Shown: positions 1 to 64,000 of the stretch, one piece after another
How positions within the stretch are numbered: position 1 is the first letter of the stretch
How the letters are laid out: every line of letters starts with the position of its first letter
DNA from: Minutocellus sp. GHC0000111
Lineage: Eukaryota
Direction of reading: 5' to 3'
Length of the DNA stretch: 64,000 nucleotides
NCBI GenBank assembly: GCA_977018835.1
Contig: OZ361257.1
Coordinates: 1,116,001-1,180,000 of the forward strand
Translations under genes and position numbers: made by a program
Notes under the pieces: model-generated
What the model saw: only the letters and a program-made list of their open reading frames with translations
Told to the model about the DNA's origin: nothing
The model's database searches: none

Positions 1-443
1 AATACGTGGTTGATGTGCGTCCGAAGGGACCCGTGCCAGTTGCAGCATTGGAATGGCGCATCCGCGAAGATGTCCCTACCAACCTACGTGCAGTGAAGAA
101 GGCTGCCATCGAGGTAGGCCAGGAGGGCGTATTGGCCATGAGGCAGCGTCGCAACAGCAGTCCCGTCAGCCGTGCTCTGGCGCAGGACACTACCCGGTCT
201 CCGGCTCGGAAGAGCGAGATACGTGCCAACGGTACCGTCGGCAAGCGTCGTGCCGCCAGAGATGCCGCAGTGGCCGCTGGTGGTGCTGCCAAGCGCACCG
301 CCCGAAAGGTCGTTGGTAGGGCTGGAGAGGCAGTCACTGCCGCTGCGGCTAACGTTGTCAACAAGACTCGACCACGACAGCTCGCTCCTGTTTGGGTGGA
401 CTGGTACGAAGATGAAACGATGGCAACATATTTGGACGACTGA
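1..443 (+). CDS. 3' end of a probable SRPBCC/START-fold (polyketide cyclase/COQ10-like) protein; gene starts upstream of the window
   Basis: Y-VDVRPKGPVPVAALEWRIREDVPTNLRAVKKAA resembles the C-terminal strand-helix of plant/algal polyketide-cyclase-like proteins; stop TGA 441-443. Confidence 0.5.
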   Translation, partial: YVVDVRPKGPVPVAALEWRIREDVPTNLRAVKKAAIEVGQEGVLAMRQRRNSSPVSRALAQDTTRSPARKSEIRANGTVGKRRAARDAAVAAGGAAKRTARKVVGRAGEAVTAAAANVVNKTRPRQLAPVWVDWYEDETMATYLDD

Positions 444-575
444 AGAAAGGACTGGCTGGATAATTCATTGATATCGTATTTTATAAATTGCTAATACTAA
501 ATCGCATAGAGTTTTTTCTGCCATTATCAGCATTGGCATTACTGTGACATTATTTCTACTCAAATGTATTGCTCG

Positions 576-1418
576 TCACCAAAGCATGCATATTGATCTT
601 GTGCTTTCGACTGGGTCTTGACATTTGATTAATTTGTCTTCGTTCCCCTCATGCTCATTAGCATCGTCATCCTCATCCTCGTACAGCTCGGCCATGTACT
701 TTCGCTTGACATAGTCCAATTCATCATCCTCTGACATACCTTTTGTAGCAACGATGTCCGGATGAGACGCTGATACTCCTCCCTCGGGCAGCCCCATGAG
801 CCTTTCCATCTCCCTCCGTTTCCTTGGCCCCCACTCTCTCAAGGATCGAACTGCCTCGTCAACTGACTCATAGCCACTGGCGTAGAATATTGCGGCAGAT
901 AAGATCCCAACGCCACCTACACTCAACATGGAACCGATAAGGAGTGCTCTCGCCGCCAAGACAGGTCCAGCAGGATTAAACCCTGTAGCCCCTGCTCTTC
1001 CTGCAGCAGCAGTAGTGGCGGCCGTGGCAGCACCACCGGAAGCTTCGGCGGCACTAGCACTTGCTGCTGCCGATGTTGGAGCTTTGGCCTTGCCCGCCGA
1101 AGGCAGCTCATGGCCCTCCATCAGCCGCGAAACGATGCCACCGCCACCACCAGTAGCGCCTCCACTCCCGGGCGTGTAGTTGTCCCCACCAGCCGCGGCA
1201 GCACGTTTCATTTCTCGTCGGTAACCGCCGTATGCTCCAAGAGCGAAGGGGAACGAGGCGCCCAAAAGAAATAGAGACGGGCTGATCATCGGTGGAGCAG
1301 CTGGGGGGTTGAGAGGTCCATTCTCACATGCATCGCCGTCACTAACCGAGTCAGGAGAAGGTATAGAAGCGTCCTCTCTCATACTCGTGGACGAACTCAT
1401 ACTAAGTAAGCCGCTCAT
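576..1418 (-). CDS. TMEM242/DUF1358-like membrane protein
   Basis: Two hydrophobic segments (LFLLGASFPFALGAYGG; LAARALLIGSMLSVGGVGILSAAIFYASG..S..E) arranged as in DUF1358. The upstream part of ORF 576..1532 runs into the transposon, so the start is placed at ATG 1418 (or 1400). Confidence 0.5.
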   Translation of the reverse strand: MSGLLSMSSSTSMREDASIPSPDSVSDGDACENGPLNPPAAPPMISPSLFLLGASFPFALGAYGGYRREMKRAAAAGGDNYTPGSGGATGGGGGIVSRLMEGHELPSAGKAKAPTSAAASASAAEASGGAATAATTAAAGRAGATGFNPAGPVLAARALLIGSMLSVGGVGILSAAIFYASGYESVDEAVRSLREWGPRKRREMERLMGLPEGGVSASHPDIVATKGMSEDDELDYVKRKYMAELYEDEDDDANEHEGNEDKLIKCQDPVESTRSICMLW

Positions 1419-1461
1419 AAAATCGTTGGCCAGTAGGCCGTGTGGCGACTGCGAAGTGATA

Positions 1462-4400
1462 CCAAGTGCGTACGCCAGCGACGTTTTCGCCCAGAAATCG
1501 GAAAGTCCGAAGAAATACCTACAAAATCTCATTTCTCAGAATGTTTTCCATAATTTTTGTTTTGGAACGACAGTTTTGTGCTACTCAAAAAACAAAAAAA
1601 ATAAAATTTGCCTGAACTGGAGAACTATTTATTTGAGAATTCGAGTCAATAAGGCAAGTTTGATGCAAAGTTATGAATGTTACCGAGGTGTCGCACTACA
1701 TGTAACTATCACCGTTAAAACTATCAACTTTTATGTACTTGTTGATATGTTCGCCGTGTTCGAGTCACTCGTGTAGGATGACACAGCACAGCTTCAGCAT
1801 CAGCCATTTTTACCAGCAAACACACGAGGTTTGAGTTTTTACACGTACCAAATGCATCAAAGCAAGCTAGTAACATAATAAATCTAAGTAAAAATGTCAA
1901 TCTAAGCTTTCTTGGAGCGAGGGGCGATACCGTCCTTGGTTGCGATGAAGTCGCCTCGGACGTTTTGTCCTTGTTGGGCCGTTGGCTTACAACTTCGCAA
2001 GAACTCGTTGCCGCCGCCATCATTTTCTTCCACTCTTTCTAGAATTCGTTTCGCCAACACGTATCCATGAGCGACTTTTTCCGATGTCAAATCGCTCCAT
2101 GTATCTTGGCATCGCTTCCATATTGCATCGTTGTTTCCGATGGCCTTCTCCCCGCCCTCCTTCAGCAAATGAGAGTGGATTTTAGACATGCAGGGGAAGA
2201 CGGCCAAGTAAGTCAAGATTGTTCGAGTAGGGCATCTGAGCAGCCTGGGGCTCCCAATACCAATGGCTCCTTATCTGGCATTGCTCCTTGCACCATGCTT
2301 GGAAATTGCCCTCGCGGTGAGGACCGGCATTGTTGCCTTGAACAACTACGCCATAGTTCTGGTACTTTCCATAGAGACTTGGATCAGCGATGGGCGGGGA
2401 ATTGTTTTCAGGATCAGCCTCGTATCGTTGCTTCTCCTCCTGATACTTTTCTTTGTCACCACAAGTAGCGGGAGGACCAACTAACTTCTCTAAAAGAGGG
2501 ATAATTTGATGTTCAAATATCTCTCGAAGAGAAAAGCTAGGATTAGTCGAAGTCCCGCTACTTACACCCTTCACCATAGCATCAACCATGTAGGGCCTAC
2601 CCTTCTCACGAATCAGCTCTCCATCGTAGCGCTGCCGACCCTCATCGTCCTTCCGACCAGCACGCTGATTCTTCTGCGCCATTCGGCCTTTCATGCATCG
2701 ATACAGACCAAGCATCAAGCCGTCGCCGCCATCCTCGATGTTACCGCCATAAGCATGCCCAGTGAACGCAACCACCATAATCTTCGGAATGTGGCACTTA
2801 TGCTGACAAAAATTCATTGGGTGATGAAGGCCCAGAGCCTCGCAGATTTTGTTGTTGCGCCTTCCGACTTACCCATGGAACCACTTTTCATCGTAATGCA
2901 CAAGAATAGTAGGCTCGGCTTCTCTCCCCCAGCCATTGAGGAAATGCTTCGCAAATCGGACATGCTCGGCCATCTGAGCTGTTGTAAGCAAAGGCAATAT
3001 TGCTTCTGCACCGCATGTAGCTCCACAATGCGAAGTAAACCACCGATCAATCGTCCTTGCACTGCACCAACCGTCAATGTCATCTGCAACATCCTGCCAA
3101 CTTTTGGACTGATCCTTGAGAAGTGTTGCAATAATCTCATCTCGAATTCCAGGCTGTCTAGCGATGGCCGACCGAGAAAGAAAGTTGAATGGCTCTTTGT
3201 TGTCGGCGGTAAGGTATTGGAACTTTTCGCGCGCCATCTTCCTTATGTCTCCCTGCGCAGATGAATCCAAGAGGTAGCAATTCTCAGCGGCCTCCGCCGA
3301 TGCCTTCTGTAGCAAATGCTCTCCATAAAAATATACTGGAGTGTACATCGAGCGCGCATGATCATAGTCTTCGATCACAGAAAGAAATTTGACCCTCTTC
3401 GCTCCGGGCTCCTCCCCTCTTTCCTTTCTCTTTCGCTTCTTGCTTTCCTTCTTCGCCTCTGCTCTTCGCTCGGCCTTCTGTGGCATCATGAGAGGCGATC
3501 GTACGCATCTTTGGGGTGGTGCCGCTCAACTCCATATGCGTGGGCGAGATTCACTATTGCGAGGGGATCTTTCGTCGCTGGAAGGGTTGCCATTCCAAGG
3601 GTCTTGCGCATGGCAGCAGCAGATGCCACAGCACCATAGTCCACAGCAATTGCAGTGTCAAAATCAGGGTCGTCCCTTGATAGGCCCATGCTATCAGCTC
3701 TCCATCCTCTGCAAAGATTCATTCCACCATTCTTTTTCATGAGCTCAGTTACAATCTGACCTCCGTCTTTCCGGCACTGCCGTTTCGCCGGCGGACTAGA
3801 GGCCGTTCCCCCATCGTCTTTGTCATCTCCTAATGCATCTTGGCGAGTCCTTTTGATAGCTGCACGAGCTGGGGGGTTGTGGATGATTGGAGCAGAAGAT
3901 GTGGCTGATCGAATTCGAGTGAGGCGGAAAAGGGGAACATCATGCTCAAATTTCTGGGCTGCGATGGCGTCATACTGCACATCCACCGTCAGCTTCCCAC
4001 CGGAGCCTTTCACATCGGTAACGATTCCATCACCGCCGGGAGAATTCTTGTGTGGGCTGTAGTCTCTGATGAAACCCTCACGGTATCGCCTTTTTGGAGG
4101 AGGGGTTTGCCCGACACATAGTTGCTCGTCTTCTTCCCCTTCGGCGGCGTAGTGATGGAAGTGACGGTACCTCTTTGTTTTGCATGCTCCTTCCTTTCAT
4201 ATTCAAGGCATATGCGCTTATTCTCGCGCTCTTTCTCCGCCGCGACCTGCGCCTTCTTGGCCGCCTTCTTCGCAATGTCTTCGGCTGCCTTCGCTTTCTC
4301 GGCATCCAATTGTTGGGATCGCTGCACTTGCGCCGGTGCTGGCGACGACGATGGATGAGAGGACGTATCAGTCGATGTACCAGTCGGCAGAGAAGGCGGA

Positions 4401-5339
4401 GAACGAGCAGGCAGGAGACACAATGGCCGGGCGAGTCGATGGCGTTCGAGTCACGTTCGACGAGGGTGAGGTATTGGCATAATTTGATTGCGATGCGGCC
4501 CGTGCAGACGTTGTTGGACGGCGGGATGAACGAGCGTTGTTGGAGGCTGCTGGCGACCGAAAATACGTAGGAGGCCATGGGAGGAGATCACCCCTGGATA
4601 AATGCATATGTCTGCAAGGTTTTTGTCGCTGAGATTGGTCGTGACGTGTTGTTTATATCGGCCACGAAGCATTTGTGGCAGCGCAAGTTTGCGTTCTCTT
4701 TGCCGTGTCTTTGGAAGTGCTGCACTTGACAGCAGTGGTGGAACGATGCGCCACATTTTGTGCACCGATCATTGGCGGGAGGGCCGGCCGAGCCAGGGAT
4801 AGCCAACGCGCAAAAGCGCCAATTTGAGAATAACTGCAGGAGTTTGGCATAAATGGGAGGAGGGGCAAGCGGTATCGTTTCGTTCTCGTTCTTTATGCTT
4901 GGATGGTCGGACGATGATTGGCTGATGAACATTGAAAATCTTCAGAGCCGTATAAAAGTTTTACTGTGTCAGAGAGATTTGGGCGGGAATGTGTCGATTT
5001 GGAGGGCGATCCCGACGCCGCCGGATTCGCAAGGAGCGCGATCGATGAAGGCGGCGAACATCACACGTTGCTCAACATATCTTGAACTAATCGATGAGGG
5101 AAAGTCCGATCGGTTGGACAACATTTCGTGATAAACGACCATGCAAAGCAACGACCTTTTGCCATGAAGAGAGAGGCAAACGAGACGGGCAAGCAAAAAA
5201 ACGATAAAAGACGCCCAAAATGTGCTAAATTAAGTAGTGGAGAGCCGGCCATGCCAGTAAAAGACATTTTTCCGCTCTCTCTTGTCACTCCTGTTCGCGA
5301 AAATTTCTCGCTGGCGTCGCCAGATCGACACGCACTTGG
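1462..5339 (-). mobile_element. IS630-Tc1-mariner DNA transposon (plant-mariner/DD39D-like), 3878 bp, defective
   Basis: TA duplication at 1460-1461 and 5340-5341. Imperfect TIRs: left CCAAGTGCGT-ACGCCAGCGA-CG-TTTTCGC; right (rc) CCAAGTGCGT-[GTCGATCTGGCG]-ACGCCAGCGA-GAAA-TTTTCGC. Internal transposase motifs present. Confidence 0.9.
1902..4850 (-). pseudogene. Long, frameshifted mariner-like transposase with N-terminal Cys/His cluster and Tudor/KOW-like segment
   Basis: Motifs VHYDEKWFHG, QGNNAGPH (second catalytic D changed to N, GAC->AAC) and WEPQAAQMPYSNNLDL (39-residue spacing) are spread over ORF pieces 2869-3489, 2182-2817 and 1902-2216; upstream pieces 3486-4850. Confidence 0.85.
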
Positions 5340-5501
5340 TATGAGTAATCAAATATAGGTGTCTCCCGATCCCTTAGTATCCCCCCTTACGTAGGCCTTA
5401 GCCCTGCCCTTGCTTAGCTCGCAGCCAGCATAATTCGTGAACGCTGGAGATACGAGAGTTTGCAAGTTGCGTTGCACTCAGCTCTTGACCAGTCACACAC
5501 A

Positions 5502-6097
5502 ATGGCTCTTGTTGGCTTGGCAGTAGTAGGCAGGGAAAATGAGCCGCTATATTTGCGGGATTTTGGTGCCGACTCGCTCTCGGCGTCCGCAGAGGCAGCA
5601 CCACCAACAACAGATGCCGAAGATGCAGATGCCTCCGACCCGTTCGGCTTCTTCAATCGGGAGGGTCGGGGTGCCAACGACAGCTGCTCCCTGCGGCATC
5701 AGTTCATCATCCATGCCGCGCTGGATCGATTTGAGGAGATGACCGGGCCAAGCTCGGGCGGACGGTGGCGGACTCCGGGGGCCGTGGGGAACAACGCGAT
5801 GTGGGTCGGCCTGCTGTGTCCAATGGAAGAGGTTCGAGTCTACGGGTATCTAACCAACACGGGAATAAAGTTCTGGTGGAAGACGAAGACGAGATGATGA
5901 TACAGAGCGGTGATACGAATAAGCAAACATCTGCGAGAGATAAGGATCTGAAGGCCTTTATGGTGGTGTTACATGATTTGTTTGTGGAGTACACATTGAA
6001 TCCATTCAGCAAATTGCGAGGGAAAATTTCATCCCGAAGGTTTGATGATGGCGTTCTCAAATGCGTAGCAGCCCTCAATGCCAAGCATGCTGCATAG
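5502..6097 (+). CDS. TRAPPC2L: Trafficking protein particle complex subunit 2-like (sedlin family)
   Basis: MALVGLAVVGRENEPLYLRDF, VYGYLTNTGIKF, LHDLFVEYTLNPF..ISSRRFD; one frameshift near 5870 (probable assembly indel). Confidence 0.85.
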
Positions 6098-6910
6098 ATT
6101 TGGTCGGATGCCATCGCCTCGAGTACATAGACAGGTTACATGAGGAATGAAGTTGCAGTACCGGCCAGTACCGGTTCAGCATGACCGTGTAAGATAGTAA
6201 TTTAAAAAAAGACTGTCAAGTGCGAGCGTAAATTTCTACTACTGAAGTTAGCCCAGAAACGAACATGATGCAGATAGAAGAATTCCTGCATGTGGGTACC
6301 GGTACGAATAGGGATGGGGCACGAGTATTGCGCTAATCATGTTGGGTCGATGTGCGATGGCCGCTCTTGCTTTGGTTGCTTGGCATCATTGCGCAGGTGC
6401 GCAGGGCAGGGGGCAAATAAAAAGGGACGAGCTCCCAGAACATCATTTTTTTCATTTTTCACGCACCGTTGCCGGTATCGTGCTTGCATATCAAGCGTGC
6501 GTTCCTGCATCCAAGGAGCGTTACAACTCCATCATATTGCCGTAAGTAAAGCTGGGAATATGCGTTGAGTTGCCAATTGGGGTGGGGGGCGGCTGGCGGT
6601 CGTATCTTGGCGGCTGGTGCGAGAGCATTGTCACGTTCCGCCGGCAGCTAAATCCTTCTCCGCTCACGTGGAATTTGTACCGGCTTCTACGGGCTCGTCA
6701 TTTGTCGGTGTGCATCAAACCACCCAACAACTCACCCTCATCGTTCCTTTCCACTTTGTACGTACTTGATTGTATTAATAGCACTCGCAAACAAAGCCTC
6801 TGGCTTGGTTCGTTGGGCGCATTATCCTGGTATTATTATTCGGCACGTCTTGTGTTTACTTTTTGTTTGTTTGGGAAGCACCGGCCGCATTTTTGTGTCG
6901 GAGGCAGTAA

Positions 6911-7627
<717 letters not shown>

Positions 7628-8038
7628 AGCACAAGGGAGGCAGGTGTGGACAAACTTGGTTTGGGAGTGAAGCGGAACATCTATCAGTGAAGGCTCGGCC
7701 TTAAGCCAGTGAGATTTACCGTGTGCCCCTGCTCCTTCGCTCTCAAACATTTTGATGATATGATAATAACATACATAACATGTAACATGATCGGACTTTG
7801 ACCTGTACATTGAGTCAAGCTCGTGAAGATACCGGTAGTGCGTTGAAAGAGCACGCACCGCCAAGCAGTACATGCTTCCTTCCGGACGTAGTTGATGAAA
7901 CATTCAAAACCTGGCTTGGATTATTTCTAATACATGGTTATGTACCCAATCCTAGCCAGCAATCTCTAGTGGGACTTCTAACTTGGTGTGAAATTCTCAA
8001 TTTGCAACAGCTGCGATTTCAACTCTCGCTCTCGTTTT

Positions 8039-9702
8039 CTAATCCTTCTTATCCTTACTGGAGCCACCATCGCCGGCGAGCGCATCAATGGCCGTCATGA
8101 TGCGCTTGAGAAGCTCCTTCATTTGCTTTGCCTTGGTGGCGGCAACAATGAGCATGAAAAAGAAGACCATAGCATAAATGTGAGAGAAGAACTCCGATAC
8201 GGCACGGCACGTCGAGGACCAGCTCGAGCAAGTGGAATCGGTGATCCATCGCATAACGACGGAGACAATGGCGATGGCCCCGGGAATGATGTAGATTTCG
8301 AGGCCTGCCAATGGGTTCCGACTTTCATTCAATTTCTTGTACAGCTGAAAGTCCTCTCGAATGTTGCGGAGGGTGTTCTCTCGAGCCATTTCGATGCCGC
8401 TCTGGACCGAACGTTGCAATATCTTCAAAGTGCTCGAGGCACTCCTGCACAGCCCTCTTGTGCATCTCTTCCAATTCGTCAGGTTTGAGGAACGAGGTGA
8501 CATTGGGCCCGGCAATGCGGTCCATCTTGTCCTTGTACTCATGGATGGTCAGATTGGTAGCATTGCTATTGTTGGCATTAGCTGTCGCCTCGAGCATAGT
8601 TGCTGCCTCGGGGAAGCGTGCTCCGGACTCGAACATCTTGGCATATGCCTTAATATATGCACCCAGCTCGGCGGCCGTCAGCTCTCTTCCTCGGATAGCC
8701 TTGGGGACTAGGTTGGTACCCTTGTTGAAGACACGCTCGCAGTACCGATCGAGAAGACGGAGGAACAGGGGGTCAATGGCCGATACTTCGCCAGTGTAGG
8801 TCTTCTTGGTAACCTTCATACCGGGATGCGTAAACATGAAGCACGATACCTTCTCGAAACAGCTGGAGATCTGGTCACGGGTTTCCTTGAGGTCAAGCGC
8901 ATCGCGCTCGGCAATGACGGTCTCGAGATACTCATTCATCTCGGTCTCCATCACATCCAAATCCTCCTCTTCGTCAAAGTTCTGCCAGTCGCGGACCAGA
9001 AACTCAATCCGTTGGAAGGGCTTCATCTTGTCCTCGGCGTCATCCTTACGCTTAGTCTTTTCATCGCTCTGGAGGGCCATCCGACCGTACTCACTAAATT
9101 AAGCCAATTGCTGCAAATTATCCTCCTGGATGCGCTTATCGACGTTGTAGATTTGATAACTGCTGAGCAACGTGCTGAGACCGAAAATAGACGCTGTCAG
9201 CGCCATCGTAGTTTCGCAGTCAAACATGCCCTGCGTATCGACCAAAATGACGGCCACATCCTCCTCCTCGCCCGTTTCGGGATTGGCCCTGCGGAGATAA
9301 TGCGGCTCGTTCCAGATCCAAATGCCCGTCGTGTTGCGCTCGGCTCCTCCACGCCAGTCGAACCCATCGTGCTGTCCGAGCGAATTGAACTGCGAGTACC
9401 AGGCCTCCTCCTCGGTCGAGTCCACGACGCCATCGCCGTTGGCATCGCCTCCGGCCTTGGGAGCCGGGAGTCGTCGACCCATGCAGCTTGAGGTAGCGCA
9501 GGAACCAGCTGAGGAGGAAGGACTTGCCCGTGCGGAAGGCCCCAACGACGGAAATTACAGACACCTTCCAGCCAGGAGGGACCTTGGACAGGACGTTGTT
9601 GAGGGTTTCTTCGTGGAAGGTGAAGGCGTATTGGTCGTCTTCGGTACCGACCGATACGATCTGAACCGCATGGGGCTTGTCATCAGCGGAGTCGTCCGTC
9701 AT
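8039..9702 (-). CDS. ATL: Atlastin-like GB1/RHD3 GTPase
   Basis: GAFRTGKS P-loop, DTQG, LVRDW, C-terminal two-TM hairpin; broken by apparent indels (~9470, ~8390) and a TAA at 9099-9101 where Leu is expected (LA*FSEYGRMA). Confidence 0.85.
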
Positions 9703-10200
9703 TTTTGGCCAGTAGCAGCAGTGCTCGATCGAAGTTTGTAGTACGTCAAAATTTCCTGGACTTAATCTGCTTCGCCTGCGCGTCGTCAGTAGAGATAGGA
9801 GGGATATCAGCTCGTAGCGTCAACTTATGCAGGTAGATGCGTCGTGGCACGGCGAAGCAACTAATAACCGGTCGATGTGCGTCAGGTTGCCCGTCCGCGC
9901 GCCCTCGCGGCGCGAGGCGGCTGGCTCATCATTTGGCTGGTTTCTGTTGGTCGTCATCATGGCATCACAAAGCAACTGGTCTATCTATCTGCTGCTTCTC
10001 TGAGAAAGAGCCGATTAGATCTACCATGTAGTCTAGACTTTGACACTTTGATCCGTGTTCAATAAGTCAGAACTATTAGTAGCCATTATCATTAGCACAA
10101 AACTTAGCTCGAATCAGCTAGATCTAGAGCAGGCCTCTTCATTTATTTGCCGTGTACCCGCCTTGAATGAAAAAATAAAAATGAATCATGATGAGAGTTC

Positions 10201-12422
10201 TTATGCCTCAACGGGCTCTTCAACCTTCTTCGCGGCAACCTTTTGTGCGACACCAGCGGGGAGAGCACCGCAGTCAATAGCATCAGACATGTCCTCAACG
10301 AGCTCTCCGCTGTTGTTGTAAACCTCGAAAGAAAGAGGGAGGAAGTAATCGGATTCGCCCTCGGGAGTCTTGACCTGGACACCACCAAGGACGGCAACCT
10401 TGCCATCGGCGACACTTCCGGCACCAGTGGTGACAATCTCGTCGACCATCTTCTTCTGGGCATCGTACAGAGCATAAGGGAGGTCAACCATCTTGTCCGA
10501 AGCCTTCTCGAGGTGCTCGGCATAGGGGAGGAGCATGGTACCAACAAAGTTCTGCTGAGCATCAATAGCAGTCTCGGGAGGTCCGTACTTGGAGGTCTCG
10601 CCGGAGTGAACGCCCGAAACGTATCCCGAAGCGGCGACCGCAGATCCACAGCAAGCACCACCGTTGGCACGGCCACGGCGCTCGACGGTACCGACCTTGC
10701 CGGTGGAGTCAACACCAACGTGGGGACCGAAAACAACAAGGCAGGAACCGCCATCGGGGATGTGCGAGGCCATGGCGCCGAAGGCGGTCTTACCGCCGAA
10801 GGGGAAGCCAGCAAGGCCGCCCATGCTGAAGTTGTCGTTGTAAACCTTCTTGAAATCGTCCTCGAGGACGCGGTTGACCTCATCGGCGCAGAGGAAGGTG
10901 GCAACGAGAGAGTTGGGTCCGTATCCGTGCTTCTCGAGCTTCTCAGCGACGGTGGAAACGAGGTCGGCGTTCTTCTTCGCCTTGGGGAAGTTGGTCTCGA
11001 TGGACTCCTTCATGGGGGTGCTGAAGGGGAGCTTGCCAACGCCAATCTTCTCACCAAGGTTTTTGGCCATGGATCCGTCGTTGTTGTAAACCTCGAAAGA
11101 AAGAGGGAGGAAGTAATCGGACATACCAGCGGGGGTATTGACCTGGATACCACCAAGGACGGCAACCTTGCCATCACCGGCAACGTTTCCAGCGCCAGCC
11201 TGGACGATGGTGTCCATGAGCTTCTTCTGGGCATCGTACAGAGCATAAGGGAGGTCAACCATCTTGTCAGCGGCCTCCTCAAGCTGCTCGGCATAGGGGA
11301 GGAGCATGGTGCCAACAAAGTTCTGCTGAGCATCATCGGGGGTGGCGGGGGGACCGTACTTGGAGGTCTCACCGGAGTGAACGCCGGCGGCATAACCAGA
11401 GGCAGCGACGGCAGATCCACAGCAAGCACCACCGTTGGCACGGCCACGGCGCTCGACGGTACCGACCTTGCCGGTGGAGTCAACACCAACGTGGGGACCG
11501 AAAACAACAAGGCAGGAACCGCCATCGGGGATGTGCGAGGCCATGGCACCGAAAGAAGTGATACCACCGAAAGGGAAGCCTATCAGATTTAAATTTTTGA
11601 CAAAAGAAAATGTGAACATTGTTAGATGAGATTAGGACAAGAAAACGAGAGGATACTTGTGATATTGTCGCAACTGTAAATGTGATGGAACACACATGAC
11701 AATGACGCGTAATTGTGCATGCTTCCTTTGGCCAGAATGTAAAGATACCAATCGAAGCTTCGAAACGTTTGTTTCAACAACAAATGTTACATAACATAGA
11801 CATTCAATAAGGATCGTGCAATTGCCAAAATATGCACATCTACCGGTATAAAAATGAACTCACCAGCGAGACCACCCATGCTGAAGTTGTCGCCGAAGAC
11901 CTTGGAGAAATCCTCCTCGAGGACGCGGTTGACCTCATCGGCGCAGAGGGAGGTGGCAACGAGAGAGTCCTTGCCGTATCCGAACTCCTTGAGGGCCGAG
12001 GCGACCTCGCTCACGAGCTTCTTGTTGGACTTGGCACCGGGGAAGACCTCCTCGATCTTGTCGACCGTCTCGGGCATGCCGGAGACAACGTCGGGGAGCT
12101 TCTCGAGGAGCTTGTTGGTGGCAACGCCAGCGGCGAGGGCACCGGCACCGACGGTGACGATGTCCTTGACTCCCTTGGCGGACTCAACGGCGGCCTCGGC
12201 GGCACGGGCGGCGGGGGGGAGGCCGGAAGTGGCCAGAGCGACGCCGCCGACGGCACCGGCAACCTTCTTCGCGACCTTGAGGGCGGCCTTGCGCTTGGCT
12301 CCGTTGGCCATCTCCAGCTCGGTGAAGGAGGCGCGCTGAGTACCGGCGGCCATGTGCTGGGGGGCGAAGGCCGAAGCCGTGCCGAAGAGGGAGAGGGCGA
12401 CGAGGGCAGTGTTGAGCTTCAT
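10201..12422 (-). CDS. Theta-type carbonic anhydrase (two tandem LCIB-like domains), plastid/thylakoid-lumen targeted; intron 11580-11863
   Basis: Signal peptide plus ASA-FAP, then a basic/hydrophobic AxA lumen-like segment. Each domain has the LCADE, GPHVG and ACCGS Zn-ligand motifs. The GTGAG...TAG intron restores GGLAGFPFGG. Confidence 0.93.
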
Positions 12423-12908
12423 TTTCGTTTATTATCATCATATCTAGAGAGCTTGGCTGCCAAAGAGTGTCGAGGGCTGCCGCGGTGGATACGTCGGAAT
12501 CAAGCAAGCGCAGGCGCAAAGAAGAAGCGGCCCCAGCAGCGCAAGAAGCGCAAAGAAGAAGTTCGAATTTCGGTACTGCGGCGAAGTTTGGCCACTGACG
12601 TATTCGTTTTAGTGGCTCAAATTTCCAAGGTTAGTGGATGTAAGTAAAAAGAGGGGGAAGACAAGATGTGAGTATTTGGGGGGCATCATGAGCGCCAGCC
12701 TCACCTTTCGGCATCGCGCTCTCGATGATTTTTGGCGCGTTGAGATCGGTTGAGCTGATGCGTTTGATTTGAGCAGTTTTGCAAGCTGAGCTGATTTCTC
12801 ACCATTCAACCTCACACTTCGTCCACACGTAGCTAGAGTCTTATTCCTTATTTGGTTCACCCTTCAGTCTGACTTCCTCCTTCGCTACAATTGCTGCCGC
12901 CTGTCATC

Positions 12909-15900
12909 ATGCCAACAGAATCTCACGTCGACATGTCTTTCAGCCATCGTCGACTACGAAGACGTCCAGCGGCAGCAGCCGACTCCACTTTCACTTCATG
13001 TTGTTGTGGCATAGCTGCTATCCTCTTGCTGACATTCATTCCAACGCAAGCCTCCGGCAACACCTCGATTATGATACCTCCTGCACTACCTACTTCACAT
13101 GCATATCCAGAGAGAAGCAGCAGGCAGGTGTTGCTTGCTTCTCAACAGCGACGTGTTGAGAAACAGCACCGGCAAACTGCCGACCAATCGTCTGATGCTC
13201 AAGTAGAGATATCAACCGAAGATGAGGAAGAAGATGCACCAACGACGTCTCAAGAGAGTAGCGACGAAACATCCAATTATGTCGCTCATCATATCGATGG
13301 ATATGGCAGCATTTCATCCTGCAACGACGACCACGGTAGCAGTGCTGGACGCGACATCGAAAGTAGTACCGGTAAAGCACAGTCTGACTACGAAACCATT
13401 GACTTGGAAATCAAATTTGACTACCAGATGGAACTCATCTCGTTGGCATCTGAAGAGAATAGCTCGGATGCCTACGATGAATTGATTGCATCCACCGAGA
13501 GGACAATGCATGAAGTGATGGTGGATGGTTTTCTCCATTGTGGTTCGCCTGGCGCAACGGAAGGACATGGTATGGACCGGAAACGACGCTTGGCAACAGT
13601 AGCCGAGTCGCAACCACCCAGCCCTCGCATTGTGGGCATTAGCTCAGCACCGCAGGATGCGATATCTCTCGAGGATTCGTGCACATCCGTTCACACCACC
13701 AAAGATGCTTGTGCCGTTGTTCATGCAGCAGCCACGATCACAGTGGAGATGGATGGGATTACAAGTTCGAAGCTCTTGTCTTCAGCAATTGATACCATCC
13801 GCTCCAGCATACTCGAGAAGATTGAGACCGACATGGAGCAGGGTCAGTACGATGAACGCTATGGCCGAAATATCTTTGCCAAGATATCTTTCGGTAGTTC
13901 AAACCACATTGCGCCACCACTCGTTGCGAGCAGAAGCTCCTTGCCAGAGGAAGAGATTGGGAATGGTGCCCATGATCCTTCAGAAACGGTTGCAACACCT
14001 CTGAGGGGAGAATCGCGCACGCGTCACCGCCGACGCAATATGCGGGCCATCGTCGTTGTTATTGGTATGGTTACCATTGCAATGGTGTTTAAATTGATTT
14101 CCTACAACAAAAGCATTCGTTCAAAGAGGAGTGATGAAAAGGGTGACAAAAAGTCTTGGAGAATGCGCAGCAGCATTTGTAATTCTGGCAATGCAAAAAA
14201 CGAAAAAGATACAAATGCAACGGGAGAGAAAAAGCAGGCCAAGATGCCAAAATATGATTCGTTTGGTGGTAGCGTCAGTGCTAAGAGGTCCTAAAGCTAA
14301 GCTAGATAGATATAGCTAGTAGAGGTTAATAGGACCTACGTAGATGAAAAATGGGCCATCGGAGATGTCGTTGGCCCATGGATCAACGGTCAGGAGAGGG
14401 CACTGAGTCAGTGGTCTGATCACCGTACGTACCGTACGTATGTATACGTACGTACGTATCCCACGGTGTCAACACACCCTCGCAGATCAATGACTAGTGC
14501 CATTGAATCTACATGTAGAGTCCTAATTGGAATCTACATGTAAGTAGACTGGTCGCATGTCGACATGGTAGCGGGCGGGATGGTGCTTTGTAAAATAATC
14601 GGCCAAATTTTGCGCTCCTTTCCGCCAGTGCACCTGGAATTGTCGTTGCTCTATGCGATCTTCTTGGACCCAGTAGAATCAATCATCTCATGTCCATAGC
14701 CTTAGACCGTCTTTGCTTGACGGTTTTATTGGCGATTCCAGATGCTGTAGAGTTGTCAACGACGATAGCAGTAGGGGGCTGCGGGTGACCCATTTCTTCT
14801 AGTGCTGCCCGGATTGGTGCTGCATCTTTCATGTTGAAAAACAATCCTCCCAATTCGGCTTCAGCGGCTGAGGACGTTGCATGCTTGATGATGTTGGCAT
14901 TGACGAGGATGGCTCCATTCATTGGTGGCATGGGATCACTTGAGTCAGGCTGGCGGTGCGGGTCCTTAGGTCGGGAGCTTAGGTAGAAGCACCCTCCGAG
15001 CTTGCTTCTTGATTTCGGGGCTGACAAGCAGGAGGCGTCGCTGTGTGCACATGTGGGATCATGTCTGACTTGACGTGTCGAATGACTGCGTCGGGATGGG
15101 TTGCAAGGTAATCTAGAAGCTTCTTGGCATCTTGTCGAGTACGCTCGGTAGCTTTGGATTGTTCCGCTGAGATGCTGTTGAGTGCCGGCAAAATTGTTGA
15201 ATCAATTGCTCGACCATGGCACAAGGAGCTGCCCACCACCTGTTGAATTTCGTTGATGCCTTTGGCGTCGAGTGGTGGTGAGTCGTCTTCCGGTTCTGGC
15301 AGCTGGGGTCCCGGGCCATGCGTCGGACGATTCCATCGATGTGGCGCATGCTCGGGCCGTGAGGGGCGGTCGTGTTGGAACTTGTGGCACATCTCCTTGA
15401 CGTAGTTAGGCACAGATAGATCCACCCATTTGGCCTCGTAGTTCCACTCGAGTTGAACACCACAACAAAGTCGGCCTTCCCAATCGGTAGTGATCTTGTG
15501 CTTGGAGTTGAGGGCCTGAATGAGATGGTCTGCATGCTCTTTCCCGACACACTTTACTCCAAAATCGTCAACGGTTAGGCAAAAGGTAATTGGGCGGGTT
15601 TTGTGCCTCCAAAGGCCGGCAGCACGCTTGCAAGGGAAATGGCCATGGGGTTTGAGATGCTTGACAAGTTGATCGTAGGCTAGGCGTCCTGCCTGGGGTG
15701 ATCCATGCATTCCGCCATCGATTCTGACCAATGCTCGACCATTCTTTTACTTTGTCGTGGAGGTCGTAGGCTTCCATGACTTCGTCGGGGATGAGAGCTA
15801 CTGGCGCCCACATCCATTCTGGCTCTGGCATGGTGCCATTGAGATAGAAGTCACTGATGTCAATTCCCATGAAACGAGCGTTGTCTGTAGAGATGACGCT

Positions 15901-18900
15901 GTTGAAAAGTAACTTTGCAGTCAACATTCCAGTTGTCGGGGTCGAGACTGTACCAGGGTAATGAATTTTGTCGCCTCCTGCAGTCCATCGAACTCGGTTG
16001 GGATTTGGTTTATGGGAGCGATAGTCGGCGACAATGCGGAGGTGTGTGGCTTTTCCCCCCCGAGGCAGTTCGGACCAGTGGACGAAAGCCATTGCGTTGG
16101 AGGGAATGCTAGCTCTGTTTCCAACTCGGCCGTCCGTTAGCCGTCCAATTTCATTGATGTTTGCTTGAATGAATTGGTCCCTCATGTTCGTTTTGAGGAG
16201 GTCGCGGTATTCAAGCATTGCACCAGTGTCGGGATGGACGACGGCGTTAGCAAAGTGTTGGAGGTTTGGTAAAGGCGAGAAAGCTGCCATGTTGGCCACG
16301 TGGTGGGTACTACGACGAGATGATGGCCGTGGGGGAGGGTTCCGATGTGGAATGCACCCTCGCTGACGGTGTGATCGTCGTCGAGGTGGTTTGGCGGTCG
16401 ATGGTTTGGACTTGCTTGTCGATTTTGCTGGAGCTGGTAATGTTGGAGTGGTATCGATCGTTGGAGACTTGCGTTTACGTTGCCGACGGGAGGTGGGGGC
16501 ATTGGAACTTTGATTGGATGTTACGGCGGTTGCATCGTCGTCATGATTATCATCATCGTCGCCGTTGGGCTCGTCTACTGCAGCCAAAGGATTGTAGCAG
16601 TTGGAAGAAACTGACGAGAGAGGTGGCGCGTTGGATCGACGTGATCGACGGCTTTTTGTGGTGGCTGCATCACATGTGGAGGATTTTGCCACCCTCGGAG
16701 GTTGCTGGGGCTGAGGTAACGGAGCGTTGGGGTTGGAGACAAGGTGTCGGCCTACTTCAGTCTCGTTCATCTCTTCTACGTCGTCGTCCTCGCATTTGAT
16801 TTTGTAGTACTTATGCTTCTTGTCAAATGCAACGACTCTACCCTTGTAATTGCGATCTCCAAACACTTTGGCGACGATGGTGCCGAGGCGGAATCGTTGG
16901 GAGTCGTCATCGTTCTCCAGCACCCTCGGAGCTGCGGTTGTCCGCATCGTCTCATCAGAGGCGGAGGTGGCAGATTCTGCTGGGGTCACGCTGTTGAAAA
17001 TCTCGGAGAGCTCTTCTAAAGCTTGACGATGCTCGTCTCGAAGGGGAGCAAGGGGTGCCGCTGGATGTGGATTCTGTAGAGCGTGCAGGAGTTCATGAGC
17101 TGCGACTATTGCTGCATCGGCCGACGACGTTTTGGGTACCGGAATCATTTTGGGGAGCCAGACGAGTGTGTTACCAGTGCGTTCCGCCCGAGTTTCCTCA
17201 ATCCAAACCTTGTAACACCGGTAGTGTTCCATGGCTGGACCGACATAGTACCCATCAACGCCATGCGGGGACCAAGAGCCGCGTGCCGAGGGCATCTCGT
17301 GAAAGATGACCTTGCATCCGAGGGGGCCGAGAGGCGTGCGATTGAAATCAAAGCCGCCATTGAGTTGCTCGTACGCTGACAGTCGAGGGTTGACTCGGGA
17401 TGCTCTCAGGAAATTGAGGGTCATTACCGCCTGCTCCAGCAATTTATCCCACAAGATGAGGGGAAAGTCGGGATCGGTGCCACAGAGAATCGCAATGAAA
17501 TGATTCTTAAAGGTTCGAATGGCTCGTTCGGCCGCATTTCGGCGGTGGGAGTGCGTTGGGGTCAATTGAAAATCTACATCCTTTTCTTCCATGAACTCCT
17601 TCAGCTCTCGACTCACTTCATTATCCAATCGTTGCAATTTTGGGCGAAATCCTCGCTTGGAGAGGTATTCGAAAATAGTTTGGTGCGCTCGGCGCATTTC
17701 CGTTCCCGATCGGCTTTTCATTGGTTCGGCCAAGATGCTGTTGGAGTCATAGTCATAGACGACCATTATGCACTGGTGGCCAGAAATAGACGATGCCAAG
17801 AAACGGCCGTGCTGATCTGAGAAGATCTGGCCCGTTTTGTCATGACAATCAGCAAAGACATAGTTGGTGCGCTGTTGGTGTTGTGCCGGGTGGAGATCCT
17901 GCTCGGTTTCGTCCACCCCAGGGAGAGATTTTGGCGTAGCCATCGACCGTTTGGGCTTGGTCGACCTGATGTTCTTGCGCTGCTGGTCTAAGTGACCTTT
18001 AATCATCGGTGTCGACTGTGGCATGTGCTTACGTACAAGCTTTGATGTGAGGCCTGGCCAAGATCTATAAAATCCCGCATCGATTGCTTTGCACCAGGTA
18101 GATAGCTGAGGACTGCCAGCGCACCAATGAAAAAAGGCTACACGTTCCGGAACCGTCTCCTGGGCAATTGCGGCGTTGGCAGCATGTTGGATGACGTTGG
18201 GGCCGGGGAGCGGCGACGTGGTGGGCGAGCAATTAAGATCTACCATCCACAATTTCGTTGAGGGGTCTCGTTTACCTTGCAAAATGACGGTGTTGTCCTT
18301 GGCGATGACTACCGAATCCTTGTCGAAAGTGGCAACACATCCATCGTCACACAGCTGCCCAATCGATAGGAGCGATGATGCCATATTATTGAAAACATAG
18401 GCCTTGCTAGCCGATGGGGAAACCCCAGGGAGGCGAAGCGTGGCCTCGTGGGTGTTCGTCATTGTGCTGTTATCCGGAAGGGTGACGCTGATAGGAATTG
18501 CTGTCTGTTGGACGTTGAAAATAGGGCCATCGTGCGACAGGCATTGGGGCTTCTGGACAAAATGTCCCGTCGTTCCAGCATCTGCTGCGAGGACGATTGG
18601 CTCTTGAGTTGGAGGTTAGCTTTTTGACGTAAGAAAAGCTAACGAAGGCGGGGAGGAGGTGGATTCAGACATGCTGTCCTCTATTTTATACTGATTAACA
18701 TCCACCGTCCCTCCCGCTCAGTTACGACGCGAGCTACCACCGCAAGGATTGTACTTGGTGGCGTTATCAACGTGGTTGGGCCCTTTGCAAGTGCATTCAA
18801 AGCTGGGGTGGTTGGACGAACAGCCGCACGTGTGGCAATGGTGGCCTCTGGGGAGGATCGACTGCAGTTCCCGCTTCTCCTGGCGGTTGAGGTTAGGACC

Positions 18901-20830
18901 TTGGCCTGGGAAGTGGCCGGCGCCGTTCTGCTGGCCACCGCCGCGGTAGCCTCCACTGCCACCAGCATGGTTGCGTCCCTCACGCAGAACGCGGTTCTCG
19001 GCCTTGAGTGAAGCTATTTCTTGGCGAAGTTTGGCAATGGTGTCATCCTTCTCGTTGCTCTTTTTGGCGAGGTTCGCCATCATGGCTTGGTTGGTCTTGA
19101 GGGCTTCGGTGGTGTCAGCCAAAAGGAGATCGGCTCGAGAAAGAAATGGATCGTCCGAGGCCGATGAGGCCAAATTCGCGCCATGATATCCTGCCGCTTC
19201 GGTGGTGGCATTGGCCATCTTCTTGTCATGCCAATCGCGGAAGTCCGACTGCATGTTGGCCCACGTGCGTTCGGCCTCCGGTCTGTCGTCCCAGTCCTCG
19301 CATGCCTTCTTTGCCAATGAGAACCTGCGCACGGAGCGGTAGAACTTGGAGACCTTTTGCTTGTTGGTGAAGGGTTCGCCGGCCGTTTCAAACGCCTTGA
19401 AGACTTTGTTGAATGTGGCGATGTGGGTGTCGATGGGTCCCCCGTCGTGCTGCTTCTCGAGCTGCTTCTCTAATTCCTCCTTCTGAGTCTCGTTGAATTT
19501 CAAGTAGCGATCGGCAATGCTGTCGATGATTTGGCGGATGGTGACTGGCTGGAAACCGAGCATGTCATCTTCGAGATGATTGATGTAGACGGCGTCGATC
19601 GAGTCGAGGAGGAGATTCTTGAGCGCCGTGTTGACTTGCTCGTGCAAGTTGCAGTGGCCCTTTTCGATGCAACATCCCCGGATTGCACGATCGCGTTGGT
19701 CTAGATTGGCCACGGCGGGAATGGTAGGGCTGGGGCCAGGATTTGCCGGAGGCACATGTGGTCGGCCGTTACTTTTGGTGGTGTGTTCGGCATCGCTGAC
19801 GACGAGGCCCAAATGGCCGAGGTTGTGGTCATTGCACCCTCTGCTGGAGTGCTGGCCGCCGCTTGTTGAAGTTCCTTGAGCGCTTTGGCAACACGCTCGC
19901 GTTGGGGAGGTTGTCCTGGGTCATTCATACGTGTGATTAACTTGGTGGGGAGAATCGGCTCTGCGCCGAGAGGTTGGCCAAAAACTGTGTCGGGATTCAT
20001 GCTGGTGTTTCAGTCAGCGAAGACAGGCAGCACGGCGGTGTTGCTGCTGCTGCTGCGAGACGTGTGTGATCGACAGAAGGTTCGATCCAGAGAAGTGTGA
20101 TCGATTGGATGGGTCGATCTGGTCAGGACTTTCGGGGAAGGGATTGGATCGTCGTTCCAACATTGTCGAAAGAAACGGTCGTTTTGGCCGATTGAAGATG
20201 TGTCGGTTTTTCTTGCGTGACGAGTGAGAGAACCCAAGACACAAACCGGTGAGGTGCGAACCGAAATGGGGCGAGCACGGGTGGAAAAGATGTATCACGT
20301 AGAGGTCTGCTAAGAGGTCCTAAAGCTAAGCTAGATAGATATAGCTAGTAGAGGTTAATAGGACCTACGTAGATGAAAAATGGGCCATCGGAGATGTCGT
20401 TGGCCCATGGATCAACGGTCAGGAGAGTGCACTGAGTCAGTGGTCTGATCACCGTACGTACCGTACGTATGTATACGTACGTACGTATCCCACGGTATCA
20501 ACAGTCAGCAATACATCTATTATTGTCGAAGAAGAAGAAGATAATGACAAGAGCCAGAGCGATGATTTCGAGGGAAATGAGAGCATCCAAGAGAGCATTG
20601 AGAGTGATGATGACGATGACTGGACATACGATGCAATTGGTAGACAAGCGAGCCTGGAAATACTTGATTTGGAGTCTGGCGCAGGTGCTCCTGCCGCTGT
20701 TGCAGGTGACGAATCAATGAACGTCGTCTCGGCTCCTCCCTCTGCTTCGAACGCGAAGATGCTACAAATGATGGCGAATGGCCAGATCCACATGGGCTTC
20801 GAGGAAGCTTGGGAGACTTTCGACAATTGA
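12909..20830 (+). CDS. Diatom-type single-pass membrane protein of unknown function, interrupted by the copia element (coding 12909-14278 + 20509-20830)
   Basis: Signal-like and TM segments. Removing the element and one GTCAG copy restores an open frame ...SFGGSVS|NTSIIVEEEED...EEAWETFDN* ending at TGA 20828-20830. Confidence 0.75.
14279..14474 (-). repeat. 3' LTR
   Basis: Direct repeat of 20308-20503 with 2 mismatches; contains a TACG/CGTA array. Confidence 0.97.
14523..18600 (-). pseudogene. copia pol (protease, integrase, Tudor-like insert, RT, RNase H), disrupted
   Basis: PR LAADAGTTGHF; IN RLDNE...HRRNAAERAIRTFKNHF; RT DISDFYL, GMHGSPQAG, LTVDDFGVK; RH SDAS, SSAAEAELG, VDNSTA, AMDMR. 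Frameshifts near 15745 and 15045; 7-bp insertion 14679-14685. Confidence 0.95.
18718..20000 (-). pseudogene. copia gag
   Basis: GHLGLVV..AE...VPPANPGP N-terminal motif, W.....ERTWANMQSDF, CoDi-type C-terminal knuckle CHTCG...H....C......H...AT..N..GGS; frameshift near 19840. Confidence 0.85.
20308..20503 (-). repeat. 5' LTR
   Basis: See 3' LTR; reads TGTTGA...TTAGCA on the element strand. Confidence 0.97.
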
Positions 20831-20974
20831 GTGGGAAAAGAAAGGTTTTGTTGAACAGAGTTGAGGTCGCTGGGCTGCGACACTGAATAAGTTGGGAATT
20901 AATAAAGGTTATAGAGATGTAAATGGCTATTAGATTGAAATGTCATTTTATTTGCTCTAGTGTACACGTAGTAA

Positions 20975-22426
20975 TTAGTTTGTATCTTGGAACTCGCTTG
21001 CATATTTCAGCGCGGAAGAGAATCTCTCGAGCGTGTGTACCAAGGCAACAGCTTCTTGTCTCGATAAGCTTATAGCTTGCGACGAGCTATCGTCGAGTAA
21101 CACCTTGAGTGCCGTTCCTATGCCAATTGTCTGCAAGGTCCCCCACAATCGACAGCGGTCGCATCCGACACATTCCATTATTTGTAGCAAATGTTTGAAT
21201 CTCTTTTGTAGTTCAATCCTTTTGGGACCAGCATCTTCACCACCCAAGAAGAGACTAGTTTCATCAAATGTAAGTGGGCAGGATTGCGCCAAGGTAGATA
21301 CTTGAGGAAGGAGAGTATGTGTCCACTCGGTAAGACTGGCGCTAAAAAGTGAATCTTCTTTTGGCACTGCTGTAGTCACTGCCGGTCCCGCCTTCTGAAC
21401 CGCTCTGAGAAGAATCGCAAACACAGCATACAGATTCTCCAGTCGATCCTTGTGGTTCAGGACTTGTTCGCGTGCAACTGATGAATTCATTCCCCACTCT
21501 TTGCATTCTGCTATTTGGTCCTGGTCCATTTCAAGGCAATATGAGTGCGCAATGTGAAGCGAGATCGACGAGTGTAGCCCTGAAATTATTCGATTGTAAA
21601 CTCATTCCTCTGGAGATAAAGAGCAATGCCCAACTATGTCGTCTCCTTCCTCACCAGGTCCTGACTGCTGCTGAAAACAATTGTCTGAATGAATAGCAGT
21701 CCAGACTTTGTTTGCGCTGGGTCCAGCGTATCCTGTGTATCTCTCTGGGTTTAGGCGCAAATCCACAACTACGGCTGTGTCGCCATCGACTTTCTGCACA
21801 TCATTGGCTTTCGCAGAAATATCAAGCGGCGATTGCTGGTCCAAAAAGGTCAATGGAGAAGACTCCCACCCACTGGTAATGTGCGCATCGACAATCGTCA
21901 CCACTCGATCGTCTATATGTTCACAATTGGGATCTGGTCCGGTCTTTTGTGGCATCCATTCGACATCGTCAGCCCACTCTGGTGGCTTTTCGCACTCACA
22001 TACGCCGCAATCTCTCAACACGCACATGGGTGCATCATCCCACAGCTTACAGTTCGAGCAAAGATCAATCTTAAAGTGAGCAAAGAAGGGAGTTTGGACG
22101 ATCAGCCGAAGGAGAGGATAGACCGTTTCACTATTCGTCCTCTCGAGATCGGCGAAGGAGCAGCAGCAGTCAGACACTTTGCCGGAGAGCCCAAAAGTCG
22201 ACGCGAACGTGGGTTGGTCAACATCGCAGGAACATTGCTCATCGTGATATTGATGCTGTTGCTGCGGATTCTCGACGTTGATGATGCTGCTTGTTGGCCG
22301 TCCTCCATACATGTATCCAGAGAGGACATGTAGCAGCGCAAAAAGTGCAACTGCGACGGCAACGATGGCCACAACAACGACGGGAAGCCGTCTCTTCTGT
22401 TTCGCATTCTCAATGTTGTCGTTCAT
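20975..22426 (-). CDS. ERO1: ER oxidoreductin 1
   Basis: G.VSDCCC, PFFAHFKIDL, VDLRLNPERYTGY, MECVGCDRCRLWGTLQ..GIGTALKVL; one frameshift near 21600. Confidence 0.92.
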
Positions 22427-23338
22427 ATTGGAGGTACTAGATCTAGTAGTAGGAATAGATCTAACAAGCCAAGTGATATATCTTGCCCAATGTCTTGCCT
22501 TCCGGCCCCTGCTGATTCCCATTCGATTCGATTCGTGCCAATGACGACGATGCAGCACTCGCCTCCACGTGTTCTACCAATTAATCAATAAGCAATGGGC
22601 ACTTCGAAACATGTAAGAAGAGTGCGAGCCAACATCCCAATGCTATAATCAACTCGACAGAAGCAACTCGACAATAGGAAATAACGGTAACGTAAGAGTG
22701 CATGTGATGTGGTCTGTCCGTCGCCGCCACAAGGAGCAAGCATCAAGTCCTTGTAAGAACTTGTACCTAGGTAATCATCGCATGTCGTTTTTTTCCTCTC
22801 TTCATTCCAAAGCCCCCCAGTCAATGGCCCCAATGGTGCGGTGGTGACTGCGTGCCGCCAGAGAGCGACCTGAAGCACGAGGCGGCCCGAAGGTTACCCT
22901 CCTAGCTAGCTCTAGTCAAGCTAGCTACCTAGCTACGTAGCAGAGCACTGCCAGATGAAGGAAAGCGGCGCCGATACCGGTAGAGAGGGTGACCGGCCGT
23001 CGGAAGGTGAGCCATGTTTCACCTCAAGGTGCAACCGACGTCTTGGTATTAATATCAATACCGATCAGTTATGAATATGACCGGGTGCATTGGCTGACTC
23101 TCCTTTCGGCGGGTTGATTGCTGTCAGCCTACATCTTTTCATCATGCTGTTGTCGCGTCGATACGATGTATCTTTTATCTTTCTTCTATTCTGACCCATA
23201 TCATTTCTGTCCTCCCGTCTTTCTTCGCTTTCTTTCCACTGGTTACTTATTCCCCCCCCCCTTGCTTGTTGCGTTGTATGGTTGTTTGTGATGCGATCTG
23301 TTCGATTTGATTCAGCTTCGGCTGGGTCTGCAATTGCC

Positions 23339-24233
23339 ATGAGTAATACATCTGCGCTGCCAAATCCTGCTGCTGCGGTTGCCACACAAACGGCGGCCGC
23401 AGCAGCAGGAAGGGATAGACTGACTTCTGCACATTCAGACACTGCCAACACAGCAAGATCTATTGCTGGTAGTAAGGTTCTGGATTGCTTTTCGACGGAC
23501 GGGAAACAGACTGGCGTCCCGAGTAGCCGCAGCGCTAGCAGCCCTTCAACGGATGTCGGCGCTGTTGCGACGCCGATTGATGAGCCACTGAAGACAGTCA
23601 TACGCAATGTTGTCATCCCTCGATCGGATCCAGCAAATCCTGCTTCGTCGTTCAAACTTGATGTACGTTGCCTTCTCCAACTCCTTTTTGCGAAGCATGT
23701 GGCGGAGGATAAAGCCTGGCTCAATTTTTCATACTTCTTATCCTCTCGCTCTGATTGATTCCAACTCTTTCCTTGCTTGCTTTCGCTCTCGTCTTTGCGA
23801 ATAATTGATATTTATTCGCATGCATTAATACGATACACACAAACAGGTCAAAAGGGCGAATGACTTCTATGGAGGAGCAACGTTTATTGGGAACGATTAT
23901 TTCCACCCTACCCTCCTCAACAAAATGCCCAGAGGGAATTAGCTTTTTCGTAAGGATATAATCGTGGGTGTGAATGGTGAAACAGTCTTTGATGTAAATG
24001 AGGAGAGACCAACATGTGCCTTCGACTCGGTCATCGATCGAATGCGATCAACTGGCCCTGGCGAATCTTTGGTGCTAGATGTTATGAGGCTCAGCTCTGA
24101 ACCGATTCCTCGCCGCGTTCGTGTAACCAAGGTCCTGCCAAAATATGTCGGCTCCACTTCCAATATTATTTTCACTCCGGAACTTTTGCAGAGAATTCGA
24201 GATAAGGTTCTTGGCGATGCTTGTGGACCTGAT

Positions 24234-24272
<39 letters not shown>

Positions 24273-25451
24273 TCTTCTGCGCCGAGAAATGCATTGAGTA
24301 TTGACGCAGAGGATGTGCCGTCCCACCAATTCTCGACGACTCTTGTAGTGGCCGGGTGGTCTGATCTTGTCGAATCGACCAAGACAATTATTACTGATGT
24401 ATTGCATTCTCATGTCATTTGTCACAAGCAAAACACAATGCTCCGATCGAACGAGAATATTGAGCTGGACCTCCGATTAGACCCAGGACGTAAAATGGGT
24501 CTCTACCTTGATGATTTTGGGCATACCTATCTTCCTCATATACGACGATCAACCCGTGGTGTGTGGTTCAAGATCCAACCGGGGGAGCAAATGAGCTCCA
24601 TTCTTGGCCGGGCAACGGAACTTGGCGGAGTTCTACTCAAAATTGGAGACAGGGCTGTGGACTCAATAGACGATGCGGCCAACGCGTGGGCTTTACAGAG
24701 AAACGATGGTGAAGTCACCGTTACCGTTTGCATACACAATGAAGCTGATACTACTTCAGTAAGTCAGTCTCACCTTGTTAGAGAGCCACGACGACGTGGT
24801 GGTGGTGCCTATCGAGGACCTTTGCACGTTTCGGCTACATCTGCCTCTAATCTGAGCACAAAAGAACCAGCTGGTGCAGCAAGCACGAAACGAAAACGAA
24901 AGCTATCCGGTGGCGATGACAATGGGGAGAAGAGGAAGCGAAAGGTAGCCCCTGACGCCAGTGGAAATAATAATGGCAGGGGCGGTGGGGAGACGTCAGT
25001 CTCCAGTATTTCCCTCAACGTTAACGAATACCAAAGATTCCGGGCCAAGATGTCTCGCATCTTTGACGTTGAGTTCAAGGCGCATGGTTTCCAGAAAAGT
25101 GCGGTGATCAAATCTGCATGGGGTCTACACAAATCTATTATAGGAGATGCCTGCGATGACAACTGCAGCTGCTGTCCGTCGAGGCTTCGGGACATTTGCG
25201 CCAACGTCGTAAAAGAACATTTGGAGAAGACGCAGCAGAAAGAAGGATCTCAGTGGACGAATCCTCTCAATCTTCGACCCGATGAGTTTCCGATTGGTTT
25301 CATATCCCGCTTTGTGCCCAAATTTATCTCTCGTGTTGAGAGAGAAATGCCAGGCTCAAATGCTACTGAAGTATTGGACATGCTCATTCAAATGTGGGGG
25401 AAGCACAAGAAAGCTTCTTGTAGCAGTTCATGTACAATACAAAAGCGATGA
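23339..25451 (+). CDS. Hypothetical protein with PDZ-like segments and a repeated W..HK...CxxxC module; probable intron ~23663-23847; in-frame TAG 23940-23942
   Basis: DIIVGVNGETV and LLKIGDRAVDSIDDA resemble PDZ strands; long ORF 23964-25451. Confidence 0.45.
24234..24269 (+). repeat. (GCA)12 microsatellite encoding poly-Ala
   Basis: Directly visible. Confidence 0.95.
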
Positions 25452-26454
25452 AGGTTCATATGCGCACACCAAGCCAGATGCCAATTGCTTCGAATTGGTA
25501 ATGGCAACTTGGGCACAGAGCGGTCATTCTCTGGCAGCGGAACGCGTTGAGGAATTACTCATCATCCTGGATCGTCTGTACCAAGCGGAGTTCGGTAATG
25601 ATGATGGAGATGGTGTTGACACTGCCTTTCATGAGTCAGTTCTAAGACCCAATACTCGTAATTTTGACCAAGTTCTCTCAGCATTGGCGCAAAAGGCAGA
25701 GACAAGCCCCGATGCAGCGAGGAGAGCCGAAAATGTTCTTGATCACATGGAGTCACTGGCAGACCAAGGCATCGAGAGTGCAGGCCCATCACTAGCCAGT
25801 TACTGCGCGGTATCTGGCGCTTGGTCCAAGGTTGGAGGCATCGAGGGCTCTCAGAGAGCCGACGATATTTTGTGTCGCGTTGAAGAGCATTACCTCCGAG
25901 GAAAGGAGTCGTTCCAACCTGACTGCCTAGCATACAATATTGTGACCGATTCTTTCGTAAAGGCTCGTTCCAAGGATTCTTATGAGCTCGCCAGAAAAGT
26001 TCTCGATAGACAGATTGAAATGCATACTGAACACGGCGCCCAGTGGTGCAAACCAGACGTCTTCAGCTTTTCTCTTGTGCTGAATGGTTGCGCCTCGGCC
26101 TATGGCAGCCGTAAGGAGAGATTGAAGGCGTTTCGAGTCGCAAAGCAAACCTTTGTCGAGATGGAAAGGTTTGGGGTGAGACCAAACCAGGTAACATATG
26201 GCATTATGCTCAAGTGCGCCAACAAGTTGCTCCAACCTGGAAGTGAAAAGAGAGAGTCCTTCGTTCGTGATATATTCGAAAGATCCCGCCGAGATGGTCT
26301 CATTGATTCTGCTGTGATCAACAGCTTACGTTTGGCGGCATCTCCAGAACTTTTCAAAGAATTGTTGGAAGGCCATGATCGTTGTTCATCGTCGATTCCA
26401 CCTGAATGGTCTTGCAATGTGAGCAAAAAGAAGCCTCGAAGGGCTGAAGTATAG
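25430..26454 (+). CDS. Pentatricopeptide-repeat protein (diatom type), apparently 5'-truncated
   Basis: KPDANCFELVMATWA, RPNTRNFDQVLSALA, KPDVFSFSLVLNGCA, RPNQVTYGIMLKCA; terminal IPPEWSCNV motif. Confidence 0.8.
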
Positions 26455-26897
26455 AGGGATGGAGGAAGCTCAGGACACAAAAAAATGCACATATCGTTTA
26501 GACACTCTTATGCGATACCCTCCTATCGCTCCTATCGCACCTGTTTCGATAGAGAATAGCATGTACACATAACTGTTTTGTAGATATCACAATGTATTAT
26601 TGATAATGATATGATTATAGACTGCATTATTATATAATATAATAGTAGGTGACAAAATCACAGCAAGGAAAGCTATCTGTTAAGAACAAAAAGAATCCAA
26701 AAATTGCATGCAAATATTTATGGATAAATAAATATGTACAGGGTCAAGTCACTTTCTTGGTTGGGCGCTTGGTGCAAGGCGCACAAGCGTTGCGTGAGAA
26801 GATAGTGCTTACAAAAACTTTCGAATGAAGAAAAAAACAAAATTGGTACATTCAAGGGAGGGTATTATTCCTCTAAACCGGGCTGTGCAGCAGGAAG

Positions 26898-28225
26898 TCA
26901 GGCCATCTGTGACGAGAAGCTTCGACGGGTGGCTTCGATGGGTGGACGATTGATAGAATGATGGGCCTCGTATGAAGGTGCACCAGAGGATTGGCTACTG
27001 TCGAGTGTCTTTGTGGTTAAAACTGTAGTTTTGGTGATAGAAGCTTTGCCACAGTTGATGATTGGCTCGGAAGCAAGGGCAGGGTTGTCTTGCTCGCCGT
27101 CTGCTGCCTCCTCTTCTCCTTCCTCCTCTTCTTTGATGACGACATGGTGAACCCTGCGAGGACTGCCATTTGCGTCGGAAGCGCGAGGAAGCCTGGCGGT
27201 GTTGTTCCCATGAGCAATCTGGGTGCTTGCTCTAGCCTCCTCCTCGGCGATATATGCAGCTGCAGCGTTTTCCTCGGCGATAATGGCCTCGGCGTCGAGC
27301 CTCTCGGCGAGAGCGGCAGCCTCTTGCGCCTGATTCTGCCACTGATCGTACTGTTTGCGGAACGACTTGCGCAAACCCAGGGACTTCTTGAGGGACTTTT
27401 TGACACCCTCCATTTTCTCCTCGACTTTGGTCATGGGAGTGTCGAGGTTGTTGACGGTGCGGCGGCGGGAGTTTTTAATCTTGAGGTTCTCACGCACTGC
27501 CTGTGCCATATCTGACTGCTTGGCTCCCCATTCCCTCCGTAGCATTTCTTCTCGAACACTTCGAGGCATGGCCATCTGCTTCGAAGTACGGCGAGGACCA
27601 CGGGTCTCTTCGTAATCTTCAACAGGAAGAGCTTCGAGCTCGGGGTTATATTCCCAAGATAGGCCTATCGGGGCGCCGCCGGAACAACTGGGGTTGTCGC
27701 CTTTGGGAAGAATGGTCGAAAAGAAATCGAAAAGATGTGGCACGAGTGAGTAGTTAGCTTGGATGTAATCCACGTCGAGAAAGAAGATTAGAAGATGAGG
27801 GAAAGGCAATGGTGGCCTTGACTTCTAAGGCAGGTAGCAAGCACAAATGTTCACTCACCGACTGCTCTGTTGTACTCTCTGATCTCAACCCGATCAAAGC
27901 GAACACCACCAGCCCTCGGCGCCGTGTACATGTCGCTGTCTGAGTGACATTTACGCCTCCCACCCGGACCAAAGTGAGCCGACCTCGATCGAGATCGGTC
28001 GCCATAGGGGGTGTGAAGACTCTCAGAGAGGGTTGGGATGCGCATGATGGACCCCGTTGAGTTGAGGCTGTAGGCTCGGATGAGTGGTCGTGAAACCATC
28101 TTGCCCGTGCTGTTGTTCGGCGTCGGAGGCGAGAGATCCGACGAGGTCCGAAAGAACAGGTCGTCCCCGTCTCTCGGCTTATTCACATGGCAAGGATCTG
28201 ATGGATCGAGGGGCATTATGTTCAT
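26898..28225 (-). CDS. Diatom-family hypothetical protein; intron 27701-27858
   Basis: Splicing joins VRFDRVEIREYNRAV-GDNPSCSGGAPIGLSWEY, a recurrent diatom motif. Confidence 0.7.
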
Positions 28226-28738
28226 GTTCTTTGGTTTGGCATGGGTTGTGCAGGATCTCGTTCGTTCTTCGACTGGCTCGTCGGAAGATTGCTTTTCGGC
28301 TTGCGCTTGTGTGCGACGTCCATCGGCGGGCAAACGATTGCGCACGCGGCGCGTTATTGTTATTGGGTTTCGAGATTTGATCCCGCCGCCGCTTCTCGTT
28401 TTTTCCGCAAAGACACGGGACCATTCGGCTCATGACGCAAGGCATCTCATTTCCGCGCACAAAAATTTGGCCGACAAGTCAAAACACAGCAGAGCAGCAG
28501 CAGTCAGTAGCAGTGCAGAGGGACGGCCGCAGAGGAAGCTACTACATGTACCTCTCTACTAGCTAGAGTGGTTCAAGTCTTATTTTGAGACTACATGTAC
28601 CGGTAGCAGGCTGCTCTGATATTGGTACGCACACGCCAAAAAATGCCATAGTTCCAAGTACATACCGGTAGGCACCGGTACACACATGCAACATGGCTGC
28701 AATACAGACTATATTGCTCATCTATCCGCGCCAAAAGT

Positions 28739-29980
28739 CTAATCCCACGTCCAATAGTTGGTGTGGGAATTCCTCGCCTCCTTGCATTCAGAGAAACGTA
28801 CAGGCTCACAAATTTTTGGATGGTGAGGGTTTGAGCTGCGCTCGGCATGACAAAGGCCATGCGGTAGAATCATCAATTCCGGAAAAAATATTGTGCGCGT
28901 GTAGAGATTGAACAGTGATCGATTGTGAGAAGGCCAGCAATTGCAAAGTCAGTGGCAAATAAATATAACATTGAAGCAAATCCAACTCACAAACATTTTT
29001 CTTGCCGCTTGTTCTTGCGGTTCGACAGCTTGATCTCGAAATGATTGCCTCTGAATCCCACCAAAGAATCATCACAGCGCTTGAGTTTGTCGGATTTCAC
29101 ACACCACTTTTTGGACCAAGCAGGGCAAAGCACACCATCAACCTCCTCAAACTTTTGGAGTGGCGATCTGGAACAGTCCTTGATCTCAAGAGTAGCGCCA
29201 GATCTCTTGCTGCTCGCTTCAAGGCAGTAATCGGGGCAATATCTTTTGCGTTCTTGCCATAGATACTTGTACTCGCCTACAATCAAAGCAAAACAATCAT
29301 AACCACAACACAAGCGCAGACAACAACGGAGGAGTGAGATATAAACAAGCTAACGAGGCATATTGACTGTGTGCATGATAATCGAGGATCCAAATTCACA
29401 CGCCCAATATCAGCGACGACGACTCACAGTACAGCTTGAGGCGACGGCCTCCTCTCGCTTCGTCCTGGTCCTCCTTCGTCCAGGCATTCCGTCCTTCTCG
29501 AGCCTCTTCCCTGGCCTTCCTTTTGCAACGCACCAGCCGACGCTTTGCGCGGCATATTTCATCGCAGGCGAGATTACGCTGCCCTACGCCTTCGACATCG
29601 CCATCGAATATCTCCTCGATCAGTAACTTCTCGTCGTCTTTCTTGTTCTAGGAAAGAAAGTAAACGATCGATAGCCTCATTTGGATTGGCCGAAACTGTG
29701 ACGGGGTGATCTATTTGATCAGTACAGCCTTGTGAGGATTCCTTTTCTCGCAATAAATTGATTCGCAACCTGTAGGAGCCGTTGCCGGCTTTGCTGCTCC
29801 AGTCAGCCCAAAGGGTCATCATCAGTCCCCTCGCGGTGATCCCGCAAAAGCACACGATACAAAGGCTGCGAGGTGCGACTTACTTTGTGATGGTATGCAA
29901 GCAAGCACAATCCGAAGGCCAGACGGCCAGACGAGATTTTAGTTGCAAGCGAGATGATGAGAGATTTGCAGATTTCATGA
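28739..29980 (-). CDS. Multi-exon small protein with a ricin-B/beta-trefoil-like diatom domain (5' exons uncertain)
   Basis: Spliced RLKLY-CEYKYLWQE...YCLEA...GATLEIKDC..S.LQKF...KC-FSNPHHPKICE...C..AR....NYW*. Confidence 0.5.
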
Positions 29981-30101
29981 GCCGGCCGAGCAGATGAGAC
30001 GAGATGATGAGAGGCGTGAGTCCGTCCATGCAAAGGAATTTCCCACTGAGCTCCTCCTATCCTCACCCTAGACTATCTCCGCTGCAGATAAATTCTTTAC
30101 C

Positions 30102-30938
30102 ATGAAACCACAGGTCAACGTGTTTCTCCTACTCTTTGGCGCGCCACGATCATGTGCCTTTTTCTCTCTTTCTCCCGATCCCATTTCCGTGCGTCATTCT
30201 CGGCTTCAGCAATCAAGCTTTGGTCTCACTGATGACGGCGACTTTTTGATAGATGGTATCAATGGGGAGAACAGTGTTAGCAAATCAGAAACGGCGACAA
30301 CGCCCCACTACTTGTCGGCACTGAGCCTTGGTAGTGCCGATTCAATTGGTGAAATTTCGAGTGCGAGCATTTCCGACGCTTTGAACGTTGGGGATGAGTC
30401 TGGGCGAATATCTACACCACAGCGCGGCCTGGACGACTTTGTTGGCCTCAACGACGACGGTGATTTCCTCATGGTCGGAATAAATGGCGTTGACCCTCTC
30501 GAGATTGCTACTCAGGATGATGAGGATAATGATGGCACACTACCAACGGCATCACAATCGACGATTCCATCGTTTGGGTTGAAACTAACGTCAGCAGATG
30601 ATTCGATTGACATGGCAGCCGTACAGCGTTTTAGAGAGCAGTCTGAAGTTTCGAGAATAGATCAAGCTGCTCAAATGAAAGAAAGTGCACAACCTAGTCA
30701 TGGCAGTGATGACGATGAAGCAGTTGAAGCGGTTGGAGAATGGCTATCCGAAATTATCCCGACTTTAAGGGATGCCGACAACGTGAGGTATTCTCAAGAA
30801 TTGGTTGCCATTGGATTTGATCCTGGCTGTGTCACTCAGTGTGAGATGACCTGGGAAGATTTGAGCTTTATGAAGCTGCTTCATAGAAGGTATCTCTACA
30901 ATGAGATTACGGGGCAAGATCATCCTTGGGAGGCATAG
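30102..30938 (+). CDS. Hypothetical protein, possibly plastid-targeted, with a short C-terminal helical (SAM-like) domain
   Basis: Signal peptide ending SCA-FF; internal repeat GL.DDGDFL..GING x2. Confidence 0.6.
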   Translation: MKPQVNVFLLLFGAPRSCAFFSLSPDPISVRHSRLQQSSFGLTDDGDFLIDGINGENSVSKSETATTPHYLSALSLGSADSIGEISSASISDALNVGDESGRISTPQRGLDDFVGLNDDGDFLMVGINGVDPLEIATQDDEDNDGTLPTASQSTIPSFGLKLTSADDSIDMAAVQRFREQSEVSRIDQAAQMKESAQPSHGSDDDEAVEAVGEWLSEIIPTLRDADNVRYSQELVAIGFDPGCVTQCEMTWEDLSFMKLLHRRYLYNEITGQDHPWEA

Positions 30939-31069
30939 GAGCCTGTAAAGAAACAAACAGTGCATCGCCGATGTCCGGATCGCCACGATCTACTGACTTT
31001 CGACACCCTTGTGCGATGCCCTCCTATTCCTAAAGAAATGACATACATAGAAGCAGCATGTATTTATTT

Positions 31070-34000
31070 TTAGGTCAAAGATTTGCTCATGAATTCTTCG
31101 TATGCTCCTCCAAATAATCTACCAATGTCTCGTCTGATTTCGCGTCGTGTAGGGCTCCATCCAGATTGAATCAGTCGCGTGTATTCTTCTGAGAGAAAAG
31201 CCGCGATAACTGCTCGGCTGTGTGCCCACTTGTATACCAATTGATCTAGCACTCGCGCGTCACTGTGCTGGGCCGTAAAGGATGTGCCTAGCATTTCCAC
31301 CCTCATCGCCGTGATTCTCTTGATGAGCGATGGGTTATTCGAATACCACCAACACCCATAGATGTGAAGGTTTCGAAACTTGGATGCCAACACACACGCC
31401 TCGTGCTGATTGTTCATCGAAAGAAATGTGGCAAGGAAGCGAACCTTGGGATATTTGGAGCAAAGGCGAGCCAAAACGTTGCCATCGGCAAATGCCACGA
31501 TGCCATCGCCTGCCTGACGAAGCTGTGGATTGACTCCTCGATGGGCACCAATCTTTAGTGCCAGTGGAAGATCTCGCTCTTCACACACCTTCATCAGTAC
31601 TTCGCTCAAAAAGTCATTTTCCTTTTCATTGATGAGACTTGCGATCGCGGCGCCTTCCCCGTCGCAAGAAGACGAGCAGGTAGCGTCCGACGTAACAGCA
31701 TCGACAAAGGCAAATGGTTGCTTCATGGCATCTTCGTTGACTCCAGTCATGTTGAAACCGGAGAGACTTCCTTCGATTCCATTCCTAAGCACAAAATCAT
31801 GAGGCGTACTGGCCATCATGTACTCAGGCATCATCGTGTCGCACCAATCTCTCAAGTACTGTCTCGCGCCTTCAATGGTGCAGTCGTATCCGGATGCCTT
31901 CAAAGCAATTTCAATCGTCGCGCGGTCTCCAGCAAGTAAAGGGTCTACGCGTAGAGCAGATCGAAATTGGTCAGGATATTCCTGAGGAAATAATAAGCAG
32001 AGAAAAGAGGCAGCAAGTACGTGAGAAAAAAAATCCATTCGCACATTTCGGCAGTGTACATGTAGTGCCATTGGCGTCCACGTAGATTGATTTCTTACCT
32101 TTCTCTTGGGACGCCAGTATGCTGCCTCGTTGGCATCAAATGGAATATTTGTCATCACAGCATACTTGACACCGGCTTGCTCATAAACCAGCTTACAAAA
32201 CTCCTCGGTACCACAGAGGCCCTTATCCCGAAATTGTCGATAAAAGATTCTAATGCCATCAAGATCGCGAGCCTTGACCTCCTTGGCCAACCCAAATGAA
32301 GAGAGCGTCGTGATTACTCCTCTGCAAGCTTCTGATATCGGTGAGCGTTCAATAAAGAGAGCATTCCATATAATATTTGCCTGCTCTTGTTTGCTTTTGG
32401 AGTAAAACACTTCCGGGGTCATTTCTGATGGTGCTGTAATGAAGTATTCAGCAACCAGATAGTGGTACGTGAGAAGCTCATCTATCCCCCAAGAACATAA
32501 TATCCCATGGGAAGGAGGAAGCAAATGTGTGTGCAGATCAACCACCATCGCAGCACCTACCTCAGCTGTTACCACAGACGCAATATTCTCGGTGTTGGTA
32601 CCAATGGTAGCTCCAAGAAGATTGCTGCCTTCTGGAATTGCTCCTTGACGATAATGAAGAGGAACCTGGCCACCAAATTTCTCCGATGAAACGCCGTCGA
32701 CAAGAGCCTTGCAGTCAATCGAAAACCCGATGCCATCTAATTCTCTGAGAATAGCCAACATCCCGTCACCAGCTACCATCCGGGCGTAAAGAGTTGCAAC
32801 AGCCATGGAAAAATTGTTTGCCGATTCCCCACATTCGTCATAGATGTCTGCTAAATTTCCTCCATCATCCGCCGAGAGGTAGGATTTGATTGTAGAGAGA
32901 TATTCCACGGGCTGGCTTGGTTCGCTTGAGACACTGAGAAGCTCACATATGGGCCGTGCTTTATCACCGCAAGTACAGGAGCCTCGGAACTCATACCAGC
33001 CTTCAGCGAGATTGTATCGGAGCCCGTCTGCATACATGACCACTTCATCGTTGGAGGAATCGCTTGGGACCATAGCGACGCTTTTTCGATCGAACCCATC
33101 TAACCAGCCACGATAAATGTTATTGTCAGGATCATCATCTGGCTTGGCTGGGGTCAAGAATCGTAGTATAGCCGCAATGGCGAATACTGTAGTGACGGTA
33201 ACAATTTGATTGCTTTTGATCAAGTCCCGAATGGTTGGACCGATTCGGATACCCCCTTTGGCGGCTCCGTTTTCGGTAATGAAGAAAGTTGATAGGCCAA
33301 ATTTGGGATGACACAAGCGCCGTCTCCAATCCTCGTAGACCAATTCAGTTTCTTCCTTGCCAAATTGAGTTGAAGCCGCAGCCAAAATCTGATCCGCGAA
33401 GTACGAGTCAAGATAATTCATCAAAATTCCAGCCTTTTCGTCGGTTTTATCCTTTGCCAATATGTCCGTCATTAGCAAGGACGACAATGCCATCACATGT
33501 GCGGCCGCTGTATGTGTTCCATTGGCAACGCGTAGCTTTAGGGCAATGTCGCCATCGAGCTGTCCTGATTTCGTCCTGACGACGACACCATACTGCGATT
33601 TGAGCTCTGGTGATGAAAACTTCGCAGGCAAATGCGCACCCAAATCTTCGATCACCAGTGCCTTGCTCGGTACTGGCTCACATCGCGGCACCATTCCGTT
33701 AGACCCATCGCGTTGAGATGTAATGCGATCCACCATGGTGTTGTGAAAAGCCACTTTATTTCGAAGAAACTCGTCAAACGAGGCTACCGAATGGTCACTG
33801 TTGGCGATCTCCAACAGATACTTGCGAATAACTGATCCATTTCCTGGAACATTGTCGGTGTTCACCACACAAACTTTCCCATTTGGGTTAGGGCACGTCA
33901 GAGAGCCGGCGGTGAGGAGAAGGGAAATCTTTTTCAAAATCGCGGCAAGATGAATTAGGGACTGTGATGTTGGGCCCGACAACCCAGCTTCGGTAACACC

Positions 34001-34470
34001 CACTCCAAGTATCGATATGCTGTGTGTAAAAGGATTGGTTGTAAGATGATGTGAGTGAAGGAAATATCTAGGCTAGATGCACGGACGCATCTCCACAAAG
34101 TCATGATTGCATGCCGTTCTCACCTCTTCATTTGATCCAGAACCTTCATTACCTCATCTCTTCCCTCGCCAGTGCCCAACGTTCCAGCACCCCAGCAATC
34201 AACCATCTGAGTGACAAAATTTCCGTCGTACTCCACCACATCCACCTCATACTTGAGCGGGGCATCACAATTTGCATCGCTGTCCTCCGATGCTTCATTT
34301 TCCGCCGCACAATAATCAAGAAATGTCCGTCCTCGCGTTTGGATGATGGCTGGTTTGTGACCGGCCGCGTTCAGCGCTGGCACAAGCACGGAACGGAGGA
34401 AGCGACCGGAACCGATGCAGAGGCAGTCCACCTCACTGGGCGACGGGACAAGGGACGATTGCGTTGGCAT
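31070..34470 (-). CDS. Fusion of a mannitol-dehydrogenase-family (uronate reductase-like) domain and a uronate isomerase; introns 34020-34123 and 31982-32098
   Basis: N-terminal CIGSGRFLRS, GVGVTEAG, NTDN..NG, FHNTMVDRIT, KLRVANGTHT. C-terminal DLHTHL, WGIDELLTYHYLVAE, YGCWW..NNPS, QHSDARVLDQLVYKW. Confidence 0.85.
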
Positions 34471-34854
34471 TTGGTCTGGGTCAGAAGAAGAACTTTGGTG
34501 ATGAATTTGGCACGAGAACAACGAATTCTGCGTCAATGGAGGAATAATAGAGAAGAATTTGCGTGTCGTCGAGGATGCAAAAATAATCACAAGATGAGTT
34601 CGATTGGGATGAGACGGGAAATCAATAAGATAGGAAAGGTGCTCTACTTTTGAGGACCGCGCTCTCCTGCGACGTAGTTGGGGCGTAACAATTCAATCTC
34701 TTCCCTTGAAGTAGTTGACGACTGACGATGGGGAATCTTTTGCTCGATCTTGAATGAATCCGCCCCCCGCTATTCGCTAGCTGACGGACAGACGTATTAG
34801 CGGCATTAGTTGGGCGCAATAAGAGAACAGACTAGACCAACCAGAACATCTATC

Positions 34855-36666
34855 ATGTCCATGGCCAAGCGCAAGTCTCGCGGGGGCGGCGGAATGGCTG
34901 GTTCGACCAAGAAGAACAAGCGCTCGTCGGGCGCCACTCGAATTGACTTTGCCGTCGATGATTCCGACGACGACGATCGGTACGACGATCACCTCCATTC
35001 TGACGACGAATCGTCGGGACAGGAAATGTCCGATCGGTATGGCGGGGCAGAAAGCGAGGAGGAATCCGATGACGACGATGCCAAGGAGACGGTCGATGCC
35101 AAGCGCGTTCGGTTGGCTCGGCAGTACCTCAACAAAATGGAGCGAAAGGTCGGTGGCGGGATGGACAGCGACGACGACGAAGACGACGATAGCGATGCAT
35201 CCTCGTCGGAAGATGAATCGTCGGGAGAAGAAGATAGCGCCGCTATGGCAATGGGCCCTTCCCCCCACGATCGACTCGGTGCCGCTCTGGCGAGGCAGCG
35301 ACAGAAGAGAGAGGGGACGCTCCGTCGACGATTGGCCATCAAGACGCGTAGATCGATTGCTACCATGTGGGAAGGACCTGCTGCTACTACTACAGCTACA
35401 GAGGTTGATGATCCAATCGCCAGCTTTCAGTCTTTTGTTAATGACGGAGTCGTTTCTTTGCACAGAGGTCATGATCTAACCGCTACAGCGGTGGCATTGC
35501 ACCGCCCCAGTGGATCGACGGCGTATTCTGGATCCAAGGACAATTCGATTTTCATGTGGGACGTCGAACGTGGTACAAAGACTGCGACTCTTTGCCCCCA
35601 ATTCAAAAAGGGACAGAACAAACACGCACAGGAGGGAAGCAATTCCAATAAGCAATCACAGGCACATCGTGCCGATGGGGAGGTGCTGGCTTTGGCAGCC
35701 AGCGACGATGGACGATATCTGGCAGCTGGACATCGCGATGCTACCATCAAAATATATGATGTTCGGGTTGCAGGCAAAGGAGGCGCCGGTGCCGGTGTGG
35801 TGGCAACTACCTTTACAGGGCACAAGGGGCCCATCACGTCTCTCTCATTCCGTCCTGGCACCCTCCAGCTCTTCACAGCCAGCGACGATCGATGCCTTCG
35901 TCACTACAACCTCGAGGAGATGGCATACGTCGAAACTTTGTACGGCCACCAGGCTGGCGTGACCGCCGTGTCTTGTCCTCGACGTGAGCGACCTGTATCA
36001 GCTGGAAGAGACAGAACAGTTCGTTCGTGGAAGCTTGCCGAGGAGACTCACTTGATTTATCGTCCCGGTGGACGTGTATCCTCTGCCGATTGCGTCAGTG
36101 CAGTGAGCGATGGCTGGTTCCTGAGTGGTCACGACGATGGCCATTTGAGCCTGTGGAATGTCGATAAGAAGCGACCCGTAGGCACAGTCGAATCGGCCCA
36201 TGGGCATGCTGCTGACACGTCCCTCCCTCGAGGCATTACGGCAGTCGATGCATTGGCTGGTAGTGACGTGGCTGTCACGGGTTCCTCCGACGGATATGCT
36301 CGCTTCTGGAACGTAAAGACCGAGGATTACGATAACGACGAACGAGGACTAGAGCCACTGGGAAGGATCCCGCTCCACGGTTTCATCAACGATATAGCGC
36401 TTGGTCCCAGAGCAAGGTTTTGCGTTGCTGCCATCGGCCAAGAACCGAGACTCGGTCGTTGGGAGAGAGTTGCCAAGGCAAAGAATCGCTTCGCTATTGT
36501 GCGCTTGCGCAAAGAGGACGAAGATGATGACGAAGAGGAAAACGGTGACATGGATGACATTGCAGAGGACGATGTAGCTGAGGTTGATGGCGGAGAGGGA
36601 AGCAGTAGCGAGGAAGGATCATCATCAGAGGAAGATGATGATGAGGCAAGCTCAGGCGAAGAGTAG
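34855..36666 (+). CDS. RRP9: U3 snoRNP WD40 protein Rrp9/U3-55K
   Basis: ETVDAKRVRLARQYL, YSGSKD, LAASDDGRYLA, MAYVETLYGHQ, GQEPRLGRW. Confidence 0.93.
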   Translation: MSMAKRKSRGGGGMAGSTKKNKRSSGATRIDFAVDDSDDDDRYDDHLHSDDESSGQEMSDRYGGAESEEESDDDDAKETVDAKRVRLARQYLNKMERKVGGGMDSDDDEDDDSDASSSEDESSGEEDSAAMAMGPSPHDRLGAALARQRQKREGTLRRRLAIKTRRSIATMWEGPAATTTATEVDDPIASFQSFVNDGVVSLHRGHDLTATAVALHRPSGSTAYSGSKDNSIFMWDVERGTKTATLCPQFKKGQNKHAQEGSNSNKQSQAHRADGEVLALAASDDGRYLAAGHRDATIKIYDVRVAGKGGAGAGVVATTFTGHKGPITSLSFRPGTLQLFTASDDRCLRHYNLEEMAYVETLYGHQAGVTAVSCPRRERPVSAGRDRTVRSWKLAEETHLIYRPGGRVSSADCVSAVSDGWFLSGHDDGHLSLWNVDKKRPVGTVESAHGHAADTSLPRGITAVDALAGSDVAVTGSSDGYARFWNVKTEDYDNDERGLEPLGRIPLHGFINDIALGPRARFCVAAIGQEPRLGRWERVAKAKNRFAIVRLRKEDEDDDEEENGDMDDIAEDDVAEVDGGEGSSSEEGSSSEEDDDEASSGEE

Positions 36667-37160
36667 ATCTAAATTACCGGTAAGATCTATCTACCGGTAG
36701 CTAGAGCTAGCCAAATTATTTGATATCGGTGCGGTAGTTGAGCAGAAGCAGTCATTCGTCGCCTACCGTACTCTGGGCCTATTGTTACAAGCCACTCTAT
36801 GGCTAGAGCTAAATTGCCTTTTCCTCCAGTTGGCCCGAGGTTTACATGTTGGGGAGCAAAGAGAGCCGAAGAGAGAAGAAGAAGAGGATCGAGAAGGAAG
36901 GCATCATCATGAAGGAGGGAGCCGAGTCGAGTCGAGTCGAATGAGTCGAGAGAACACTGACTCACAAGCCATTTTCCTCATGGCGAAAATGCCGCCAGAC
37001 TGACACACGAACCTCGTAGGCCTACATTGTACTCGTACGATGGCATGACCACCATCAGCGGCAGAGCGGCCCCATCAGCACACACTAGCTAGTAGCACTC
37101 ATAACCTTCACGAATAAAACGAAAAGGAGAGGCAAGTAGGCACCTGCTTCCTCCCAACCA

Positions 37161-40150
37161 ATGCCTCCTCGATCACCTTCATTCTTGCGCAAGTGTTGTT
37201 TGCCCCTCGTCATAGCAACTGTACTTTTCCTCCCAGTCCAGGCTTTGAGTATGGCGACCTCGAACCTACTTCACCGCGTTCGTGTTGAGCTCTTCTTCAA
37301 GACCAAGTCGGAGCTCAAAGATCGAGTGAAATTCCTTTGCGACAATGGCGTCACTGCATTCAATCTCGTGAACAAGGACAAAAAGGATGCGTTGGAGGAT
37401 TGGTGTGCTATCATCGCGGAGCAAGCGCCAGACAGCAGCGTTTCGTCTCACTGGTCAGTCAAGTACAACAAAGTTGCCGATCGAAATGGTGGCGACGATG
37501 CTACTTACGAGAAGTTCTCCTCCTTCGTCAATTCCATCGCTGGCGATGAAGTTCTCCTTATATCTGGAAGCGGAGAGAAGAAGAGCATGAATTCTGTGGA
37601 AGCTCTCAAACGTTTGCAGCAGGATCGATCGGTTCAGCCTCCACCAGATGATGCTGCCAAGATTTGTGTTGCTTACAACCCATTCTTTCCCAACGAATAT
37701 GATCGGGACGTAGAGAATGACCGACTTTTGGAGAAGTTGGAGAGCGGTCAAGTGAGCAAGATTTACTTTCAATTTGGAACTGACTTGTCACTCCTGCAGG
37801 CTGGGTTGGATTTCATTTGCAAAACCAAAGACGAGAAGGGGCTCGACGAGCTGGATATTTGCGGCTCCATATTTCTGCCCACAAAGAAACTAATCGCACA
37901 GCAAAAGTTTCGACCATGGAATGGGGTTTATCTCAGTGACAATTTCCTGTCGGGAGAAGCAGGGGCTAGAAATATCGTGCTGGATATGATTCGCATTTAT
38001 CGCCAATACAACGCTGAGTTATTATTCGAAGCTCCGGGGATTCGTACTGAGAAAGATTACACAGTAATGACGGGCCTGTTAGCGGAAAGCACTGGGGTGA
38101 CTGATAAATCCGAGACACCAACAAAGAAGGCGCCAACAGCTGGTCGATCCAGGGGACGAGGTTCTTCAGAAACATCTACCGATGAGCCGCCGACTAAGTC
38201 GAAGAAAGTCAGAAAAACGAATGCAAAGGACGCAAATGAGCCGAAATCAAAGCAAAAAACAGAAGATGACAAATCCACTAACAACGATCGCACGCTTCAA
38301 CCGTCGCCCCTTGTTGATATAGCGAAGCTCTCTTCGCCTTGTATTGTTCTCTTCGGTTCGCACGATGTTCGTTTACATGACAATCGTTGCGTCGAGTATG
38401 GATCTTTCCACTCCACTGTTATTCCTGCATTTTTATGGAATAAAAAAGAACAGGGTCAATGGGGTGTTGATGGGGCAATGCAAGTGATATTGAAAGCTGC
38501 CTTGACCAGCCTCGATGAGAGGCTCAAGGACAATGGAATTCAATTGATATGTCGCAGCACCTGTACCAATGATGACTCTACGGACAGCTTCTTCGCTTGT
38601 GCAAGGAAACAGGCGCCTCGGTCGTTTATTGCAACATCGAGCATACGCCGGAGGACAATGCAAGACTCGAACAGCGATCAGAAGTGCTATCAAAGCATGG
38701 TATCCAGCTCGTTAGATGCAACTCAAGTCTTCTCTACAATCCCGCCGAACTCAATTTAGGAACCGGGTTCAATGGTGGGCACTTTGCTACGCTGATGCCT
38801 TTTCTCAAAGCTTGCAAAAAGCAATTTGGACACCCAACTAAGCCTTTGCCTAGGGAGGAATCTGCTTCATTGCTATCAAAAATAAAAGGACCACGAAAAT
38901 GGCCTGCAGACTGTAAGGTTGAAGATCTACCTTTAGCAATAATCAGCGGCCGCGAACGATGGGACAAGCCGATTTTAGATCGGTTCCCGATGAACGAAGA
39001 TAGCGCCAAAAGTCTTCTCGATCAATTCATGGAAAAAGGACTTACTCGTTATGAAAGCGAGAGAAGTCGAGCGGACTTGGAAAGCAGCACGTCCCAACTA
39101 TCGGCTCACTTACGAGTTGGAACACTCTCACCATATGATTTGTATTGGGCCACCGAGCAGAGCAACTTGTCGTACGATGAAAAGAAGACTTTCTCTCGTC
39201 GGCTGTTTTGGAGGGATCTCGCGTACTTCCAGCTAAAGTATTTTCCATTCATGCGAGAGAAATCTATACGGCAGCACTATGAAGATACTAAATGGACTGG
39301 GCAAGAGGAAGGAAATAGACGCCTTGAAGCATGGAAGAAAGGTCGTACTGGTTATCCTCTAGTAGATGCAGGTATGCGAGAGTTATGGGCGACAGGATGG
39401 ATGACCCAAAGTGTTAGAATGGTGTGCGCCTCATTTCTCGTCGAGTACCTTAGGGTGAACTGGACCCGAGGAGCGGAATGGTTTCACTATACTTTGGTCG
39501 ATGCCGACAGCGCCATCAATTCAATGATGTGGCAGAATGCTGGTAGATCGGTGAGTTACTGTAGTTACTGTACAGTCGAGGAGGCCCAACATTATTGCAA
39601 TGTAATACTGTAGCGCTTTGGGTGGCATGATTTTATGCGTTTTGACGTACTATTCCTACTTTTGCAGGGCATCGATCAATGGAATTTTGTCATGAGCCCC
39701 GAAAATGGGTCCCAGGATGCCAGCGGACAATATGTTGCAAAGTGGGTACCGGAAGTTGCTCTATTACCCAAGTCAAAAATACACAAGCCTTGGAAAGCGA
39801 GTGAAGACGAGCTGCAAAAGGCCGGTATTATTTTGGGGGACAATTACCCGCACAGGATTGTTGCCGACCTCAAGGCCGAGAGAGAAAGAAGCGTCGAGGC
39901 TGTCCTCGACATGCGCCGCCAGCATCAGCAATGGAATGATGGCAATGGTTACGATATTATTCAGTTACCATCTGGGGACAAAACCAAGGTCTTTACCAAG
40001 AAAGAATATCGCATCGATAGATTGGTCTTGTTATGGAAATCGAAAAGTCTGGTCGCGAGAAGGCAAAGGCTCGGGCTGGAGGACGAGGTCGTAGTGGCCG
40101 TAATGGTGGCGCAAAGAAGGGCAAAAAGAGCAGAAAGTAAAACGAATTAA
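37161..40150 (+). CDS. Plant-like cryptochrome (CryP-type)/photolyase with an N-terminal MTHFR-like domain; intron 39551-39667
   Basis: DVRLHDN, SQLSAHLRVGTLSP, RRLFWRD, WKKGRTGYPLVDAGMRELWATGWM, TLVDAD.AIN..MWQNAGRSGIDQWNF; apparent indels near 38585 and 40020. Confidence 0.9.
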
Positions 40151-40173
40151 TGAATTTAACTAAAGGAAATTCT

Positions 40174-43100
40174 CTACTTTCCACCGCCTCCAGCATTTCT
40201 ACTCCACTCAGAGGGAAGATCAGATAACTTTACACTTTCGACTTTCTTCTCCGTTTGGAGTAGCTTCCGCAAGAAAGGGTAGCTGCTTACGCCTTTCGTT
40301 GATTTCAGCGACTTCAAAGATTCAGCGCTTAGGTTTCCTGTTTCGCAACACCATTTGAACGTACTACTCAGAAGCTTTTCGGCCTGTTGCTTGGAATCCA
40401 CCGAGTTGGCAATAACCCTGAAAAAGAAAGCAAATGTAAATTCATCGGCTGCCACTCCACACCTTTGGTTCCGAATATCGGCGAGGGTTTCAAGGGCACA
40501 CCTCAAAGCCGCTTGCTTTTCTGATTTTGACCGACTGCTGTGTAGAGTGCAACAGCGTATTACGGAGTTGAATGAGATGATGTCGGGTTTGACCCGTTCG
40601 TTGCCTTCCTCAGTGTTCTGCCTGATCATTTCGTTGAGTATTGATCTGGCCATGTCAGCATGGTATCCACCAGTCTGGCGACCAAGTGTCCGAAGAACTG
40701 CATTGTACGTGAGAAGATCTGGGGCCACACTGGCATCGCCTATTCTCTCGCAAGTCTCGGTCATTTCACGAAGTAGCTCCACTGACCGCAATGCTGCTCT
40801 ATCATCATTAATCTTTGAATATGCGTTGATGCAGGTTGTGTACGAGGTCAGATTCGCGAGAAATCGAGCGCCCGGTTTTTGACTGCTTTCGAGGGGATTG
40901 AAAAGCGCCTCGAAGAATAGTCATGCTGAAATATTTAAGAAAATGGCTATTTTTACTCTAATTTTGATTTATCTTCATGTGAAACAATAATTCGGATAAG
41001 ACTTTAGATTTCAGCGGCTCTAATCAAATGGACGCTTTCGTCGCACTTGGACCGGTATACTGCTTCCCAACGAGTGCCGATGATTCATCTGATTCGGCCG
41101 CCTTCCGTTCTGTCATCGACGATCTTGCAACGGCGACCCGGCGGTATACTGCACCATGTCTCTTTGCAATTGCCAAGTGCAGGGAGCAGGCAAAGGTGGA
41201 CTATTCGGTGCTGTCCAGCGCAGAGCATGGTGCACGATTTTCGGGATGGATGAAGGCGTATGGTGCTCTACCTGCATCTGAGAAGGCGATGTGGGAGATG
41301 AAGAGGAGATCTCATCTGGCTATGCAGCCATACATTCGAGATGTTATTGTTGATGCTCTGATACGAAATCCTCGGGAATCTTGGCGGGAGCTGGAGGTGG
41401 ATGTCAACTTTTGGTGATCCTACTCGGCAATACGGCGGTGGATAATGTCGCGGGAAGGGTTCCGGTACTATGCCGAAAGGATCATCCCTCTCCTTACTAC
41501 ACATCAGATGGAGAAACATTTGGCATTTGCGCGGAAATTCCGAAACAATTGGGGGCTCGGCGGTGGCAAGTTTCTCCTTGTTATGTTCGATGAGAAGTGG
41601 TTTTGGGGCTTGGTTCTTCGATCGTATGCCAAGCAAGTTGCAGAATTGGGTATTGATCCTCGGTCCTTCTCGGCATATCACCGAAATCACATCAACAAGT
41701 GCATGGTGGTGGCTGTCACTGCCTTGGCTTTTATTGACAGCATTGAGAATGGCGGCATTGCGTTCAAGCTTGGACTTTTTCGGGCTCAGGCGCATAAAAT
41801 TGCGAGGCAGATGGTAAGGGAGGCGGTGCGGCAGGCAGATGGTAGAATCAAATATTGCGGCCCGGTGGTTCGGAAGAAAGACGATCTACACCTTGTGGAT
41901 TGCGCGGTGACTGGATGCAGCCATGGCACCCTTGATAATCCCAAGTTCCCACTGAAAGCTTTGTTTGAAAACAAGATATTTCCGGATGTTGAGGCTTTGG
42001 TCGGACCTGGCGGAAAGTTTGAAGGCTATGTCCCTATTTTCCAGGGCGACAATGCTGGGCCCCATGCCGAGACTGAATTTGTGGAATATGTGGAAGGATA
42101 CTGTCGGGACAAGGGATGGCGTTGGGAACCTCAGGCCCCGCAAATGCCCCATATGAATGTTCTTGATCTGTCTGTTTTCCCTTGCATGTCAAAGCAGCAT
42201 GCAATGTTGTGCCGCGATCGGGAGGGGCTGAAGGTTTTGACAGAGGATCAGACTTGGGATGCAGCGGAGGAAGTTTGGATGGGGCTGGAAAACTGGAAGA
42301 TCGCATCGGCATACATCCAGGCTCATAGAATTGCAAAGAAGGTAATCGTTGCAAAAGGCAACAATGATTTTCTTGGAAACGGTGAAGGCATTCATGTTGG
42401 GGTGCGAAAGGATTTCAGGCCGACTGAAAATGGCATGGTTCGGATAGATGGGAAAATTATCGCTCCTCCTCCTGCTGATCCAACCATGGATAATTAGTCC
42501 TGCGGTGCTTTTAAGTTATATTGTGTTTAATAATACTAGATTGGATTGTAGATCTGGATACTAGCTGCTGCAATACATGTACTTTGCATTGTACATGTAT
42601 TCAATGCCGGTAGATCTAAGATTCAGGCGGTTGCGGGCCCAAAAAGTCGCTGTTTTGGTCCCGACCCTGCTCGTAGGTGATGCGATCCGGAGCAATAGAT
42701 TTTTCACCAGCATTCGAAATTCTCTTCATTTCCTGCAAGAGATTGTCGGCCTTCTCAGCTTCCGCGATGGTTGTTGCTCTCTTGCCGTGAGCACTTATGA
42801 CAGAGTTGTAGGTAACAGTAGTGGGTCGAACATCTGGCATACCGGATGCGTCCAGTTCCGACATCAACCGCAACATGTCTTCCGCCCTTTCCTTCGCGTC
42901 CGACTCCGTCGACCTACCGAGACACTCAATGACGGTTGTAAAACTGACAAAGTTCGGCTGGATCTTCTGCTTTTGCATTGAGATGAGCATGTTCTCCGCT
43001 CGGTGCGGGGCGTCCTTTCGACCGCTATTCGTCCAGGCAGCCAGACAAGCATTGAAACAAGCCACAGTCCGCTCCACCCCCCTGTCTTTCATTTGTTGTA

Positions 43101-44100
43101 AAATGACATCGCATTCAATTGGTTTATCCTCTCTTTTTATCGATTTGCTCCTCACAAAGGCCTTCAGCAAATGGTAGTATGTGACGGTATCGGGCTCCAA
43201 GCCGACACCCTCCATGCGTAAGATGAGCCGCTTCACTTGTTCCGGCGCATCGTTGCGATCGGAACTCGCCCTCAAATCTGCCATGATATTGTACGTGATG
43301 TCATCAAAAGGCAACTCATCTGTGTAACTCGTCGATGCATCGCCGTCTTTCATCTTGGCAAGCCCCTCGAGGCCCACCCTTATTTTGTCCAGTTTCGTCG
43401 CGACAAATTTTTGTACCGCCTTGCGATTTTTCTTGTTCTTGTTGCATCGGACGGCAGTAGAGAGAAGCCTATTGACGAGCAGTGCCTTGATCTTTCCTTG
43501 TACGGTACCCTCCTGTTTATCCCTGATGAGCTCGAGAAGTAAGTCCGCGGCCTGGAGTAAGGCTCGAGCATCATTGCTGGCCATATTCGTTTTCTCAGTG
43601 ATTCTTCCATGCAGTCCCTTGCCTCGCTTGCGCTGCTGCTGCGATGGACTTGAGTCTGTCGATTGAGGGGGCTCAGGCATGGTGTCTGTGCTTATACTTC
43701 CCGGCTTTGATGATTTAACATTTGCCACAGGGCTGCCCGTGTCTGCTTGCAACGAAGTAGTTTCACCAACGATGCCTGGAACTGTGCCGTCTGTGCGAAC
43801 GACCGTTTCTCCGGAAAGGCGAGGAGTGGCGTCATTTGCGCGACAGGTGTGTTCATACGCCGAATCCAGAGCAGCAGTCGATGAAAGGAATCGATGGCTG
43901 GAACGAAGCGAGGGAAACAGTGGGCCGCTGGAGGAGCCACCTCTGCACGGCGGCAACCTCCGTAGCCGATCCAGGTCGAAACTCTGCACACGGGTTGCGG
44001 CCTCATCCTGGCCGATAAGTGCTCGAGGCCTTCTCCTATTCAGGAGGTTGCACGAGGACGCCCTCATTGCTTGGCGCCCCGAAACAACAAAAGGCAGCAA
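40174..44100 (-). CDS. Pentatricopeptide-repeat protein interrupted by a transposon (coding 42674-44100 + 40174-40840)
   Basis: Many PPR motifs. Removing 40843-42673 and one TA restores IAPDRIT-Y-TTCINAYSK in frame; terminal LPSEWSRN motif. Confidence 0.9.
40843..42673 (+). mobile_element. IS630-Tc1-mariner DNA transposon, 1831 bp
   Basis: TA duplication 40841-40842 and 42674-42675; ends CGAG...CTCG; boundaries independently fixed by restoration of the PPR frame. Confidence 0.92.
41028..42497 (+). pseudogene. Mariner-like transposase (DD38D spacing) with one premature TGA at 41415-41417
   Basis: ORFs 41028-41417 and 41445-42497 share a frame; VMFDEKWFWG, QGDNAGPH, WEPQAPQMPHMNVLDL; FW*S aligns to GWCS in the other element. 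Confidence 0.9.
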
Positions 44101-44325
44101 TAGAAGGCGGCCGTGGCTCTACACTGTCTACTAGCTACGTAGCTGGTGCCTATAAACACGGCCGGGAGGCAAGAATCGCTTGCATCGCAATCGCGCGCAT
44201 CGCCGTCTTTCTTTCGGCCATGGCTGCCAGCTCATCGCGCTCCTTTGAAAATAGGTCTTTCCGTCTCACGTTCACCAGGCGATCGTGAGCCATGCTCATA
44301 AAAGCAGAGACTGAAAGGCGAGACG

Positions 44326-44994
44326 ATGGTGCTGGTAATCGCAAGGAGCTATGGTGCGAGATCTCGCACCCATCCGATGGCTGCTGCAGCAAAATGGCGT
44401 CACCTCTCCTCCGGTGCATTAGGGGGAGGTTATTCCAAGGAAAATCTTGCTTACTTTGCCGCCAGCCATTTTGCGGAACGCCGAAAAAGGCGCAGAATAG
44501 AGGATGAAGTAGACGAGGACGAATTGCCCTATGCCGACATGTTCAATCAACAAATCAGTTCAGATGCCAACGAATGGCTAAAATCGCATCCATCACCATC
44601 CGTGGTGTTGGCACAGTCATTCTTTGCTTCGGCTGCTTTCGCCCCTGAGCGAACAATTCTCAGCCTTGCAACGAGTGGTCCTGGTAAAGCTTTGCCAGAT
44701 ATTTCATTCAATGTCGGCGAAAGTCATCTTTTGTGGACCGTGGCTGTAAAGTCTCCGCTGGAGATAATACTGACGTGGGAGTTGGAATCTTTGGGCCTTG
44801 CAAAGGGAGCTACACAGTTAGCCTTTGACCCGTCCCTACGACGGGTGTATCAAGGCAATGCTCTGAACCAAGTGCCTGCATGGGCCGAATCTTTTATTCC
44901 TCTTCACGAAAGATATGCCAAATATTTGCTACAGGGCATGGTTGATGAGATTGAATCTGCAGCGATCAAAAGTGGGGTGTCGAGTGATGAATAG
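44326..44994 (+). CDS. Hypothetical protein
   Basis: 222-aa ORF divergent from the PPR gene with globular-looking composition. Confidence 0.55.
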   Translation: MVLVIARSYGARSRTHPMAAAAKWRHLSSGALGGGYSKENLAYFAASHFAERRKRRRIEDEVDEDELPYADMFNQQISSDANEWLKSHPSPSVVLAQSFFASAAFAPERTILSLATSGPGKALPDISFNVGESHLLWTVAVKSPLEIILTWELESLGLAKGATQLAFDPSLRRVYQGNALNQVPAWAESFIPLHERYAKYLLQGMVDEIESAAIKSGVSSDE

Positions 44995-45049
44995 GTAGAT
45001 TTATGTGCACTGAGTCTGCGCGCGAGTTGTCTAGCTAGATATATATTTG

Positions 45050-45778
45050 TCAAATCACAAATAAATTACTATTGCCACTGCCGTCATTAATATCAGTGTC
45101 AGGTCCACTAATACCAAGTCTAGGTATCTCTTGCTTCGGACATGCATTCATTGCGACGTCTAGACCAGCGTCGAGAGCTCTTTGAGCGGCTTCCTCGTTG
45201 ACAACGCCCACCTGCAACCAGACACTCTTGGCCCCAACGGCAATGGCCTCATCAACAATTTCTCCGGCAGCCTCCGCATTCCGAAAGATGTCCACCATGT
45301 CAATGGGTTGGACAGGTATATCTTCAAGACTGCCATATACCTTCTGATCGTGCAGACTGTCCCCATTCTTTGCCATTGCTGGATTCACGGGGAAGACTTG
45401 GTATCCATGATCCAACAGGAATTTCATCACGTAGTTTGACGGCCGATCTGGTTTCTGCGTTGTTGATTATTGTTGGAGGGCCGGTGATAGAAGCTTTTTG
45501 TGTGTGAGAATCAATAGTACATGTACAGGACGAGATGAACACGTGTATCATATTACAATATAGACATTGCATGTACCTTTTGCAACAAATGCAAAAGTCA
45601 CTCCTCATTTCAAGCGAACAAACTCGTCACGATTACGACGCACCTTGGAGGCGCCCACCAGCGCAATCGTTTTGGATTTGGTGAGGATCCGTCGCAGCGT
45701 TGCGTCACTGTTGCGAAAGGGTGTTGGCGTGCTGCCGGACATGGTGGCAAATGCTGTCGTGGCTATCCTCCAGCGCAT
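45050..45778 (-). CDS. CoA-binding domain protein (YccU-like); intron 45455-45643
   Basis: [55 protein letters not shown]. Confidence 0.9.
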
Positions 45779-46059
45779 TATCTGCGGTCAGATGTGGGCG
45801 GGAAGAGCGTATGGGCCTCGCCTTGTTGAGCTCGTGGTAGCGCAAGAATGAGCAGGCGTAGGCAGAAAAAATGAGCTCGAAAGAACCCGGAACTAAATAC
45901 GTAGGCATCAAGTAATTTTTTGCTCAGCAATCCCGAAACCATTTTTCGAGGTCTCGCATCCAAATCACTCGAAGAGGCAACAGGCAAGAGAGGTACCGGT
46001 AGCCAAGCAGCACCGTTCTGCCCCCACAGTGTACTCTCAATCATCAATATAGCGACGCA

Positions 46060-47517
46060 ATGAGCGTTGTGGAGCGAATCGAGGCCGCAAAGGCGGAGGT
46101 ACGTATCTCGAAGGTCTGACGGGGAAGCCCAAGAGTCGCGACGAAGAAGGCCTGTTTGTTGCGAGGACCGACGACGTGCGGACAATTCCCTCGGGGTTTC
46201 TCCTTGGCGGAAGAAGTTGGGAGGAAGACCACCCTTGTTCCTCGGATTCTACCGCCATATGCGTTCGGAGGTAGTGGATGGCACATAGTAATGTGGTGGC
46301 GGCGGTGGATGATGCCGTACTTGCCCCCCTTGAGGCCATTGGCGTTCACCTCTTGGGCGTTGGTGGCGGGTGCCTTTCTATTTCCTTATTGCAATACATC
46401 TTATTTTCGTATTCCAAGCCCTCACCACATTTCTCTCCTCTTCTCTCTTCAACCCCACCATGCCCCCTTGCCCGTATCGTCCCCGCCCTGCCCACAGGTG
46501 GAAAAGCTCAAGGATGAAATAGACAAGGTCCGGACGGAGAAGGCCGACAAGACGATCGACCAGGTGTCGGCGTCGAAGGGACCATTGAAAGAAAATCGCA
46601 AGCCGCCGTCGACGAAGCTCCGACGGACGCTCAAAGGACATTTCGGAAAAGTTTATGCCATGCACTGGGCCAGCAATTCGCACGACCTCGTGTCGGCGTC
46701 GCAGGACGGCAAATTAATCATATGGAACGCCTACAGCACCAACAAGGTGCAGGCCATACCGCTGCGGTCGTCGTGGGTCATGTCCTGCGCCTTTGAGCAG
46801 ACCAAGGGCAACCTCGTCGCGTGCGGCGGCCTGGACAACATGTGCTCGGTGTACAACCTCCAGCAGGCGCAGCAGCAATCCCGGGCACAGCAGGAGCTGG
46901 TATCGCACGACGGATATTTGAGCTGCTGCCGCTTTATCGACGAAACTCGCATCCTCACGGCGTCGGGTGACTCCACCTGTATCCTGTGGGATGTTAGCAC
47001 CGGAGAGGTCCTGACGACCTACACCGGCCACACGGGGGATGTAATGAGCCTCTCCCTCAACCCCAACGACAAGAATGTCTTCGTTACTGGCAGCGTGGAC
47101 ACTACCGCCAAGATTTGGGACGTCCGAACCGGCAAATCCGTCCAAACCCACGTCGGACACGAGTCCGACATCAACTCCGTCGCCTTCTTCCCCGATGGCA
47201 AGGCCTTCGGCACGGGATCCGACGACTCCACCTGCCGGCTGTTCGACATGCGATGCTACGCCGAGGTGAACAAATTTGGACACGATAAGATCTTGTGTGG
47301 TATTACGTCCGTCGACTTTAGCCGATCCGGGCGCCTTCTGTTCGCCGGATATGACGATTTTAACTGCTACGCATGGGACACCCTCGGTAACGGCGGAGTC
47401 CATGCCTTCCAGCTCCCGCAACCACACGACAACCGCGTGTCTTGTTTGGGCGTCAATCCCAAGGGTGATGCTCTTTGTACCGGCTCATGGGATACCCTCC
47501 TGAAGATATGGGCATAG
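46060..47517 (+). CDS. GNB: Heterotrimeric G-protein beta subunit; intron 46099-46497
   Basis: Exon 1 [64 protein letters not shown]. Confidence 0.96.
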
Positions 47518-48052
47518 GCAAAGACTGATGGCCAATGGTGGCGTGGCACTTCCCCGTCCCCACACTACGCTTTCTGTGCGATGACCGTCACACGCGAGCG
47601 CTCTTTTTTGTTTTGACCCATCAGCGATTCCTGCGGAAAGTTGAAAAGGAGAAATGGGAGGAAGCATATGCTCGCCGAACGAAGCTCAATCACTGGACAG
47701 ATTTTGTCATTGTGCACAGTACCGAGAAAGACTGTTTGGCCCTCTCCCTTTCTCTCCATGCTTTTGGTTTGACCGCTCTCGTTTATGGCGACGCGCATCA
47801 ATCTATATTTGTCCATGTAATTATGTAATATCTCAGATGCGTTAACACATCCTACTACATGTAGTACACGTAGCATGCACGACAGTAGCTCCATGCGATG
47901 CTGCGTAGAAGGTGGAGAGAAGTTGCATTTACACAAAGAAATTAAGCAGGAGGTTCCTCGAGCGAGGAACTCACACATATGCTGTTACTCTTTAGAAGCT
48001 CCAATTCAAATTACAACCGGCTTACCATCTCCTTAATAATTGTTAGTATTTG

Positions 48053-49051
48053 TTACTGCTTTCCAGTAGTAACATAAATCTCTAGCTGCAGCTTGTCATC
48101 TCGAAGGACCTGTTCTACATTTCCGACGTGTTCGCAGCTCTTCATCCGCTCAACAAAGCTATCAATGCCATCGGCCCGCCTTCGCTCCACACTGGAAACC
48201 ACAACACAATCGGGATTGATTTTCAGCAGCTCATCAATAACTTCCACAAGTAGCTCCCAACTCTTGCCATACAAGGGCTCGTAGACGCAGTCGCAATTGA
48301 GAACATAGTCAAAGCCTGCTGAGTATCCCGAATCCTCCAACAGTCTGTGGACGCCATCTCTTGACCAGCTCAATGGATGGGCGCTGATCGTATGGGAAGG
48401 TGTCTTTGTCACATTGGTTTCAGTAGTCGACATTTCTTCCACTCCTCCATCGCTCCTCTTTGTTGTAGTTGTTGTCTCAGTAAAATTGGTCTGGAGGTTC
48501 CCATGCAGCTGGCTCATGATGCTCTCTTGATCACTCAAAACAGCATTTCCGCCCAACATGTGCCAAATCATCCCCGGAACTCCCAATCCACAGCCCAATT
48601 CTAGAAGGGAGGCGCCAGTCGACAAATCAACGTCGTATTCCTTCTCCATATAAAACATTCCATGGATGGCCGCATGCCAAACGCGAGTACCGGCCCATTG
48701 CGCCCCGGCAAAGAGAGGCGCCAGATCATCCGGCTCCAGAAGCGTCGACAACGTCAGAGTTCGAGATTTGGGGTCCGTCGGCCAGACCAGACTGATGCCT
48801 TGCTCCAGCTTGTTGTCGTCCCGAAGGCTTTGGAATTGGATGGTTTTCATGGTCGTATCGTTGGAGTCGACCGAACCAAGGGAGTAGTCATCGTCGTCCT
48901 CATCCTCCTCCTCATCCTCGTCGACATTGTTTTCTACAGCGACGGCGTCGGCGGCCTGCTCAGTTGCAGCAAGTTCCAGCTTTGGCTCTTTGAGAGTATC
49001 CAATGGTTGCTCGCCATCACCACACGAAGACTCAACCTCTACGCCTGGCAT
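48053..49051 (-). CDS. METTL21/Methyltransf_16-family protein methyltransferase
   Basis: GTRVWHAA, LLELGCGLGVPG, LNCDCVYEP. Confidence 0.88.
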   Translation of the reverse strand: MPGVEVESSCGDGEQPLDTLKEPKLELAATEQAADAVAVENNVDEDEEEDEDDDDYSLGSVDSNDTTMKTIQFQSLRDDNKLEQGISLVWPTDPKSRTLTLSTLLEPDDLAPLFAGAQWAGTRVWHAAIHGMFYMEKEYDVDLSTGASLLELGCGLGVPGMIWHMLGGNAVLSDQESIMSQLHGNLQTNFTETTTTTKRSDGGVEEMSTTETNVTKTPSHTISAHPLSWSRDGVHRLLEDSGYSAGFDYVLNCDCVYEPLYGKSWELLVEVIDELLKINPDCVVVSSVERRRADGIDSFVERMKSCEHVGNVEQVLRDDKLQLEIYVTTGKQ

Positions 49052-49207
49052 GATGAACAATCTGCCCCTCTGTGCTCTTGCAAGAAAAATGAGGGGTGTG
49101 CCGAATATTTTGTCTTTCCGTCTTCCGTCGGTGCGTCTGTCAGTAGTCAGTTGCTCTTCTGCGTGTCATACGAGTTCGTATGTGATATGCGTCATTCAAC
49201 GCCAAAG

Positions 49208-51181
49208 ATGGCGAGTAGCAGAGCTGCCGCTGCGTTGCCTCTGTTCCGCTTAGTTCTCGTCTACGCACTCCTCGCCACGGTTGATGCATTCATCACCATG
49301 ACTCAAAGGCCGGCAACGACAGCTACTTCGTCAAGCGAGGTGCACGTAGCATCGAGAGACACAGCTCATGGTGGCCACTTTGAGACCAGCGAGGAGCTGG
49401 CTGGCGATGCCGCCGCCGTAGAGGATGATGCCTCCACTTCAAGTGGTCTACCTCCCGATCTGTTCTCCAGATTCGGAGCCGTCGTGCTGCTGGAGGTGTC
49501 CTATGTTGAGCCCGAGTATCTCCGCCCGTGGCAAAAATCACGCCAGGGCTCCTGCACCGGTACTGGATTTGTGGTGCCCGACGACGAGACCGGCACTCGA
49601 CGGTTGCTCACCAACCTTCACGTTGTGCAAGACGCAACTGATATCCGAGTGAGGAAGCACGGCAACAGTAGGCGATGGAGGGCAAGGGTAGTCGTCAAGG
49701 CAGCCGATGTCGATCTGGCTGTACTTCAAATTGTAAGTGAAGATGAACAGGAGGTGGCCGACTTCTGGGACGGTGTCAAGCCCGTTCAGTGGGGTGATGA
49801 CAATGGTCCACCTTTGCTGCAGTCTTCGGTAAATGTTGTTGGATTTCCCACTGGAGGTAGAACCATTTGTGTTACTGAAGGAGTTGTAAGTAGAATTGAT
49901 TGCAGGAACTATCGTCTCAAGACAGGAGGGGCCGCGCCGGGCAAATTGCTAGTGATTCAGGTAGATTCAGCGATTAATCCAGGAAATTCTGGAGGACCAT
50001 GCTTCGATGCTGATGGAAGGGTAGTTGGTGTTGCCTTCCAAGGACTCGATGGGAACGATGCGCAAAACGTTGGTTACATCATACCAACAAGTACTGCTCT
50101 TAATTTCCTGGCGGCGATCGAGTACAACGACGATGGCACTTGCGAATACAAGGGCGTGCAAGAAATTCCTTTTCGGTGGGCCAACTTGCAGAACAAATCT
50201 CTTCGAAAGTTTCTCAACTTTGACGGCAACAGTGGAGTGGTGGTAAGGAAAGTAAGCCCTCTTGCTGCAAAGAAAAATGAAGGGAATTTCTTGCAAATCG
50301 ACGACGTTATTACGCACATCGGTGAGTTACATGTAGTTCTATCACCATTTGCCGGGTACTTTGAACTGATTCTGTGTCTCACATTATTCTTTCTCACATC
50401 ATTCACAAACACAACAACGAAAATAGATGGGCGTGAGCTGGGAGAAGACTACACCGTCGCTTTGAGGAACGATGAGCTAATGAACGCTGACTTTCTGATC
50501 ACTGGCAAGCGGCGTGGTGAGCCAACAACATTCACGGTTGTTCGAGATACCAAGGCAATTGAAATCACCACAACGTCATCACCTTTGGTGTCAAACGTAC
50601 CCAGAGATCATGATATAGATTGTACACCTGAATGGCTCGTCATTGGCGGTCTTCTCTTTGTCCCACTTACATGCCCTTTGCTTTCATATGGAACCACTGA
50701 AGGGTTGGAAGCAAGTGGATACTTGGCGATATATGATTACATGGACGACGAGCTGAGCAGATTCCGACAGGAAGAGGATACGGAGATAATCCTCCTCTTA
50801 GATATCCTGAGTTGCGACACAAATTTCGGATACGACTTCAATCAGCGATGGCGAAAACTTGATACTTTGAACGGACACAAGTTAAAGAACATGGCCGAGT
50901 TATACAATATGTACGAGGATGCGTGCAAATCTATTGCAGCTGACAGCGACGATAAAACAGATTTCTTGCAGTTCATCTTCAAAGACAAGGCCAGGATAGT
51001 TCTCGAAACAAAAGAATGCGTCGCGAGTGAGGCCGAGGTCTTGGATCAGCATGGTATCCCCAAGTCCGTTTCTACTGGTATATTGACAAGGGCAGCCGAG
51101 GAGCGGGGTGCTAGTCTAGTAAATAAATTAATTGCCAATAAGTTGCATAGATCTGTCAGACCTATGACCTGTGCTTACTAG
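49208..51181 (+). CDS. Deg/HtrA serine protease (Deg2/9/10-like), probably plastid-targeted; in-frame intron 50322-50426
   Basis: Signal peptide ending VDA-F; triad TNLHVV, DVDLA, INPGNSGGP; PDZ-like regions. Confidence 0.9.
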   Translation: MASSRAAAALPLFRLVLVYALLATVDAFITMTQRPATTATSSSEVHVASRDTAHGGHFETSEELAGDAAAVEDDASTSSGLPPDLFSRFGAVVLLEVSYVEPEYLRPWQKSRQGSCTGTGFVVPDDETGTRRLLTNLHVVQDATDIRVRKHGNSRRWRARVVVKAADVDLAVLQIVSEDEQEVADFWDGVKPVQWGDDNGPPLLQSSVNVVGFPTGGRTICVTEGVVSRIDCRNYRLKTGGAAPGKLLVIQVDSAINPGNSGGPCFDADGRVVGVAFQGLDGNDAQNVGYIIPTSTALNFLAAIEYNDDGTCEYKGVQEIPFRWANLQNKSLRKFLNFDGNSGVVVRKVSPLAAKKNEGNFLQIDDVITHIGELHVVLSPFAGYFELILCLTLFFLTSFTNTTTKIDGRELGEDYTVALRNDELMNADFLITGKRRGEPTTFTVVRDTKAIEITTTSSPLVSNVPRDHDIDCTPEWLVIGGLLFVPLTCPLLSYGTTEGLEASGYLAIYDYMDDELSRFRQEEDTEIILLLDILSCDTNFGYDFNQRWRKLDTLNGHKLKNMAELYNMYEDACKSIAADSDDKTDFLQFIFKDKARIVLETKECVASEAEVLDQHGIPKSVSTGILTRAAEERGASLVNKLIANKLHRSVRPMTCAY

Positions 51182-51219
51182 TATTGGGTTGACGATTTGC
51201 AATGTTATTATAATTGGCA

Positions 51220-54200
51220 TTACCTTCTACCTCTCCTTCCGCCACTTTGGGACCGTCTTCGGCCGTCTCCACCTCCAGGGCCTCCGGGACCTCGTTCCCA
51301 GTCACGACCACGAGGTGGCCCATCAGGCCCTCGGCCCCGGTCCCAATCTCTACCACCGCCACCTTGAGGACCACCACCGCCGCCGCGATTGGGAGGCGAG
51401 GGGCCTCGCCCGACATTGCCTTGTGGATGGCCTCCTCGTTGGTTCTGTTGACCACCGCCTCCGCCGCGTCCACCTAGAGCCGATCCGCGACCGCCTGAGC
51501 CGCCGCCTCTACCGCCCGGACCGCCTCTACCACCAGCTCCACCCCCTCTTCCGCCACTGCCATTGTTCCCTCCCCTGGAAGGATTGTTGTCTGTTTTGGC
51601 TTTCTTTGCCTCCTGTTGAACTCTGGCATCCTAAGATTCTTTTTTGTCCGTTTCATCGATACTATCGGCTTTCCTTTTCCTGCCCCGATTGTTTTTCTTT
51701 TTCTTCTTCGCCGACTTATTGCTACCCTCTTCATCGTCTTTCTCGGCTCCACTTGCCACGGTCTCCTTGCTCTCCTCTGCACCGCTAGTCCCAGCATTGC
51801 CATTGTCATCGCCAACATTGCCACCGCCATCAGCTATGAGTCCCATTTCTTGAGCAATCTTCTGAAATTCCGTCTGTTTGTCTTCCTCACTCTTGATGAC
51901 TTGCTCCTCATCTTCATCCATTGACCCATTTCCAGGTTCTCCAACGCTTGGTGCATCCTCTGTACGAGAGACGTTCACATCTACCGCTTCCTCGTCACTC
52001 TTCTTCTCACTCTCGGTGGCCTTCGAAGCCTTAGCCTTTGTGGAAGCCTCGGCCTTCTCTTTGGCTTTTAATTCATCGAAATCGACAACTTCTTCCACCT
52101 TAGGTTCATCTCCAGGAATTGTAGTATCCTTGTCTACCTTCCAGATCGATCGAACGACGCGTTCGAAATCTCCGTCTTTTCTACGAACTTCTCCAAAGCT
52201 ACCCAGATGGTCTCTGGCAAGCAGTCTCATGGCTCGCCAAGCGAAAGGCTTATCGTTGCGTGGGTGATACTCGGCTTCAATGCCATTTTCAGGATCCAGA
52301 GCTTCGACATATTCCTCAAGAAAGACTGAAAGAGGCGGAACGCATTCTGCCATCTTTTTAGCAATTGAAGGAACATCGTTCTTGACATCGAGCCGGTACG
52401 AGTACAAGTCCGACGGACCCGCTGCCGACGAGGTTAGATCGGCGGCTGCTCCGCCTCCTCCAAGTGGACCCGACATCATGAGCCTCCGCCGCTTTCTCTT
52501 CTTGGCCTCATCGGACTCGGCGTCATCTTCTTTGCCCTTTTGCACACCGAATGATTCGATATCGGGCTGACATTTGTTGGACTTCCACTTCCTCCACATG
52601 GCCTCCCTCTCCGTCAGTATCCATTCAATTGTCTTTAGATGACTGGCGCCGTTGGGAGGTGTCTGTCTCATGAGGACTTCTGCCCGCTTTCGGATAGCCG
52701 CCAAGGCCCGGACGATTTCTGTTGCCTTGATGACCTTTGGGCCATTCGTCGCTATAGTAGACGAAAGGTAGGACGCCATGATGAGAAGCTGGGTTAAGAA
52801 ATGAAGTCTCATCTCTGGGTCACGGAGCTGCAAGTGAAGGAGCTGGCTGTTGGTAAGATACTTGAGATGTTGATCAGAGGATGACGAGTTTGATGCGGAG
52901 GTGGCCGTCCCACTTTCAGATGAAGGGTCTACTACCATCCGTAGCTTGCTGGCTTGGTATCTGCATTGAGTGTTGTAGAAAGAACGATGTGTTGAGATGT
53001 GAACAATGTGAGTTTACGGTCGCTTGAGAAAGAGAGCACGAGATATAAAGAACCCCTTGCCAAGAACACCGGTATTTCCAGCTACATACCTCGACTTGCT
53101 CTGTCGAACTACCTCGTCGGGAAAAGGCCGACCCTCCAACGCCGTCAAGACGGTCCGAACATCCCGAACAAAGTCCATGGCGGGCTGCGCATTGAAAGCC
53201 TGTGCAGCAGCCGCGGCAGCTGCGGGTGGAGCCTTACCACCGCCGGCGGCCGCACCGCCAGATGAGGCGGACCCGTCCTTGATGCCATTTAGAATAATAC
53301 TGGGGTCGGTAAATTCCTTCTGCACTCCCCAGAACGTCTTGTAGAAGGGATAGTCCACCGATTCGGCATCCTCCTCGTCGTGTCCCCTGTCCTCCTTCTT
53401 TGCATTCTTCGTCGCCTTCTGGACGGCGGCATCATTCTCCACGGCCCCATCTTCCGTGCTCCCGGCCCCATCGGCGCCAGCACTCAGCGCATGCTGCAGG
53501 AAGGTCTCTTCGTCCTCAAAGTCGGTAATGTTCGCTACGTTGAACGTCCCCAGAACATTGACGGCCGACCGCTCGCTGAGGGGGAAGACCTTGGCCAGCA
53601 ACGTCATGACGCTGCCCGCAAATGCCGCATCGCGGTCGCGGTTCGACAGCTTCCGCAGGAGTTTGTTGCACAGCTTGAGGAGGAGGAATTGCGACCCGCG
53701 CTGGAAGAGGTTGGCCGTAGGCTTGCCGTCAGGAGACGACGACGACGAGGAGGAGGAGGAAGAGGCGGCAGCGGCGAGATCGGCGATCCAATCGGTCGGG
53801 CCGGACGTCCAGATGGTCTTGAGGATGGACGGGGGAAGGGCGTCAATGGTATCCTCGAGGAGGACGAAGGGGAGCTTGCGAATGAAAGGATGCGCCATGC
53901 CCTTGTAACAAAGAGGTGGGGCCGATGAAGCAGAGGACTCATCGCTCGCATCCAACGCCTCGGCAAGCTGGACCATGTGCAAACACAAGTCGATGGTCGA
54001 ACGAAGGCACGCCAAGACGGCGGCCAGGGCCGAAGAGGAGTCGGAGGTGTCCATCATGTTATCGGCGGCGCCGTCATTACTCCCCGAACCGCCATGAGCA
54101 TTGAGCAGGCCGGACGCCAGCGTGAGCAAATGCCCACGCACCGAAATCTCCAATTCATCGATGCGCTGCCCGGCCGTCGTTTCGACGTCGGAAGCGGAGG

Positions 54201-54324
54201 AGGTGAGGGGAAGGGCAGCCTCGGCATATTGGTTCAGCGGCTCCGGCAGGGAGGAGAGGAACGCAGCCGGATCCGCGGCGGCGGCGGCGGCAGCAGCAGC
54301 GCCCGACGAAGTGCTGCCGGTCAT
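51220..54324 (-). CDS. THOC1: THO complex subunit 1 (Hpr1); intron ~52960-53090
   Basis: LLKLCNKLLRKLS...FAGSV..LLAKVFPLSERSAVNV.G.FN..N.T, FYKTFWGVQ..F.DP, KYLTNSQLLHLQLRD, W.KWK...C; RG-rich tail with an apparent frameshift near 51630. Confidence 0.88.
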
Positions 54325-56284
54325 GCTGGGTTGTAATGATGCCGAGCCTTGCTCTCGGGGTGCAGCGAGAGCGGCAGCCGATATGACTGTTTTGTGCTCG
54401 TCATCGTCATGGTTGCATTTTTCTCGAGTCCGTCTGTCTGTCGTTCACACGCCTATTGGTCGAACAAGTCGACCAAAAGATCCCGGAAATGTCGTGCTGC
54501 TGCTGCTGCTGCAGGCTGCAGGCTTCTCTTCGTTGACACCTCAAGTCATAATCTGATTGCAGCGATGATTATCAACACCTTCCGTGTAGCAGGATAACGA
54601 GCACGATGAGTAGACGTTTGGTTTTGTTGCCGCGAGTAGGAGAGCGGAGATTGGAATGACACTTTGGGAGCGGAGGGGTTTGGCCGACTCGACTGGTAAT
54701 AAGGAGAGGACAGGATGGCCGCAGCAGCGCAGGCAAGTCATGTCGAGAAAGATTCGATTCGTTTGCACGATCCAGGGGCCGCATGACGTGAGGGCCGGGT
54801 GGAAGAGAGCAAGCTGAATTCGAGTTGAAGTGGTGTCCGTATGAAAGGCTTTTGGGATTGGGAGACAGGAGAGGCATGTATTCTTCGAATGGAGATATTG
54901 TTCCCTTCCTTCTTTTTGATCCGACAAAAATACCGCAGAAATTCTTCGACGTTCACGACCGGTACCTACATCAAAAGGTGAGAGTCTACACACAGCACTT
55001 ACTTCTTTCAGAGGATAGATCAGCCCAAGGGCAACCAATGTCGAAAGATACGAGGCAAGTTCGTCTGATTCATGCGTTCAAGTAAGTCTGGGTCCGTCAA
55101 TCATCGATTTTGAGGGTTCTCGAAGCTAGAGTTCTTTTTCCGTTCAATCAAGCGCGTGTCAAGTCAGGCTACGATTTTGTACATTTCGAGTCGAGAGAAG
55201 TTCATCGTATACATCGCGTAAATGTCCGTGAAGATCCGTTGGCTTGTTCCGATTGCCGATTTATTTGGTAGACGGGGCGAGGTGGCGGCGTTTCTCGAAG
55301 CTAGGGTTGTTTCTTCGTCGAGTACAAGGGTCAGATCACAGCAGGGCATCAAGCATCAGTCATCAGGCAGGACATCGCGCAACGAGCTGTTTTCTACGTT
55401 TGTGATTTTTATCGTTTTGTACAACGCAACATTTTTGTTCCTCAAGCTACCGAAGTTCTACACACAGCTACAGAAAGACCGGTACGTCGTACAGTGAAAG
55501 ATCAGCCGAGTTGGAAATATGGCAGAGTTCTGAGGTCCGGTATACGAGTGAGAGGAGAGGTATTCCATCGGTACGCCTGCAACTTGTTTGAGATGGTATT
55601 TTTACGTGCATTCTTCGCGTGTTGGTCCTTGGGTTCGTCCCTCTTTCTTCCTTCTACGCTGTTCTCCGTCGTAGAGCATCCACCTTTGACGCTGAGACCT
55701 TCGAGACCGAGCAACCTATACTATTCACCGAATGAAGTCGTATTCATCACCACATCTCCAGCGCCTCCATCTCCCCGCAAATACTGCAATTTGTTCCAGT
55801 GTCAGCATCTCGATTCACTCTTCAGCTTAGACTGCGTAGCTACGTAGGTAGTAGTAGTATGCTTCATACAAGCTTCGTCCAGTTGGGTTTCATCCCATCC
55901 TTCGGCTTCTCTTCATACTTTCGTCCTGGGTCCCTTTCTTGATCTTCATCGCATCCACAGATCTTTTTGAGTGTCTTCGACCACCCGTAGTTGAAGCGGA
56001 ATCTCCAACAAAACCAACCTTACGCGACAATTTACCAGCTCGTGGGGATGGGAACGGGCGCAAGGAGGGTTGTTTATCTAGGGGCGGACTATTCGCAATT
56101 GTTATGTAGCTAGCTAGGAATCATTTTTCAGGGAGCGTACCGGTAGACATAGAGACCTTGAGAACAATGGTGTAAAAATTATTACAACGTAAGATTTGAA
56201 TTTATTACATTTTTACTGCGTAGCTTCAGCACTTCTTCCTTCCCACGTAGTCTCCAGTCGGGGGAAGCAATTGATTGAAGTGTA

Positions 56285-59200
56285 TCATTCTGTTTCCTCC
56301 GAAGGATCTTCCTTTGTATCATAGTCCTCTGCGAAATTGACGACCCGATTGATTCCTCGAGGCTGTTCATCCCGAAGCAAGAGCTGTAATTTGGGGATGC
56401 GGTCGGAAAAGTTGGTCATGAAATCGGTAGCAAGCTCCTCTGTCTCGTCAAAGGTGAAAAGATTGATATCGACACGGGTGTCTCCGTCCCACGCCACGAC
56501 AACGGTGCCCTCTTCCATGACGGCGGCTGCCATGGCGCCATCACCAATATCTTTTTCGACCAACGTGACGCCTTCGGTGATTGTGTACCCCATCGCTGCG
56601 ATAGTCTCACTCAGCGCCTTTTCGATTGCAGCGCTCGAAGTTGACGGACCCCCTTCTTCGATATTCAGCTGGAAGACAGTCTGACGACCAAATGAATTCT
56701 GGCTGACATACTGCATTAGAGAATCTTCGAGATCATAGTCATCCTTCCTGAAGTACTGAGGATTGAATTCATTTTGAGCTTTGACCAGAGCACCTTGAAC
56801 CTTTCGAACAACAACGTCAAGGCCAGAAGTTCGCTCTTCAACATTCTTCGCAACATCTTCCAAATGGATGAAGAAGTCGGGATCCTCGGTAGAGAGAATA
56901 CCAACCTCCATCATTTTGTCAGAGCTCGAGATGACTAGCTCGGCGGCAAACATGGGATCATAGATGAGAGCCTTTCGCACTCTGTCAATCAAGTTATGCC
57001 TCTTGCGCCAGGTGTCCCGATGATCTGGCATCAAGCTCACGATGACAAAGTGGTCCGTCAATAGCTGGAAAAAGTTTCGCTGACTACTCCAGATACTGGA
57101 GGCAATCTTGAGCATGGTGACGGGCGCAATGGGATCGACAACGATGGCACTAATGCCTCCCTTGGAGGTCGCAGCTCGAAGGGCGACAAGGACCTCTTTC
57201 TCGCATTGCACCATGAGATCACCAATGTTCTCGGAAAACTCGGAGGCCGCGGCGAGCTCGGGACACGTGGGGATGAAAATGACCTCATCGATGCTCTTAT
57301 GGCGAGATACTGCGTCAAGGCTCTTGCAATCTTCTTTGGTTGGGCCACACAGGACAGCAGCCAACGCACCATCGCCTTGAATTAGATTCAGGGTTTCGTC
57401 CATAACGATATCGTTAGTTTCCTTGCTGTTCAAGTCACCCTCCTTGACATAGTCCACGCCGTCACAGCTCCGCGTCTTCTCGATAAGAGGTCCGATCGTT
57501 TTGTGGTCCTCGTCCCATGTGCTGGTTCCCGTCATACCGCCGGTAACGATTCGGTACGAAGACAAGGAGGAGTGATCACTGCCAAGAGCCTTCACAAGTG
57601 CATCACGCAGCTGCTCCATCTTATTGAACGAAGACCAAAGATGAATGTCCAAGGCACAGTACTTTTGATCGGGCCAGACGCGGACGGTAACATGACCTTC
57701 ATTCATGGGGATTACGGTTGAAACCGCATATTTACCTGGCGACTTGGTGTCGATCGGGTTCATCCCTTCGCTCTGAAGGACTTGGACGAGTTTGGAAACG
57801 AGGCTGCTGAATGGCTTGAGAGGGACGGTGGCATTCTCTACTTCTGAAACCATTAGGATAGCCGATCGACCTGTCATCTCTTCGTCCGGTTCGGATTCGT
57901 CGTCATCGCATTTTCCTTGTTCCAGTGCGGAGGTTCTCCTGTAGTCATGGAAGAGCTCGAGAGGATGATTCTCAATGGGCTCCAACAGCTTCGTACCAAC
58001 ATTGTGATCCTTGCGCTCATGGTGAAGGAAGTCGATGGCATTGCTGCCCAGAACGACGACCTGGTCACAAATGATGGGAAGGTCCGGTCGGTAAATCTGA
58101 GCAGTGTAGTCAAAGAGCTCGCTGAATTTCTCCAAATAAAGCTCGTTCTTGACCATGATACCACCGGGTCTGAGAAGGAGGGCCAGGGCATTGAAGACGT
58201 CAAGCTTCTTGTTGACGGAGAGAGACATCACGGTCTCAGAAAGGTCAATGAGAACCAGATCAAACGAGCCGAAATAATCACGAGGGAGCATCAAGAGACT
58301 CTTTGTGGCATCGCCGAACCACCATTCGACGCGTTCGTCGTCGAAGTGGGGCTGCGTGTGGAAGTACTTGAAGGACTTACGGACAACCTTCTGATCAAGT
58401 TCGAGGCCAACGACCTTTTCGATGTTGGGGTACTTCAACGTCTCATACAAAAGCATCGAATCACCACCACCGACGAAAATGACACGTCGAACATCGTCAA
58501 GGTACCGAGCTGCAAAGTCCATGTTGTATTCATGATAGTGCGGGCGGTAACTGGAACAAATTTGGACCACATCATCAAGGTCAAAGCACACATCGTCAAT
58601 GTCCTTCTTTTCCACATAGTTGAGAGTCTGATAAATCGAATCGAGATTTTCCAGGTGGTCGTAGTCCTTGAATTGCATGATGTCCCGATTGTCACAAGTA
58701 ATGGGTTTGTAGTACTGCCCATCGCTCTCGTCGTAGTAGAGGTCATCTTTCTCGTCATCAAGAGGATCATACCCATCCGACGCAGAACAAGACTTGTCGG
58801 AAGCGTCACACGGGGCATCCAGATCTGCTCCAGGAGTGGCCTTGAGGGCCAGTCTCATTGCGTTGACCAGGGCATCCACGTATTCCCATAGCATATCCAG
58901 TTCGTAGGGGTCAACTGCAGTATTCTCAGCCTCGAGCTTCTTGAGTCGCTCGAGACGCCAAATCTCCTTTTTCATGAACGAAATGGATTCCTCAGAAAGC
59001 GTGATGCCCTTGGCGAATGTCACAGCGGTCTTATCGGGGGACCCCTCTACCTCCTTGAGGTCAAAGGCAAACCGACGCCCAGCAAAGATCCAACGTTGAG
59101 GGAACTGCTCAACGAAACCATAATCGCGAAAGATATCTGTGTGAATGGCGGTGTAATGTCGAAAAAAAAAGAATCGGTGTAAGAAGGATGAGGACGGGAA

Positions 59201-60077
59201 GTAGAGATGCGACGAGATGTATTTTTTAATTGATAAAGGAAAAGAATGGACAAAGCACAAAACATCCCAAACATGTTGTGAAACCACAACACTTACCGGG
59301 AGTACCGTAACTATTGGCCCGGCCACCACAATTGTTGCACATATTGTACGAGTTGTAGAGCTGCTCTCCTTTGGCAATGTCCCGCTTGGCCGTGAGGTAG
59401 AACCTCTTTCCTTCTTCGCGGTTGTTGTTAAGATTATGATACTGTCCGTTGCGATGCGAGTACATGTCGTAGAAGGGTATCATAAGATCATCCTCCGCCC
59501 GCTGCACCACAAGCAAGGCCGCCTGTTCGTCGAGGGGGTCGGTAGAGCCGTTGCAGTCCTCCCTCCAGTCCTCCTCGAGCCACGAGACAGGTTCCGATGG
59601 GGGCAGTTCCTCTCCTAGGACCTCCTTGAACAGTTCCTTGCCCGCCTCCGACCAGGCGGAGGGGAGCTCGCCGGCCCTCTGCTTCATCAGATAATTGGTG
59701 TAGGGGGAAAAGTCGGAACCGTCTCCCTTGCGCATTTCGTTGGCAAGGCGACGGGCGGTATCGCATACCAGCGGAGGGGGGTCCGTCACCCGATAACCGG
59801 CATGGATGATGGTGTCCCACGGAATGGACACCAGAACCTCGCCCTTGGCAATGTCATCGGTGGCAAACACACCCAGGACCGAGTTGGGATCGCTCGGCAC
59901 TTCCCGACGGATTTCTTGATTGGGATTAAACTCGGTGCCCTCCCGTCCTTCGAACCATTCAACCAGTTCCTTCACTTCCGGTGCATGTTCGGCATTGCAC
60001 ACAGATACCGTTGACGAAACGGCCAAAATGGCCGCTGCGAGGAAAAGCTGGGTGCCCCGAGGAAAGTAAATCTGCAT
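56285..60077 (-). CDS. Signal peptide + SET domain + aminopropyltransferase + two degenerate AdoMetDC-like domains; intron 59137-59296
   Basis: GVFATDDIAKGEVL, PFYDMYSHRNG, GEQLYNSY, YGTPDIFRDYGFVE; RPHYHE, VIFVGGGDS, VVGLELDQ, WFGDA; EGHVTVRVWPDQKYCALDIHLW; EGTVVVAWDG...VDINLF. Confidence 0.9.
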
Positions 60078-60756
60078 GATGAACGGTTTTGGATATGACT
60101 AGGACTGGGCAGTATCTCCACTGACAAACTGGATATACTCACAAGACCTCTAAAGAAAGATGGAACGCACAAATCAAATGGCGAGTTGCTCTCGGCTTGG
60201 GAGAATTTAATTTCGGCCAACAAACGCAAAATAAACGGCACGAGTACGAGAAGCGAAACGTGCCAATCTATCGATCCCGATGGAATTGGACTGACCGAAT
60301 AATTCGTAACCACAAATTCGTGCGGTCACAATGTAATTGCAAACAGCAGCGTGGAGGTGATTTGAATTGACCGTTGCTTTGCCTCCAAGGTGGAGCAATG
60401 AGATGAGTGATCATGCGTGGTATCTTGCCTGCTCGCGATTTTTTTCATAGTTTTGTCAAGGTTCTGAAAGCTATGCCGGCGTCTTCTTGACATCTTCGTC
60501 TGTATGACCTCAGACGGAAAGGTGGATATGCGTATGCGAACCCAAACGAGCGTTCGCATCCGACAACAAGGTGTCATATCATATCATGTCATCTCTTCGT
60601 TCGCGTTCGGCTTCTTTCTTCGCCGTGAGATGCGGACAACCATGACTCGATCTCGCCGCTCTGATGCATTGCCCATAAAACTGACGAGAATAATTCAGCC
60701 TAAAACAAGCAACGAAAAGCAGTAGTTATCACAAAACACGACATATCAAAGAGTAC

Positions 60757-62013
60757 ATGGCCAACATCTACCCTGACCAGGAAATCGACCCACTCTGGTG
60801 CAACACCGGTGCACCCTTGGCGGCTGGAGGTGAGATCCCGCCGCTCCCCTGCCACAACTCTACCGCCATGAGTGGAGGGACTGATCCATCTCCCCAGAGC
60901 ATCGTGTACTCTATACTCGTCTACGTTGCCGTTATGCTCCTCGTGCTGCTCCCTCTGTGTCCGTGCTTCCGATGTGACGAAGAACGTGACTATCGAGATA
61001 CAAAACGATACATCAAGAAACGAAAGGCCGACATCCTCGAGGACGTGATTACAAAGCCCGCGCAGGAACACAATGCCAGTGACGGGACCGAGGCGACAAA
61101 GGAGGAAGTCAGCACCCATGAAACATTTGAGATTGGCGATCTTGACGACGATGCGGATGATGAGAACGTCACCGCATGCGTCAATATCGACATTGGAGGC
61201 CCATCGTTGTCAATAGACACCACCGAAATATCGTCATCTGCAATGGATTCCATGGCCGAAGACGATACAAATCAAATGTCACATTCACAGCACTCTTCTG
61301 CCACGAGTGGAGGAAGGTTGATATGCAGCATATGCCTCGAATCCTTTGAAGCAGGTGAGGAGGTTTCGTGGAGTCGCAACACAGAATGCAATCACTGCTT
61401 TCATCAAGAGTGTATATCACAGTGGCTCATCAAACACGACGAATGTCCCGTCTGCAGAAATGATTATTTGTTTGACGATTGGAAGTACAATCAGCTCCCC
61501 CCTCCCGAACCTCCTCTGTTATGCATACTTCTGCGACGGCCGCCACCGAAATGCACATGTGCATCAGTAGAAGATACCCAGACGGACAAACGAACGGACT
61601 GTGTCTTTTGTGTAGTTCATGGGCTAGAAACACCATCAAGAGTAGCACTATGTGAAGTAACTTCGGCCGATGATGAGGAGAGTGGTGGAAAGCTCGAAGA
61701 CATCGACTTGGAGGCAGGTGAATATGAAGGGGGGTTAAAATGTGAAGAAGAACATGATGATAAGTGTAGTGATCCAGCTCCACAAATCAAGACCGCAGAG
61801 GTGGAGCCATCAAAGCCTTGTCCAGTCCACGGACGCAGAGGCAGCAAACCCCCTCAACGTAGAAACAGACAGACAAATACCGACGATGACAGCAACTCTG
61901 CCCAATGGTATGAAGATCGATTACGAGAAACTTGGTGGGCAATGTCTTCTCGACACCTTGGCATGAGACTTGAAGATTCGCCGTCTTATGCTGCACGGAA
62001 TCAGTTTACCTAG
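60757..62013 (+). CDS. Membrane-anchored RING-H2 E3 ubiquitin ligase
   Basis: N-terminal TM; CSICLESF...CNHCFHQECISQWL...CPVCR. Confidence 0.9.
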   Translation: MANIYPDQEIDPLWCNTGAPLAAGGEIPPLPCHNSTAMSGGTDPSPQSIVYSILVYVAVMLLVLLPLCPCFRCDEERDYRDTKRYIKKRKADILEDVITKPAQEHNASDGTEATKEEVSTHETFEIGDLDDDADDENVTACVNIDIGGPSLSIDTTEISSSAMDSMAEDDTNQMSHSQHSSATSGGRLICSICLESFEAGEEVSWSRNTECNHCFHQECISQWLIKHDECPVCRNDYLFDDWKYNQLPPPEPPLLCILLRRPPPKCTCASVEDTQTDKRTDCVFCVVHGLETPSRVALCEVTSADDEESGGKLEDIDLEAGEYEGGLKCEEEHDDKCSDPAPQIKTAEVEPSKPCPVHGRRGSKPPQRRNRQTNTDDDSNSAQWYEDRLRETWWAMSSRHLGMRLEDSPSYAARNQFT

Positions 62014-62262
62014 AGAATAAATCAAGAACAGAATAATAGAATAGAATGGTTTATACAGCATAATAATAGAATTGTATTGAATGGTTGGGATATTGGCTTG
62101 TTGATCCGGAACTTCCTGCCTCTCGCCTCACTCGCTCGCTCAGGCCAAAAAGAAACCCGGATGTCTTTCGCGCACCTCGACTCCGCTGGCGCCCGGGCGG
62201 CGCGCGGGGCGGCGGCGGGGCAGCAAATTGGCTCATTTCGACATTCGCAAATTACAAGAGCA

Positions 62263-63947
62263 ATGGCAGCACCGCCACCCAATACCGCCTTCCCTCCACC
62301 AACCCACGCGAGTACGGCGGCGGCAGCTGGAAGACCATTTGAGATTGACGACGAGCCCAGCTCTCCGACCGCAGCGATGCCCGAAACGCCCCCTCCTCCC
62401 GTTCCGCCTGTCGCCGATGGTGCTGATCCGTCGGCGGCGGAGAACAATGGCGATGCACTTATGGGCGGCGTTTCTATCGGTGGAGATGGTGAAAGTGGGG
62501 GCAAGGCCGTGATGGGGGCAGGTGCCGTCCAGGTGAGTATGAAATGTCGCATTACTGAAGGGGGGCGGGTGAATTGGAGGACAGGCGTTGAGATGGCATA
62601 TGATGTGCTCCTGATCTTCCGTCACTGATCCTAACACATGGCCTAACACATAGCTCCCTTCAACTACTTCTTATCGCAGTGTGAGGTAATTGATCCTCAG
62701 CACACCGGTGAAGGTCGCTCCAAGTATACCACCTACTGCGTCCTTGTGGCCAACGTAAGTGCCGTTCGTCGTCGCTACAGCGACTTTCAGTGGCTGTACG
62801 ATCGTCTCCACCTAGAAAAACCCGGTGCTATCATCCCAGTCATTCCCCACAAGCGCGTTCGACTTCTCAAGACGGAGACAAAGTTCACGACGGAGTTTGT
62901 TGCGGAGCGTCGTGCCATTCTAGAAGAGTGGATCAATCGCATCCTGGCACATCCTGAGCTTACTGATGCGCCTTCTCTAGCTGCCTTTATGAAGCAAGAC
63001 GATGAACTCTTTGCGTGTGCCAAGAAGGCCAATGACTTCCCCGATTCCAGCCTCAGTTTGGCAGAGAACGGCAGCGAGGAAGCCGGTGGAGATGGAGCCG
63101 ACGAGGCCGATGATGCTGATGCTTCCGCTAACGGTGGCACTCCTGCCGGTAAGCAGCGGTTTATCGCATTCGCCGTATGTTTGCCAAGGCAGCGATTAAG
63201 AGTGGCGTGGAACTGGCGAAAGTTGAAGATGAAGAGCAGTTTGCTGATATTGATAAGTATGTTACAGAGCTGGAGAAGGATCTTGCCATTCTGGTGAAGC
63301 AATCGTCGGCTCTAGCTGCTGCCACCAAGACCTCTGCGGCAGCCACTCATGAGATCGCCAAGGCTTTTTCTGGCCTCAGCGAGAACACATATCCCACTCC
63401 CGACCTGGGTGCTGCCGGACGCCTTGCCGCCATGTTGAACAATGCCGCCAAGGGCATGTTGTCTCTGTCTTCCACTATGGAAGAGAAGGCCACGGCAGAG
63501 ACTGGTCAAATTGAGGCCAGCGTTCAGGACTTTGAGCGAGATGTTCAGGCTCTGCGCAATGCCTTGCAGCGTCGTAAGGAGAAGCATTATGATCTCACAA
63601 AGAAGCTGAACCGCATCACGGCTGTCGGTGCCAAACTCGACAGGATGAAGGAAGTTGCGGTGAACAAAACCGACGAGAATGCCATGATCCCCATCCAAGC
63701 CAAGGAAGGAGAAATGATTGAGGCCAAGGAGGCCGCCGAGACCGCTCGGGCGGAGTTGGAGGCTGTTTCAGCTCGTGTAGTCCGAGAGGTGGAGAGATTC
63801 CGTCTCGTTGTTGATGCGAAGTTACGCCACATTATTTCCGAGATGGGAGGCGTTGCCGTGAGATTTGACGATAAGATCAATGACGCTTGGGGAACCATCC
63901 TTGCCAATACGCAACCAAGTGTTGAGCCCAAGTTTGACGCCGTTTAG
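62263..63947 (+). CDS. PX-BAR sorting nexin (SNX1/2, Vps5-like); intron 62533-62679
   Basis: YTTY, VRRRYSDFQWLYDRL, IIPVIPHK, FVAERR..LE.W; helical BAR region ending REVERF; frameshift near 63150. Confidence 0.88.
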
Positions 63948-64000
63948 AGATATCTGACTCTGAACAAGGCGACTATCTGTGATCTTTCTCTTTCTTAATC

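Follow-up and report, generated by a model that had tools for sequence, protein, structure and literature searches.

TpA-to-TpG/CpA hypermutation on both strands of a young copia retrotransposon family from a diatom-type host

The locus described here raises the question of what has altered the TA dinucleotides of a young retrotransposon, and at what stage of its life. The element lies at 14279-20503 on the minus strand of the window, the whole 64,000-nt stretch of DNA that was analysed. A sequence-only reading of the window had proposed A>G changes at TpA on both strands, restricted to the transposon and attributed to a defence acting on double-stranded DNA. These proposals are examined below in the family to which the element belongs, with particular attention to TA flanked by a 5' purine and a 3' pyrimidine (RTAY).

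The element and its insertion site

The two LTRs are identical at 194 of 196 positions, and one of the two mismatches is TA against TG (14468/20497). The LTRs have TG...CA ends and are flanked by the 5-bp target duplication GTCAG, as in Ty1/copia LTR pairs, and the domain order of gag, protease-integrase-RT-RNase H, established by translation and alignment to intact 1399-aa relatives, is that of copia elements. Three relatives (P0002, P0131 and P0004) have a weak RVT_2 match below the curated cut-off, and these relatives also possess the Tudor-like domain PF21743. The named relatives of the element are diatom proteins, and the host is accordingly referred to as diatom-type. Contigs from runs X1, X2 and X5 connect 14273 directly with 20504, and across this empty site the host reading frame is open for 576 codons; the element is thus young and the flanking host frame still open, as originally described. 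The features of the locus are as follows.

12873-14278, plus strand: left part of the host reading frame split by the insertion, spared (open frame; empty-allele comparison)
14274-14278: left target-site duplication, GTCAG (sequence; empty-site joint 14273-20504 in X1, X2 and X5)
14279-14474, minus strand: 3' LTR, 196 nt, with 10 RTAY left and 1 changed, at 14468 (LTR comparison)
14526-15042, minus strand: RNase H region of pol, its frame broken by a 7-nt insertion at 14678 (translation; alignment to P0002; indel table)
15045-15743, minus strand: RT region between frameshifts at 15745 and 15042, with a heavy load (translation; RVT_2 below cut-off in relatives)
15748-18651, minus strand: pol from protease through integrase and linker to the start of RT, with a stop codon at 18618 (translation; alignment)
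16750-16884, minus strand: Tudor-like domain PF21743, located in the linker between integrase and RT (Pfam, E 3.3e-10, better than the cut-off)
18721-19998, minus strand: gag, with a frameshift near 19840 and 5 of 7 RTAY Tyr codons changed in the window copy (translation; alignment)
20308-20503, minus strand: 5' LTR, 196 nt, with 11 RTAY and none changed (LTR comparison)
20504-20508: right target-site duplication (sequence)
20509-20830, plus strand: right part of the host reading frame, spared (open frame; X1 comparison)

Substitution spectrum of the family

Among 66 database fragments and the window copy, 447 of 980 tyrosine observations are now His or Cys and only 5 are any other residue, a count that leaves out two Tyr columns (15647 and 14958) with His in all copies. 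Control residues are altered at 0-2% in the family fragments. About half of the tyrosine codons have therefore been destroyed in the family copies by a single type of change, from TA to TG or CA, and 65 of 66 fragments with at least five Tyr columns bear at least one changed Tyr. Gag of the window copy is hit too, as had been suspected.

A spectrum was compiled from 17 pol copies, in which non-synonymous changes alone are visible. A>G at TpA was found at 140/840 sites on the coding strand and 108/765 on the template strand, compared with 11/1712 and 7/1007 at ApA, 20/2110 and 2/876 at CpA, and 1/1800 and 4/1685 at GpA, or a rate of 0.14-0.17 at TpA and below 0.01 at other dinucleotides. Only transitions are involved at TpA (A>G 248/1605, A>C 1.5/1661, A>T 3.5/1560). 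The both-strand enrichment first noticed in a single copy is therefore confirmed family-wide when substitutions are tabulated by dinucleotide and strand. The direction of change is evident from a relative that is 77% identical (L001): its RTAY sites correspond to TG or CA in the window at 21 of 38 positions, while those of the window correspond to TG or CA in the relative at 0 of 11. Outside TA, A>G is also slightly in excess, in step with load (rho 0.81); some of these changes represent hidden TA sites.

Of the 19 residue changes originally named, 18 differ from the residue shared by three of three intact relatives and, among family members, are either variable or peculiar to a single copy. 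The remaining change, WTVGG>WTAGG (15981), is no evidence, because Ala is common to five of five other copies and one of three relatives.

Deamination of 5mC was rejected, in agreement with the sequence-only reading, as the direction is opposite and the element shows no CpG depletion (observed/expected 0.95); C>T occurs at 24/2509 CpA and 20/2708 CpG sites in the family spectrum.

The family evidence other than the window copy is at the protein level and comes from open frames of apparently one assembly, with most copies in large contigs. This leaves some room for a systematic base-calling error of long reads at a modified motif that was then fixed in the assembly, as does the comparison of runs by contigs rather than raw reads, with the library type of runs X1-X4 not on record. 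However, the Illumina RNA run X8 sides with the window copy, and lacks the "majority" letter, at 4 of the 16 listed internal TA positions (16096, 16598, 17685 and 18011), and of 16 ends of the long contigs listed for this run, 7 lie next to RTAY-class positions, against a background of 7.6% (p 9e-5, a post hoc comparison). X7 and X8 contigs show T>C at the LTR TA sites 20340 and 20359, and proteins from short contigs are changed too (P0329 8/15, P0262 6/8, P0172 5/8). Given that Illumina-derived contigs carry the variants, a long-read artefact is scarcely credible.

Sequence context

The target is narrower than the TpA dinucleotide initially proposed, and consists of TA with a 3' pyrimidine, RTAY being best. 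Per-strand A>G rates are approximately 0.30 at RTAY, 0.12-0.15 at YTAY, 0.04 at RTAR and approximately 0.01 at YTAR, and the two strands are alike in this respect (RTAY 83/288 vs 80/258; YTAY 50/330 vs 16/133; RTAR 6/159 vs 12/309; YTAR 1/63 vs 0/65).

RTAY is a palindrome, and this hottest context resembles the symmetric sites of DNA modification. It may suggest that silenced DNA is modified, at TAY as N6-methyladenine or at RTA as an oxidised thymine, or that a translesion polymerase carries out error-prone patch repair; either would give T:A>C:G without a deaminase, and the duplex data are compatible with A or its paired T as the modified base. At TA, polymerase eta preferentially makes A>G, but it also hits AA and makes transversions. 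Here, changes are rare at ApA (18/2719), as are transversions at TpA (5/3221). With CpG not depleted, there is no sign of heavy mismatch-driven repair, and since the effects of the 5' purine and the 3' pyrimidine are multiplicative, a palindromic site is unnecessary. Modification or repair of this kind is consequently considered quite unlikely.

Sparing of flanks, LTRs and host DNA

RTAY sites are changed at 24 of 31 positions in the element interior, 1 of 22 in the LTRs and 0 of 13 in the host flanks. The left flank (13615-14273), with 10 RTAY sites, is identical to the X1 empty allele, and the right flank (20509-20900), with three, shows no substitution relative to X1. RTAY density is 2.9 per kb in the element and 11.4 (left) and 11.3 (right) in host DNA, while the control YTAR has densities of 4.5, 4.6 and 4.4, respectively. 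RTAY density is normal in the rest of the window, and the change is restricted to the foreign DNA, as was claimed for the transposon at the outset. Host duplicates at 10.3-12.1 kb, which are short and 74-87% identical, keep their RTAY sites unchanged in nine site comparisons, with TG or CA in two and other changes in two.

Strand symmetry and confinement to the element would also be expected if the element's own RT, or a skewed dNTP pool, put G opposite T or U in both rounds of synthesis. The LTRs should then be hit like the interior, which is not what is seen (Fisher p 1e-7). Moreover, the loss of approximately half of the tyrosines per round would stop the family, and His or Cys occupies only 0-4.7% of Tyr columns in 16 related protein clusters, among them copies in the genomes of Fragilaria crotonensis, Nitzschia inconspicua and Phaeodactylum tricornutum. 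RT error, disfavoured from the beginning, is thus very improbable. In 80 related metagenome loci, His or Cys is found at 20 of 1209 conserved Tyr positions, and a scan of metagenome contigs for the LTR pattern gave no matches. These related loci and clusters are no proof of absence elsewhere, because the majority probably represent short-read contigs in which copies were collapsed, or open frames that had been selected.

The spared flanks, host duplicates and LTRs also fit editing of a retrotransposition intermediate, the main rival explanation. An APOBEC-like factor of opposite chemistry would act once, converting A to I both in the packaged RNA, giving A>G in the sense strand, and in the first-strand cDNA, giving T>C. 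Such editing would explain the sharp boundary with the flanks, and the presence of changes in nearly every fragment with enough Tyr columns. It would also explain the sparing of the LTRs, where the RTAY cluster lies in a long stem of a strong ssDNA fold (-42 and -36 kcal/mol, calculated without a shuffle control). The lone LTR hit exists as first described, but it is not proof of a post-insertion event: on the standard scheme of LTR reverse transcription it would be an A>G on first-strand cDNA, in the 3' LTR only, and editing during reverse transcription could match it. Contigs aligned to the LTR gave few variants, which are not taken as a rate because contigs lose rare alleles. Divergent LTR-like pieces at other loci contain TA>CA changes, which speaks for a chromosomal mutator.

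Independence of hits and strand symmetry

Hits in different copies are independent. Both His and Cys are found in 41 of 67 Tyr columns, and the four-gamete test is failed by 440 of 761 pairs of sites, a fraction of 0.578, where free shuffling gives 0.595 +/- 0.019. Load is unequal among copies (chi2 66, df 10) and shows no correlation with private changes other than A>G (rho 0.18, p 0.59 for 11 copies; the 17 copies together have 47 of these), so that a one-off event at birth, as in editing of an intermediate, fits as well as episodes. An initial correlation between load and the total of non-TA changes (rho 0.75) was dropped, because in many of these cases the change was A>G and a silent change in the window concealed the TA.

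The behaviour of the two strands is less easily reconciled with editing of an intermediate, which requires an equal rate and context on RNA and DNA. Among 11 long copies, the load on one strand rises with that on the other (rho 0.69, p 0.018), and the division of hits between strands is uniform from copy to copy (p 0.33). There is no positional gradient in strand share across 32 RTAY Tyr columns (rho -0.04), and same-strand runs are absent (110/231 vs an expected 117.9 +/- 7.1). Known APOBEC editing of LTR elements is more than 10-fold strand-biased (PMC4866542), and in Bigelowiella natans the same signature is reported to arise on non-retro chromosomal DNA (10.64898/2026.01.13.699255). Taken together, editing during retrotransposition appears unlikely.

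Proposed mechanism

The best explanation, held with moderate confidence, is an episodic post-insertion host mutator that probably deaminates adenine in silenced chromosomal transposon DNA. A post-insertion chromosomal process remains the best reading, and that it is targeted by the host is likely; whether its agent is an adenine deaminase is an even call. In such a process, the chromosomal copy would be marked as foreign via small RNA or chromatin, and a candidate ADAT/TadA-like enzyme would turn the A of T-A-Y into inosine, which would pair with C at replication. A hit on one strand or the other would remove the TA; since either destroys it, the expected outcome is TG or CA, with CG all but absent. 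All Tyr codons are of the form TAY, so that conserved tyrosines in gag, integrase and RT would be replaced by His or Cys, leaving a copy with open frames that has, by prediction, lost its function. We infer, as the earlier reading did, that double-stranded DNA would be the substrate and that the process may serve as a defence.

A broader proposal is that diatoms own a natural DNA adenine editor, the native equivalent of engineered adenine base editors, steered to silenced transposons and reading R-T-A-Y on both strands, which kills retrotransposons by erasing tyrosine codons, has a common origin with the B. natans system and represents a eukaryote-wide adenine-based analogue of RIP. This is offered tentatively and is, on balance, somewhat doubtful. 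More generally, on the mutator reading, a process seen once, in a rhizarian, would extend to a stramenopile group that has genetic tools, with transposons as direct targets. RTAY offers a fingerprint for direct comparison with the B. natans mutations and narrows the search for the enzyme, and a natural deaminase of DNA adenine would be of value for base editing. Frames stay open while proteins are destroyed, and annotation therefore over-counts intact elements; hypermutation also distorts transposon dating and GC content.

In the literature searched, from which subscription journals were largely absent, no diatom report of such hypermutation was found. A 2025 preprint on diatom transposons (10.1101/2025.10.24.684338) contains none of the terms TpA, RIP or hypermut, and the available portion of PMC2806351 none of RIP, hypermut or editing. 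The mutation bias of P. tricornutum is reported as GC>AT (PMC6604790).

Comparison with known systems

Several known systems resemble the one proposed here in part. RIP, in ascomycetes, is a repeat-directed process that cripples transposons by dinucleotide-specific transitions on both strands, with C>T changes that create TpA. The copia family shares repeat direction, both strands, dinucleotide specificity and the crippling of transposons, but TpA is erased, no stop codons arise from sense codons, and the C:G>T:A excess at CpA that marks RIP is not found. RIP is set off by any duplication, including that of host genes; the tandem host duplicates here, which are short and only 74-87% identical, show little sign of a comparable load. 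APOBEC3 likewise leaves hypermutated retroelement copies with an uneven load; it acts by C-to-U deamination, giving strand-biased G>A on the sense strand (PMC4866542), whereas the changes here are A>G and strand-symmetric. The A-to-I chemistry would be that of TadA/ADAT2, and T-A-Y resembles the U-A-C-G target of bacterial TadA in tRNA (PMC10586758). Natural ADAT2 from amphioxus (BjADAT2) can deaminate A in DNA, but it prefers GAA rather than TA (PMC10354150), which counts against an ADAT-like enzyme, and it also deaminates C.

The closest match is in B. natans, and a process of this kind, for which the initial reading knew of no precedent, has in fact been reported. Mettrop et al. (bioRxiv 2026; 10.64898/2026.01.13.699255) describe TpA>TpG/CpA hypermutation on integrated NCLDV and virophage DNA in this unrelated alga, the only organism for which the signature had been reported in the literature searched. 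It emerged in chromosomal DNA during a mutation-accumulation experiment, with a load that differed among lines, and ADAT2 was proposed as a candidate enzyme. Common to both systems are A:T>G:C transitions confined to TpA with both outcomes, restriction to foreign DNA and an uneven load among lineages or copies; in the copia family, too, A>G/T>C is nearly the sole change and the host is spared. B. natans is a rhizarian with large viral inserts, in which transposons are only suggested as targets via TpA-poor coding sequences, and the main text mentions neither a flanking context nor LTRs or diatoms. What is new here is a host of diatom type, direct hits on a young LTR family with multiple copies, a context preference of RTAY >> YTAY > RTAR > YTAR and the sparing of LTRs along with flanks.

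A young insertion of the diatom copia type

Gene order and relatives of the element are of the diatom copia type, with named matches to proteins from Fragilaria, Fistulifera, Nitzschia, Cyclotella and Phaeodactylum, and from Arcocellulus for gag; on this basis the host is likely a diatom. The pol cluster of the family has 113 members, 15 of which are among the matches listed.

14279-20503, minus strand: LTR retrotransposon, 6225 bp
near 19840, 15745, 15042 and 14678: frameshifts in the window copy
18618: stop codon in the window copy

The LTRs, 196 nt each, are unlike at two positions, a GTCAG target duplication flanks the element on either side, and a host reading frame is split by it. The insertion is young, because this frame is open for 576 codons when read across the empty site and because the empty site is present in contigs of three sequencing runs (X1, X2 and X5) from two studies; the site is polymorphic. 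Contig depth over the element in X1 is roughly 45-50 times that of the flanks. The split host frame (12873-14278 and 20509-20830, plus strand) has a weak ZIP transporter match, below the cut-off (E 0.0096). Elsewhere in the window, a single frame (56288-59479, minus strand) encodes a spermine/spermidine synthase domain together with an S-adenosylmethionine decarboxylase domain, the same pairing as in the long-chain polyamine synthases proposed for diatoms.

Compared with other contigs, the window copy has 2-base insertions at 15042, 19839, 20062, 20226, 20239 and 20301, some of which, if not all, lie in short runs of a dinucleotide; these could be either slippage or a by-product of the process that changes TA. 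A Tudor-like domain (PF21743, above the cut-off; 16750-16884, minus strand) lies between integrase and RT, a position common to the family and its relatives of 66-84% identity. It is possibly a chromatin reader, comparable to the chromodomain of chromoviruses.

Loss of tyrosines

Other members of the family were compared as protein fragments, almost all of them encoded on very large ENA contigs of apparently one assembly, by alignment to the window copy and to intact relatives (66-84% identity). In a first set of 16 pol fragments and the window copy, 174 of 425 Tyr observations were altered, and Cys or His was the new residue in 172. The full set comprised 66 fragments and the window copy, with 67 Tyr columns after two with His in every copy were left out, and contained 528 Tyr, 251 Cys, 196 His and 5 other residues. 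Control residues were changed in 8/732 (Phe), 3/768 (His), 25/1224 (Asn), 22/1583 (Asp), 16/1456 (Lys) and 0/270 (Cys) cases. At 25 Tyr columns conserved group-wide, His or Cys was found in 92/245 observations in fragments from this genome versus 50/3833 in other proteins. The sequence-only reading had named 19 amino-acid changes as losses of TA to CA or TG, and 18 stand on the family alignment; WTVGG to WTAGG does not count as evidence, WTAGG being common to the whole family.

Spectrum, context and direction

When 1186 of the 1189 codons of the window copy serve as the reference, a single base explains 365 changes and leaves 4 unexplained. The A>G rate at TpA was 0.167 on the coding strand and 0.141 on the template strand, and <0.01 after A, C or G, although some TA sites are misfiled as non-TA because contexts were read from the window copy, itself mutated. 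Transversions at TpA numbered 5 in 3221.

A>G changes at TpA by flanking bases (R, purine; Y, pyrimidine)
Context, coding strand, template strand
RTAY, 83/288, 80/258
YTAY, 50/330, 16/133
RTAR, 6/159, 12/309
YTAR, 1/63, 0/65

Within the window, RTAY density is 2.9 per kb inside the element versus 11.3-11.4 outside, whereas YTAR density is the same inside and outside; plain TpA observed/expected is 0.44 inside versus 0.58-0.60 outside. The change is one-way in comparison with a 77%-identical relative (L001): the window is altered at 21 of 38 L001 RTAY sites, and L001 at 0 of 11 window sites.

An assembly artefact is unlikely, judged from contigs rather than raw reads. The Illumina RNA run X8 agrees with the window copy at 4 of the 16 internal TA positions listed, and 7 of 16 ends of its long contigs adjoin RTAY-class positions, versus 7.6% expected. 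T>C at LTR TA sites is found in both X7 and X8 contigs. We conclude that the TA signature of the family is real.

Distribution among copies and along the element

Both outcomes, His and Cys, are present in 41 of 67 Tyr columns, and site-pair incompatibility among copies equals that of free shuffles. Changes thus arose independently in each copy rather than by tree-like descent, although exchange of sequence by recombination among copies could produce a similar pattern. Load among 11 long copies ranges from 4/70 to 39/81 TAY opportunities (chi2 66, df 10) and covaries between the strands, with no same-strand runs of changes in these copies and no relation to the private changes other than A>G (rho 0.18, a test of little power with 11 copies). 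No gradient of strand share was seen along the element; in six long copies, total load in the integrase region (21/35) is somewhat below that in RT-RNase H (35/44).

In the window copy, changes affect 24/31 RTAY Tyr codons, 1/22 LTR RTAY sites and 0/13 flank RTAY sites (against the empty allele), and TA changes are in rough several-hundred-fold excess over the single non-TA LTR-pair mismatch. Single-strand folding and open promoter chromatin are candidate reasons for LTR sparing. A GTAC/GTAT repeat cluster (14422-14460 and 20451-20489; 51-56 RTAY per kb), predicted to fold into a long hairpin, is unmutated in both LTRs.

Possible mechanism and range

The main rival to action on the chromosomal copy is editing of RNA and first-strand cDNA inside the particle, which accounts equally well for the spared flanks and LTRs. 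Chromosomal action is favoured by the symmetry between strands, which holds for the rate of change, its sequence context, its position and the load of each copy. In Bigelowiella natans the TpA signature does arise in chromosomal DNA, in a subset of lines (Mettrop et al., bioRxiv 10.64898/2026.01.13.699255). A modified-base route may also apply, as a duplex keeps no record of which base changed. Changes that are transition-only and specific to T-A-Y are the expected trace of a TadA/ADAT-fold adenine deaminase; the TadA target is U-A-C-G (PMC10586758), and amphioxus ADAT2 is active on DNA in a context unlike T-A-Y (PMC10354150). From the loss of conserved tyrosines, we infer a putative role of the mutator in defence.

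His or Cys occupies 5/8 conserved Tyr in P0172 (another copia family, 63% identical; ENA contig of 1492 bp) and 2/5 in P0275 (another copia family, from JGI), and the mutator likely acts beyond a single family or species. In related clusters that come from three named diatoms no comparable His/Cys load is seen, which suggests that the occurrence of the process across diatoms may be patchy. In the window, the TA signature is absent from the tandem repeats of LCIB/LCIC-type beta carbonic anhydrase (PF18599; 10204-12428, minus strand), which are 74-87% identical.

Comparison with known systems

Neither a diatom report nor a stated flanking context for the process was found in the literature searched, though the supplements of the B. 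natans preprint, which list mutated sites, may hold such a context. The process belongs to a barely known kind. It is like RIP in logic, yet departs from RIP in its defining tests, and from APOBEC in those of APOBEC. With the B. natans process, which acts on integrated viral DNA, the family shares three testable features: almost exclusively transitions, TpA as the target with both outcomes (TpG and CpA), and restriction to foreign DNA.

Follow-up and report, generated by a model that had tools for sequence, protein, structure and literature searches.

Does a single gene of Minutocellus sp. GHC0000111 join an enzyme-like domain to a photoreceptor and, if so, what might that domain do there? The question was raised by an earlier note on the 64,000-nt stretch of DNA analysed here (the window), which had claimed an in-frame fusion of an MTHFR-like barrel to a plant-like cryptochrome.

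Gene structure and frame breaks at the locus

The ORF list of the window contains a stop-free frame that spans 37140–38759, whose ATG at 37161 opens a chain encoding, in this order, a leader, a 276-aa domain, a basic linker and the start of a photolyase domain. In translation, the leader is hydrophobic (..FLPVQA-LSM), the 276-aa barrel domain holds VLLISGS and ICVAYNPFFP..ENDRLLEKLESGQVSKIYFQFGTD, and a Lys/Arg-rich linker followed by IVLFGSHDVRLHDN is read in the same frame as the barrel. To this point the claimed fusion stands. However, while PF00875 matches aa 400–467 of the barrel-frame ORF (E 3.9e-7), this frame holds merely ~80 aa of the photolyase region, as the earlier note had overlooked: the FAD-binding domain sits at 38576–39613, in a frame other than the barrel's, and what remains resumes behind a 117-nt intron at 39668–40021. 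All five fused homologs tried in tblastn split into two HSPs, one in frame 3 to ~38579 and one in frame 2 from ~38585. The window sequence is one base short at ~38583 and again at ~40021, so the Lys/Arg-rich C-terminal tail of the earlier note exists and is typical of homologs, but lies behind this second slip. Due to the frame change at ~38583, the assembled ORF stops at 38759 without an FAD-binding domain. An intron does not repair this slip, as the listed GT..AG pairs shorter than 140 nt all remove sequence that homologs need. The window copy is frameshifted and cannot make the FAD domain as assembled (Table 1).

Table 1. Coordinates of the gene's parts, with the evidence for each
Feature	Position in window	Strand	Evidence and remarks
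Signal-peptide-like leader (aa 1–30), then a second Met (aa 31, 37251) just ahead of the barrel	37161–37250	+	Translation; hydropathy rule
Predicted MTHFR-fold (β/α)8 barrel (aa 37–312)	37269–38096	+	Predicted model, Foldseek, VIA, hhalign
Basic low-complexity linker with NLS-like clusters	38097–38339	+	Translation; second haplotype lacks one base at 38209
Photolyase alpha/beta domain start, in barrel frame	38340–38582	+	PF00875; second haplotype lacks two bases at 38416
One-base frame slip; out-of-frame ORF reaches stop 38757–38759	38583–38585	+	ORF list, tblastn
Rest of photolyase homology and most of FAD-binding domain (WRDLAY, MWQNAG, Trp triad, Asn at N378 position)	38585–39550	+	Pfam, alignment
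117-nt phase-0 intron, GTGAGT..TTTGCAG	39551–39667	+	Sequence; RNA contigs examined show no splicing
Exon 2: FAD domain end and conserved C-terminal extension (GYDII..VFTKKEYRID)	39668–40021	+	Pfam, alignment
Second one-base slip; homolog-typical Gly/Lys/Arg-rich tail in shifted frame, stop 40138–40140	40022–40140	+	Frame analysis; X15 contig 39844–40300 with 0 gaps

Are the breaks genuine? Four of 18 sequencing runs were examined (X1, X2, X5 and the DNA-like X15). No indel is listed for the X15 contigs at 38583, in a bin of depth 208, and one contig (39844–40300) crosses 40021 with 0 gaps. The X15 contigs further reveal a second haplotype with breaks of its own, one base missing at 38209 and two at 38416. 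A protein from a different public contig, P0059, has the 38209-shifted tail, and the truncated product of the window's own gene is P0468; together with the X15 breaks, these imply that both haplotypes would make the barrel plus a tail and no FAD domain. All this speaks against assembly errors at ~38583 and 40021 in an organism whose copy of the fusion is intact, a reading that concerns this copy only and that we consider rather unlikely. In its favour, X15 may itself be what the assembly was built from, making the support for the breaks not independent, and the variants look as under recent selection: among the 39 coding variants within the 40 listed of 91, barrel codons comprise 5 synonymous and 5 non-synonymous changes and cryptochrome-frame codons 12 and 12. 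These ratios suggest that selection acted on both halves until recently and that the breaks are young. Contigs of X1, X2 and X5 tile from the barrel through the linker to the photolyase start—record 23 of X2 covers 38135–38396—and none of them crosses 38397–38614. As two of these contigs contain intron letters, a DNA origin is possible, and the junction in transcripts is not supported by them.

The window holds several other genes of note. Between two minus-strand PPR ORFs (40174–40920 and 42616–44118), plus-strand ORFs at 40983–42497, which we take to be DDE-transposase-like, gave no Pfam match and no terminal repeats; they are perhaps an insertion in one PPR gene. At 31070–34692 on the minus strand, a mannitol-dehydrogenase-like Rossmann domain (PF01232) precedes a long stretch with no Pfam match that presumably resembles uronate isomerase, making a two-enzyme fusion possible. 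A spermine/spermidine synthase fused to an AdoMet decarboxylase (56285–59479, minus strand) is an arrangement expected for diatom long-chain polyamine synthesis. The minus strand also encodes a member of the LCIB/C carbonic-anhydrase family in which two segments match (10201–11631), and the stop between two THOC1 halves (53014–53016, minus strand) falls inside an ordinary GT..AG intron.

Fold and residues of the barrel

The extra domain had been described as MTHFR-like, and the predicted model, Foldseek, VIA and hhalign agree on that fold. Residues 37–312 model as an eight-strand (β/α)8 barrel (predicted structure; pLDDT 95.4, pTM 0.92), for which the listed Foldseek matches, ranks 1–44, are all MTHFRs (best E 6.1e-10). 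VIA, which covers Foldseek's matches and is a second look at the same set, placed Thermus MTHFR on top (Z 20.2, rmsd 3.2 over 244 residues), with E. coli MTHFR at 19.8 and FAD-dependent MTHFRs at 18.8–20.2. FAD-independent Mfr scored below these (17.0–18.2), next to 3IJD, an MTHFR-fold protein that simply binds methyl-THF (17.5), luciferase-like barrels (16–17) and an unrelated barrel (15.5). Atlas rows for the barrel against Mfr (0.87–0.88) serve as leads only. Alignment to a MetF profile of eight sequences with hhalign (E 3.8e-5) supplied the residue register. Sequence-only tests failed: Pfam returned no PF02219 match over the cut-off for the window barrel or for 45 and 54 family members, phmmer and two profiles searched against the PDB did not detect the MTHFR relation, and hhalign against E. 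coli MetF alone gave a probability of 0.3; one weak NCBIfam match was obtained for P0277 (E 0.007). The comparison with MTHFR proposed in the earlier note hence held for structure search and profile–profile comparison, the only approaches to link the two, and not for PF02219. The barrel is predicted to have an MTHFR fold, as distinct from being a proven MTHFR.

In this register, Glu43, His97, Gly136, Glu185, Lys192, Gln204 and Phe250 correspond to E. coli MetF E28, H88, G119, D165, K172, Q183 and F223, and Ser137 occupies the D120 position (Q183 and F223 placed by hhalign, E28 by the VIA range offset, where model 1 = chain 22, and the strand 1 pattern). We take H88, R118, G119, Y152, H156, D165, N168, R171 and K172 to be the FAD-contact residues of MetF. 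Across 235 near-complete barrels (105 fused, 130 unfused or unknown), the E28 counterpart is kept in 211 of 213 non-gap sequences, Q183 in 221, F223 in 205, H88 in 221, G119 in all 235, the D165-to-Glu exchange in 234 and K172 in 224. The seven positions are 87–100% conserved, equally in fused and stand-alone barrels, as for an enzyme under selection, and six of them fall among the 36 columns conserved to at least 90%. The D120 column, by contrast, holds Ser in 161 sequences, Gly in 52 and an acidic residue in only 2 of the 235, which tells against plain MTHFR identity. Further changes relative to MetF are R118 to Ser/Thr, Y152 to Asn, S26 to Arg, N168 to Arg, a changed R171 and a gap at H156.

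According to passages of PMC11868366 and PMC11094777, E28, D120, Q183 and F223 are essential catalytic residues of MetF and D120N drops kcat to 0.3%; three of the four are kept in the barrel and Asp120 is lost. A passage of PMC3156243 adds that D120N impairs the folate reaction and spares NADH-dependent FAD reduction. The Ser-His-Glu triad described for MTHFR in part of PMC9900621 is not kept either. Compared with MetF/MTHFR (PF02219; 1ZP3, 8EAC, 8UY1), the barrel thus shares the fold over the whole domain (Z ~20) and the seven counterparts, whereas it differs in overall sequence (10–17% identity), in having its own FRPWxG motif and in its cryptochrome partner. With Mfr (PF19345; 7WMZ, 8BGR), which functions without FAD in the accessible text of bioRxiv 2022.11.18.516900, it shares the fold, the Glu and Gln and the lack of an Asp120 equivalent in sequence; in mycobacterial Mfr, Glu55 fills that position (passages of PMC11868366 and PMC11094777). 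Unlike Mfr, for which Z is lower (17–18), the barrel keeps the His88, Gly119 and Lys172 counterparts and lacks a conserved acid in its beta-2 loop (N-x-x-N-K). Judged by its residues, the domain would work as an MTHFR-like redox barrel for pterin and flavin, but one defining residue is missing and we do not class it as an MTHFR.

The cryptochrome half and the fusion across algae

A plant-like cryptochrome had been named as the partner, and both relatives and motifs bear this out. The closest solved structure is the class III photolyase 4U63 (E 2e-72), followed by plant cryptochromes; no NCBIfam cut-off is reached. In the available part of PMC9498864, the pl3 motif MWQNxG marks 100 of 103 PCRY-like proteins and 0 of 2144 others, with pl2 (WRDLAY) in 83% and pl1 (VGLR) in 74% of the subfamily and not obligatory. 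The window encodes MWQNAG and WRDLAY (pl3 and pl2 being present in 79 and 74 of 86 fused homologs, respectively) and no VGLR (1 of 86). On two of three motifs, this half classifies as plant-like and PCRY-like (CryP-type). With residue roles assumed in E. coli numbering, the FAD site is retained: of the 86 homologs, 86, 86 and 83 keep the Trp triad, 86 the Arg and 84 the Asp of the Arg-Asp bridge, and 84 carry Asn at N378. At the substrate positions of class I/III CPD photolyases, presumably E. coli M345 and W384, Met is kept in 85/86 and Asn stands in place of Trp in 83/86; E274 is Arg in 86/86. The Met and Trp positions are tabulated in PMC7560933. As judged by these columns, the cryptochrome half is without CPD-repair residues. 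Two Trp that align to the antenna site of 4U63, where we assume them to have a role at MTHF, are invariant (86/86). Passages of PMC13769073 and PMC8591175 report that 4U63 holds MTHF at a site of its own and that PtCryP binds FAD and MTHF.

The class III CPD photolyase 4U63 (Agrobacterium PhrA) is the best solved relative and shares this Trp pair, but differs at lesion-binding positions (E. coli E274 to R, N341 to Q, R342 to S, W384 to N). Phaeodactylum tricornutum CryP, likened to the window protein by motifs, has WRDLAY, MWQNxG, a ~70-aa C-terminal extension and Asn at the flavin N5 position in common with it; the passages of the review on CryP give a PHR plus extension and no N-terminal barrel. 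In a full-length model of the homolog P0003, both domains are predicted with confidence, the linker between them is disordered and the C-terminus forms an ordered hairpin; the pTM of 0.69 does not decide barrel–cryptochrome contact. The C-terminal extension is itself conserved (GYD, VFTK, RI; P0003 aa 857–895, window 39940–40021) and is modelled as this ordered hairpin, unlike the usual disordered tail.

The dual targeting suggested in the earlier note drew on a signal-like leader and a basic C-terminal tail. Of 77 homologs whose leader is at least 20 aa long, 62 have a hydrophobic stretch followed by a Met (hydropathy rule), and an NLS-like cluster is found in 66 of 86 linkers, which vary from 35 to 168 aa in length. 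Predictions of dual targeting in diatoms rest on a signal peptide combined with a Met further downstream (passages of PMC4494062). Leader, second Met and basic linker may accordingly be read as giving one plastid-side and one nuclear form. In the open ocean, plant-like cryptochromes belong to the chief blue-light sensors that protists transcribe (passages of PMC8017926 and PMC9498864).

A survey of the fusion, as the earlier note had proposed for diatoms, found it conserved and widespread in marine algae. All 56 proteins of 841–2400 aa that match the barrel carry both PF00875 and PF03441. Conversely, searching with the C-terminal cryptochrome region of P0003, the barrel was present in 94 of the best 120 of 169 cryptochrome matches (95 with a shallower profile), a count that leans towards fused forms because P0003 is itself fused. 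Several fused homologs are complete transcript ORFs. The constant order in 56 of 56 long homologs is more than chance, and together with the other two observations it rules out a chance joining of two adjacent genes. Sources include the diatoms Odontella, Cylindrotheca, Nitzschia, Thalassiosira, Amphora, Seminavis and Pseudo-nitzschia, the cryptophyte Guillardia and a cluster with Symbiodinium members. Among the 26 close cryptochromes with no barrel match, 25 have no more than ~150 aa ahead of the photolyase region and one carries another domain; some are cut gene models, others genuinely unfused. In both trees (FastTree), fused forms are intermixed with unfused ones; deep support is weak and cut gene models are many, and we claim no origin or donor from these trees. 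One tree neighbour of the window protein is labelled Odontella, which, like the LCIB, PPR and spermine synthase–AdoMetDC genes of the window, indicates a diatom. In a Pseudo-nitzschia-like branch (support 0.68), a fast-diverged fused barrel (P0141, P0148, P0165) stands beside a conserved stand-alone one (P0067, P0085, P0088), suggesting duplication and fission.

The architecture, with its unnamed MTHFR-fold family, is apparently undescribed. Our literature search found no description of a barrel–cryptochrome fusion; the primary CryP papers, beyond its reach, may mention an N-terminal extension. In the accessible text of the algal cryptochrome review PMC8591175, the dualchrome is the only fusion named and MTHFR does not occur, and the available part of a 2025 review has no passage bearing on the fusion. 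Dualchrome DUC1, a phytochrome–cryptochrome fusion, likewise joins an algal cryptochrome and a second cofactor-type domain in one chain, whereas the second domain here resembles an enzyme and the architecture is shared by several algal groups, as against a single picoalga for DUC1.

What the tethered barrel might do

As CryP binds methenyl-THF and most of a folate/flavin site is still present in the barrel, folate connects the two halves most economically. The window holds a frameshifted copy of a conserved fusion; we favour, tentatively and at somewhat below an even chance, the reading that the tethered barrel is a flavin-dependent folate oxidoreductase turning over the photoreceptor's folate antenna pool. 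The kept His88, Gly119 and Lys172 and the Asp165-to-Glu exchange would let the barrel bind flavin, and the kept Glu28, Gln183 and Phe223 would let it bind pterin and do chemistry, while loss of Asp120 and the Ser-His-Glu triad may mean that a related step replaces the housekeeping reduction of methylene-THF. Photoreduction of the folate cofactor has reportedly been described and yields methylene-THF; the most attractive step would be to re-oxidise or clear the methylene-THF that so arises from the methenyl-THF antenna. This reading sits poorly with the absence of Asp120, the changed or missing R118, Y152 and H156 counterparts, the lack of a Pfam MTHFR match, the long, variable, disordered linker, the 26 of 120 close cryptochromes with no barrel match, the many stand-alone barrels and the inability of the window copy, as assembled, to make its FAD domain.

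A bolder version, which we hold to be unlikely, would make the fusion an undescribed photoreceptor class with its own folate-redox enzyme: the barrel would regenerate photo-bleached methenyl-THF antenna, or the cryptochrome would switch the barrel so that blue light controls one-carbon flux, and annotated diatom CryP may be a rear half. In any case, a conserved enzyme-like domain unseen by Pfam is hidden in proteins annotated simply as photolyases, and the fusion offers a direct test of folate antenna supply or recycling, a candidate link from light to one-carbon metabolism and, for an unnamed MTHFR-fold family whose ~700 representatives extend into marine cyanobacteria-like genomes, an initial hint at function.

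This family comprises 706 representatives at E ≤ 0.001, many of them stand-alone. The stand-alone matches counted (73, of 151–483 aa) often end in a short basic tail, and diatom copies retain both leader and tail. Stand-alone barrels also occur in 14 metagenome loci (GC 22–28%, just 1–4 kb long) with no photolyase among the ORFs listed; common stand-alone forms and 0 of 14 photolyase neighbours imply that the barrel also works independently of any cryptochrome. Even in these cyanobacteria-like copies, a label based on GC and the Atlas taxon line, the catalytic Glu, Gln and Phe remain conserved. In six loci (L089, L090, L091, L094, L095 and L098), the gene immediately after the barrel encodes an NAD(P)-binding Rossmann oxidoreductase, and in four the barrel lies downstream of a nucleoside 2-deoxyribosyltransferase-like gene (Pfam-tested on one). 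The former six often have a uridine-kinase-like gene on the opposite strand. A pattern search of genome contigs gave no barrel relative, nor did phage and plasmid records, although this is weak evidence. A 64%-identical fragment of a barrel gene (L103:4920–5479) stands at the end of a viral contig that also carries DNA polymerase B and RecA-like genes; it may be a phage-carried copy, a provirus junction or a chimera.

The Rossmann neighbours fit a different role, in which the barrel is an NAD(P)H-to-flavin reductase, that is, the reductive half of MTHFR, fixing the redox state that the FAD of the cryptochrome has in the dark or adding a second light-absorbing flavin. The FAD reduction spared by D120N (PMC3156243, in part), the service of Gln183 and Phe223 to NADH as well and the several kept FAD-side residues agree with it. 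Such a reductase would leave the 99% conservation of the Glu28 counterpart, the proposed acid for folate activation, unaccounted for, and the P0003 model does not support a fixed domain interface; we rate it quite unlikely. We assign a similarly low probability to an independent enzyme whose fusion would only share targeting signals and light-driven expression and could be lost by fission. Its abundance as a stand-alone protein, the leader and basic tail kept by unfused diatom copies, the interleaving in both trees and the two haplotypes that preserve the barrel frame and break behind it would fit independence; persistence of the fusion from diatoms to Guillardia and a Symbiodinium cluster would not, and many 'unfused' entries are cut models, given the short leading regions of 25 of the 26. 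Returning to the folate oxidoreductase, we find it improbable that the barrel is instead a non-catalytic folate- or flavin-binding module (a sensor or extra antenna): loss of Asp120 and of the triad (PMC9900621, in part) and the match to the methyl-THF binder 3IJD would suit such a module, but the catalytic Glu, Gln and Phe are conserved as far as the cyanobacteria-like copies.
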